From positions 43,214,001-43,278,000 of the forward strand of contig NC_083288.1 in the NCBI RefSeq assembly GCF_963506605.1: 64,000 nt of DNA, written 5' to 3'. Positions 1 through 64,000 of this stretch are shown in pieces. Both the position numbers and the translations under genes were made by a program. The DNA is from Zootoca vivipara. Lineage: Eukaryota. A model generated the notes under the pieces. The model was not told where the DNA came from and made no database searches. It saw only the letters and a program-made list of their open reading frames with translations. Numbering within the stretch: the first letter of the stretch is position 1; the number at the start of each line of letters is the position of its first letter.

Positions 1-40
1 GTTTGTTTTCCTTAAGGTTTGAATGCAAAGCTCTTTCCAA

Positions 41-860
41 TTGCGTGCCGAGGCCCCCAGAAAATTCCTCCCAATAACTCAGACAGACACTTCATTTTTG
101 GTTTAGTTTTGGCATTATTTTGGCCACAACTTTATTTAAATTACAATTTTAAATTGAGTGTTGGCCATAGGCTTTGGTTAATCTTCTGCCCCACGGTGGG
201 ACAGGACCAGCTCCGACTTTCCTACGGTAGGAAAGTCAAGTACACACCTGATAGTGAGGAGATAGCTGTGTCCAGGCCGTCTCCCCACCAGAGATGTTCC
301 CCAAGTCTCATGCTCTGTATTGTCCCCAGCCCCGCACCATTGCGGGTGTGTAAGGACGAGAGCCCCGAAGCCCCAGGATTCCTTTAACAGAATACTTCTA
401 TAAGAGCATCCCCGAGGGACATGTACCTCCATGCGATACCCCTCCAAAATTTATCAACCAAAGCCTAACCGCCAACCTAACAAGTTGTGACAATTTGCTA
501 AGCAGTAGGCAAAAACCAAATGGCAACAGCCAATCAGCCAGATGGCAAAATTCCTACTGGGCCCCCGAATACAGGCAACCCCATAAGGCAAAGCAAGGTC
601 ACTCTAAACCTGCAAAAGAAAAGGAGGTGGGCGGGAGGGAGATTCAATCACCAAGCAAGATTATGGCTGGATTCTAAGACGCTGAGATTTAAGCACTCGC
701 CCTGTCAATCAAAGTATTGCTACATGCATTTTACCCCAGCAACACTCAGCCCTCCAATTGCCTCGGCTCCCTTACTTTAGACCCACCCCTAATCACACAC
801 ACAAACTTTTCTGCTAGGCCCTTCCGCAACACTCATTATTCCCTATAGGGGTTAATGAGC
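41..860 (-). mobile_element. LTR-like repeat, copy 1 of a five-copy family (possibly Ngaro/DIRS terminal repeat); right boundary approximate
   Basis: Reverse complement has the family core TTTTGCCTAC..TAGCAAATTGTCACAAC..TTGGCGGTTAGGC and the terminus GGCACGCAA, shared with copies at 32.1, 52.0, 53.6 and 59.6 kb. Confidence 0.6.
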
Positions 861-1165
861 TTTAGCTTATTGGGAATTGAAATGTGCAGGTAATGTCCAA
901 CCAAATCAAAGTGTGGAACAGCCTAAACTTGAGCAATGGGAGCAGTGGTGGCCCCTACCATCTCAACTTTCAGGGGCACCCTTGCTGACACCAAGATCCA
1001 GCGCCCCCCACCTCTCACCTTCTGTTGGACTTCATGGTTGTGGTTTCTGCTACAGTGCCACAGAAGCTTCACACCCAGTGTGACCAAACTGTGTGACCAA
1101 GCCAACAGTTTGACTGCTCACTCAAGAAGAATATTAACAACAGATTATGCCACTGCAATAAGCCT

Positions 1166-1306
1166 NNNNNNNNNNNNNNNNNNNNNNNNNNNNNNNNNNN
1201 NNNNNNNNNNNNNNNNNNNNNNNNNNNNNNNNNNNNNNNNNNNNNNNNNNNNNNNNNNNNNNNNNNNNNNNNNNNNNNNNNNNNNNNNNNNNNNNNNNNN
1301 NNNNNN
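1166..1306. other. Assembly gap (N run)
   Basis: 141 N. Confidence 0.99.
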
Positions 1307-1521
1307 TATCACTACCCAAAAGAGTCTCAAAGTGGTTAACATTCTCCTTTCCCTTCCTCCCCCACAACAAACACCCTGTGAGGTGAGTGAGGCTGAGAGA
1401 CTTCAGAGAAGTGTGACTAGCCTAAGGTGACCCAGCAGCTGCATATGAAGGAGCGGAGACGCGAACCCGGTTCCCCAGATTACGAGTCTACCGCTCTTAC
1501 CCACTACACCACACTGGCTCT
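1307..1521 (-). mobile_element. tRNA-derived SINE (squamate, MIR/Squam-like)
   Basis: Minus strand begins GAGAGCCAGTGTGGTGTAGTGG (A box) then GGTTCGCGTC (B box); tail runs into the gap. Confidence 0.7.
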
Positions 1522-2019
1522 CCACCACACTTAAAAGGTTAGCTGAAGCTGCTGTTGCTGGCGTAGGTTTAAAAAGCACTTTGCAGCTTGGGACAGGGTA
1601 AAAGGACATTTTTATTTTTATTTTTATTTTTCTTATCCTTATCCTTATCCTTACCCTAACCCTTCATAATATGTCCCACCTTTCCCCGAGTCTGGGACTC
1701 AATGTGTGGCTTACACACATAAAGTAGAACAAGCTAAAGACATAGAAAAGAGAACCATTAAAATGCAATTAAACCACAATAGAATTAAAATAACATTAAA
1801 AGATCCATTTGAAATTGACCCCTTATATGTTGAACTAATCACTACACTGTGCAAGAGAGATTCTCCTGCATCGACCATCTCATCAGGTGGTCCTTTCCTT
1901 TGAAATGGAGCTCTTACAAAATGGACCTGGGCCATTCTGCAAGCAAAGCAGGTTCATTATATGTGGGTGTTAGATTTTCTCTCTAGTTTTGTGGGACACA
2001 AGAGAGGACAGAAGAGCTT

Positions 2020-2327
2020 TGTCTAGAGGGGTAAAACATGATTTCCTCAATGTTTCTATTACACATAATGCCAACTAGCTTGCAATGCACCAGGGACTAT
2101 GAACCATAAAATTATCTCAAGGCGCTGTGATTCAGCCTTCCTCTGGCAATAGCCACATAGCATTTTGGTGTCAACAAGCATATGCCAGAGTGAACTTCAG
2201 AATGTTTATAAAGACTACCCAGTTCCAATCAGAACTGATCTTCCACTTGTACCAACAGCCTGAGGTGCTCATAGCAACAGATTTCAGTGGAGGATGATAA
2301 TGAGTTTAGACTGAAACAGGTGCCTTA
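2020..2327 (+). promoter_or_regulatory. Putative proximal promoter of V2R G1
   Basis: TATAAA 2207-2212 plus CATATG and CAGGTG E-boxes, alignable to the same region of G2-G4. Confidence 0.5.
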
Positions 2328-2357
2328 ATGTTAAGAAGAATAGACTTTCATCTCAGG

Positions 2358-2575
2358 ATGGTAGAGGTACTCTTGTTGCTGCTACCTGTCATGTTCCCTC
2401 TATTTTCAGAACATCTTGCTTTGCATTGTGTGACTGACCCCATCCATGTCCAACACCAATATTATCAGCCTGGGCACTTCATCATTGGCTGTATCACTTC
2501 ACAGCTATTCTCACCCTCCCTCACTCCCCTATACTTCAGGAAGAAGCCGAATGAAATGCTTGCTGATGAATATGC
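2358..2575 (+). CDS. V2R G1 exon 1 (signal peptide, start of Venus flytrap); in-frame upstream ATG at 2328
   Basis: MVEVLLLLLPVMFPL...YYQPGHFIIG; phase-2 donor GC|GTAAG. Confidence 0.9.
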
Positions 2576-3402
2576 GTAAGAAGATTTTTCATCCTCTGGG
2601 TAAAAAATGTCCCAAGTAGGGGAAATACTAGATAACAGAAGCAACACTATGTTCAAGAAGCAATCTGCTCGTTGTGGCAGGTGCTCAATGAAACTTGTAA
2701 GATGGAAGGCAGGGAGACCAACAGTAGGTGGAGTTGGAGTCAAGAAGGAGAAGATCCACCCCTGAACTGGTTGTAAATAGAGGGGGCGGCGGCTTTGATT
2801 TCATTCACAATTAAAAACAGCCTAGCTCTTTCACAACTGCTGGAACAATAGGGGAACTGTAAAGAGCTATCCCTTCAAATTCACTCTTTCCTGAATTCCG
2901 CAATGCAGTTTTCCATCAAAGTAGTGTGTACAAAAATGCAAATAATAGGATGAAAGGTCACTATGAATACATATATTGTTACAGACGGCATACAAAAATG
3001 TGTTGCAAAACTGTGTCTTTTACACAAAATTTCATAAAATCATGAGTATGTTAGGTGGAATTTACAATGAAACATATATTTTCATATATAAGCCTCTTGA
3101 ACAGAAAAGGATGACAAGTGGGGAAATCCATGAACTAATCCCCATGGGTGCATTAGCAATATTTTAGTAGGTTTACTCTTTATATACAGTACTGAACATC
3201 ATATTCTTGCATTCTTTATATATTTGCCTCGCTGATTCTGTGCAGTGCAAAGCAAATATTTAATGGAATTGAAACTCCCTTCTCTTCCATACTAAATAAA
3301 TATACAGATATGATGATGGACAGTGTGGATTAGTCTGCAGATTATATACCAGCAGAAGCAGGAAAGCCCATTATACGCATTATCTTTTTTCTCTTGCTTC
3401 AG

Positions 3403-3694
3403 CGCCGTTCCAAAGAACTACCAGCATGCCCTGTCCTTAGTCTTTGCTGTGAAGGAAGTCAATAAGAACTCCAAGATTTTACTAAACATCACTCTGGGAT
3501 TCCAGATCTATGACAGCTACTTCAATGCAAGGATGACTTATCAGAATACTTTGAATCTTGTCTCTAGCCATGAGAAGACTGTTCCCAACTACAAGTGTGG
3601 CGCTGAGAAGAACCTGATAGCTGTCATTGGGGGTCTTGACTCTGAAACGTCAATCTACATGGATTCCATCTTAAGCTGCTACAAGATTCCACAG
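3403..3694 (+). CDS. V2R G1 exon 2
   Basis: CAG| acceptor, 292 nt, KNYQHALSLVFAVKEVN..NITLGFQIYDS..PNYKC..YKIPQ|GT. Confidence 0.95.
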
Positions 3695-4425
3695 GTGACA
3701 TGATTCTAAATGGGTTGAAGCATTCGCAACTGGGGCATGTTTTATTATTGTATATTCCCAGGCTTTGGGTTGTGAGTGAAGGAAGAAATGTGTGTGAAGG
3801 GAGAAAAGGATTCGTTACAAAAACAAAGCTGGTGCACTCGCTTTAGAGTGGGGAAGAGTCACCAGTTGCAGCAAGTAGGATAATATTTTGGCTTCGCAGA
3901 AAAGCTTCTGATAAAAGCAGGAGGCGCTTGATGTCAAACTTTTTTTTGGTTGTTTCAATTAATCTCATGGTGGAATTGGTTTATATGGTTTATTTTCCAG
4001 TATAAGGTCCAAGTGGAAAACAGGAGAATGAGTGTAATATAAAACTCTCAGAGTGTCCCTGGACCTAGTATCAGATGTATGTGCAACTTCTCATCACACT
4101 TGGAAGGTTCAACAGACGTTCTTAAGAATACAATTATCAATTAGGATTGGGCTAAGCGATCCTGAGCCCCATTGCTTTGTAGGATAGTGTTTCTCAAATC
4201 GTACTTGCCCTTAGCTTACAGTCCATATGTCAGAGTCCAAAAGCTAAAAAATAGGATGAAGGAGAAGGATAATAAGCAGCCTCTGGCACTGGGCCTTGAT
4301 GTTAAAAGTTCTTAAAATGACCAACTTGAACAGAAACAGAGACGTAAATTACAAGGAGCTAAACAGAACTTCTGTCTCTGAATGACCTTGATCCCCTTCT
4401 CTCTCTCTCCTCTGTTCATGTCTAG

Positions 4426-5259
4426 GTCACCTATTCTGCAGCAGTGAGTGCAAAACAACATATTTCTTCCTTATACCAAATGGCCCCCAGTGAAGCAGAT
4501 CAATACAATGGGATTGTTCGGCTTCTTCTGTATTTCCAATGGATGTGGGTTGGGGTCTTTGTTACAGCTGACAATAAAGGAGAAATGTTTGTGAAGACAC
4601 TGACACACCAGTTTTCCTTGAATGAAATCTGTGCAGCCAGCATTGAAAGATTGCCAAGTGCCAGTCATTTTTTCAACATTTTTGAGGTGATGGAGAAATG
4701 TCAGGGAGTGGCCATTTCCCTGAGCAAAATCAATGTCAATGTGTTTGTTGTAAATGCAGACACTTACACCATGAAATTTTTGCAGTGGATTCTAATAGCG
4801 GGTGTAATGTCTGGTGTGGCAATAAACAAGGTCTGGGTTATGACGGCCGACTGGGATTTCTCATCAGAAACATTTCACAGAGATCTAGATATACAAAACT
4901 TCCACGGTGCCTTATCCTTTGCCATTCATTCCAGTGAGGTTAAGGGGTTCCACAGTTTCCTCCTGAACCTAAATCCCCACTCTGAGGCCGATGGCTTTAT
5001 CAGGTTCTTCTGGGAACAGGCATTTGGTTGCCAATTTCTAGATGTGGAGACAGAGGAGGAATCCTGCAGTGGTGAGGAGAAGCTGGAGAGCCTTCCTGGG
5101 GCTTTTTTTGAAATGCAGATGACCAGCCAAAGCTACAGCATCTACAATGCCGTCTATGCTGTGGCGCATGCTTTACATGCCATGTTTGCATCCAGAACCA
5201 AACAGAGAGAGGTGGTACTTGGTGACTATCTGAGACCTCAAAAGCCACACCATTTCCAG
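4426..5259 (+). CDS. V2R G1 exon 3
   Basis: TAG|VTYS..LYQMAP..WMWVG..FHGALSF..FWEQAFGC..SYSIYNAVYAVAHALH..FQ|GT, 834 nt. Confidence 0.95.
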
Positions 5260-5699
5260 GTAATGTTTAATAGGGAAAGCAATTCTTTCTTTCTTTTAAT
5301 GAAAAGCCTATGCGCAAGACGAAGGCATTGAGAGTGCACACACACACTTCCACATCCATAGGGGTTGTTGCTTTCTCATTAGCTCTTTATATCTGAAATG
5401 ACTTACATCTTATATGCATTTATTATTATTGGGTCTCAACACAAAGTTCCGTTATAATAAGCTGCAAAAATATATTGCTCATAAAGATTTCATCTCTTCA
5501 CATACTAAATAATATTTGACAAATACAATCATCCAGACACTGTCAATAAATGTGTCAGATTGTAAAGAGCACAACCATATACAATGTCCCAAATCTTAAT
5601 TCATTTCCTTCCAGCATGCTTGAGTGTCCCTGCAGGTAAGGCTTTGTGCTCTATCATCCCATTTCGATCCAATCTACCTTTCACCCTCTTCCTCTGTAG

Positions 5700-5927
5700 C
5701 TTCAGTCTTTCCTGAGGAGTATTTCGTTTAACAACAGTGCTGGGGACATTGTGTCTTTTAATGAGAACGGTGAACTAGAAAATGGATTTGATATTATCAA
5801 CTGGTTGACTTTCCCAAATAAGTCCTTCTTACGAGTCAAAGTTGGGAAAATGGATTCTCAAGCTCCACTCGGCAGAGATTTCTCCATTAATGAAAAGATC
5901 ATTAGATGGCACCAGAGTTTTAACCAG
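5700..5927 (+). CDS. V2R G1 exon 4
   Basis: 228 nt, LQSFLRSISFNNSAG..FDIINW..RVKVG..FNQ|GT. Confidence 0.95.
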
Positions 5928-6171
5928 GTCTGTTTTAACTTCTAATGTCTATAGTTAGATATTTTGATCATTTTAAAAACCTGGTACATAAATTGTTGTT
6001 TGCTTCATTGAGGCTTCTCATGGTTAGGGATGGGTTGTGAACATGCCACTGTACTGCTTCTGGAACCCAAGGTTACCTAATATTGGCCAATGGAGGGCAG
6101 TTAGTGTGGTGGGTGTAGGGACAATATTAGTTCAGTGGAAAGATCTTTAAACTGCAATCTACTTATGAGAA

Positions 6172-6525
6172 GGGACCCAGGTGGCGCTGTGGGTTAAATC
6201 ATAGAGCCTAGGGCTTGCTGATCAGAAGGTCGGCGGTTCGAATCCCTGCGACGGGATGAGCGCCCGTTGCTCATTCCCAGCTCCTGCCAACCTAGCAGTT
6301 CAAAAGCACGTCAAAGTGCAAGTAGATAAATAGGTACTGCTCCAAGCGGGAAGGTAAACGGCATTTCCGTGCGCTGCTCTGGTTCGCCAGAAGCAGCTTT
6401 GTCATGCTGGCCACATGACCGGGAAGCTGTATGCCGGCTCCCTCGGCCAATAAAGTGAGATGAGCGCCGCAACCCCAGAGTCGGTCACGACTGGACCTAA
6501 TGGTCAGCGGTCCCTTTACCTTTAC
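6172..6525 (+). mobile_element. Sauria SINE
   Basis: GGGACCCAGGTGGCGCTGTGGGTTAAA head, GGTTCGAATCC B box, CCTTTACCTTTA tail. Confidence 0.9.
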
Positions 6526-7132
6526 TTATCAGTAGACAGTGGTCTGCCACTCTGACTTCATTCCATATATTTCTGTAGGCCCCCTTTTGAGATGATTTTA
6601 TAAATGTGAATAAATGTTTTTGAACTAGAAGACACCAATGATTTTATGCAGGTGGCTGCCAGAAAACCATTGCAGCTTTTTAATTTTTATTGAACAGGCC
6701 TGCAACATACTAACAGCACAAGACTTTGAACTTTAACAATTGCACTCCGATCTCAACAGTGGTCACAGAAATAATTTCAACTCTTACTCTGCACAGATTT
6801 TGTTTTCCATAACTTGTTCATACATATACACGATTCCTATCTGAAATCTATTTTACTAGTCTTAATATGCCTCAGGGGTTAACCAGAAAGAGCATCTGAT
6901 ACATCAATGACATTTATGTTCCACTGCAATGGAATTCAGGTAAATCAGCTCATTCCTACTCATTTGGATACACAGACAAGTTACCTCAACCAAAACTGCA
7001 TTAAGAATTTATTAGATTCATAACAGTCTCATGGACAAAAAGCCACCTCATTTCAGTGGAACACCTAGTTGAGTCAAAGAAAAAAATGAGAAGAAAATGG
7101 AATACATATTCTATTGTCCGCTTTTTAAATAG

Positions 7133-7259
7133 GTTGTGCCCCTCGCCCTGTGTAATAACCACTGCCACCCAGGTTACAGCAGACAAAGGAAAGAGGGGGA
7201 GCCATTTTGTTGCTATGATTGTGTTCCATGTCCAGAAGGGAAGATTTCAAACCAGACAG
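7133..7259 (+). CDS. V2R G1 exon 5 (cysteine-rich domain)
   Basis: 127 nt, [31 protein letters not shown], phase-1 donor. Confidence 0.95.
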
Positions 7260-7584
7260 GTAGGGGGCATCATTCTATTGCATAATTCTTATTGAAAACA
7301 TCTGTTTGTTTGTTTTTAAAAGAAATATCCGATGGAGTTTACTATACTGAGAGCATTGGAAGAGGAATCCTTTAAAAGAAAGAAAGAAATGGGTATTTTA
7401 GTATTAAAAATATAATTTAAAACCTACCAAAATCTATTCTGTTTCTTTCCCACCAATCAGTTTCTGGACACGAGTCCAATATGGTGTGGAGGTATATAGC
7501 AGTGGAACAGACCCACTGACAGACCCACTTTGTCAGACCCAATTTTTCCCATATTGGAAATAACAACCGACTCTTTTTATATAG

Positions 7585-8486
7585 ATATGAATGACTGCTT
7601 CCAGTGCCAAGAAGATCAGTATCCTAACCAAGAGAGAAACCAGTGCATCCCCAAGAAAGAAAACTTCTTATCTTATGAAGCACCTTTAGGCATCAGTTTG
7701 GCTCTTCTGGCTCTGGCTTTTTCTGCAACTACAGCTTTGGTGTTTGGAATCTTCATCAAACATCAAAAGACTCCCATTGTCAAAGCCAACAACCGGAATC
7801 TCACCTACACCCTGCTCATCTCCCTCCTGCTCTGCTTCCTCTGCTCCTTGCTATTCATTGGCCAGCCTCAGATCCCAACCTGCTATTTACGACAAACTGC
7901 TTTTGGTATCATCTTCTCAGTGGCTGTTTCTTCTGTTTTGGCTAAAACCCTCACTGTGGTTCTGGCTTTCATGGCTACCAAGCCAGGATCCAAGATGAGG
8001 AAATGGGTGGGGAAAAGATTTTCAACCTCTATTGTTCTTGGTTGTGCTTCTGTCCAGGCAAGTATTTGTATAGTATGGCTCTGTACTGACCCTCCTTTTC
8101 CGGATGTGGACATGCACTCTCTGCCTGAAGAAGTCATAGTGGAATGCAATGAAGGTTCAGCCAACATGTTCTACTATCTTCTTGGTTACATGGGATTGCT
8201 GGCTCTTGTCAGCTTTGTTGTGGCTTTCTTTGCTCGGAAGCTGCCAGACACTTTTAATGAAGCCAAATTTATCACTTTCAGCATGTTGGTGTTTTGCAGT
8301 GTGTGGCTTTCTTTTGTTCCAACCTACTTAAGCACCAAAGGGAAGTACATGGTGGCTGTGGAGATCTTCTCCATATTGGCCTCCAGTGCTGGGACCTTGG
8401 GTTGTATCTTCTTCCCCAAATGCTATATTATTGTCTTCAAGCCTGAACTCAACTCAAAAGAGCAGCTAAAAAAGAGAAATAAGTAA
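7585..8486 (+). CDS. V2R G1 exon 6 (end of CRD, 7TM, C-tail)
   Basis: TAG|ATATG; [31 protein letters not shown] class C motifs; TAA stop. Confidence 0.97.
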
Positions 8487-8699
8487 CAGTCTAACTGTTG
8501 AAATCATATAGTGGATACTTCTTAAAATGTTTTAAGGTTTGTGTGTTTATGAAGGGTTCAGCTTTCAGGTTCTCTTTATATAAATGTTGCTTACTACCAG
8601 AAATTCATTTGTCAAAATATGGAAAACCTTGCTGTACTTGCAATAAAAATATGTTTAGCTGAAAAATTCGCTCATAAATAATGTGTTGCCAATTCTCTG

Positions 8700-9415
8700 G
8701 CAAAGCCCCCTTGAAAGACTGAGAGCCTGACTTTTTGAAATAGCATGTGGGATTGAAATAATAATTTATTATTGTTATGACTATGGTGTAACTATGGAGC
8801 TGACTGTGTGAAATTGGTCTACGGTTTTGGCAATCACTTTCAATGGAATGATAAAAGTATTTATGGGGGGAGTAAAGATGCTCTTGCTGAAATATCAGTT
8901 AATTAGTAGTTGGAATGAGATCAGAAGGGAAGTTTGGATATGTGCCCGGATCAAAATGGTGAAGGGTCAAGATCTCCCCTTTGTTTGCTTCAGTTGTGAT
9001 ACATCGTGAATCGACTCTGTGAAAACTAAAGTGAATGCCGCAGATGAAAATGATGGATTACAAAAGGAAAAAATAAAATAAAGAAGAAGAAACTCACTTC
9101 ACACAGAACATTAAAGGACTAAGCCGCTTGATAAATGAACTAAGAGGCTGTTAAAAATAAACGAAGGATTAATACCAGAAATGCTTTATTGAAACTTTTT
9201 GAACCACCAAGGAATGCAGTAGAATGGGAGATCATCACTCCTCAAATTTCAGAGCATGGGAATCATCCAAAAAGATATATAATTGGGCAGAAAATTGGGA
9301 TTTTTTTATTGTATTATACTTCGGAATATATTTACTGTGTTTTTTATTGGATTATTAAGCTGGAAAAGTTAATAAATATTATTTCTAATAAATAATTAAA
9401 CAAACAAACAAACAA
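8700..9415 (+). repeat. Unclassified insert (possibly L1-like 3' fragment) with (AAAC)n tail; second copy about 36470-36965
   Basis: 8870-9415 is near-identical to the G3 3' flank; flanked by a duplicated 3'-flank segment. Confidence 0.4.
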
Positions 9416-9857
9416 ATGTTTTAAGGTTTGTATGTTTGGGAAGGGTTTAGCTTTCAGGTTCCCTTGATATAGATGTTGCTTACTGCCAGAACTTCAGTTG
9501 TCAAATTATGGAAAACCTTGCAGTACTTGCAACTTGCTCCAGTATAAAAAATATGTGGAGTTTAGCACTAGCTGAAAAATTGGCTCATAAATAATGTGTT
9601 GCCAATTCCTTGATTATTGTGAAAAATTCTGTGCAGTATGGTGGGGTTTTTATCATGTACAGAACACAACAAATATAGACACAAAGGATTCCCTCTCCAT
9701 GAAATTTGGCCTTCCTAATGGTTTTAAGTACTCTACTTATCTAATTTAAATCTATTTCAGATAAATTTCTTATATGTATTTGCATTTGCACACCTATTAT
9801 TTTTATTGTATTGCTCTGCTTGATTTACTGCAATTCATTAATATAGAACATGTGACA

Positions 9858-10655
9858 GTAGAGATGTAAGAGACCTTAAGGTCATTCAGTCCCAACTCCT
9901 GAATGCAGGAATCTCAGCTAAGGCACCCATGACAGATGGGCATCCAAGCTCTGCTTTACAACCTCCAATGAAGATGAGTCCACTACTAACTGATGGAGTC
10001 CCTTCCACTGTCTGTCAACCTTTACTGACAGAAAGTTCTTCCTGATGTTTAGTCGTGGAATCTCCTTTCTTGTAACTTGAATCCATTGGTTTGGGTCCTA
10101 CCCTCCAGAGCAAGAGAAAACAAGCTTTCTTGAGACAGCCCTTGAGATATTTGAAATATAAACATTATATAAAGATATTAAACATATGGTGGCTAAACAT
10201 ATACAGCCCATTCAACTGTTTCTCCTAAGGCTTGGTTTCCAGACCCTTGATCATCTTGATTACCCTACTCTGTACACACTCCACCTTGTTAACATCCTTC
10301 TTCAATTGTGGTGTTCAGAATTGGACCAGTAGTCCAGGTGTGATCTGATCAAGGCAGAATAGAGTGGGACTATTACTTTCCTTGATTTTGGACCCTGATG
10401 CAGCCTAGAATAGAATTAGGTCTTTGTTTGCTATTGCATCATACTGTTGACTCATGTTGAACTTGTGGTCCACCAAGACCCCTAGATCCTTTCCCCATTT
10501 ACTGCTAGAAAGCCAGGTTTCCTCCATCTTATATTTGTGTGTCTGGTTTTTCTGCCTAAGTGCAGAACCTTATGTTTATCCTTATTGAAATTAATTTTTT
10601 AACTTGGTCCAAGTTCTCCAATGTGTTATGGTTATTTTGACTTCTGATTCTGATC
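9858..10655 (-). mobile_element. Old CR1 LINE 3' fragment
   Basis: Degenerate match to the young CR1 at 18.5-19.3 kb; paralogous copies at 24318-24533, 37413-37627, 50059-51350. Confidence 0.85.
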
Positions 10656-10682
10656 CTGTGAGAGCAACTGTCAAGTTTTACA

Positions 10683-10895
10683 ATGAGCAGGAGGATTATT
10701 CTGGTGCTTGTGTTGGTAGTGCTGTTCTCTCATATGGTGTGCAAATTCCATAATTTTAAGTGCATTGCAAATGATCCTGTTTATGTCCTGCATACATGGC
10801 ACCAGCCAGGTGAAATCTTTCTTGGTTGGATTATGTCTTTTATTATTGTTGACCTCAAGAGACACCACAACCCAGGAGCATGTTAATGTTCCATT
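10683..10895 (+). pseudogene. Orphan V2R exon 1 (G5-like subfamily), frameshifted
   Basis: MSRRIILVLVLVVLFSHMVCK..WHQPGEIFLG resembles G5 exon 1; 213 nt breaks the required phase 2; no downstream exons of its own. Confidence 0.85.
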
Positions 10896-11519
10896 GTAAA
10901 CCACTATTTCTCCCTCCTCCCTGAAATGTGCTCGGATTATATTTCATAAGTGATTCCAATTTTATCCCCGTCAAATGGTGTGTTTACTTTGAGGGAGCCC
11001 TGCCCCAGATTGAAAAGAACTTTCATCACCATCTCAAGTATCTTGCCCCCAAAGGGGCTATTTGTCACTGGGCACCCACGCTGCCTTGCCCGTGTGATCG
11101 GGGGTGCCTGGGCAGTGTGACGTCAGCAGGCCATGCGCACATGCCATGGGGTGTTCTGACATCACTTGCACACATTGTGGGGTGTGTTGACGTGTCATGC
11201 AGATGCCCCATGGCTTGCGCACGGGTCACGGCATGCTGACACAAACCACATGTTAACACTGGCCAAGTTCTCAGTGAGCTATTTCTTCCTTCCTTTGTTA
11301 GTCATGATGCTGGACCTGAAAACCTTTTCATGCAAGGCATTTTCTATACTTTGGAATATTTCCTTCTCTGGAGCATAATGGAACACAAGCCTTTCCATTT
11401 TCTCCTGGCTAATCCACTATTATTTGGATTATTATGGCCTGGCTAATCCACTATTATTTTCACACCCATTCAGATCTTCCTGAAACCAGGTGCTCTGCCC
11501 GATCTGCTAAGGAACAGAT

Positions 11520-11858
11520 AATATCTTCTCAAGGGGGAAAAACATATTTTCTTCGATGATTCTGCTGCACATGGTGCCACAGACCTTGCAATCCCTCCCC
11601 CGGGACTGTGTACCATGTTATTATCTTAACACACAGCAATTCATTCTTTCTCTAGCAATATCCATATGGAATTTTGAAGCCCATATGCCACAGAGAAACA
11701 GCAGAATGCTTATAAAAAACCAACCCAGTGCCAATGACATGGATTCTAACATTTACACACAGAGGCTAGAGCTGCCAAGGAAACAGAAGGTATGGTGACA
11801 TTGGGCATTTCAGACTGAAACAGGTGCTTTATTGTTAAGAGGAGAAGGTCATCTCAAG
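11520..11858 (+). promoter_or_regulatory. Putative proximal promoter of V2R G2
   Basis: O/E (EBF) consensus TCCCCCGGGA 11596-11605, CATATG, TATAAA 11711-11716, CAGGTG. Confidence 0.55.
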
Positions 11859-12076
11859 ATGTTATGCTTACCCTTCTGGACCTTACTCATGGTGTTCCCT
11901 CTATTTTTGACACGTTCCGCTTTGCATTGTGTGATTGACCTCTTCCACGCCCAACACCAGTATTACCAGCCGGGGCACTTTGTTATTGGTGGCATCACTT
12001 CACAGTTCTTCTCACCTGCCTTCACTTCAATAGACTTCAAGGAGAAGCCAAAGGAAACAACTGATGATGAATATGC
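11859..12076 (+). CDS. V2R G2 exon 1
   Basis: MLCLPFWTLLMVFPL..YYQPGHFVIGG..DEYA, donor GC|GTAAG. Confidence 0.92.
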
Positions 12077-12261
12077 GTAAGAACCCACAACATTTCCCAT
12101 TTCTGCTGCAGCCATATTTTATCCTAATGCACTTTTGTCCTACTCTGCCCTTCAGCTGTTGTGTCATAAATTTCATGCGGTTCTCCACAGAAAGGTCATA
12201 AGAACTAGCAAATGTAAGAAAGGCCCTGCTGGCTCTGGCCAAAGGACCATATGATCTACAC

Positions 12262-12583
12262 CAGGGTTCCCCAAACTAAGGCCCAGGGGCTGGATGTGGC
12301 CCAATCGCCTTCTAAATCCGGCCCACGGACGGTCCGGGAATCAGCATGTTCTTACATGAGTAGAATGTGTGCTTTTATTTAACATGCATCTCAGGGTTAT
12401 TTGTGGGGCCTGCCTGGTGTTTTTACATGAGTAGAATGTGTGCTTTAATTTAAAATGCATCTCTGCGTTATTTGTGGGGCATAGGAATTTCTTCATATTT
12501 TCCCCCTGAAATATAGTCTGGCCCCCCACAAGGTCTGAGGGACAGGGGACCGGCCCTCTGCTGAAAAAGTTTGCTGAACCCTA
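12262..12583. mobile_element. hAT-type non-autonomous DNA transposon
   Basis: CAGGGTTC..AAACT / AGTTT..GAACCCTA termini, 8-bp TSD ATCTACAC; absent from G3 and G4. Confidence 0.85.
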
Positions 12584-13224
12584 ATCTACACTGTGATCTG
12601 ACAGTGGCCAACCAGATGGCCATGAGAAACCCATAAACAAGTCCTGACCATTACAGGAGACTTCTCAGCTCCCATTCCCAGAAACTGGGATTGAAAGGCA
12701 TAGTGCCTCCATTGGTGGGGAAAGAACATAACCACTCTGGTTAGTAGCTATCTCCCTCATTAAAAAGGTAACATCTTCATTTAAACTCATATAAGTTGGT
12801 AGCCATTGCTAACTCTTGTGGGAATGTATTTCACAGTTTACCTAAGTGCTTACTTTCTTTTTTCTTCCCTGGATCTTTCAAAATTCAGTTACCGTACATT
12901 GCATGTCCTCCAATTCTTATGGGATATGAGCATTTCCTCAAATTCTTATGTGTGTTTGTGTGTGATTTATCCACTTTCAAATCATGAGGTCTGTCCAGCA
13001 GAAGCAACAAAACCCACCACATGCATAATCCCTCTATTGTTGTGTGCATTTGTGGCTTTATTCTGCAATAAAAAATCAGGAGGAAAACCAGGCATTTCCA
13101 GAAGCACATAATGGATTTTCACAGTACTGCTTTTCATATCCCCTTCAGTGCTTCAATAACCTCTCTTGAATTTGCCAGCATGGAAGAGAAGCAGGTGTTC
13201 TTTTTTTATAAATAATACAGGAAT

Positions 13225-13358
13225 AGATTTAATAATCTGAAGGCAGCCCTGTTTAGGGAAGCTTTTAATATTTAATAGATTATTTTTATATTCTGTTGGA
13301 AGCCACCCAGAGTAGCTGGGGAAACGCAGCCAGATGGGCGGGGTATAAATAATAATAA

Positions 13359-13388
<30 letters not shown>
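13225..13388 (+). mobile_element. L2-like LINE 3' tail ending in (GTT)n at the exon 2 acceptor
   Basis: CTGAAGGCAGCCCTGTTTAGGGAAG matches the reverse complement of 57.9 kb; ends GGGCGGGGTATAAAT plus microsatellite. Confidence 0.65.
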
Positions 13389-13389
<1 letters not shown>

Positions 13390-13392
13390 CAG

Positions 13393-13684
13393 CGCAGTGA
13401 CAAAGAACTACCAGCATGTCCTTTCCTTAGTCTTTGCTGTGAATGAGGTCAACAAGAACCCCAACATTTTAGCCAACATCACTTTGGGCTTCCAGATCTT
13501 TGACAGCTACTGTGATGCAAAGATGACTTATCAGAATACTTTGAACCTCATCTCTCATGATAGGAAAACCATCCCCAACTACAAGTGTGGTCTTGAGAAG
13601 AACTTGATAGCTGCCATTGGGGGCCTTGACTCTGAAACTTCAAGCCACATGGCCTCCATCTTGGACCTTTATAAGATTCTACAG
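13393..13684 (+). CDS. V2R G2 exon 2
   Basis: 292 nt, AVTKNYQH..YKILQ|GT. Confidence 0.95.
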
Positions 13685-13850
13685 GTAGGACGAGTGTGGC
13701 TGGAATGAAGATTCCACAACTATGGCATATGATTTAGCCTTAGTGTATATTCCCAGGGCATTGGGAGGGGGAGAAGGAAAGGAGAATATTTTTGACTGGT
13801 TAAAACAAATAAGTCTTGCTTATTCTTAATATTTTAAATATTAAATAACA

Positions 13851-14027
13851 NNNNNNNNNNNNNNNNNNNNNNNNNNNNNNNNNNNNNNNNNNNNNNNNNN
13901 NNNNNNNNNNNNNNNNNNNNNNNNNNNNNNNNNNNNNNNNNNNNNNNNNNNNNNNNNNNNNNNNNNNNNNNNNNNNNNNNNNNNNNNNNNNNNNNNNNNN
14001 NNNNNNNNNNNNNNNNNNNNNNNNNNN
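13851..14027. other. Assembly gap (N run)
   Basis: 177 N. Confidence 0.99.
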
Positions 14028-14322
14028 GTTGTTTAGTCATTTAGTCATGTCCGACTCTTCGCGACCCCATGGACCATAGCACGCCAGGCACTCCTGTCTT
14101 GCACTGCCTCCCGCAGTTTGGTCAAACTCATGTTCGTAGCTTCTAGAACACTGTCCAACCATCTCATCCTCTGTCGTCCCCTTCTCCTTGTGCCCTCAAT
14201 CTTTCCCAACACCAGGGTCTTTTCCAGGTAGTCTTCTCTTCTCATGAGGTGGCCAAAGTATTGGAGCCTCAGCTTAACTGTCTGTCCTTCCAGTGAGCAC
14301 TCAGGGCTGATTTCCTTCAGAA
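14028..14322 (-). mobile_element. RTE-BovB LINE 3' fragment
   Basis: LEKTLVLGKIEGTRRRGRQRMRWLD, the BovB ORF C-terminus. Confidence 0.92.
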
Positions 14323-14710
14323 TGTATAATCATCTGTAAAAAAATCATGTCAGTAATCACCAGCTAATTATGCCAAACTCTGTCTCTGCGTCAAGAAAAA
14401 TGCTATGACAAAGAATTCAACCATTTCCAGTGATGAATTAGTTATCTGTAGAAAAGCATGTCATTAATTTCTGGCTGATTATGGCAAACATTACCTCTTC
14501 CGCACTATCACATGTCTGGTGGGCTTCAGTAATTTTCAGCCAAGTAAGTGGGCCCTTTGGCTATAAAACAATGAGAAGGTGTGAGGACCCATGCTTTAGA
14601 AGATTCTACAAATTTTGCTCTGAAGTATCATGTGGAAATCAGAGCTTTTTCCAGCAAGGCTGACTACTCAGCACTATTTTTGGTGTGGTGTAAACAGAAG
14701 GAACCCAGGT

Positions 14711-15057
14711 GGGACCCAGGTGGCGCTGTGGGTTAAACCACTGAGCCTAGGGCTTGCTGATCCGAAGGTCAGCGGTTCGAATCCCTGTGACGGGGTGAGC
14801 TCCCATTGCTTGGTCGCAGCTCCTGCCAATCTAGCAGTTCAAAAGCACGTCAAAGTGCAAGTGGATAAATAGGAACCGCTACAGCAGGAAGGTAAACGGC
14901 GTTTCCGTGTGCTGCTCTGGTTCGCCAGAAGTGGCTTTCTCATGCTGGCCACATGACCTGGAAGCTATATGCCGGCTCCCTCGGCCAATAATGTGAGATG
15001 AGCGCGCAACCCCAGAGTCGGTCATGACTGGACCTAATGGGTCAGGGGTCCCTTTAG
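14711..15057 (+). mobile_element. Sauria SINE
   Basis: Same sequence family as 6172-6525. Confidence 0.9.
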
Positions 15058-15364
15058 ATTGGTGTGAGCTGGATTGGTGTGATGAAAATGCACCAATGGA
15101 TCCAATCCAACACAAACCATAAGGCATTTGCACTGTTCCAACCTCTCTCCCATCCTCTATCCTCCCAATACATCTCAGAGACTCTTGTCCCAAGAGGCCA
15201 AATAAGTTCCCCTTACCCACTTCACAGCCACTACTGCCTATAAGACATGGCAAACATAGAAAAATGAGCAGCAGGAATGAGGAAAAACGAATTCTTAAAC
15301 TCAGAAAGTTATTGAAATTGTCAGCTTGATTAGAAAACCTAAAACAGATGAGGAGTGCCTAAAT

Positions 15365-15500
15365 CAGGCATCCCCAAACTTCAGCCCTCCAGATGTTTTG
15401 GACTACAATTCCCATCTTCCCTGACCACTGGTCCTCTTAGCTAGGGATCATGGGAGTTGTAGGCCAAAACATCTGGAGGGCTGCAGTTTGGGGGTGCCTG
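15365..15500. mobile_element. Palindromic 136-bp hAT MITE
   Basis: CAGGCA..CCCCAAACT TIRs, 8-bp TSD (G/A)CCTAAAT. Confidence 0.9.
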
Positions 15501-15657
15501 ACCTAAATAATACTGACCTATCATCTGAGTTAATGGAAGAGTTCTGGTCCCAATCTCTCCCTCTACTGAAACATGATGTACTAAAAATGTGTTTGATTAT
15601 GTAAAGACAAATAAATATCCTACATGGTGATTTAAAAATCCCTCTGTTCTTTGCTAG

Positions 15658-16497
15658 ATCACCTATTCTTCATTTACTCCAGCGGTGAGTGGAAAAGACC
15701 ATATTTCTTCCTTTTACCAAATGGCTCCCAGTGAAACACATCAATACACGGGCATTGTGCAGCTTCTTCTCTATTTCCATTGGAAGTGGGTTGGGATATT
15801 TGTCACAGCTGATGATAAAGGAGAAACGTTTGTGAAAATGTTGAATCGCCAGCTTTCCCGGAATGGCATCTGTATAGCTGTCACTGAGAGAGTGGTAAAC
15901 TACAGTGGTTTTGGTGATACTGGGTTGATAGAGAAATGTCAGAATATGGCTGAGTCCCTAAGCAAAACAAACGTCAATGTATTTGTTGTCAATGCAGACA
16001 AAAACACCAAGACAGGTTTGCAATGGCTGCTACTAATAGGCATAATGATGAGTGTGAGTCCCATAAACAAAGTGTGGGTTATGACCGCTGACTGGGATTT
16101 CTCATCGGAACCATATCACAAAGATCTGGATATACGAAACTTCCATGGTGCCTTATCCTTTGCCATTCATTCCAGTGAGGTTAAGGGGTTCCACCATTTT
16201 CTCCTGAACCTAAATCCCCACTCTGAGGCCGATGGCTTTATTAGGTTGTTCTGGCAACAGGCATTCGGTTGCCGATTTCTAGATGTGGAAACGGAGAAGA
16301 AATCCTGCAGTGGTGAGGAGAAGCTGGAGAGCCTTCCTGGGGCTTTTTTTGAAATGCAAATGACCAGCCAAAGCTACAGCATCTACAATGCCGTCTATGC
16401 TGTGGCGCATGCTTTGCATGCCATGTTGGCATCCAGAACCAAACATGGAGAGATGGTGCTTGGTGACTATCTGAGACCTCAAAAGCTACATTTCCAG
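15658..16497 (+). CDS. V2R G2 exon 3
   Basis: 840 nt, ITYSSF..FYQMAP..LHFQ|GT. Confidence 0.95.
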
Positions 16498-16654
16498 GTA
16501 ATGTCTAGCATGGAAAGCAGATAATTTTTTTTAATGAATAGCCCAAGCATATGACTAAATCTTGGAGAGCACATACAGAGGCTTCCACATCCATAGAAAA
16601 TGTTGTTGTTTTTTCATTTGGTTCTTTGGAAAGTTGTATGTATTTATTATTATA

Positions 16655-17158
16655 AGGCATGGGTGGGCAAACTTTTTCTGCGGGCGGGCCGGACCGTGAA
16701 TGCACACACACAAGCCTTCCCTCCCTCCCACCCACCCTCCTTCCCTCAAAAAAGAAGTTGCACAGCGGCGGAGGCGCAAGCTGCATCTGGGGAGGCATCG
16801 CGTACAGGGGGCCAGAAGAGTGGCACGGTGGGGGGGGGGGGAGGTCGGTCACCGCTGGCGCTGCTCCCTCAGGCAGTCGCAGCGGCATAACTTTTCCTGA
16901 TAAGGGGAGGTGAGAACCGAGGTGAGTCAGTGGGAGATGTGAGACTGCGAGAGATTATGTCGCAAAGCACTGCTAGGATGAGTGTGAGGGAAGTCGAGGG
17001 TAGAAGGATTACTTTGTGCCAGAGGGGAGCGCGTGCGAGCGCTGGCGAGCTCTCTGCGTTCCAAGTCCCAATGGCTGTCCGTGGGGCACATGCGCAGTAG
17101 CGCAAACCCAGGGACACAGGGACTGGACGCAGAGACACTTGCACTTTATTATATATGA
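16655..17158 (-). mobile_element. GC-rich composite insert with Helitron-like 5' end
   Basis: Minus strand starts A|TCATATATAATAAAG and matches 35620 onward; left end resembles a hAT terminus. Confidence 0.5.
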
Positions 17159-17796
17159 TTTCTGATGCTATCTCAATGAAATCTGATATAAAATGCCACA
17201 ATTAAAAGTGCTAACAAACACAATTGCAACCTTGTTTTTTCTACCCAAACATGACATATATTTCTATCTAATTGTGATAAAAACTACTGAAGTACTTTCT
17301 TCTGTTTTGTCAAGCAACACACAGTTTCATTGGTTTGTGAAATTGGATAAGCAGTACAAGAGTTTTTGTTGTATTAAAGTATACGGAAGCATGCTGGCAA
17401 ATTAAAGTCAAATGTCTTGCTAATACTGCAATGTTTGCATGGTTTTAGATGGTGCTGAAAAGAGTTGAATGGAAATGTTGAACTTAAATTTAAACCTCCT
17501 GTCCAACATGTGTGGAGAAATCTGAGGCCAAACAGGCTGTGAAGCCTGTTTTTTTAGCAGAGTAAAACCACTTATGCAATTTGCACCATCCTGGAAGCTA
17601 AGAAATAGGAAATTCCACGATTTATCCCTGTTTATTTGTGTTCTGCTGATCTTTCCTCTGTTTCTACCTGTTGCTAAGAATAAACCACACAAATTTGAAA
17701 AACTAAAAAGGTTGACTTACATTCAATGAAGGCAGCTACTTCTTCTAGGCAAAAAAATGCTTCTTAGTTTCAAAAATGGAATCTGGGCAGGTATGT

Positions 17797-18073
17797 GGCT
17801 AGAATTGAATGGAATGGAATAGAACAGAATAGAATAGAATAGAATAGAATAGAATCATAGAGTTGGAAGAGACCACAAGGGCCATCCAGTCCAACCCCCT
17901 GCCAAGCAGGAAACACCATCAAAGCATTCTTGACATATGCCTGTCAAGCCTCTGCTTAAAGACCTCCAAAGAAGGAGACTCCACCACACTCCTTGGTAGC
18001 AAATCCCACTGCCGAACAGCTCTTACTGTCAAGAAGTTCTTTCTAATGTTTAGGTGGAATCTTTTTTCTTGTA
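17797..18073 (-). mobile_element. Short young CR1 3' fragment with (ATTCT)n tail
   Basis: Near-identical to 18489-18725; absent from G3 and G4. Confidence 0.92.
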
Positions 18074-18200
18074 GTCTCCCCCTAAAACTCAAGGGGAGTT
18101 TCAACAAATACTGTGAATCTATCCCAGCATGAGAAAACAGAAGCTTTTTGGTATGTTCACTATTTCTACACAGTTTACCATTCTCTTTCTTCCACTGAAG

Positions 18201-18428
18201 CTTCAACCTTTCCTGGGGAATTTGTTGTTTAACAACGGTGTGGGAGATACTGTCTTTTTTAATGAGAAACGTGAGCTAGAAGGTGGATTTGATATTATCA
18301 ACTGGGTGACTTTCCCAAATAAGTCCTTCTTAAGAGTGAAAGTTGGGGAAATGGATCCCCAAGCTCCACTGGGCAGTGATTTCTCCATTGATGAAAAGAT
18401 CATTACATGGCACCCGAGTTTTAACCAG
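18201..18428 (+). CDS. V2R G2 exon 4
   Basis: 228 nt, LQPFLGNLLFNNGVG..FNQ|GT; AAG acceptor. Confidence 0.93.
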
Positions 18429-18488
18429 GTAGGACCCAATTGCAGCTTCTGAGGTGTATAGGTAGACATTCACCAGATTTGTTTTATA

Positions 18489-19897
18489 GAATCATAGAAT
18501 CATAGAATCATAGAGTTGGAAGAGACCACAAGGGCCATCCAGTCCAACCCCCTGCCAAGCAGGAAACACCATCAAAGCATTCCTGACAGATGGCTGTCAA
18601 GCCTCTGCTTAAAGACCTCCAAAGAAGGAGACTCCACCACACTCCTTGGCAGAAAATTCCACTGCCGAACAGCTCTTACTGTCAGGAAGTTCTTCCTAAT
18701 GTTTAGGTGGAATTTTCTTTCTTGTAGTTTGAATCCGTTGCTCCGTGTCCGCTTCTCTGGAGCAGCAGAAAACAACCTTTCTCCCTCCTCTATATGACAT
18801 CCTTTTATATATTTGAACATGGTTATCATATCATCCCTTAACCTTCTCTTCTCCAGGCTAAACATACCCAGCTCCCTAAGCCGTTCCTCATAAGGCATCG
18901 TTTCCAGGCCTTTGACCATTTTGGTTGCCCTCTTCTGGACACGTTCCAGCTTATCAGTATCCTTCTTGAACTGTGGTGCCCAGAACTGGACACAGTACTC
19001 CAGGTGAGGTCTGACCAGAGCAGAATACAGTGGTATTATTACTTCCCTTGATCTAGATGCTATACTCCTATTGATGCAGCCCAGAATTGCATTGGCTTTT
19101 TTAGCTGCTGCATCACACTGCTGACTCATGTCAAGTTTGTGGTCTACCAAGACTCCTAGATCCTTTTCACATGTACTGCTCTCAAGCCAGGTGTCTCCCA
19201 TCCTGTATTTGTGCCTTTCATTTTTTTTTGCCCAAGTGTAGTACTTTACATTTCTCCTTGTTAAAATTCATCTTGTTTGCTTTGGCCCAGTTGTCTAATC
19301 TGTTAAGGTCATTCTGAAGTGTGATCCTGTCCTCTGGGGTGTTAGCCACCCCTCCCAATTTGGTGTCATCTGCAAACTTGCTCAGGATGCCCTCAAGCCC
19401 ATCATCCAAGTCATTGATAAAGATGTTGAACAAGACTGGGCCCAAGACAGAACCCTGTGGCACCCCACTAGTCACTACTCTCCAGGATGAGGAGGAGCCA
19501 TTGATGAGCACCCTTTGGGTTCGGTCAGTAAGCCAGTTACAAATCCACTGAATGGTAGCATTGTCTAGCCCACATTTTACCAGCTTCTTTACAAGAATAT
19601 CATGGGGCACCTTGTCAAAGGCCTTGCTGAAATCAAGATAGGCTACATCCACAGCATTCCCTTCATCTACCAGGCTTGTAATTCTGTCAAAAAATGAGAT
19701 CAGGTTAGTCTGACATGACTTATTTTTCAGGAACCCATGCTGACTTTTAGTGATCACAGAGTTTCTTTCTAGGTGCTCACAGACTGTTTGCTTAATGATC
19801 TGCACTAGAATCTTTCCTGGTATTGATGTCAGGCTGACTGGGCGGTAATTGTTTGGGTCCTCTCTTTTTCCCTTTTTGAAAGTCCTCTCTTTTCCCC
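18489..19897 (-). mobile_element. Young 5'-truncated CR1 LINE (RT domain)
   Basis: [34 protein letters not shown]; one frameshift in an A-run near 19221; TTTTATA TSD. Confidence 0.97.
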
Positions 19898-20235
19898 TTT
19901 TATAACCATGTACACCCTGATAGAAGGAGTTCCTTTTAGCTGCATTGATTTCTGTTGTCCCCATGTTTCATAAGTTATTTTTCTTAATGTGTAATGTGAA
20001 TTAAAAATCCAGTAATTAAATATATGTTTCAGAATGAGAACATCCATATGTAACAAGCACAGAAAGCATGCAATGCTAAATTGTGCTTCGTAGGAATCTT
20101 CAGTTTCATTTCTGTGATTCATTTCTTTAAAGGTACTAAGTTGCCACTTCTCATCTTTAAAAGCATATTATAAAAGGGAAATGCATATCAGTAGATACAT
20201 TGTCATGCACATTTTCTTTCTCTGAGCCATTTTCT

Positions 20236-20380
20236 GGCTGAGTGGTTCAGTTGGTTATAGCATGGTGCTGATAATGCAAAGGTCATAGGTTTCATTCTTT
20301 TAGACCACTGTATATTCCTGCATTGTGGGGGTGTTGGAATACATGATCCTCAGAGTCCCTTCCAACTCTATGATTCTATT
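20236..20380 (+). mobile_element. tRNA-Ile-derived SINE with CR1-type tail (paralog of 46075-46220)
   Basis: GGTTCAGTTGGTTATAGCATGGTGCTGATAATGC head; TTCCAACTCTATGATTCTA tail. Confidence 0.75.
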
Positions 20381-20437
20381 ATCTTTATTGGCTTGAATAT
20401 GCACAGATATTGGTGATTGTCACAACCATTGTAAAGT

Positions 20438-20930
20438 TGTTGTTGTTTAGTCGTTTAGTCGTGTCCGACTCTTCATGACCCCATGGACCATAGCACGCCA
20501 GGCACTCCTGTCTTCCAATGCCTCCCGCAGTTTGGTCAGACTCATGTTGGTAGCTTCGAGAACACTGTCCAACCATCTCATCCTCTGTCGCCCCCTTCTC
20601 CTTGTGCCCTCAATCTTTCCCAACATCAGGGTCTTTTCCAGGGAGTCTTCTCTTCTCATGAGGTGGCCAAAGTATTGGAGCCTCAGCTTCAGGATCTGTC
20701 CTTCCAGTGAGCACTCAGGGCTGATTTCCTTAAGAATGGATAGGTTTGATCTTCTTGCAGTCCATGGGACTCTAAAGAGTCTCCTCCAGCACCATAATTC
20801 AAAAGCATCAATTCTTCCGTGATCAGCCTTCTTTTTGGACCAACTCTCACTTCCATACATCACTACTGGGAAAACCATAGCTTTAACTATACAGACCTTT
20901 GTCGGCAAGGTGATGTCTCTACTTTTTAAG
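20438..20930 (-). mobile_element. Young RTE-BovB 3' fragment
   Basis: Open 153-codon BovB C-terminus, (CAA)n tail, 9-bp TSD TTGTAAAGT. Confidence 0.95.
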
Positions 20931-21065
20931 TTGTAAAGTGGTGGTAATTAATTTTTTTAAAACCCTCTGGGTGCCTTATTTCAATGCAGCAGCCAATTGA
21001 TGAAAAGGGAAAGAACAAACAAGAATTCAATAGAATACATGCAATACCTTCTCTTTTATGGGCAG

Positions 21066-21192
21066 GTGGTGCCCCTTGCCTTGTGTAATGATCACTGCCA
21101 TCCAGGTTACAGCAGACAAAGGAAAGAGGGGGAACCATTTTGCTGCTATGATTGTACTCCATGTCCAGAAGGGAAGATTTCAAACCAGACAG
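21066..21192 (+). CDS. V2R G2 exon 5
   Basis: 127 nt, [19 protein letters not shown]. Confidence 0.95.
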
Positions 21193-21294
21193 GTAGGGGA
21201 CTGTATTCTATAGTATATCAACTATATTGAGAACATGTTTGTTGCTAGCTATTTGTGATAAATAGACGCCTTACACAAGACTTGAAGATAAATC

Positions 21295-22170
21295 ACCACG
21301 AAAGCTAAATATTTGGGGATCTGGATTACAAATAAAAATACCAATTTATATAAGTATAATTATGTGAAGAAGTGGAAAGATATTTAAATAAATGGAATAA
21401 ATTGAACTTGTCTTTATGGGGTAGGATATCCTTGTTAAAAATATTAATTATCCCAAAAATGCTCTTTCTTTGCCAGAGGATCCTATTGGGACAAAATGTT
21501 TTAAAGGCTGGCAAAGGGATCTTTCTAATTTTAATTGGCCGTGTAAGAAGCCAAGAGTAAGGTTCAAGGTATTGATGGAGCCCAGAGAAAGGGGCGGGTT
21601 CACGGTCCCAGACCTCACACTCTATTTTGAGGCCACATGTATGACATGGCTGAAAGATTGGATGTTACTGACAGATTTGGAAATCCTCGACCTGGAGGGC
21701 TGGGACAAAGTTTTTGGGTGGCATGGCTACCTGGGTTATGACTAAAAGCACATAGAGGCTTTACTAATTATTTGGTGAAAAAGGCCCTATTCAAAGTTTG
21801 GGAAAGAAATAAAATAGTAACAACCAAAACTCCCTGGTGGCTTTCGCCTATAGAGTCATCAGCCATGCATAGAAATAATATGAAGGACAGTTGGCTAACA
21901 TATAGGGAACTTGTAGAAGAGATAAAGGATTGCCCGACAGTGAAGAAGTTTGAAGAATTAAAGGGGGGGGGGGTAAATTGGTTTGAATATTTCCAATTAA
22001 AAACAATATTTGAGAAGGATAATAAACTTAAGGGGTTTGATAAAAAAAAAAGATCTCGGTACAGGAAAAGGAAATTTTATACAACAACCAACAGACTCTC
22101 TCAAAAATATATAAATTGTTACAAAATGGAAAAATAGAAAAAGGAGGAGAAAGGTGACGCTATTAAAAAA
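21295..22170 (+). mobile_element. L1 ORF2 internal fragment, frameshifted
   Basis: KYLGI..WNKLNLSLWGRISLLK..PK..KKPRV..RGGFTVPDL..Y post-RT motifs. Confidence 0.85.
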
Positions 22171-22263
22171 TAGTTCACAAATGGGGACACTACTTCCGGT
22201 TTTGCGGAGTTCGTAAACTGCATAGTTCGTAATCAGGGCTGTTCTTAAACCGAGATTCCACTG
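22170..22263. mobile_element. Half Tigger-like MITE
   Basis: Reverse complement of the left part of 61464-61802; ends CCACTG|TA. Confidence 0.7.
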
Positions 22264-22927
22264 TACAAGTGTTCTATCATGAGCGATATTATAAATAGCT
22301 AACCAGCATATCTTCTGCTTACCTCCACACCTGAAAACTTCATGGATTGCATGGACAGCAACTTTCTTTATCACCAAAATTCTAGAATTGTCAATTCACG
22401 GGTATTTTTTTGACCATATTCCTAGGTGTGTTAACTAGGTTATATTAGCACCTCCTGTTAATATTAAGCTTCTTTTCGGGGATAGGAAATGCTTTCAATA
22501 TTGGTAAATGAAATTTCCTATTTTACAACCATTTCTACCGGCAGGCTGTTAAACATTAATGTTTAATGAATATTTCTGCATCCAGATATCTTGAAAGATC
22601 TTATTGCTAGAATAGGGACTTTCCCCCTCTAAACACAACAAATTTCAATTCTATGGATATGTAAACACAAAGAAACATTTATGGAGCTTATCATTTAGAT
22701 TTAATTCTGATTTAACTATCCACTGGAAAGAATCCTTGAAAGATAGCTTACTTTATAGACAAAGCATGTTAACATTCTAACAATTTCCTAAAAAAAGGAG
22801 TTTTGTATTGTGCACACTGTAAATTACATGTAAAATTCAAACATTCCTGATCCTATACCATAAATAGTAGTATCTCAGTGAGACTCAAAATGCTATAACT
22901 GTAATCCTGATTTCATTATACTGCAAG

Positions 22928-23829
22928 ATATGGATGATTGCTTCCAGTGCCAAGAAGATCAGTATCCCCACCAAGAGAGAAACCAATGCATTACCAAGAA
23001 AGAAAACTTCTTATCTTATGAAGCACCTTTAGGCATCAGTTTGGCTCTTCTGGCTCTGGCTTTTTCTGCAACTACAGCTTTGGTGTTTGGAATCTTCATC
23101 AAACATCAAAAGACTCCCATTGTCAAAGCCAACAACCGGAATCTCACCTACACCCTGCTCATCTCCCTCCTGCTCTGCTTCCTCTGCTCCTTGTTATTCA
23201 TTGGCCGCCCCCAGTTACTGACCTGCAATCTACGACAAACTGCCTTTGGTATCATCTTCTCAGTGGCTGTTTCCTCTGTTTTGGCTAAAACCCTCACTGT
23301 GGTTCTGGCTTTCATGGCTACCAAGCCAGGATCCAAGATGAGGAAATGGGTGGGGAAAAGATTTTCAACCTCTATTGTTCTTGGTTGTGCTTCTGTCCAG
23401 GGAAGTATTTGTATAGTATGGCTCTGTACTGACCCTCCTTTTCCAGATTTGGACATGCACTCTCTGCCAAAGGAAATCATAGTGGAATGCAATGAAGGTT
23501 CAGCCAACATGTTCCACTATGTTCTCGGTTACATGGGGTTGCTGGCTCTTGTCAGCTCCGTTGTGGCTTTCTTTGCTCGGAAGCTGCCAGACACTTTTAA
23601 TGAAGCCAAATTTATCACTTTCAGCATGTTGGTGTTTTGCAGTGTGTGGCTTTCTTTTGTTCCAACCTACTTAAGCACCAAAGGGAAGTACATGGTGGCT
23701 GTGGAGATCTTCTCCATCTTGGCCTCCAGTGCTGGGACCTTGGGTTGTATCTTCTCCCCCAAATGCTATATTATTGTCTTCAAGCCTGAACTCAACTCGA
23801 AAGAGCAGCTAAAAAAGAGAAATAAGTAA
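22928..23829 (+). CDS. V2R G2 exon 6 (7TM)
   Basis: AAG|ATATG, open to TAA, class C 7TM motifs. Confidence 0.97.
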
Positions 23830-24527
23830 CAATCTAACTATTGAAATCATATAGTGGATACCTTTTAAAACATTTCAAGGTTTGTTTGTTTGTTTCTTTG
23901 TTTGGGAAGAGTTCACCTTTCTCTTGATATAAATGTTGCTTACTACCAGAAATTCATTTGTCGAAATATGGAAAACCTTGCTGTACTTGCAATTTGCTCC
24001 GGTATAAAAATATGTTTAGCAGTAGCTGAAAAATTCGCTCATAAATAATGTGTTGCCGATTCCATGAATATCATGAAAAATTCTGTACAGTTTGGTGGGA
24101 TTTTATCATGTACAGTACACAACAAATAAAGACCTACAGGATTCCCGTTCCATGGTACAACGTGAAATTTGGCCTTCCTAATGGTCTTACGTTCTTGACT
24201 TCTCTAATTTAAATATATTTCGGATATATTGCTTTTATGTATTTGTACTTGCACACCTATTATTTTTATTATATTGCTCTGCTTCATTTACTGCAATTAA
24301 TTAATATAGAACATGTGATAGTAGAGGTGGAAGAGACCCTGAAGGTCATCCATTCCCAACCCCTGAATGCAGGAATCTCAGCTAAAGCACCCATGACAGA
24401 TGGCCATCCAACCTCTGCTTTAAAACCTCCAATGAAGATGAGTCCACTACTTTCTGATGGAATCCCTTCTGCTGTCTAATAGCTCTTACTGACAGAAAGT
24501 TCTTCCTGATGTTTAATTGGAATCTCA

Positions 24528-24701
24528 TTTCTTCCCAACCTACTTATGCACCAAAGGGAAATAAATGGTGGCTGTGGAGATCTTTTCCATCTTGGTCGCC
24601 AGTGCGCAGATTTTGGGTTGTATCTTCTCCCCAAAATGTTATACCACTTTCCTCAGGCCTGAACTCACCAGAAAAGAGCAACTAAAAAGAGAAATAAGTA
24701 A
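24528..24701 (+). pseudogene. Orphan V2R TM7/C-tail fused to a CR1 fragment
   Basis: [23 protein letters not shown]; premature TAA 24562-24564 and 1-nt deletion near the end. Confidence 0.9.
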
Positions 24702-26300
24702 CAATCTATCTGCTAAAAGCCAAATATTCCAAAATAAACACAGCTGACTGGAACAGGCATTGCCTCTATATATGTAGGAACACCAAATGTTTCCAATGTG
24801 TCCCATTATAGCCTGAATGTATGATGTTTAGCTTCAGTCAGAGACTGCAGATTTATAACTGCCCATGGGTTCTGCAGCATATTCTACACTTTTGTCGAAT
24901 GAATGAGTCCTTAGGCTTCATACACACCATATATTCTTCCAGAATCAATGGACATGGAATCCCACCCCCCAATATAGTCTACACACAACTTTGATCTCTT
25001 GTATAGAGTTTGCCCCTTAAAAATGATTTAAAAACCACTTGAAAAATATATGGAAGCAGGAGAATTGCTTCAGCAATGGGAGATGTACTCACACTTTTCT
25101 TCTTTATACACCTGGGGCATGTATAAAGAGGTCAACCTGATCAGGGTTATGGTTCTCAAATGCGTGTTCCTCTCTTGTGGATGATGGGACCCTGGACTAA
25201 TCTAGGTTGAAAGCAGTCCCACAAATAGGGTGGGAAAGGAAATATCTCAGATGTCAAAGGTAAAGCTGTGTAGCTATGGTGCCACACTGTCCTCTCTGTG
25301 GGGAGGGAATTCCAAGGGCCACAACAGAGAATGCTTTTTCCTAGACCAATCTACCCTGAAATGTCTGAGGGCAGTGGAACTGCTAAGAAGGTGATTCTTA
25401 GGAGATAATAAAATCCAAGAGAGTCTGTAGGGAAGGAGATGCACTCTCAATTGCTTAGAGTTTTAAAGACTATCCAGAACAGACAGCCCAGAACAGTGAG
25501 GTGGGTTGCGCTCCTTCTTTCTCTCTCCTGAAAATGTCATCAGCCAGGTCAACCAAGTCAGTATATTTGCCTTGAACAGGCCTGAAACCAAACTGAAATT
25601 GATCCAGACATTCAGTCTCCTCTAAGTGTACCTGGAGTTGGATGGCACCACTATCTCAAGTATCTTGCCCCCAAAGGGGTTATTTGTCACTGGGCATGCA
25701 TGCTGCCTTGCCCCTGTGATTGGGGGTGCCTGGGAAGTGTGACGTCCGCAGGCCATGTGCACATGCCATGGGGTGTCCTGACGTCACTTGCACATGCTGT
25801 GGGGTGTGTTGACATGTCATGCAGATGCCCCATGGTTTGCACATGTGAAAAGGCATTCTGATGTTGTGTGGCCCGAGCCCCCTCAATTGCAATGGCAACG
25901 TGCATCACAGATTACTTAGATCTGCATACATAACTCCTCAGGTAGGCACGGAAGAGGCCTTCTCCTGATCCCTGGCATCCTCTGAGGTAAGTCCGGATAC
26001 TGCACACAGCAAGGGTCTGGCAGGATGAGGAAGAGTGGTGACAGTCAGGAGGTACCTGAAGGTGAAGGGGACTTTGAACTAGGTTCAGACTGGTGGGACA
26101 GATAGTCAGCCCAGAGTGAGAGTGAAGGGGAGAGGCTTCAGGTAGCCACAGACGCTGAGAGAAAAGGAGCGAGGGCTGTGTCTCCTCCTCTGCAATAGAG
26201 TCCTGATTCAGCTCCTTCCCCTCCTCCACTCTCAGTAAAGAAAATAAGGGTTGAGAAAAGGCTAGAATGATTCAGAAAAGCTGAGTCACAGTGGAAAAAT

Positions 26301-26749
26301 GCAAGGATGGAAGTATAAATGAGAGAGGACAGAAGTTTAGCTCCTGCTTATCTGATGGATGTGCTGACTCCTTGATTACTGAGCAATAAAGATGATTACC
26401 GCGAGCACGAAGCCTGGTTCTGCGCATCAGACAACACAGAAAGAGGGGCTTTTCTGGCAACCTGATAATGAGCAACAAAGTGCTTAATGCTATAATGTGG
26501 AACATTCCCTTCTCTGGAGCAAGGATGGGGGTATAAATAAGGGGGAGAGAGGACATAACTTTAGCTCCTGCTTATCTGATGGATGTGCCATGCCCTGACT
26601 CCTTGATTACTGAGCAATAAAGTTGATTACTGCAAGCACTGGGCCTGGTTCTGTTCATCAGACAAAAGACAGTGGGGTTTTTCTGGCAACCTGACAATGA
26701 GCAACAAGTGCTTAATGCTATGCTGTGGAACATTGCCTTCTCTGGAGCA
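26301..26749 (+). repeat. Tandem duplication (about 220 bp x2) upstream of G3
   Basis: GCAAGGATGG..TCTCTGGAGCA occurs twice; single copy upstream of G4. Confidence 0.85.
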
Positions 26750-26859
26750 TAATGGAACACAAGACTTTCCATTTTCTCCCATGGCCTGGCTAATCCACTA
26801 TTATTTTCATTCAGATCTTCCTGAAACCCGGTGCTCTGCCCGATCTGCGGTGCAAAAGA

Positions 26860-27220
26860 TAATATCTTCTCAAGGGGGGAAAAACATATTTTCATCAATG
26901 TTTCTGCTGCACATGGTGCCACAGACCTTGCAATCCCTCCCCCGGGACTGTGTACCATGTTATTATCTTAACACACAGCAATTCATTCTTTCTCTAGCAA
27001 TATCCATATGATATTTTGAAGCCCATATGCCACAGAGAAACAGCAGAATGCTTATAAAAAACCACCCCAGGGCCAATGACATGGATTCTACCATTTATAC
27101 ACAGAGACTGGAGCTGATGAGGGCAACAGGACAGAATGTATGCTGACATTGGGTGATGATAAGCATTTTAGACTGACACAGGTGCTTTATGGTTAAAAGG
27201 AGAAGCTCCTTATCTCAATA
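26860..27220 (+). promoter_or_regulatory. Putative proximal promoter of V2R G3
   Basis: TCCCCCGGGA 26938-26947, CATATG, TATAAA 27053-27058, CAGGTG. Confidence 0.55.
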
Positions 27221-27438
27221 ATGCTAAGTTTGCTCTTCTGGGCCCTACTCATGGTGTTCCCTCTATTTGTGGCACATTCTACATTGCATTGTGTGATTGA
27301 CCCCCTCCACGCCCAACACCAGTATTATCAGCCGGGGCACTTTCTTATTGGTGGCATCACTTCACAATTCCTCATACCCGTTTTCACTTCAATAGACTTC
27401 GAGGAGAAGCCAAAGGAAACAACTGATGATGAATATGA
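27221..27438 (+). CDS. V2R G3 exon 1
   Basis: MLSLLFWALLMVFPL..YYQPGHFLIGG; donor GA|GTAAG. Confidence 0.92.
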
Positions 27439-28054
27439 GTAAGGACATTATTTTTATTCTTTTTGTTGGAAAGCTCCTGGTTATGTACGTAAATAAAAAA
27501 ATTAGATAATAAACGTGATAGTATGATCAGAAAGCAGTCTCCTCAGTGTTGGCAGGTGTCTAGTAGGATTTGTAGTAGAGAAGATAGGCAGAAGATAGGC
27601 ATAGGGGAGAACATTAGCTCAATTTATATTGAAAGCCAAACCTATCTAAGTCAGATTTCCTGAAACGTTTTGAAAACCAAAACATCCTTTGAAATTCATA
27701 TTTGATCAGCAGCCATATTTTTCCCTTCTGCACTTTCTTCCTACTCTGCCGTTCAGCAGTTGTGCCATACATGTTATTCTGTTCTACACAAAGAGATCAT
27801 AAGAATTAGCAAATGTAAGAAAGTCCCTGCTGGCTCCAGCCAAAGGCCTATATAGCCCTATACTGTGATCTCACAGTGGCCAACCAGATGGCCATGAGAA
27901 ACCCACAAGCAGGTCGTGAGCATTACAGGAGTCTTCTCAGCTCCCATTCTCAGAAACTGGGATCCAAAAATAGTGCCTAAGTGTTTACTTTCTTTTGTAT
28001 CCCCTGGATCTTTGAAAATTCACTTTCATTGCATGTCCTCAATTTCTGATCTTA

Positions 28055-28886
28055 GGATAGAATAGAATAGAATAGAATAGAATAGAATAGATCTTTATTG
28101 TCATTGTCCCCTTGTGGGAACAACGAAATTTCTCAGTTGCTATATCAACTCAACTCAACTCAAATAAGACACTCCACATAAATTAAAATACTAATAAGCG
28201 CAATACAATACAGAACAATATAACAAATAAGGAAGATGACTTCAGAGTCTAGAGTTTCCATTTAAGGCCAAGATTGCTCTAGGAAAGAAACTGTTCTTGA
28301 GACGGCTGGTTCTCGCCTTCATTGTTCTATATTTCCGTCCCAATGGCAAGAGCTCAAAGAAGCGATGACCCGGATGTGATGGGACTCTTGATATATCTAA
28401 TGCCTTTCTGTGGCACCTGATGGTATAGATATGTTCCAAGGCAGAGAGTGAACTGCCAATGGATACTCTCTGCTGTTTTAACAATTCTACACAACACTAT
28501 CCTTTCCCAAGAAGTACAGCTTCCGTACCACACACATAAGCCATAAGTGAGCACGCTCTCAATAGCACAGTGATAGAAGGCAAGCAGCAATTTTTGTGGA
28601 AGATGATTTTTCCTTAAAATTCTCAAAAAAAAAAAAAACAGTCTGTGCTGTGCTTCCTTCACAATCCTTCTTATGTTGACACTCCAGGACAGATCCTCCT
28701 GTATTTCAATACCAAGAAATCTAAATGTAGTCACCCTCTCCACACAAGTTCCATCAATCAATAGCGGCTGGACATCAATTTTCTGCTTCCTAAAGTCCAC
28801 CACGAGCTCCTTTGTTTTCTTTGTATTTATAAGCAAATTGTTGGTTCTGCACCACTTTATCAACCGCTCCACCTCATCCCTGTAGT
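28055..28886 (-). mobile_element. Rex1/Babar-type LINE 3' fragment
   Basis: YRDEV..WC..NNLLINTKKTKELVVDFRK..FRFLG..IESVLTYG..WYG; (TATTC)n tail; TSD ATCTTA. Confidence 0.85.
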
Positions 28887-28998
28887 ATCTTATGGGACAA
28901 TGTGTGTGTTTGTGTGTGTTTATCCACTTTCTAAACATGAGCTCTGTGCAGCAGAAGCAGGAAAACCCACCAAATGCATAATCCCTCTATTGTTTCAG

Positions 28999-29290
28999 CG
29001 CACTGCCAAAGAACTACCAGCATCTCCTTTCTTTAGACTTTGCTGTGAATGAGGTTAACAAGAACCCCAACATTTTATCCAACATCACTTTGGGCTTCCA
29101 GATCTATGACAGCTACTGTGATGCAAAGATGACTTATCAGAATACTTTGAACCTCATCTCTCATCATAGGAAAACCATCCCCAACTACAAGTGTGGTGTT
29201 GAGAAGAACCTGATAGCTGCCATTGGGGGCCTTGACTCTGAAACTTCAAGCCACATGGCCTCCATCTTGGACCTTTATAAGATTCTACAG
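28999..29290 (+). CDS. V2R G3 exon 2
   Basis: 292 nt, ALPKNYQHLLSLDFAVNEVN..YKILQ|GT. Confidence 0.95.
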
Positions 29291-30200
29291 GTAGGAAGAG
29301 TGTGGCTGGAATGAAGATTCCACATCCATGGCATATAATTTATCCTTACTATATATTCCCAGGGCATTGGGAGGGGGAGAAGGGAAGGAGAATACTTTTG
29401 ACTGCTTAAAACAAATAAGTCTTGCTTATTCTTAATATTTTAAATATTGGCAGGCTAAAACAAACATTTGTTATTTATTTATTTATTAAATTAAAAAAAT
29501 TAATAAAATGAACCTATTCTTTCAGTGTTCAATATGCCATGACTAGGAGAAATTAAGATCCACTTCCTTAGCAGGCCACAGAGGGTGTATGGTATGAAGA
29601 GATCAGAATTTTAATCTGTATGACAGAATTTATCAAACAATGGGTTGTGATGCAGCTGTGGATTGTCCTCAGTGCCAAAGCCAGACCAGTTCCCCCTCAC
29701 TTGCCATGACAAAACCCTTAGGTTGCATCACTGTCAATGTGGTTTGGAGACAGGGAAGGTTTATGGGGAGGGATGTTAAAGTTGGATAGGTATTGGTATT
29801 AAATGAAATTGGAAAGTAGGATAAAAGATTAATATTTATTAGTAAATAAATTTATTAGTAAATATATATTAAGCTCAGAAAACAAAGGTCCCACTCCACC
29901 AGCCACTATTGCCTATAAGACATGGCAAAAGTAGGAAAATGAGGAGCAAAGATGAGGAAAAGAAAATTTATAAACTAATTCCTAAACTGAGAAAGTTATT
30001 GAGATTTCCAACTTAATTGGATAACCTAAAGTAGATGATGAGTACCTATATAAAACTGATCTCTCATCTGAGTTAATTGAGTGGTTCTGGTCCCAATCTC
30101 TCCCTCTGCTAAAGCATGATGTATTAAAAATGTGTTTGATTACTTAAAGACACATAAATACCCTACAGGGTGATTTTAAAATCCCTCTGTTCTTCGCTAG

Positions 30201-31040
30201 ATCACCTATTCTTCATTTACTCCATCAGTGAGTGAGAAAGACCATATTTCTTCCTTGTACCAAATGGCCCCCAGCGAAGCACATCAATACACAGGCATTG
30301 TTCAGCTTCTTCTCTATTTCCATTGGAAGTGGGTTGGGATATTTGTCACAGCTGATGATAAAGGAGAAATGTTTGTGAAAAGGTTGACACGCCAGCTTTC
30401 CCGGAATGGCATCTGTATAGCTGTCACTGAGAGAGTGGTAACCCACAAGGGTTTTGGCGGTTCTGGGCTGATAGAGAAATATCAGAATATGGCCGAGTCC
30501 CTAAGCAAAACAAACGTCAATGTATTTGTTGTCAATGCAGACAAAAACACTAAGACAGAATTGCAATGGCTGCTACTAGTGGGCATAATGTTGAGTGTGA
30601 GTCCCATAAACAAAGTGTGGGTTATGACGGCCGACTGGGATTTCTCATCAGAAACATTTCACAGAGATCTGGACATACAAAACTTCCACGGTGCCTTATC
30701 CTTTGCTATTCATTCCAGTGAGGTTAAGGGGTTCCACAGTTTCCTCCTGAACCTAAATCCCCACTCGGAGGCCGATGGCTTTATTAGGTTGTTCTGGCAA
30801 CAGGCATTCGGTTGCCAATTTCTAGATGTGGAAATAGAGGAGGAATCCTGCAGTGGCAAGGAGAAGCTGGAGAGCCTTCCTGGGGCTTTTTTTGAAATGC
30901 AAATGACCAGCCAAAGTTACAGCATCTACAATGCCGTCTATGCTGTGGCACATGCTTTGCATGCCATGTTGGCATCCAGAACCAAACATGGAGAGATGGT
31001 GCTTGGTGACTATCTGAAACCTCAAAAGCCACATTACCAG
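30201..31040 (+). CDS. V2R G3 exon 3
   Basis: 840 nt open frame, AG/GT bounded. Confidence 0.95.
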
Positions 31041-31741
31041 GTAATGTCTAACATGGTTTGTCAAGGAACACACACTTCCATTGGTTTGGTGAAATTCAGT
31101 AAGTAGTACAAGAGTTTCTATTGTATTAAATTCTAAGGAAGCATGCTGGCAAATTTAAGCCAAATGTCCTGCCAATACTTCAATGCCTAAATGTTTTTAG
31201 CAGGTGCTGAAAAGAGTTGGATGGAAATGTTGAATTTCGGTTTGATGGAAGTGGATTGAGCATTAAATCTGTAAATTAAAATTTAAACCTCCTGTCCAAC
31301 ATGTGTGGGGAAAATATGAGGCCAAACAGGCTGTGAAGCCTTTGTTTTTAGCATAGTTAAAGCACTTAATGCAATTTGCACCATCCTGGAAGCTAGGAAT
31401 TAGGAAATTTCACAATTTATCCCTGTTTATTTGTGTTCTGCTGATCTTTCCCCAGTTTCTACTTGTTGCTAAGAATAAACCACACAATTTGAAAAAACTT
31501 TAAAGGTTTTCTTAGGTTCAATGAAGGCAGCTACTACCCCTAGGTAAAAAATGCTTCTTAGTTACAAAATACAAAATTTGTTCCCCAAATGGAATCTTTG
31601 TAAGTATGTATCCCCTCAAAACTCGGGGTGGGGGGTGGGGTTCAACAGATACTGTAAATTGATGCCAGCGTTAGAAAACAGGAGGTTTGTGGTGCATTCT
31701 GTATTTTTACCCAATTTACCATTCTCTTTCTTCCTCTTTAG

Positions 31742-31969
31742 CTTCAACCTTTCCTGAGGAATATCTTGTTTAACAACAGTGCAGGGGACACTGTCTTTTT
31801 TAATGAGAAACGTGAGCTAGAAGGTGGATTTGATATTATCAACTGGGTGACTTTCCCCAATAAGTCCTTCTTAAGAGTGAAAGTTGGGGAAATGGATCCC
31901 CAAGCTTCACTGGGCAGTGATTTCTCCATTGATGAAAAGATCATTACATGGCACCAGAGTTTTAACCAG
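31742..31969 (+). CDS. V2R G3 exon 4
   Basis: 228 nt, LQPFLRNILFNNSAG..FNQ|GT. Confidence 0.95.
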
Positions 31970-32134
31970 GTAGGACCCAATTGCAGCTTATGAGGTCTAT
32001 AGGTACTCACCAGACTTGTTTCATAATCATGTACACCCTGCTGAAGGAGTTCTTTTTAGCTGCATTGATTCTTTGTATGGTTAAGGATGGGTTGTTTACA
32101 TGTCACTGTACCGATCTTGGTTTCCAGGGTTTAA

Positions 32135-32650
32135 GGGCCGCTGTTGAAGGGCCCAAATGGAATTTTCCTGCGTTTGCATGTTTTGCCTTCCCCGTAGCAA
32201 AACGTCACAACTTTGGCGGTTTTAGGCCTTGGGCGGAATCCTTTATCCTATCTTCCTTATGGGGGGGGGGTTGATGCGGTGACCCACGCCCCCTTGCGGC
32301 AGCGATCCCAGGGTCCCTTGTTAAAGGGGTCTTGAGGGGGGGCATTGGTCATACGCTGAGAGGTTGTCTTTGCTCTCCCCTGTGACGGCAGTGAAACGGG
32401 GGGCAGGCTCTCTGCTTGAACATATGTTCTCCAGAGCAAGCCCAATCCCCACACATTCTGGATAACTCTGATGACCCCCAGATCCCCGGCTGGGAAGGAT
32501 AAACACACAATACCTAACCCAAAGTCTCCCTACATCTGAAACTTAATAAAGTTGTGGCCAATTTTAAGCCCATAGCACGTTGTCTTGAGACATTATTCTG
32601 CTCGGGAGCCGCCTGGGGTTGGGGGTTGGGGGCTCCGCCTGTCCACGCAA
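32135..32650 (+). mobile_element. LTR-like family, divergent partial copy replacing part of G3 intron 4
   Basis: GTAGCAAAACGTCACAACTTTGGCGG core, AATAAAGTTGTGGCC, end CACGCAA. Confidence 0.6.
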
Positions 32651-32731
32651 TGCAGCACCCTGTTGATGAAAAGGCAAAGAGCAAACAAAAGTATGATAGA
32701 ATACACGCAATACCTTCTGTTTTATGGTCAG

Positions 32732-32858
32732 GTGGTGCCCCTTGCCTTGTGTAATGACCACTGCCATCCAGGTTACAGCAGACAAAGGAAAGAAGGGGAA
32801 CCATTTTGCTGCTATGATTGTACTCCATGTCCAGAAGGGAAGATTTCCAACCAGACAG
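32732..32858 (+). CDS. V2R G3 exon 5
   Basis: 127 nt CRD exon. Confidence 0.95.
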
Positions 32859-34433
32859 GTAGGGGACTGTATGCTATAGTATATCAACTATATTGAGAAC
32901 ATGTTTGTTGTTAGCTATTTGAGAAAAAAATGGACGCCTAACTCCAGACTTGAAAATAAATCTTTAATTGTCAGGTTGTCAACAGTTGAATAACAAATAT
33001 TATTCATTCATATATCTATATCTATATCTATATCTATATCATCTATATCATCTGAATGGAGTGTGTTTCTGTCCCATAAACCCAAGAGAGGGTTTATAGT
33101 CCTTTTTGTTTTCAAAGCTCCTTCATAGCACAGGATAAGCTAATAATCCATAGCTTGCCTGTCCTCTGAAACCCCTCCTTGTACTGGACTATGTATTTTA
33201 AATGTCTGAAAATGATGCCAAGAAATGTTTTGATTGATTGATTGAAACCCCTCCAGATAATGTCTATTTGAAGTTACCACACTCCCACGTTCTCAGTCAA
33301 AGATGCAACTCACAGAATAATCAACCTACCGTCAGCTACCAACTGCCTCCTTCTTTCCCCAATACCATTTATTCTTTTGAAATGTATTTACAATGCAGAT
33401 ACAGTGGTACCTCATCGAGCATCCGGGATCCATTCCAGAGCCCCAGATGCTCAACGAAAGAGATGCTCGTCTGGGTTTGCCGTTGGCGTCCGCCTAAATT
33501 GACAATCAAGGGGGCGGAAGTTTGCAGAGGTGTGGCTGTACATCACAAATACTAACATCTGTAGCATCTGTGATGGAGATTGCTACGGTATATCAAGAGG
33601 AAAAGATGGACAACACGGAAAGAATAATGTTCTGTTGTTGTTGCTGTGCAGGAAGAAGCTGACAAACTCTGGATTAACAAGAACAACAACCGCTCATTTG
33701 GTTTGGTGTATCTTAATTGGCTCTGTTATCATTGGCACCAACTAGTGGCATTAGCTATCCTACAACTACCTAATTTCATATATTTCAGAATGTCTTCCAT
33801 ATAAATAGTGTGTTAGTGATACAAGTGTTTTATCATAAACAATACCATAAACAGTCAAGAAACAGATTTTCTGCTTACCTCCACACCTGTAAACTTCATG
33901 GATTGCATGGACTGCAACTTACTTAACCACCAAAACTCTAGAATTGTCAATTCAAGAGTATGTTTGGCCATATTCCTACATGTGTTGACTAGGTTATATT
34001 AGTAGCGTTAGTCTTCCATTGATGTTAAGCTTCCTTTATGGGTTATGAAATGCTATGAATATTGATAAATGAAACTTCCTATTTTACAACCATTTCTACT
34101 GGTAAGCTGTGAAAAATTAAAGTTTAATTAATATTTCTCCATCCAGATAGCTTGAAAGTTCTTAGTGCAATCGTGGGGACTTTATCCCTCTAAGCACAAA
34201 AAATTTTCAATCTTATACGTCCCGTAAACACAAACTCTTTGAGAATTGTTACCGTATTTTTTACCCGATACGATATTTAGTTTTAATTGTGATTTAATTA
34301 TCCACAGGATAGAATCCACCAAAAAATGACTTCTCTTGAAGACAAAACATGTTAACACTCTAACAATTTTATGAAAAAAATAATGTTTTGTATTGTATAC
34401 ACTGCAAATTACATTGAGTTATGGTGCAGTAAA

Positions 34434-34566
34434 AGTTACAGGTAGGTAGCCGTGTTGGTCTGAGTCGAAGCAAAATAAAAAAATTCCTTCAGTAGCACCT
34501 TAAAGACCAACTAAGTTTATATTTTGGTATGAGCTTTCGTGTGCATGCACACTTCTTCAGATACAC
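34434..34566 (-). mobile_element. Penelope-like element pseudo-LTR fragment
   Basis: GTTGGTCTTTAAGGTGCTA..AGACCAACACGGCTACC end typical of reptile Penelope; flanked by CAGTAAA repeat; absent from G2 and G4. Confidence 0.8.
34527..34564 (-). ncRNA. Minimal type I hammerhead ribozyme, intact core
   Basis: GUAU-CUGAAGA-A-GUGUGCAUGCACAC-GAAA-GC-UC-AUAC. Confidence 0.8.
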
Positions 34567-34671
34567 CAGTAAAGTAAAATTCAAAGTTTCCTGATCCTAT
34601 ACCATTAATATGTGTATCTCAGTGAGACTGAAAATGCTATAACTGTAATCCTGATTTCTTTATACTTCAAG

Positions 34672-35573
34672 ATTTGGATGATTGCTTCCAGTGCCAAGAT
34701 GATCGGTATCCTAATCAAGAGAGAAACCAATGCATTACCAAGAAAGAAAACTTCTTATCTTATGAAGCACCTTTAGGCATCAGTTTGGCTCTTTTGGCTC
34801 TGGCTTTTTCTGCAACTACAGCTTTGGTGTTTGGAATCTTCATCAAACATCAAAAGACTCCTATTGTCAAAGCCAACAACCGGAATCTCACATACACCCT
34901 GCTCATCTCCCTCCTGCTCTGCTTCCTCTGCTCCTTGCTATTCATTGGCCGCCCCCAGTTACTGACCTGCAATCTACGACAAATTGCTTTTGGTATCATC
35001 TTCTCAGTGGCTGTTTCTTCTGTTTTGGCTAAAACCCTCACTGTGGTTCTGGCTTTCATGGCCACCAAACCAGGATCCAAGATGAGGAAATGGGTGGGGA
35101 AAAGATTTTCAACCTCTATTGTTCTTGGTTGTGCTTTTGTCCAGGCAAGTATTTGTATAGTATGGCTCTGTACTGATCCTCCTTTTCCAGATGTGGACAT
35201 GCACTCTCTGCCAAAAGAAATCATAGTGGAATGCAATGAAGGTTCAGCCAACATCTTCTATTATGTTCTTGGTTACATGGGTTTACTGGCTCTTGTCAGC
35301 TTCATTGTGGCTTTCTTTGCTCGGAAGCTGCCAGACACTTTTAATGAAGCCAAATTTATCACTTTCAGCATGTTGGTGTTTTGCAGTGTGTGGCTTTCTT
35401 TTGTTCCAACCTACTTAAGCACCAAAGGGAAGTACATGGTGGCTGTGGAGATCTTCTCCATCTTGGCCTCCAGTGCTGGGATCTTGAGTTGTATCTTCTC
35501 CCCCAAATGCTTTATTATTATCTTCAAGCCTGAACTCAATTCGAAAGAGCAGCTAAAAAAGAGAAATAAGTAG
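34672..35573 (+). CDS. V2R G3 exon 6 (7TM)
   Basis: AAG|ATTTG (D-L-D-D-C), open to TAG. Confidence 0.97.
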
Positions 35574-35619
35574 CCATCTAACTAATGAAATCGTTATCCT
35601 ATAACTAATGAAATCGTTA

Positions 35620-36470
35620 TCCTATATAATCTCTGCGTCCAGTATTTCCTGTGTCCCTGGGTTTGCGCTACTGCGCATGTGCCCCACAGACAGAGGGACC
35701 GGAGGCACAGAGCCCAATCCCCACACACTCCCCATCCCCGCGCACTCACTCGCGCCCTCGCGGTTCTCTCTCCCTCAACGGCTTCCCGTCCAAACCACCG
35801 TTTTGCGCCTCGCTTCCCAACTAACAGCGCGAGGGGAAGAGGGGAAGGGACCACGAGGGATTGTGACGTGAGCGTGCGATGGGGCCGCCGTTCCCCACCC
35901 CCACCCCATCGCCGCATCCCAACCCCTCCCCCCACCCGGCGGTTCAGATAGCCGTAAAAAGAATTAGGCAAGGCGGGCTCGGCTCTGGGTGGGTTGGGAA
36001 AGGCGGGAGGGCATGCGTGCGCACGGCGGGAGACGCGATAACGTCGGGGGAAGCACACAACGGACGCAGGGACACAAACAGCCTAGAGCACCATGGGAGG
36101 GGCTGGAGAGTCCCGAGCCTCTGGGATGCAGCAGTGCTCTGTAGGACTTTGAATCCTCCTCCTGCTGCCGTGGCTCGGTGCCTGGAACTGACTGCTGCTG
36201 CTGCTGCTGAAGCACCGACAAAGCACCCAGCAGCGCCGCGTGGAGCGCCCCGAGCCACGGCAGGAGGAGGAGGATTCAAAGTGCTACAGAGCACTGCTGC
36301 ATCCCAGAGGCTCAGGACTCGCTGACCCGGCAAGCCGCCACCTCCTCCTCCTCCTGCCGTGGCTCAGCACCCTCCCCGCTAACGCGCAACTCTGAGGAGG
36401 CTATACGCACCTCTCCTAAGAAAACCGACACCCGCTGCCTCATGCTGTGTGGGAAATGCTTTTTGCCCCT
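35620..36470 (+). mobile_element. GC-rich Helitron-like insert in G3 3' flank with internal inverted repeat
   Basis: A|TCCTATATAAT start, homology to 17158 leftward; no 3' CTAG end seen. Confidence 0.5.
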
Positions 36471-37621
36471 GGGTAAAGATGCTATTGCTGAAATATCAGT
36501 TAATTAGTAGTTGGAATGAGATCAGAAGGGAAGTTTGGATATGTGCCCGGATCAAAATGGTGGAGGGTCAAGATCTCCCCTTTGTTTGCTTCAGTTGTGA
36601 TGCATCGAGAATCGACTCTCTGAAAACGAAGGTGAACGCTGCAGCTGAAAATGATGGATTACGAAAGGAAAAAATAAAATAAAGAAGAAGAAACTCACTT
36701 CACACAGAGCATTAAAGGACTAAGCCGCTTGATAAATGAACTAAGAGGCTGTTAAAAATAAACGAAGGATGAATTACCAGAAATATGTTATTGAAACTTT
36801 TCGTATCACCAAGGAATATAGTACAATGTGAGATCATCACTCCTCAAACTTCAGAGCATGGAGAGTCATTGTATTATACTTTGGAAGGCATTTAATGTGG
36901 TTTTTATTGGATTATTAAACTAGAAAACTTAATAAATATTATTTCTAATGAACAAACAAACAAACAAATGTTTTAAGGTTTGTATGTTTGTGAAGGGTTC
37001 AGCTTTCAGGTTCCCTTGATATAGAGATGTTGCTTACTGCCAGAACTTCAGTTGTCAAAATAAGGATAACCTTGCAGTACTTGCAACTTCCTCCGGTATA
37101 AAAATATGTTTAGCACTAGCTGAAAAATTTGCTCATAAATAATGTGTTGCCAATTCCATGAATATCATGAAAAATTCTGTGTGGTTTGGTGGGATTTTAT
37201 CATGTATCAGTACACAACAAATATAGACCTGCAGGATTCCCTTTCCATGGTACAACATGAAATTTGGCCTTCCTAATGGTCTTAAGTTCTTGACTTATCT
37301 AATTTAAATCTCTTTCAGATACATTGCTTTTATGTATTTGTACTTGCACACCTATGATTTTTATTGTATTGCTCTGCTTGATTTACTGCAATTAATTAAT
37401 ATAGAACATGTGATAGTAGAGGTGGAAGAGACCCTGAAGGCCATTCAGTTGAAACCCCCAAAAGCAGGAAATGCAGCAAAAGCACCCATGACAGATGGGC
37501 ATCCAACCTCTGCTTTAAAACCTCCAATGAAACATAGTCTACTATTTTCTGAGGGAGTCCCTTCCACTGTCTACAGCCTTTACTGACAGAAAGTTCTTCC
37601 TGATGTTTAGTTGGAATCTCC

Positions 37622-37796
37622 TTTCTTCCCAACCTACTTAAGCACCAAAGGGAAATACATGGTGGCTGTGGAGATCTTCTCTATCTTGGTCTCCAGTGCT
37701 GGGATCTTGGGTTGTATCTTCTCCCCAAAATATTATATCACTGTCCTCAGGCCTGAACTCACCAGACAAGAGCAGCTAAAAAAGAGAAATAAGTGA
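37622..37796 (+). pseudogene. Orphan V2R TM7/C-tail fused to a CR1 fragment (frame still open)
   Basis: [57 protein letters not shown]. Confidence 0.9.
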
Positions 37797-38102
37797 AAAT
37801 CTATCAGCTGAAAGCCAAATATTCCAAAGTAAACACAGCCGACTGGAACAGGCATTGCCTCTATATATGTAGGAGCATGAAATATTTCCAATGTGTCCCA
37901 TTATAGCCAGAAGGTATGATGTTTAGCTTCAGTCAGAGACTACAGATTTATAACTGCTCATGTGTTCCCCAGCATATTCTACACTTTTGTCTAAATAATG
38001 ATGCATTAGTCTGCATGCACACCATATTTTATTCCAGAATCAATGGAGATGGATTTTTTGCCCCCTGCCTATATAGTCTACACGTAACTGTTATCCCTTG
38101 TA

Positions 38103-38319
38103 CAGTGGTACCTCCAGTTACGAACACGATCCGTTCCGAGACGCAGTTCGTAACCCGAAATGGTCGTAACCCGAAGAGCCATTTTGCGCATGCGCAAACT
38201 GTGCACACCACTTTTGCGCATGCACAGAACACACACACGGCGAAAATACTTCCGGGTTTGCGGAGTTTGTAACCTAAGTTGTTCGTGACCCGAGGTGGTC
38301 ATAACCTGAGGTATGACTG
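38103..38319. mobile_element. Tigger/mariner-like MITE
   Basis: TA|CAGTGGTACCTC..GAGGTATGACTG|TA. Confidence 0.88.
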
Positions 38320-38453
38320 TATAGAATTTCCCCCTTAAAGGTAAAGAATTCCCCCCCTTAAAAAATAAAATAAATTGGTTTCATTTTTATTGGCAGATGT
38401 TTATTCTTTGGAACATGCAGAACTGCCCAAGGAAGCTGAAGTGCATGGCAATA

Positions 38454-38801
38454 CAGGTGAAACTCGAAAAATTAGAATATCGTCGAAAAGTGCATTTATT
38501 TCAGTAATGGAACTTAAAAGGTGAAATCAATATATAGATGCATGACATGCAAAGCAAGATATGTCAAGCCTTTATTTGTTGTAATTATTTGTCGTTAGGT
38601 GGGTCAATTATAAATGGAATGTAATTAATGAAATGTAATAGCAATGTTTATTTTTGTATTATTGCAACTATTTGTTTTATTACTGTGGAATTTCCAAAAG
38701 AAAGCATTTGTAAAAATTAAAAGAAAAAGAACAAATAATATGTTGCATTACTGAAATAAATGCACTTTTCGACGATATTCTAATTTTCCGAGTTTCACCT
38801 G
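38454..38801. mobile_element. Non-autonomous Tc1 element
   Basis: About 53-bp near-perfect TIRs CAGGTGAAACTCG..TTCAGTAAT, TA TSD. Confidence 0.9.
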
Positions 38802-40770
38802 TACATTCTCAACTCTTAAGCAGATAATAATAATAAAACAGCTGGTCTGGTTCTGAAAATAAACATTTACTACCCATTGTTTCTACATTACTCTGCAGTG
38901 TGTCCACTTGAAAATATATGGAAGCAGGAGAATGCAATTCCAGAAGAGAATTGTACTCACCCCTTCCTTCTTTATTCGCCTGGGGCATGTATTAGCAGCT
39001 CAACCTGATCAGGGGTATGGTTCTCAAATCAGTGTTCTTCTCTTGTGGATGATGGGACCCTGAACTAATCTAGGTTGAAAGCAGTCCCACAAATAAGGTG
39101 GGAAAGGAAATATCTCAGATGTCACAGGTAAAGCTGTACAGCTATGATGCCACACTGCCCCCTCTGTGGGGAGGGGATTCCAAGGGCCGCAACACAAAAT
39201 GCTTTTCCCCAGACCAACCTACCCTGAAATGTCTGAGGGCAGTGGAACGACCAAGAAGGTGATTCTTAGGAGATGATAAAATCCAAGAGAGTCTGTAGGG
39301 AAGGAGATGCACTCTCAATTGTTTAGAGTTTTAAAGTCTATCCTGAGCACATTTGCAGAACAGACAGCCCAGAACAGTGAGGTGGGTTGCGCTCCTTCTT
39401 TTTCTCGCCTGAAAATGTCATCAGCCAGGGCAACCAAGTCAGTATATTTGCCTTGGCAAGGCCTGAAACCAAACTGAAATTGATCCAGACATTCAGTCTC
39501 CTCTAAGTGTACCTGGAGTTGGATGGCACCACTATCTCAAGTATCTTGCCCCCAAATGGGTTATTTGTCACTGGGCATGCATGCAGCCTTGCCCCTGTGA
39601 TCGGGGGTGCCTGGGCAGTGTGATGTCAGCAGGCCATGTGCACATGCCATGGGGTGTCCTGACGTCACTTGCACATGCTGTGGGGTGTGTTGACGTGTCA
39701 TGCAGATGCCCCATGGTTTGCACATGTGAAAAGGCATTCTGATGCTGTGTGGCCCGAGCCCCCTCAATTGCAATGGCAAAGTGCATCACAGATTAATTCG
39801 ATCTGAAAAATTAACCCCTCAGCTAGACAAGAAAGAGGCCTTGTCCTGATCCCAGGCATCCTCTGAGGTAAGTCCTGATAGTCCACACAGCAGATAGTCA
39901 GCCCAGAGTGAGGGTGAAGGGGAGAGGCTTCAGGTAGCCACAGACGCTGAGAGAGAAGGAGCGAGGGCTGTGTCTCCTCCTCTGCAATAGAGTCCTGATT
40001 CAGCTCCTTCCCCTCCCCCACTCTCAGTGCAGGAAATAAGGGTTGGGAAAAGGCTAGAATGATTAGGAAAAGCTGTGTCACAGTGGAAAAATGCAAAGAT
40101 GGAGGTATAAATGAGAGAGGACAGAACTTTATCTCCTGCTTATCTGATGGATGTGCTGGCTCCTTGATTACTGAGCAATAAAGATGATTATTGAAAGCAC
40201 TGGGCCTGGATCTGCTTACAGCATCAGACAACAGAGAGAGGGGCTTTTCTGGCAGCCTTCCAATGAGCCATGAAGTGCTTAATGCTTTAATGTGGAACAT
40301 TCCCTTCTCTGGAGCATAATGGAACACAAGCATTTCCATTTTCTCCCATGGCCTGGCTAGTCCACTATTATTTTCATTCAGATCTTTCCTGCTCTGTCCA
40401 ATCTGCAAAGCAACAGATAATATCTTCTCAAGGGGGCAAAACATATTTTGTTTAATGTTTCTGCTGCACATGGTGCCAGACCTTGCAACCCACCCACCCC
40501 CGCGACTGTGTACCATGTTATTATCTTAACACACAGTAGTTCATTATTTCTCTAGCAATATCTGTAAGTTATTTTGAAGCCCATATGCCACAGAGAAACA
40601 TCAGATTGCTTCTAAAAAAAACACCCCATTGCCAATGACAGCTATTCTACCATTTATAAACAGAGACTAGAGCTGATGAGGGCAAATAGTATGCTGGCAT
40701 TGGGTGAGGATAAGCATTTTAGACTCAAACAGGTGCTTTATGGTTAAGAGGAGAACCTCCACATCTCAAG

Positions 40771-40988
40771 ATGTTATGTTTACCCTTCTGGACCCTACTC
40801 ATAGTGTTCCCTCTATTTTTGACACGTTCTGCTTTGCATTGTGTGATTGACCTCTTCAACGCCCAACACCAGTATTATCAGCCGGGACACTTTATTATTG
40901 GTGGCATCACTTCACAATTCCTTGCACCTATCTTCACTTCAATAGACTTTGAGGAAAAGCCAAAGGAAACACCTGCTGATGAATATGT
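40771..40988 (+). CDS. V2R G4 exon 1
   Basis: MLCLPFWTLLIVFPL..YYQPGHFIIGG; donor GT|GTAAG. Confidence 0.92.
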
Positions 40989-42052
40989 GTAAGGACATAA
41001 TTTTTATTCTTTTGGGGGGGAAGCTTGTGGTTATGTATGTAAATAATAAACATTGGAACAGGGGGTACGCTAATAAGTAATTGTAATTCTTATATTTAAA
41101 TCCTTGTCATATTCACACTGTCCCTTGTATTTTTGATATGTTTTATGATTTGTGATATTATGCGTGTTGATGCTGGTCTGCGACTGTATTAATAAATTCA
41201 TTCATTCATTCATTCATAAACATTAGATAATAAATGTGATAGTATGATCAGAAAGCAGTCTCCTCAGTGTTGGCAGGTGTCTAGTAGGATTTGTAGTAGA
41301 GAAGACAGGCAGTAGATTGATCTAGAGTCAATGACATGGGGCCATTGTCTGGACTGTCCATAAATAGGAATAGGGGAGAACATTAGCTCAATTTCCATTG
41401 AAAGGAAAACCTAATAGATTTCCTGAAAAGTTTTGAAACCTAAAACGCTGACATCCTTTGAAATTCACATTTGATCTGCAGCCATATTTTACCCTTCTTC
41501 CTACTCTGCCCTTCAGCAGTTGTGTCATACATTTCAGTCTGTTCTCCACAGGGAGGTGATAAGAACTAGCAAATGTAAGAAAGTCCCTGCTGGCTCCAAC
41601 AAAATGCCTATATAGCCCTACACTGTGATCTCACAGTGGCCTACCAGATGGCCATGAGAAACCCACAAGCAAGTCCTGAACGTTACAGGAGTCTTCTCAG
41701 CTCCTATTCCCAGAAATTGGGATTCAAAGGCATAGTGCCTCCAATGGTGGGGAGAGAACATAGCCACTACGATCAGTAGCTATCTCCCTTGATACAAATG
41801 TCAAATCTTCATTTAAAGTTGTATAAGTTGGTAGACATCGCCAACACTTGTGGGAACAACTTTCATAGTTTACCTAAGTGTTTACTTTCTTTTGTCTACC
41901 CTGGATCTTACAAAATTCAGTTTTATTGCATATCCTCAATTTTTAATCTTGTGGGTTAATGTGTTTGTGTGTTTATTCACTTTCTAAACATGAGCTCTGT
42001 GCAGCAGAAGGAGGGGAAACCCACCAAATGCATAATCCCTCTATTGTTTCAG

Positions 42053-42344
42053 TGCAGTGCCAAAGAACTACCAGCATGTCCTTTCCTTAGTCTTTGCTGT
42101 GAATGAGGTGAACAAGAACCCCAACATTTTATCCAACATCACTTTGGGGTTCCAGATCTATGACAGCTACTGTGATGCCAAGATGACTTATCAGAATACT
42201 TTGAACCTCATCTCTCATCATAGGAAAACCATCCCCAACTACAAATGTGGTGTTGAGAAGAACCTGATAGCTGCCATTGGGGGCCTTGACTCTGAAACTT
42301 CAAGCCACATGGCCTCTATCTTGGAACTTTATAAGATTCTACAG
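42053..42344 (+). CDS. V2R G4 exon 2
   Basis: 292 nt, AVPKNYQH..YKILQ|GT. Confidence 0.95.
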
Positions 42345-42665
42345 GTAGGAAGAGTGTGGCTGGAATGAAGATTCCACAACTATGGCATATGATTTAGCCT
42401 TAGTGTATATTCCCAGGGCATTGAGAGGGGGAGAAGAAAAGGAGACTGCTTTTTGGAAGGCTAAAACAAATAAGTCTTGCGTATTTTTATTTTTTTTAAA
42501 TAACATAGTTATCTGTAGAAAATAGTCATGAATTGTCAGCTGATTATGCCAAACTTTGCTTCTGCCTCACTATCATACGTCTGGTTGGCCTCAATAATTT
42601 TCAGCCATGTAAGTGGTCCTTGTGAGTAGAAAATATGGGAAGGTTTGAGAACCAATGCTTTAGAA

Positions 42666-42801
42666 CAGGCATCCCCAAACTTCGGCCCTCCAGATGTTTT
42701 GGACTACAGTTCCCATCTTCCCCGACCACTTGTCCTGTAAGCTAGGGATCATGGGAGTTGTAGGCCAAAACATCTGGAGGGCCGAATTTTGGGGATGCCT
42801 G
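42666..42801. mobile_element. Palindromic 136-bp hAT MITE
   Basis: TIRs, 8-bp TSD CTTTAGAA. Confidence 0.92.
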
Positions 42802-43116
42802 CTTTAGAATATTCTCCAAATTTTGCTCTGAAGTATCACATGGAAACCAGCTCTATTTCCTCCCAGCATCATTTTGGTGTGCTGTAATCAGAAGGAAAGG
42901 TGTAGGCGTGAAGAGTTTGGTTGGTGTGATGAAACCAAACCAGCACTCACCATAATGCATTTGCACTGTTTCAGCCTAATGGAATGGAGTTAATGGAATC
43001 GTTGTGGTCCCAATCTCTCCCTCTGCTGAAGCATGATGTACTGAAAAGTGTGTTTGATTATTTAAAGACATAAATATCCTACCTGGTTATTTAAAAATCC
43101 CTCTGTTCTTCGCTAG

Positions 43117-43956
43117 ATCACCTATTCTTCATTTACTCCAGCGGTGAGTGAAAAAGACCATATTTCTTCCTTGTACCAAATGGCTCCCAGTGAAGCACAT
43201 CAATACACGGGCATTGTTCAGCTTCTTCTCTATTTCCATTGGAAGTGGGTTGGCATACTTGTCACAGCTGACGATAAAGGAGAAACCTTTGTGAAAATGT
43301 TGACACGCCAGCTTTCCCATAATAGCATCTGTATAGCTGTCACTGAGAGAGTGGTAAACTACGGCGGTTCTGGTGGTTTGGGGATGATAGAGAAATGTCA
43401 GAATATGGCTGAGTCCCTAAGCAAAACGAACGTCAATGTATTTGTTGTCAATGCAGACAAAAACACCAAGACAGGTTTGCAATGGCTGCTACTAGTAGGC
43501 ATAATGATGAGTGTGAGTCCCATAAACAAAGTGTGGGTTATGACCGCTGACTGGGATTTCTCATCGGAACCATATCACAAAGATCTGGATATACAAAACT
43601 TCCATGGTGCCTTATCCTTTGCCATTCATTCCAGTGAGGTTAAGGGGTTCCACAGTTTCCTCCTGAACCTAAATCCCCACTCTGAGTCCGATGGATTTAT
43701 CAGGTTGTTCTGGGAACAGGCATTCAGTTGCGAGTTTCTAGATATGGAGACGGAGGAGGAATCCTGCACTGGTGAGGAGAAGCTGGAGAGCCTTCCTGGG
43801 GCTTTTTTTGAAATGCAGATGACCAGCCAAAGTTACAGCATCTACAATGCCGTCTATGCTGTGGCACATGTTTTGCATGCAATGTTGGCATCCAGAACCA
43901 AACATAGAGATATGGTGCTTGGTGACTTTCTAAGACCTCAAAAGTCACATTTCCAG
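43117..43956 (+). CDS. V2R G4 exon 3
   Basis: 840 nt open frame, AG/GT bounded. Confidence 0.95.
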
Positions 43957-44374
43957 GTAAATATTAACATGGAAGCAGGTCATGTTTTTAATGAATATCT
44001 AAGCATAAGACTAAAGCATGGAGAGAACACATAGATGCTTCCACTTCCACAGAAAATGTTGCTTTTTCATTTGGTCCTTTTTATCTGATAACCCTGGAAC
44101 GTTTTATGTATTTATTACCCTAGGGGCACAGAAGTGGCCCTAGTTAATGTGAGAATCAAACACATGGTTCCTTGAGTTTAAGCTGCATAACTCTGTTGCT
44201 AATAAAAACTTGTTTCTTCAGATACAATGGATTCTTGTTATATCATTCTGATGCTATCAATAGATGGTTCAAATTTCAATTAGATCTGATATAAAATACC
44301 ACAATTAAGTTTAAAAGTGCTAAAAAAAAACCCACTTGAAACCTTGTTTTTTTTCTACCCAAACATGCCATATA

Positions 44375-44548
44375 CAGTCATACGCTTCAGGTTGAGTACT
44401 TTCCATTTAAGTACTCCGTGGACCTGTCTGGAAGGGATTAATCCACTTTCCATTACTTTCAGTGGGAAAGTTCGCTTCAGGTTAAGTATGCTTCAGGTTA
44501 AGTAGGGACTTCCAGAACCAATTAAGTACTTAACCCAAGGTACCACTG
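44375..44548. mobile_element. Tigger/mariner-like MITE
   Basis: TA|CAGTCATAC..GTACCACTG|TA; absent from G2. Confidence 0.82.
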
Positions 44549-45185
44549 TATTTATATCCAATTGTGATAAAAACTACTGAAGTACTTACTTCTGGTTTGT
44601 CAAGCAACACACACTTTCATTGGTTTGGTGAAATTGGATAAGCAGTACAAGAGGGTTTTTTTTTGTATTGAAGTCTACGGAAGCATGCTGGCAAATTTAA
44701 GTCAAATGTCTTGCTAATACTGCAATGCTTGAATGGTTTTAGCTGGTGCTGAAAAGAGTTGAATTTAAAGTTTAAGCCTCCTGTCCAACCTGTGTGGAGA
44801 CACATGAGGCCAAACACTTTTGCTGTTTACTGGAAGCTAGGAATTAGGAATTAGGAAATTTCATAATTTATCCCTGTTTATTTGGGTTCTGCTGATCCTC
44901 AGTTTCTCACTGTTGCTAACAATAAACCACAGAAAATTGGAAAACTAATAAGGTTTACTTACATTCAATGAAGGCAGCTACTACTTCTAGGTAAAAAATG
45001 CTTCTTAGCTGCAAAATACAAAATAAGTTTCTAAAATGGAAACGGGGCAGGTATGTCTCCCCTTAAAACTCAAGGGGAGTTTCAACAAATAGTATGAATT
45101 GATCCCAGCATGAAGAAAAAAAACAGAACCTTTGTGGTGCGTTCTCTATTTTACCAAATCTACAATTCTCTTTCTTCCTCTGTAG

Positions 45186-45413
45186 CTTCAACCTTTCCTG
45201 AGAAATATCTTGTTTAACAACAGTGCGGGGGACACTGTCTTTTTTAATGAGAAACGTGAGCTAGAAGGTGGATTTGATATTATCAACTGGGTGACTTTCC
45301 CAAATAAGTCTTTTTTAAGAGTGAAAGTTGGGGAAATGGATCCTCAAGCTCCACTGGGCAGTGATTTCTCCATTGATGAAAAGATCCTTACATGGCACCA
45401 GAGTTTTAACCAG
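45186..45413 (+). CDS. V2R G4 exon 4
   Basis: 228 nt, AG/GT bounded. Confidence 0.95.
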
Positions 45414-46074
45414 GTGAGACAGAATTGCAGCTTCTGAGGTCTATAGGTAGACAATCACCAGATTTGTTTTATAACCATGAAGGAGTTCCTTTTAGCTTCA
45501 TTGATTCTTTATATGGTATGGGGTGGGTTGCTTACATGTCACTGTAGCGGTCTTGGTTTCCAGGGTTTAAAACCCTGCAGCTCTGCCCTGAATCACTGGT
45601 TGAAGCGCCTACACTATCTAGTGGAACCAAGATCTGTTGACAAGTGGAAGGTAGTTAGTGTGGTGTGCCTAGCAACAAAGGGTTAGAGCCTTTGTAGTCA
45701 TTCAGTGGAAGAACATTTTAGGTGTCAGGGAATTGTAAATTTATATCATTTTTGGCGTGTTCTTTTGCTCCCATACACCTCTGCCTACCCACTGTATTTC
45801 TGATGTAGCGATGTTTGAAATGTTATTTTCCTAATGTGGAATTAAAATCGCGTAATGAAATAAATGTTTTATAATGAGAACATCCACATGCAACAAGCAC
45901 AGAAAGCATGCAATGCAAAATTGTGCTTCGTAGGAATCTTTCGTTTCATTTCTGTGATTCATTTCTTTAAAGGTACCAAGTTGCCACTTGCATCTTTAAA
46001 AACATATTATGAAAGGGAAATGCACATCAGTAGATCATTTGTCTTGGACATTTTCTTTTCCTGAACTATCTGCT

Positions 46075-46220
46075 GGCTGAGTGGCTCAGTTGGTTAGAGC
46101 ATGGTGATGATAATGCCAAGGTCACAGGTTTGATCCCTTTATAGGACAGCTGTATATTCCTGCATTGCGGGGGGTTGGAGTACTTGATCCTCAAAGTCCC
46201 CCCCAACTCTATGATTCTAT
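46075..46220 (+). mobile_element. tRNA-Ile-derived SINE with CR1-type tail
   Basis: GGCTCAGTTGGTTAGAGCATGG..GCCAAGGTCACAGGTTTGATCCC; same intronic position as in G2. Confidence 0.78.
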
Positions 46221-46417
46221 TATCTTCATTGGGTTGAATATGCACAAATATTGGTGATTGTCACAACCATTGTATAGTTAGGGGTACTAATTAATTTATT
46301 TTTTAAAAAAACCCTCTGGGTGCCTTATTTCAATGCAGCACCCTGTTGATGAAAAGGCAAAGAACAATATATATATATATAATAGAATACATGCAATACC
46401 TTCTGTTTTATGGGCAG

Positions 46418-46544
46418 GTGGTGCCCCTTGCCTTGTGTAATGATCACTGCCATCCAGGTTACAGCAGACAAAGGAAAGAGGGGGAACCATTTTGCTGCTA
46501 TAATTGTACTCCATGTCCAGAAGGGAAGATTTCAAACCAGACAG
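46418..46544 (+). CDS. V2R G4 exon 5
   Basis: 127 nt, CCYNCTPC. Confidence 0.95.
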
Positions 46545-46683
46545 GTAGGGGACTGTATGCTATAGTATATCAAATATATCGAGAACATGTTTGTTTTTTA
46601 GCTGTTTGTGATAGAATAGATGCCTTACACAAGACTTGAAGATAAATCTTTACTTGTCAGGTTGTCTATATATATATATATAT

Positions 46684-46979
46684 GGGACCCAGGTGGCGCT
46701 GTGGGTTAAACCACAGTCTAGGACTTGCTGATCAGAAGGTCGGCGGTTCGAATCCCTGCAAAGGGGTGAGCTCCCGTTGTTCGGTCCCGCTCCGGCGGGA
46801 AGGTAAATGGCATTTCCGTGCGCTGCTCTGGTTCGCCAGAAGCAGCTTTGTCATGCTGGCCACATGACCTGGAAGCTGTCTGCGGACAAATGCTGGCTCC
46901 CTCGGCCTATAGAGCGAGATGAGCGCCGCAACCCCAGAGTCGGACATGACTGGACCTGATGGTCAGGGGCCCCTTTACC
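46684..46979 (+). mobile_element. Sauria SINE (internally deleted variant) in a (TA)n run
   Basis: Same head and tail as 6172-6525. Confidence 0.88.
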
Positions 46980-47077
46980 ATTATATATGAATGAATGCAA
47001 TGTGTTTCTGTCCCTTGAGCCCAAGAGCGGGTTTAGTCAATTTTGTTTTCAAAGCTGCTTCATAGCAGAGCATAAGC

Positions 47078-47213
47078 CAGGCATCCCCAAACTATATCCC
47101 TCCAGATGCTTTGGCCTACAACTCCCATGATCCCTAGCTAACAGGACCAGTGGTCGGGGAAGATGGGAATTGTAGTCCAAAACATCTGGAGGGCCGAAGT
47201 TTGGGGATGCCTG
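47078..47213. mobile_element. Palindromic 136-bp hAT MITE
   Basis: TIRs, 8-bp TSD GCATAAGC. Confidence 0.92.
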
Positions 47214-47908
47214 GCATAAGCTAATAATCCATAGCTTGCTTGTCGTCTGAAACTCCTCCAGATAGTGTCTGCTTGAAGTCAACACGGAAAGGATAATGTT
47301 CTTTTGTTGTTGTGCAGGAAGAAGCTGACAAACACCCTCATTAACAAGAACAACAACAACCTCTCATTTGGTTTGGTGTATGTTAATTGGCTCTGTTATC
47401 ATTGGCACCAAATAGTGGCATTACAACTACCTAATTCCATATATTTCGGGATGTCTTCCATATAAATAGTGTGTTAGTGATAGAAGTGTTTTATCATAAA
47501 CAACCAACCAATATCATAAACAACCAACCAACATATTTTCTGCTTACCTCCACACCTGTAAACATCATGGCTTGCATGGACTACAACTTACTTAATCACC
47601 AAAACTCTCGAATTGTCAATTTAAGAGGTTTTTTTGACCATATTCCTAGGTGTGTTAACTAGGTTATATTAGTACCGTTAGTCTTCCGTTGATATTAAGC
47701 TTCCTTTCTGGGATAGGAAATGCTGTGAATATTGGTAAATGAAATTTCCTATTTTACAACCATTTCTACTGGCAAGCTGTGAAACATTAAAGTTTAATTA
47801 ATATTTCTCCATCCAGATAGCTTGAAAGTTCTTAGTGCTAGCATAGGGACTTTATCCCTCTAAAATTTGAATTGTATAAATCTATAAACACAAACTCTTT
47901 GAGAATTA

Positions 47909-48579
47909 ATATTTAGGAAAGCTTCCCTATGGTGGTTATATCAACGGTTGGAGCTTGTTAAAATTCTTTGTGGGTGGTTTTAAGAAGATTTACGACTTGT
48001 GACACACTTTTAATTGAGCTCGCTAAAAATGGAGGCCGGGGAGTGGAAAGCAGTCAAAGGGCGGGGGAGCCATGGGTTTGTTATAAGATGTTAGTTAATA
48101 TCTGGATTTGGCTGACCCTGCCTGGAAAGACTGCAAATCTGCGACTGGAGGAATTAATGAGCAGAAGCCTGGACATAACTTATTGGATCTTTAAGAGGGC
48201 ATCTGTCCGTTACAAACGGCACAGCTTGGAATATATTCCAGTCTGGAAGGAGAATGCAAGGATTTATGGGAAAGCTGGACAGAAAACATAGGCTTTGTGG
48301 TAAATCTCGCCTGAAAACATTTCAGAGGCTGTTGGAAAAGATCTGGACTATGTTGGATTAAAATGATTGGAAAGAACTTGGAACTTTGATTAGAAGGGCA
48401 GCAATTATCGATATTCAGAACCCTCAGAATTTGAAGCATGGGGAAGAATTTTTTTTATAATTTGGCATAATATTTGGTTTAATAGATATATATTTGTATA
48501 ATTTGGAATAATTGGTTTGATATGATTGATTTGTAAGTGAAAATCTAATAAAAATTGATTATTATTATTTTTTAAAAAA
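47909..48579 (+). mobile_element. Probable L1-like 3' fragment
   Basis: Insert absent from G2 and G3 intron 5; ends AATAAAAA plus A/T tail; GAGA(A/G)TTA flanks. Confidence 0.5.
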
Positions 48580-48840
48580 GAGAGTTATTATTTAGATTTA
48601 ATTCTGATTTAATTATCCACTGGGAAGCATTCTCCAAAAATAGCTTACCTTAAAGACAAAACATGTTAACACTCTAACAATTTCCTGAAAAAGGTAATGT
48701 TTTGTATTGTGTATACTGTAAATCACAGTGAATTCTAGAACAGTACAATTCAAAGTTTCCTGATCCTAGACCATAAATATTTGTATCTCAGTGGGAGTCA
48801 AAATGCTATAACTGTAATCCTGATTTCTTTATACTTCAAG

Positions 48841-49742
48841 ATATGGATGATTGCTTCCAGTGCCAAGATGATCGGTATCCTAATCAAGAGAGAAACCAAT
48901 GCATTACCAAAAAAGAAAACTTCCTATCTTATGAAGCACCTTTAGGCATCATTTTGGCTCTTCTAGCTCTGGCTTTTTCTGCAACTACAGCTTTGGTGTT
49001 TGGAATCTTCATCAAACATCGAAAGACTCCCATTGTCAAAGCCAACAACCGGAATCTCACTTACACGCTGCTCATCTCCCTCCTGCTCTGCTTCCTCTGC
49101 TCCTTGCTATTCATTGGGAAGCCTCTGACACTAACTTGTCAGTTACGACAAACTGCTTTTGGTATCATCTTCTCAGTGGCTGTTTCTTCTGTTTTGGCTA
49201 AAACCCTCACTGTGGTTCTGGCTTTCATGGCCACCAAACCAGGATCCAAGATGAGGAAATGGGTGGGGAAAAGATTTTCAACTTCTATTGTTCTTGGTTG
49301 TGCTTCTGTCCAGGCAAGTATTTGTATAGTATGGCTCTGTACTGATCCTCCTTTTCCAGATGTGGACATGCACTCTCTGCCAAAAGAAATCATAGTGGAA
49401 TGCAATGAAGGTTCAGCCAACATGTTCTACTATCTTCTTGGTTACATGGGTTTACTGGCTCTTGTCAGCTTCGTTGTGGCTTTCTTTGCTCGGAAGCTGC
49501 CAGACACTTTTAATGAAGCCAAATTTATCACTTTCAGCATGTTGGTGTTTTGCAGTGTGTGGCTTTCTTTTGTTCCAACCTACTTAAGCACCAAAGGGAA
49601 GTACATGGTGGCTGTGGAGATCTTCTCCATCTTGGCCTCCAGTGCTGGGATCTTGGGTTGTATCTTCTCCCCCAAATGCTATATTATTGTCTTCAAGCCT
49701 GAACTCAACTCGAAAGAGCAGCTAAAAAAGAGAAATAAGTAA
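48841..49742 (+). CDS. V2R G4 exon 6 (7TM)
   Basis: AAG|ATATG, open to TAA. Confidence 0.97.
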
Positions 49743-50058
49743 CAATCTAATTGTTGAAATCATATAGTGGATACCTTTTAAAACATTTTAAGGTTTGTTT
49801 GTTTGTGAAGAGTTCAGCTTTCCGGTACTCTTGATATAGATGCTGCTGACTGCAGTACACAACAAATATAGACCTACAGGATTCCCTTTCCATGGTACAA
49901 CGTGAAATCTGGCCTTCTGAATGCTCCTTAGTCCTTGACTTATCTAATTTAAATCTCTTTCAGATATATTTCTTATATGTATTTCTACTTGCACACCTAT
50001 TTTTTTTATTGTATTGCTCTGCTTGATTTACTACAATTCTTTAATATACAACATGTGA

Positions 50059-51350
50059 CAGTAGAGGTGGAAGAGACCTTAAGGTCATTCAGTCCCAACT
50101 CCTGAATGCAGGAATCTCAGCTAAAGCACCCATGACAGATGGGCATCCAAGCTCTGCTGTAAAACCTCCAATGAAGACGAGTCCACTACTAACTGATGGA
50201 GTCCCTTCCACTCTTTCGTCAGCCTTTACTGACAAAAAGTTCTTCCTGATGTTTAGTTGTGGAATCTCCTTTCTTGCAACTTGAATCCATTGGTTTGGGT
50301 CCTACCCTCCAGAGCAACAGGAAACAAGCTTGCTTGAGACAGCCCTTGATATATTTAAAGATGGCAATTATATACCCTAAGGATATTAAACATATTAGGC
50401 TAAATATACACATTCCATTGTACTGTTTCTTCTAAGGTTTGGTTTCCAGACCCTTGAACATCCTGATTACCCTACTCTGTACACGCTCCACCTTGTCAAC
50501 ATCCTTCTTCAATTGTGTTGTCCAGAATTGGATACATTATTCCTGGTATGATCTGACCAAGGCTAGAGTGGTACTATTACTTCCCTTGATCTGGACTTTA
50601 TATGTTTGTTGATGCAGCCTAGAATAGAATTAGGTCTTTCTTTGCTGCTGCATCGTACTGTTGTGTCAGGAATGAGCCAGCTCCTAGTGAAAGTTTGCAG
50701 CTAACTGCAGAAAACAGCCAGGAACAGAGAGGCTGCTTTGATGTTAGACAGAGGAAAGCCAGCAGCTGCATATTCCAGCTCCTCCTGACCTTGACGTGCA
50801 AGGAATGGAGAGCAGGCTAGAATGCAGTCAAAGCTCACTGGAAGCACAAACATGTGGGAACGAGTTAAGAGATAGCTTCTCAGATAACGGGAAGAGGTGG
50901 GAGCTGACCCTCTCAGTCCAAGTTCTCAGTGAATGTGAGGGTTGCAAGATAGGAAGCAGAACAAAAGATATAAGAAGTGAAAGTTCAGTTGCTTCTGGTC
51001 ATGCCAGAAGCAGTCTTCAGAAGGGTGCCGGAGGCTTTGTTAGAGCCGTCCCGAGCTATCTGTTTGTTTGTTTGTTTGTTTTTGCAATAAATCCTCCTTT
51101 TTAATTAGCTACGCTTAGTGTGTTATCAAGCTGAGAACCTGGACTCCTGACATGTTGACTCATGTTAAGCTTCTCCACCAAGACCCCTAGATCCTTCCCC
51201 CATGTTCTGCCAGTAAGCCTGGTTTCCTCCATCATATATTTCTGCATCTGGTTCTTCCTGTCTAAGTGCAGAACCTCCCTATCAAAATTCATTTTCTTAT
51301 TTTGGGTCCAGTTCTCCAATCTATTAAGGCTATTTTGAATTATGATTCTG
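50059..51350 (-). mobile_element. Old CR1 fragment interrupted by a solo LTR
   Basis: Paralog of 9858-10655. Confidence 0.85.
50664..51152 (+). mobile_element. Solo LTR (489 bp)
   Basis: TGTCAGGA..TCCTGACA termini, 5-bp TSD TGTTG, TATA-like ATATAAG and AATAAA; absent from the 10.4 kb paralog. Confidence 0.9.
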
Positions 51351-51384
51351 CCCTATGAAAGGACAGAAGCTGTAAAGTTTTGCA

Positions 51385-51580
51385 ATGAGGTGGAGGAGTA
51401 TTATTCTGGTGCTTGTGCTGCTGGTGCCGTTCCCTCATATGGTGTGCAAATTCCATAGTTTTAAATGTATTGCTAATGATCCTGTCCCACATACATGGCA
51501 CCAGCCAGGTGAAATCCTCCTTGGTTGGACTGTGTCTTTTATTATCCTTTCCTGATCTTGACCTCAGGAGACCCCCCACT
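51385..51580 (+). pseudogene. Orphan V2R exon 1 (paralog of 10683)
   Basis: MRWRSIILVLVLLVPFPHMVCK..WHQPGEILLG; TGA at 51553-51555; internal deletion; donor GT changed to GC. Confidence 0.85.
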
Positions 51581-51989
51581 GCAAGCCACTATTTCTCCCT
51601 CCTCCCTGAAATGTGCTTGGATTATATTTCATAAGTGATTCCAACTTTATCCCTTCCAAATGGTGTGTTTGCTATATCCCCCACTCTTTACCTGTCAGGT
51701 GCACAGAGTGGCTTACATAATCAAACAATCAAACAATATTTAAATCAACCATTAAATCATGCCTATTTCCAAAAAGGGAAAACCTTAACCTTGACCTAAC
51801 TAATCAGAAATTAAATGCCTGAGTAAAACAAACAACAACCTATGCTTGAATAAGTGAATGAGACAGCAACAACTGCTGAAGCAAAAAATAAAACTGAAAA
51901 GTTGAAAAGCAGCCTGCATCTAAAAGGACAAGCTGACCGTGTGTAAATGTGCTTTACCTCACTGGTAGGTTAGAGGAAAGCTTATTTAT

Positions 51990-52746
51990 AGTTGGTTGCA
52001 AACACTTACCTAAACTGTCTCCTTGTTGCTGGGGCGGGCCCGATTGGATGGCCACCGCACCCCATTGGGTGCACCTCTGTTGCCGCGGTAGAAAATTTGG
52101 CTGTTTGGGCTTTGATTGGAGTATTAGGGGCTGTTTAAGGTGCTGCATCTTGCACCGGATCTCCCCTCCCCTATAATTAGGGCAGTGTTTTTGACCTTGC
52201 TATGCCTGTCTAGGGATCATCTGCTTTTGGAGTGGGGGCCAGGTAGAAATTTTGCCACTTGGCTGATTGGCTGGTGCCATTTGGTTTTTGCCTACCGTGT
52301 AGCAAATCGTCACAACTTTGTAAAGTTGGCGGTTAGGCATTGGTTCATTGTTTGGTGGAAGGGATGTGGTTGGCTGTGCCTGCTGCTCATTTGCTGCTGC
52401 TAGGGAATTCCATTAAAGGAACCCAGGGGCTCGATTTGCTCTGTCTGATTCCCTATCGAAAAGGGTCATGCCAGAGTCCCTGGGAGCATTTGGGGTAAAC
52501 TAAGAGACGGAATTCTGCCTCTGTTCTCCCCCGGTATGTTTTCCCTTACTGACCTCTGGAGGTGTCCAGTTGTCAGTCCTGTTCCTGCCTGAGTGCAGGT
52601 TCAGGTAGTCCGAACCAATGCCTAAGCAACCATTCACATGCTGTAATCGATAAAGCTGTGGCCAAATTAATGCCAAAAACCTAAACAAATATTTTGTGTC
52701 TATTGTGATTTATTTTGGGGAGTGGTTTGGGGGTCTTCACACGCAA
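51990..52746 (+). mobile_element. LTR-like family copy (left boundary approximate)
   Basis: Conserved core at about 52246-52345, GATAAAGCTGTGGCC, end CACGCAA. Confidence 0.6.
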
Positions 52747-53574
52747 ATTCAGGGGTTGCTTTATACAACCTGGAGCTCGTAGACACCCAGTTGGAGCAGC
52801 AAGAGTAGCTGTGCAGCACTGTCGCCTTGCAATGCAGGATATTGAAATACTTCTCTGACAAGTTAATTTACACAAAAGCAGTCTTCTAGTTTATAATTTT
52901 GTTACATAATCTAGGTGAAGTGCACAGGCCACTGAGTGGCACTGAGCCAAAATTTCTCAGAAGCCCCCTTTTTCTCCCACAGAAAATAATTTAACTTTGC
53001 GGAATTTCCTTCTAATATTTCCCTCCTCCCCTCCTCTCTCTCCTTTTAGCAAGCAAAACCATTGCTCACAATTTCACAAATAATTCTAGTTCCGGGTCAT
53101 TGTGGAGATTGTGGCATAATCTCAACAGGAAAAAAAAGTGAACAAGGACATTGTGGGCATTTAATGTGCTCTAGCTAAATGTTCAGGGGATTGGGGTGCT
53201 AATGCTTATATTAGTTTATTTTGACCAACCAGCTTTCCCCATTAACTTTAAAAGTAATACCCAGTCTGAAAGAACATCCTATTTTGTACATTGGTTGTGG
53301 TAACCAGTCAACTGAACAAGGACTTGGACAAACAAATGCACTTCCTTTCACATCAGCATGCAGCAATCCAAGCAGTAAAGTAGAGAGGGATTTTGGACTG
53401 GAAATGGAATATGAGAATGCCCATCATAATATTGCCATTTCTGTTCTAAGCAAGGCTGCTTTCTAAGTTCATCATTCAGAGCTCATCACCACTGTGGTGA
53501 CCAGAGCGGGTAGTCTTACTGTGGAGCAGCAGAAAGTTATGTTGACATTTCACAGACATGGTTATGTCAGCCCT

Positions 53575-54306
53575 TGATAAATGGGATCCTCCTTAACAAG
53601 GGACCTGGTTGCGCTCGGGCTCCTAAGGCACCCCCACTGGGTAAGTTCTTGTTGGGCATGGCCCAAGCCTTAACAGTCAGGCCCTGGGATCACGCCTGGC
53701 TGTTTGGGCCAATCTGGATGCATGGCGTGATTCCAGGGGTGTATAAAAGCGGCAGCATGACGTAATTGGGGGCACTTGCTTCGCGATGCCGAACACCCTC
53801 CCTCCCTAATTTTAGGTTGTGCTCTTTGGCCTTGCTTTGGATTGGGTCGCTTGTTTTGGAAGAGGGGCTGGGTAGACATTTTCCCATTTGGCAGATTGGC
53901 TGTAGCAACTTGGTTTTCGCCTACCCCCTTAGCAATTGTCACAACTTTGTAAGGTTTCGTGGTTAGGCATTGGTTTATTGAAATGTGGGGGAGGTGAGGT
54001 GCAGCCATCACCTGCCCCTCTGGGAATAGGGTATTCTGGTAAAGGAATCTGGGGGTCCTGGATCTCATCCGAAGTCCACTTGAGCGGCTAGGGCCGTGGC
54101 AGGACCACAGGAACCCCGGGACGAGCTTCGATTGATCTTCATCGATGTTGCTCCCTCGTTTGGTGTTTACCCTTTCAGGCTACCAGCTCACTTTTGCTGT
54201 AATCAGTAAAGTTGTGGCCTAAATTATTTCCCAATAACTTAAACTAAAATTATGTGTCTGTATGAAGTTATTTACAGGGGAAGGGCTTGGGGGCCTCTAA
54301 GTGCAA
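53575..54306 (+). mobile_element. LTR-like family copy (left boundary approximate)
   Basis: CCAAT 53709, TATAAA 53742, conserved core, AGTAAAGTTGTGGCC, end GTGCAA. Confidence 0.6.
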
Positions 54307-54790
54307 CCCTGTTACTACTGATGCAATGCCAAGCCCCAAAACACTGCAGCAGTTATTATCTCTTCCATAATTATCAAACTTACAGTCATTATTTCAATGG
54401 CAAATCCAAAGCTCGGAGCTTCCTCCCAGAGGTATGGGGGCGGGAGAAATAAGCAAGCGAGTGAAATAATATAAAGCCCCACTGAGGTAGATACACTTAA
54501 GTGTAGGGACTAAGGGCCGGCAGGGCTATGTCATTTCAAACTCTGGCAGTTTTCCCCTTTCACTGTATAGATCAGTCAAGCATTCAGATAATGTTCTTAA
54601 AATACAGAAATGCCTTAGAAAGCCTTTAGATTGCAAATCTAAAAGTGGACACAAGTCTCTTTAACTAGTGCATTGGCTGGCCATCAGCTAAAATTTAAAG
54701 TGCATTCTTTAAAGTAGGATGAATTAAAATTATTGATTAGGCTACAGAGAACCATTTGGAAATCAACTGTGCAGCGTTGACATCAGAAGG

Positions 54791-55011
54791 ATGGTGACTG
54801 TGGTGTTCATGGTTCTTGTGGTGGTGTTTCCTCATGTAGTGTGCAATGCACACAATGTTATGTGTGCTGCGAATGATCTTGTTCATGTTCCACATGAGTG
54901 GCACCAGCCAGGTGAAATTCTAATTGGTGGGATTGTGTCTTATATCTATTATCTTGTACCCGGCGTTGACTTCAAGAAACCCCCATCTCAGGAGCAGATT
55001 GATGTTCCACT
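54791..55011 (+). CDS. V2R G5 exon 1 (different subfamily)
   Basis: MVTVVFMVLVVVFPHVVC..WHQPGEILIGGI; donor CT|GTAAG. Confidence 0.92.
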
Positions 55012-55470
55012 GTAAGATATGGTTCCACCCCCTAGATTTGAACTTTCACTATACTTTGACAATTCCTTCTGTTTTCATGACTGCTGACCCATGAGTGAGT
55101 GTGTGAATAAATGTGTGCATATTGGCAAGAAACCATTGTTCATGCAGACAATGAAATGTTCTAAAGCTTAATTTATAATGAATTAAAATAGATGTTCAAA
55201 ATCTCATTTCCCCAAATGCCCAAAGCATTCATTTTGGGGATTATTGGGAGTGAGATTCCAAGAGACCCAAAGTGATGCCCAATTGAATGTAAAGGAGTAA
55301 TTAGGCATTGCAAAAGGAATTATCTTTGCTCAGTTATGTCCCTATCCCAGGCAACTGAATCTATTTCAAAGCAGAGCAGACCTGTAGATCTGGGGGCGGG
55401 GGGAGCACAATTTCATGCACTGTTCAGGCATTTCAGAATTCTACAATGAAACATCGAATTCTTCTTGCAG

Positions 55471-55762
55471 CGTGGTGACAAAATTCTATCAGCACATCCT
55501 GGCTTTGGTGTTTGCCGTCCATGAAATCAATAAAAACCCCAAGCTTTTGCCAAATATCACTATTGGATTCCATATTTATGACAGCTACTATGATGCTGGG
55601 ATAACATATCGTACTACGTTGGGCCTGCTCTTCCAGTCACATAGGTTTGTCCCTAACTACAAATGTGGCACAGAGGGGAATTTAATGGGAGTCGTTGGTG
55701 GTCTGGATTCTGATACCTCTTCACACATGTCAGACATCTTAGGCCTGTACAAGATTCCACAG
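55471..55762 (+). CDS. V2R G5 exon 2
   Basis: 292 nt, VVTKFYQHILALVFAVHEIN..YKIPQ|GT. Confidence 0.95.
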
Positions 55763-56254
55763 GTAGGATTCATCGGTTGGGTCTTCTCTAATCCCATCCA
55801 TCTACTCTTCTTTCCTCTTTCAGATAGCAATTTCAAGATTGAAATAGAGAGAGGTTTTTCATTGGGGAAAGGTAGGGTGAAATACACGGATATGATGGGG
55901 ATATGAAATGTCTATTCTGTAGATTTGTGGATACATCCAAATTTCCCTCACTTTAAATTATATGAGGGTTGATAACATGTAGGCCTTCAAGTCTTTGGAA
56001 TTTCCATCACAGCGAAGTACAGCTAGCCCATCGTCAGTCAGCTTAGCTCTCCTCTGTTCTTTTTTAAATAATACAGTTTTAAAACTATCCAATTCAGAAG
56101 CACTTTTGAGATGAGGAAGAAGAAAAAGGGTGTACTGAATTATTATATAGTCTTGTTGAACTTTCACATTTGTAAATTTCAGTTAAAATGTGTTTAATCA
56201 TGGTTCTTTTAATAATGTTTTATGGATATGTTAATGTCATTTATGCAGCTGAAT

Positions 56255-57160
56255 AATTTTTTATTGAGTTTCTGATAATTTTATATCATATAACAACAAG
56301 ACCGTTTCAAACATTAAAATACAAGGTTATTTTGAACCTTCAGACCTCTTTCCCTCCCTCCAAGGGTTCCATATTGAGATTTAAGTTCACTGCATCTTTT
56401 ACTCTTATCCATCTATTATATAACCATAATTACCATAAATAATTCCACATTACAAGTTCTAAATTATAAGATTTTAACTGTGTACAGCGATCTTTTAAAT
56501 AAATTACAAATTTACTCCAGTCTTTAGAAAATACTTTATCTTCCTGGTTTCGGATCTTCCCCGTCAGTTTTGCCATTTACGCAAACTCAATCATTTTCAT
56601 CTGCCATTCTTCTTTTGTCGATACTTCTCCTTCCTTCCATCTCTGGGCTAGTAGCATTCTCGCTGCCATCGTTGCATACATAAAAAGTCTTTTATTTTCT
56701 CTTGGAAAATCTTCATCTATCATACCTAGTAAAAAGGCTTCTGGTTTTTTGATAAATGTATTTTATTTTACTTTACACTTTACTTAACTCATTATATATC
56801 CCAGAAAGCCTTTACTGATGTACATGTCCACCACAGATGTTTAAAAGTCCCCTCTTTCTCTTTACATTTCCAACATAATTTTGAACTTGTTTTGTACATT
56901 TTACAATTTTACTTGGTGTTAGATACCAATGATACATCATTTTCATATAATTTTCTTTCAACGAAAAGCATGCAGTAAAATTTATTTCCTCTTTCCAAAA
57001 CTTTTCCCAGGATGAAAGTTGGATATTATACCCAAAATCTCTAGCCCAATGTATCATCACTGCCTTAAGTTCTTCATCTTTTCTATGCCATTCTAAAAGT
57101 AGTTTGTACATTTTTGATAACACTTTCACATTATTTTCCATCAGCAGCTGAATATCCATC
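56255..57160 (-). mobile_element. L1 ORF2 C-terminus and 3' UTR
   Basis: KMYKLLLEW..WEKFW..KENYMKMMYHWYLTP, AATAAAAAA tail. Confidence 0.85.
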
Positions 57161-57313
57161 TTGATGCTATAGCAATTCTACCAATTATTAGGTTAGAAAC
57201 TTATATGATTATTTTGGAAATCTGACTTTTTTTTAAAAAAAATGCTACTCAGTTTTACATGTAAGATACAGTAATATTTTGGTTTTATCTCATTGTTACC
57301 TAGGGGTTATTTT

Positions 57314-57448
57314 TTACAGGTAGGTAGCCGTGTTGGTCTGACGTAGTCAAAACAAAAAATAAAAAAAATTCCTTCCAGTAGCACCTTAGAGACCAACTAA
57401 GTTTGTCATTGGTATGAGCTTTTGTGTGCATGCACACTTCTTCAGATA
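57314..57448 (-). mobile_element. Penelope-like pseudo-LTR fragment with mutated hammerhead (G12A)
   Basis: Same family as 34434; core reads CUGAAGA..AAAA instead of GAAA. Confidence 0.8.
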
Positions 57449-57786
57449 TTTTGTGTGGCAATTTATTAAACATTGTTGAAATTTAATTGATCTTATGTAA
57501 ACTGCTTAGGAAAGCTTGGTTATGTAAAGTGGTATAAAATTCTAATTAATAATAATAACAAATATTGTTCAATATTCTACAATTTTATTATTCTAAAGTA
57601 AGAAGAAAAGCATACATTATTTTGCATAACCTAGGGGTTACATTTGTAAGAATTACTTATGGATGTAATATTTCACATACATATTCAGATGGAAATCCAT
57701 ATTATTACTTCAGATTAATGTGATGAATAGTATAATAATACTATGAATAGTATTATTCATAGTATAATACTATTATTGATGAATAG

Positions 57787-57787
<1 letters not shown>

Positions 57788-57837
<50 letters not shown>

Positions 57838-58100
57838 TTATTAGCGGCTCCCAATCGAGTGTTAAAAACAATACAGCATTAAATATTAAATATTAAAAAC
57901 TTCCCTAAACAGGGCTGCCTTCAGATGTATTTTAAAAATAGGATAGCTGCTTATTTCCTTGTCATCTGATGGGAGGGCGCTCCACACTACCAAGAAGGCC
58001 CTTCGTCTGGTTCCCTGTAACCTCACTTCTCGCAATGAGGGAGCCGCCAGAAGGCCCTCGGCGATGGATCTCAGTGTCCGGGCTGAACGATGGGGTGGAG
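57788..58100 (-). mobile_element. L2-like 3' fragment with (AAT)n microsatellite tail
   Basis: Reverse-complement match to 13237-13275. Confidence 0.65.
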
Positions 58101-58559
58101 TATTACACTTTGAGCAATTTTAAGATGTCGTAGGGAACAGGATTGCCAAAAAATGGCAAAATCTCTTCATTCCACAATGAGAACAAATGAAAAAGGGTGT
58201 TTAATTGCACTTGATAATTCCTTGCAGGCTACCTTTGTGATACTTTTTGATCAAAAGGCAGGATAGAAATAAACATTGCAACCCTATTTACTTGGAAATA
58301 AATCTCACCGTTCAACAGAGGCTATGCTAGTACATGTTTGCAGAGGATTGCAGCTTAAATAAGTAATTACTCAATAACTCAATAAAATAAATAAATAAAT
58401 AAATATGTATTGCTATCCAAGGCTGGATCTAGACATGTCAAAGAAGTGATTCAGTTAAACGTGTTGCAAGTTCATACCGGGAAATCTGGTAAGATGAGAC
58501 TCCACAGCACAATCTGGTGTCAAAGTGTTATATTGCATATACAATACATAAAAAACATT

Positions 58560-58561
<2 letters not shown>

Positions 58562-58611
<50 letters not shown>
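58562..58611. repeat. (TA)n microsatellite
   Basis: About 25 TA units. Confidence 0.97.
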
Positions 58612-58613
<2 letters not shown>

Positions 58614-58745
58614 CAATCTAGCTGAGTCCCAGGTCTGCTCAGCCTTAATTATATCAATTGGTCTTAATTGGAGATAAAAAATATATATAGGATTATAGTC
58701 TAAGTATGAGCCTTTCTTGAAATGTCTCCTTTTTAAATTTTTTAG

Positions 58746-59609
58746 TTTTCATATGGCTCATTCCAACGAGTCATTAATGAGCAAACTGATCTTCCTTCTT
58801 TTTACCGCATGGTCCCTAATGAAGAGCTTCAGTACCAGGGAATTATTCATTTACTTCTGCATTTTGGATGGAAATGGGTTGGAATCATGATTTTGGATGA
58901 TGACAATGGAGAGCATTTCTTGAAGACTTTGGAGCCCATGTTTTCGCAGAGCGGGATCTGCTCAGCTTTCACCAACAGAGCTCCAGATGAGATGCGTTTC
59001 CAGAACCTCGCTGAAATGAACGATTACATTTTGAATAGCATTCAAGGTTTCAGAAAAACCAAAGCCAATGCAGTGCTTATATATGGTAAAACAGCAATCA
59101 TTAGATGGCTGGCAGCCATTCTGTGGTGGAAAAAGTTGTTGCCTTTAAGCGATCTTCAATATGAAGAATATATGACTCCTGGAAAGGTGTGGATTACGAC
59201 AGCTCAAATTGATTTTGCATTCTTTGTCCTGCAAAGGACATGGGATGTTCAAATGTTTCATGGAGCAATTTCATTTACAGTTCACTCAAATGAACATCTT
59301 GGCTTCCAAAATTTTATTCAGTTTATAAACCCTTCCAGTTCAACAGAAGATGGCTTCATCAAGGATTTCTGGGAACAAGCATTTGATTGTTTCCTGCAAG
59401 ATTTTGATGAATCCTGTACTGGAGAGGAGAGATTGGAGAGCCTTCCTGGACCTTTTTTTGAAATGAGCATGACAGGCCACAGCTACAGTATCTATAATTC
59501 TGTCTACGCTGTGGCACATGCCTTACACAGAATTTCTACATCTGAATCCAAAGACAAAACGATGAAGAATAAGGGTGGAATAGATCACCTGAATGTGGAA
59601 CCTTGGCAG
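58746..59609 (+). CDS. V2R G5 exon 3
   Basis: 864 nt, FSYGSF..FYRMVPNE..WKWVG..EPWQ|GT. Confidence 0.95.
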
Positions 59610-59629
59610 GTAAGTTGGCTACTCCTAAC

Positions 59630-60401
59630 AGAGGATCCATGTTGTGCACAGCCCTGGAACTCCTCCCCCAACCGGCTTGGAGGCGGGGCTTTGTCCCACT
59701 CCAGCTGGTGGTGCCACAATCATGCCACTGGCCTTTAGCCAATTGGCAACGTGGCAAGGCTGAGGGTTTGGGGTATTTATTTGGTGGCGCGACATGGGGA
59801 ACCCCTCTTTCTTCACACTGCCAAACACCCGCCCACCCACCCATTTGTTAGCTTGCATCTGGCCTTGCTTTGGACTTCTGTTGGTCACCCCTTTTGGAAC
59901 GGGGGCCAGGTAGGAATTTTTTTCCAGTGTGGCAGATTGGCAGTGGCCACTTGTTTTTTGCCTACCTCTTAGCAATCATCACAACTTTGTAAGGTTTGGC
60001 GGTTAGGCATTGGTTTAGGGGAATGTGGGGAGGGGAGGTGCGGCCATCACCTGCCCCTCCAGTTGATAGGGTAGTCTGTTAAAGGAATCCGGGGGTCTGG
60101 ATCTTGTCCGAAGCCTGGGGAGGTTCTAGGGCCATGCCACGACCCCCGGGAACCCCAGGGGTGAGCACCAGTCAATATACATTGATGGAGCTCCCCCTGC
60201 TGGTTGTTTACCCTTCCAGGCTTCCTGCAGGGTGGGCAGGAGCCAGTTATAATCTTGATACCAATGGCTAAGCCAATACCGGTAACACTTGTGTATTCCA
60301 TAAAGTTGTGGACAAAATTTGCCCATTAACATTTAAACTAAATTCTGCCTCCACTGTGTCTTTATTTCCATGGGGGACGGGTTTCAGGGCTCGAAGCACA
60401 A
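59630..60401 (+). mobile_element. LTR-like family copy in G5 intron 3 (left boundary approximate)
   Basis: Conserved core about 59910-60015, CATAAAGTTGTGGAC, end GCACAA. Confidence 0.6.
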
Positions 60402-61193
60402 TAGCTCCTCGCTGTCAAAGATCTAATGTATATTACAGATGTGGGATGTTCAATTTTCATTATGCTTGGCAGAAAATGGGGACTCCTCCCTCCTCTTGTG
60501 AATCTTTTAAATTCTTTTCACTGCAAGGCAAGCTGGCCCAAGGATCCACTGCATGCTAAGCGCCTCCTTCCAGTGTATTTTGACATAGGAATTATCCTTA
60601 AGTGGCACTATCTTCTATAATTCTATAAAAAATGATAGTGAACTCTTACTAATATTGTAAATATTTATCCAAAAGTGTCATATAATTGTTGGCAATGTAC
60701 AGGTGGAAATTAGATACCAATGTTGGATATCCTTTATGCTACAAATGAAGCTATGAAATCTAATTACGTATCTCCACTAATAAGGTTGGGGCATGTAGAA
60801 AGTACCATCTACAAATATCTGTGAAAGGGAAAGCAACCCATTTGTGATTATTCAGATTATTCATTCATTGACTATTTGAATCAAAATAGTCTTGAACAAT
60901 TGATATTCTGCAAATGTATTAAAATGAATTGAATTGAATTGTCCTTGTATGGTGCCTGATAGACATATCCAAGTTCTATGCTTTATCTGTCAGCTTGGTT
61001 CTACCATATTCAATCTACTCAATATAAGCCGTGCTATTTTGTGAAGATGGAATCTTTTTTTGTTTGTTTTGTTCACATAACATTTATAGTGTCTGGAAAT
61101 TGCTTTCTTAATGTAAAATCTATAGAAAAAGTATATTCTCAGTGAGAATATTTCAATATTTTAAATGCTATTCTATTCTCTTTCTTCCTGTAG

Positions 61194-61421
61194 CTCCATT
61201 CATGGCTTCAGAGGATCTCATTCAACAACTGTGCTGCAGATGAAATCATGTTTAACAAACATGGAGAACTATCATCTGGGTTCGATATTACAAGCTTGGC
61301 CACTTTCCCAAATAACTCGTATGCCAGAGTCAAAGTGGGAAGACTAGATCCTCAAGATTTAAAAAGAGATGTATTATCCATTAATGAAGAGAGAATTGAA
61401 TGGCACAGAGATTTGACTCAG
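61194..61421 (+). CDS. V2R G5 exon 4
   Basis: 228 nt, LHSWLQRISFNN..RVKVG..LTQ|GT. Confidence 0.95.
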
Positions 61422-61463
61422 GTGAATGGGATTTATGATTATCCACTGAGTGGTTAGTCAGTA

Positions 61464-61802
61464 CAGTGGTACCTCGGTTTAAGAACAGCCCTGTTTATGC
61501 ATAGCTGCCAAGTTTTCCCTTTTCTCGTGAGGAAGCCTATTCAGCATAAGGGAATTTCCCTTTAAAAAAAGGAGAACTTGGCAGCTATGTGTTTATGAAC
61601 TATTCGGTTTACGAACTCCGCAAAACCGGAAGTAGTGTCCCGATTTGCGAACTTTACCTCGGTGTAAGAATGTTAGCCAAACGGTGGAAGGGCACCAGCG
61701 GCAGGAGGCCTCATTAAGGAAAGTGCACCTCAGTTTAAGAACGGTTTCGGTTTAAGAACGGACTTCCGGAATAGATTAAGTTCGTAAAACGAGGTACCAC
61801 TG
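61464..61802. mobile_element. Tigger-like MITE with a nested 90-bp hAT MITE (61500-61589)
   Basis: Outer CAGTGGTACCTCG TIRs with TA TSD; inner CATAGCTGCCAAGTT TIRs with TSD TGTTTATG. Confidence 0.92.
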
Positions 61803-62084
61803 TACATTGAAGGCAACCAATGGAGAGACTCTTCATGCAATGTGTCATTGATTCTTGCTGTAGGCTGAAAAGGCAGAGGTGATATGTATCCCAGGTTGAG
61901 TTCTTGAAATGGAAAAATAGCCTCTTTTTTGATAGGCTTGCTCTCCCCTGGAAGGAGCAAGTTTGTAGATTGGGGGTAGCCCCAGATACAACATTGTCAC
62001 TTGTGGCCCCAGTGGGATCAGTGCATAGGACTGCCTATTTCTAGCTTCATCTGGTTCACCAGCTAAGGCCCCTTTGGGATAGAG

Positions 62085-62280
62085 ATGACTTGGCCATGGT
62101 ATTTCATGATCTGCTGATTTCCATATGGAATCATTGCAGTGCATTCTATGTGCAGCTGCCCTTGAAGATGACTTGGAAACTTTATCTGGTGCAAAAGGCA
62201 GTAGCCAGATTATTGGCTGGCATTGCCTTTCGAATTCACGTAATCCCTGGCATTGGGTGCCAGTTCATTTTGAGGCCCAA
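62085..62280 (+). mobile_element. Old L2 LINE fragment
   Basis: LPLKMTWKLYLVQKAVARLL resembles the L2 KLQLVQNAAARLL motif. Confidence 0.65.
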
Positions 62281-62634
62281 TAGAAGGTCCTCAAATATCT
62301 AATAGACTTTGTCCTTCCATACTGACTATACCAGGTATTAAGATCAGCTTAAATAGTGTAAGCCATGCCCCCGGCTGACCAGATTGGTTGGCCCAAGGAC
62401 TGATGCAGCCAGGGACTCCCTATGATGCAGGGGCCAGCCCCGCCCCCTGCACACGGGATGGGCTCATGACCAGCCCACAACTTCACTTCCCTGGGGAAGG
62501 GAAATGGCTTAATTGCACATTGTGGATTGGATATCATTGTTGGATATCATCAGACATGTAAATGTTGATAATATCTAAATCAACATTTCTGAAACATTTT
62601 CTCAATGCTAAATTCCTCCTTTGTTTAAGACCAG

Positions 62635-62761
62635 GTGCCTCCCTTCTCCTTATGTAATGAGAACTGCCTGCCTGGTTACAGCAGGAAAGTAATAGAGGGG
62701 GAGAAATTTTGCTGCTACATTTGCGCCCCATGTCCAGAAGGGATGTTCTCAAGCAAGAAAG
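62635..62761 (+). CDS. V2R G5 exon 5 (exon 6 outside window)
   Basis: 127 nt, VPPFSLCNENCLPG..CCYICAPCPEG. Confidence 0.94.
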
Positions 62762-62900
62762 GTAGGTTATACATTGTAAAGACACATGGATATAATGAAA
62801 TGACAGCTGAATCTGTGATTACTGACAACAGAATGTCTAGCCTGTGTTGTTATTACTGTAATGCCTACAATTGTTCCACCACATACCCACACCACCCACT

Positions 62901-62997
62901 TCTGAAGAAGTGTGCATGCACACGAAAGCTCATAACAATGACAAACTTAGTTGGTCTCTAAGGTGCTGCTGGAAGGAATTTGTTTGTTTGTTTGTTT
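62901..62997 (+). mobile_element. Penelope-like fragment with hammerhead core in sense orientation (62902-62931)
   Basis: CTGAAGAAGTGTGCATGCACACGAAAGCTC followed by GTTGGTCTCTAAGGTGC. Confidence 0.8.
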
Positions 62998-64000
62998 CAC
63001 CAGAGTAGTTAAGGGCAATGCTACAATAACAGAGTTCCACCTAAATGCAGGTGGCTCAAGTGAAGAGAAATTTAGGGCTTAACCACGTCAGTGATTGCCT
63101 GCTTGGTCCAAATGTATTGGTTAAAGTTTTGTGATGAAAGGCTCATTCTAGGCCAATTGAATGTAGGTTTCGCAAAGAAGAGAGTTTCCTTTTATAGAGA
63201 TTCAATGATACACTGTAGTGGCAACAAACATGAAGCTTTATTAAAAATACAGAAACAAAACTATAGCAAAGATATGCCACACTTGCTCTCTGATTACATT
63301 TAGAAATGAGAACCATCCTCTTGGGTAAATCTGGGTAGAGGAACTCCATACTATGTGTGATATGTGTCTTTATTCTGATTCCCTTCCAAAGCTGCAACCC
63401 AAGCCTTATATAGCTATTATCTTTAATAGCTCTATATGGCTATTAAATAGCTACTGCCATATAGCATGGCTTCTGTTCATCTATATTCACAAAACAATGG
63501 TATGGAAAGCCAACGAGAGATCAAGTTAGAGAAGCAGGGTCACCTTTCCCTGTCTCTCTCTCTCTCCTGATAAAGGTCATTCATCATAAATATAACATTT
63601 CTAGCAATATTGCCATGCAAAGAAGCCTGATAAGTGTGAGAAGATGTGAAATAATTAATAATATATTTTTGAAGAACAGAATGACATAGAGCAAGAAGTA
63701 TGACCAAGATTTTAGATAATGTCCCTGGATGTCCTGCCAACCACTACTGTATTTCCCATTTCATTTCAACCCATCCTTTCAATAATTAATTGTTCTTGGT
63801 AGATCATGTGATTTTTTCAAATAGAAGCCAATATTTATAATATCTCAAAACCCTTACAGAAGCATATTAGGCTAGGAGGGTAGAATGGACGGTAGCCTCA
63901 TGTTCAGAGTTTTAGTAATAATTACTAATAACTACTTCTTAAGATGAATTCCAGGAAAGATACTCATTGTTCATGAAAATAGAAGTGTTTAAGAAGCATA

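Follow-up and report, generated by a model that had tools for sequence, protein, structure and literature searches.

A minimal hammerhead of a Neptune-type Penelope-like element in intron 5 of a V2R gene of Zootoca vivipara, probably an inactive passenger

Minimal hammerheads of Penelope elements have already been reported from turtle and snakes. In the experiments described in that report, a single metazoan minimal motif tested as a monomer showed no cleavage, whereas dimers were cleaved weakly (PMC4209133). The hammerhead of PAc, an element of the anole, is described as dependent on the protein of the element for cleavage, and as dispensable for insertion in vitro. In the same account, the two classes of PAc 3' ends, which lie a tail apart, are ascribed to reverse transcription starting at two internal sites (PMC11167929). 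What hammerheads do in Penelope elements that bear an endonuclease is called unclear in a survey that, in its sections on these elements, gives a CX2-5CxxC linker as characteristic of the Neptune and Nematis clades (PMC8557442). For the vertebrates sampled in a 2026 preprint, the relevant part of the text reports only Neptune and Poseidon, and its definition of a retrozyme includes a two-unit requirement (10.64898/2026.07.22.740005).

The locus described here lies in a 64-kb stretch of DNA from Zootoca vivipara, hereafter the window. It contains a Neptune-type Penelope-like minimal hammerhead within a recent 132-bp leader copy in intron 5 of a V2R gene. On the evidence below, this copy is very probably an inactive passenger on the strand opposite the gene. 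The coordinates of the features are collected in Table 1.

Table 1. Features of the hammerhead, the insertion and the host intron (positions in the window)
Feature	Positions	Strand	Remarks
Minimal type I hammerhead	34527..34564	minus	Read directly; stems I and II fold; 13,219 exact genome copies
Stem I, 5' strand	34564-34561	minus	4 bp with 34530-34527
CUGAAGA box	34560-34554	minus	
Single extra A after CUGAAGA	34553	minus	
Stem II	34552-34539	minus	5 bp and 4-nt loop, closed by G10.1-C11.1
GAAA box	34538-34535	minus	
Loop 3, GC	34534-34533	minus	2 nt
U16.1 and C17	34532 and 34531	minus	UC cleavage site
Stem I, 3' strand	34530-34527	minus	
132-bp piece of pseudo-LTR / 5' leader, Neptune-type Penelope-like element	34435..34566	minus	
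Optional tail, element 3' end	34435..34471	minus	About 37 nt; two 3'-end groups; matches the 30-40 bp tail of Penelope-like elements
Target-site duplication, left copy	34428..34434	plus	7 bp; empty allele joins 34427 to 34573
Target-site duplication, right copy	34573..34579	plus	7 bp
Filler bases at element 5' junction	34567..34572	plus	6 bases; match target; missing from empty allele
Older copy, same family	57314..57448	minus	GAAA box changed to AAAA
Older tail-less copy, same family	62901..62989	plus	Stem I disrupted
Intron 5, third V2R (family C GPCR) gene	32859..34671	plus	Splice sites taken from the sequence

The minus strand at 34564-34527 presents CUGANGA, GAAA, U16.1 and H17 in the type I order, and the predicted cut falls between 34531 and 34530. 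The parts that the initial annotation had listed for this strand (stem I, the two boxes, a palindromic stem II and C17) were each recovered by direct reading. The motif also has the characters of the Penelope type, namely a helix I of 4-5 bp, an extra nucleotide before G10.1-C11.1, palindromic positions 15.2-16.2 and no stable helix III. It is not a canonical type I hammerhead, which has a 6-bp helix I and loop contacts: helix I here is 4 bp. The motif is the only match to the type I descriptor in the 64-kb window, and 100 simulated 64-kb windows with matched dinucleotide frequencies gave 0 matches. Stems I and II were recovered by RNAfold with an unremarkable z of -0.44. An Rfam search, which had been proposed as a check, gave 0 matches to the hammerhead models in the region 33000-36000 at E up to 10. 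It should be mentioned that stem II with its loop (34539-34552, minus) is a perfect 14-nt palindrome.

In the lone copy, helix III is reduced to one pair around two bases, and such a monomer fold is disallowed by ViennaRNA. When two copies were cofolded, pairing of the palindromic stem II reached -28 to -30.6 kcal/mol, compared with -11.1 for the AGCU double hammerhead. Therefore, the active dimer fold seems to be disfavoured in this simple cofolding model, in which the stem II palindrome outscores it. A design for dimer cleavage, as suggested in the initial annotation, is supported by analogy with the published motifs.

The origin of the motif is indicated by tandem full-length elements of 3,030 bp at three loci on two chromosomes (L243-L245), which carry open 901-aa ORFs. 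In these elements, a hammerhead identical to that of the window stands in direct repeats 3,030 bp apart, flanking the 901-aa ORF; this bears out the earlier assignment to the Penelope-type minimal hammerheads. The 901-aa protein comprises a reverse transcriptase as well as a GIY-YIG domain at the C terminus (in L245, RVT_1 at 3.8e-12 and GIY-YIG at 5.9e-05). It has a YIDD sequence and one CX4CXXC linker at residue 761. The middle copy of L244 has YIDN in place of YIDD. A single ORF of reverse transcriptase and GIY-YIG, tandem pseudo-LTRs (pLTRs), inverted 5' partners, an optional tail and a short target duplication are all present, as in endonuclease-bearing (EN+) Penelope-like elements. In addition, the linker between the two domains conforms to the CX2-5CxxC pattern of the Neptune clade, and the same linker is common to Nematis. 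The parent is called Neptune-type here on the basis of this linker, a character that would fit Nematis as well.

In the masters, the hammerhead is preceded by a TATA-like box, whose start lies 34 nt above it, and is followed by the ATG at 137 nt. Since it sits between these two, the insert in the window corresponds to the leader part of the pseudo-LTR. The 132 bp begin slightly above stem I and stop a little short of the ORF; over 131 nt, the insert shares 97% identity with the pLTRs of the intact 3,030-bp elements. These intact masters belong to a sister subfamily, 97% identical over the insert; an intact master of the insert's own subfamily was not found among 30 of the 278 ORF-start loci or in L091. 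The insert is colinear with longer copies of its own subfamily, which run on into the TATA-like box and the GIY-YIG end. The non-autonomous insert postulated in the initial annotation is therefore not a family of its own: it is a short leader copy of an autonomous element with intact masters.

The window contains five V2R-like genes, and the host of the motif is the third, whose exon 1 begins at 27221. Six exons are recognisable in this gene, and their peptides match ANF_receptor, NCD3G and 7tm_3. Exon order and splice sites confirm the placement in intron 5 of the third V2R gene that had been given at the outset. The hammerhead is on the strand opposite the gene, so that the V2R pre-mRNA bears its reverse complement, and the footprint of the insert stops 92 nt upstream of the acceptor of intron 5. 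On the V2R sense strand (plus), the insert supplies a donor-like site, CAG|GTAGGT, at 34439-34447. This site matches the consensus as well as the donor of V2R exon 5 itself and is 230 nt upstream of the exon 6 acceptor. Downstream of two genes (24509-24711 and 37621-37794), there are additional short stretches similar to the end of V2R exon 6. Intron 1 of the V2R gene contains, at 28354-28986 (minus), a reading frame that we take to resemble the end of a LINE-type reverse transcriptase.

The limits of the insertion are indicated by an empty site, which was found in one contig of run X12, from a different study. There, 34427 is joined without gap to 34573 at a depth of 3.65; the left side has 4 differences in 237 bases and the right side 0 in 154. 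Because this allele lacks 145 bp, the footprint of the insert is 145 bp, made up of 7 of duplication, 132 of element and 6 of filler. The earlier description of a 133-bp insert with CAGTAAA flanks is correct in that two CAGTAAA words stand 133 bp apart, but not as to the footprint. The filler bases (34567..34572) are unlike the element's own upstream sequence and would represent a partial re-copy of the target sequence. Filled junctions at both ends were found without differences in runs X8 and X10. The insertion is therefore probably polymorphic and very young, which supports the young age proposed before. The empty site of X12 could instead come from a very close paralog. The known paralogs, however, show 10-16 differences in similar lengths, far above those of the X12 contig. 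The insert is missing from both paralogs that align at the insertion point, in agreement with its claimed absence from paralogs; a third paralog did not align there.

Throughout the genome, the exact 38-nt hammerhead pattern was counted 13,219 times, which supplies the copy count that had been called for. The 30-mer downstream (3') of the hammerhead has 19,454 exact copies and the 29-mer at the ORF start 278. When the genome was searched with the insert, 861 candidates came up, and the 40 that were scored were 97-100% identical. Compared with a reference copy, the hammerhead differs across subfamilies at 62 of 3,083 aligned bases (2.0%), whereas divergence is 18-22% in the upstream pLTR, 10% at the ORF end and 3.6-4.6% on the 3' side of the hammerhead. 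The sample comprised 106 alignments, the copies having been picked by means of a word downstream, and this choice partly explains the low divergence 3' of the hammerhead. Within the hammerhead, a change recurs only at N7, the position that CUGANGA leaves free (11 C and 3 T among 76).

Covariation of stems I and II across copies had been named as a test of the motif, and the outcome was different at two levels. Within the young family, no covariation of stem II was seen: 96 of the 100 variants listed, from 197 in total, were uncompensated as judged by eye, as expected for dead copies. Between families, compensation was found. Nine decayed copies of an older hammerhead family (L204-L212) are near the published turtle motif. 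In four of the nine, C-G replaces U-A in stem I, at a position outside the search pattern, whereas the G-C of stem II in this older family was fixed by that pattern. The covariation score was 0.254, and 7 of 500 shuffles were as high, with 12 related rows and stem II partly fixed by the pattern. Furthermore, the published painted turtle motif has the same swap in stem I together with G-C for U-A in stem II (PMC4209133). The expected covariation thus holds between families, through the older family and the turtle motif, but not within the young family. This means that the fold is kept in active lineages and not at single insertions.

The initial annotation had also claimed that the motif would cut antisense transcripts of the V2R gene. 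A lone copy could do so in trans with family RNA or with the element's protein, and in favour of this reading no base of the core is altered, RNA of the family abounds on both strands and would provide partners, and the anole motif was reported to cleave once its element's protein had been added (PMC11167929). In run X13, 6,373 reads fell on the repeat and 0 on the unique flanks (about 6% of the run was read; tissue unspecified), which speaks against an antisense transcript at this locus. The nearest intact copy found on the same strand is 33.6 kb away, in a search of the window and 10 kb on each side, and the other two copies in the window are damaged. Moreover, the apparent presence/absence polymorphism speaks against a fixed role. 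Because the lone copy has no helix III, the nearest intact copy is 33.6 kb off and no flank RNA was found, the cutting of antisense V2R RNA is unsupported, in line with the inactivity of the published monomer; we regard it as very improbable.

The RNA of the family as a whole can be described from runs X13-X15. On the master, depth was in the hundreds to thousands over the motif and tail and at most 11 past the ATG, and 48-88% of the reads continue into other sequence. The strand ratio in the same bin was about 3.5 to 1 in X13 and about 1 to 1 in X14 and X15. The depth and the reads that run on fit passenger transcription within host RNAs. No pile-up of read ends at the cut site was seen in about 6% of each of the three runs, a result that also tells against antisense cutting, with the limit that such libraries detect cut ends poorly.

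Next, the ends of the copies indicate how these were made. The 3' ends of 93 copies fall into two groups, at positions 85-104 (45 copies) and 125-137 (37 copies), about 37 nt apart. The copy in the window has the long 3' end, with the tail included. At the 5' side, 25 of 55 shortened copies end within -7 to +9 of stem I, and one ends in the 12 nt above. The first pass had given a similar cluster at the edge of stem I (30 of 70). For these 5' ends, the window, its neighbours and about 3.5 Mb at the end of one chromosome were sampled, and 31 of 86 copies running past the end of the reference were left out. Use of cleaved RNA as template, with copies beginning at the cut site, was rejected: 0 of 70 ends lay there in the first pass, and 0 of 55 (positions 33-37) after re-anchoring with several subfamily references. 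A cap-derived extra G at the 5' ends of the short copies was likewise rejected (G 289, T 1,159); the G at the 5' junction of the window copy is accounted for by the target sequence. Since 12 of the 25 clustered ends adjoin an inverted partner, template switching may contribute to the 5' cluster. An uncut RNA with its 5' end just above stem I would be the simplest reading, to judge from the TATA spacing and the copy ends.

The insertion in intron 5 might then have arisen as follows. The RT/GIY-YIG protein of the element would nick an AT-rich site, and reverse transcription would begin at the distal end of the tail. Copying of the uncut leader RNA would proceed almost to its 5' end, slightly above stem I, and the copy would be joined with the 7-bp duplication and the 6 filler bases. 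The ribozyme is likely to be functional only in tandem transcripts of the element, either with 3,030-nt units or from mini-arrays of 263-598 nt units. In such tandems, two copies might build helix III from the self-complementary AGCU, probably with the help of the protein.

One might also take the 132-bp piece for a SINE-like family in its own right, with short loci as the source of its copies. Short copies are indeed frequent, and the 132 nt occur letter for letter in 40 of 247 fetched loci, which are overlapping and selected. Both ends vary between copies, however, and 31 of 86 anchored copies extend more than 245 nt upstream into the ORF end. Furthermore, the short piece lacks a TATA-like box and has no diagnostic changes relative to the long copies. 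A self-propagating short family is thus highly unlikely, and derivation of the piece from the leader of the autonomous element is preferred.

A different alternative concerns the family and is compatible with the preferred explanation at this locus. The motif might be kept for a structural role in the leader, as promoter, in protein binding or as the end of reverse transcription, and cleave rarely or never, even in tandems. The clustering of copy ends at the 5' edge of the motif with none at the cut site is in keeping with this role, as is the lack of read ends there. The unimpaired in vitro insertion of hammerhead mutants in the anole points the same way (PMC11167929), and stem II pairing may outcompete the active dimer in the cofolding model. 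On the other hand, variation confined to N7 together with stem covariation is the pattern expected of a catalytic fold, and the anole motif is reported to show loss and rescue at C3/G8 (PMC11167929). A purely structural role seems rather unlikely, with considerably more in its favour than either antisense cutting or a SINE-like origin.

Near-perfect tandem arrays of short units were also found in the genome. At L246:1508-4400 (G000:C3, about 91.909-91.912 Mb), a 293-bp unit is repeated 9.9 times head-to-tail with 100% identity. In this unit, an internal deletion has joined the start of the ORF to the TATA region, the hammerhead and the tail, and the array contains ten intact hammerheads on one strand. 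It looks like a retrozyme newly derived from the element. Two other arrays have their own deletion points: 598 bp x 4.1 at L184:3320-5742, both ends of which fall in the tail, and 263 bp x 2.2 at L247:1856-2442. At L184, L246 and L247, at least two consecutive units each carry a complete hammerhead, as in retrozymes; the window copy, being a single monomer, is not a retrozyme. Because ORF remnants persist, the mini-arrays are internal deletions of the element.

We tentatively consider, at somewhat less than even confidence, that Penelope elements give birth to retrozymes here. The hammerhead would stand at the start of the transcript, the uncut leader would yield short inserts by the thousand, like that of the window, and deleted units would be amplified through rolling-circle reverse transcription, with cutting of dimers in the arrays. 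If this is true, the intact 901-aa masters would open the role of Penelope hammerheads to direct test in a Neptune-type element of a vertebrate.

For the V2R gene, the insertion is probably of little consequence: at least 13,000 such copies exist, and its presence or absence is probably polymorphic. Cutting of host antisense RNA by lone copies, if it took place, would extend to thousands of loci; nothing here shows such cutting. The family itself is very young and abundant, and it combines intact masters with mini tandem arrays and sharply patterned copy ends. It is worth following at this level, for the copy ends at the hammerhead edge, the newborn tandem arrays and the intact masters. In the literature on hammerheads, Penelope and Neptune in lizards and squamates, this exact family was not found; repeat libraries lay outside that search, and the family may already be catalogued there.

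The motif of the window belongs to the Penelope minimal hammerheads known since 2014. With the painted turtle motif, as described by Cervera and De la Pena (2014, PMC4209133), it shares the type I order, the 4-bp helix I and the extra nucleotide before G10.1-C11.1. The CUGAAGAA and GAAA-GC-U core and the palindromic 15.2-16.2 are common to the turtle and metazoan Penelope motifs of that report. The metazoan motifs are also similar in their pLTR location and in their thousands of mostly single copies. The turtle motif is a direct homologue, with compensating changes in both stems. In contrast to the high variability stressed in that paper, 13,219 copies here agree in all 38 nt, as in an invasion still under way. 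Moreover, the loop of stem II is self-complementary here, and H17 is C, not U.

PAc of Anolis carolinensis, as presented by Frangieh et al. (2024, PMC11167929), likewise has a pLTR hammerhead, two 3'-end classes a tail apart, an AT-rich target and insertion from uncut RNA, with no RNA-seq ends at the cut site. PAc belongs to the Poseidon clade and its ORF starts inside stem II, whereas here 137 nt separate the beginning of stem I from the ORF start. In addition, both 3'-end classes are before the ATG here, and the protein has the CX2-5CxxC linker. With the Neptune/Nematis EN+ elements in the account of Craig et al. (2021, PMC8557442), the family shares a single ORF of reverse transcriptase followed by GIY-YIG, a zinc-finger-like linker, partial tandems, inverted 5' partners and a 30-40 bp tail, and no differences were found from the features described in that account. 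Finally, the arrays resemble the non-LTR retrozymes outlined by Cervera and de la Pena (2020, PMC7229834) and Li et al. (2026, 10.64898/2026.07.22.740005) in that they are short tandems, non-coding, whose consecutive units contain a complete type I hammerhead. The hammerheads in the arrays of this family are minimal, whereas those of the retrozymes in these two descriptions are canonical.
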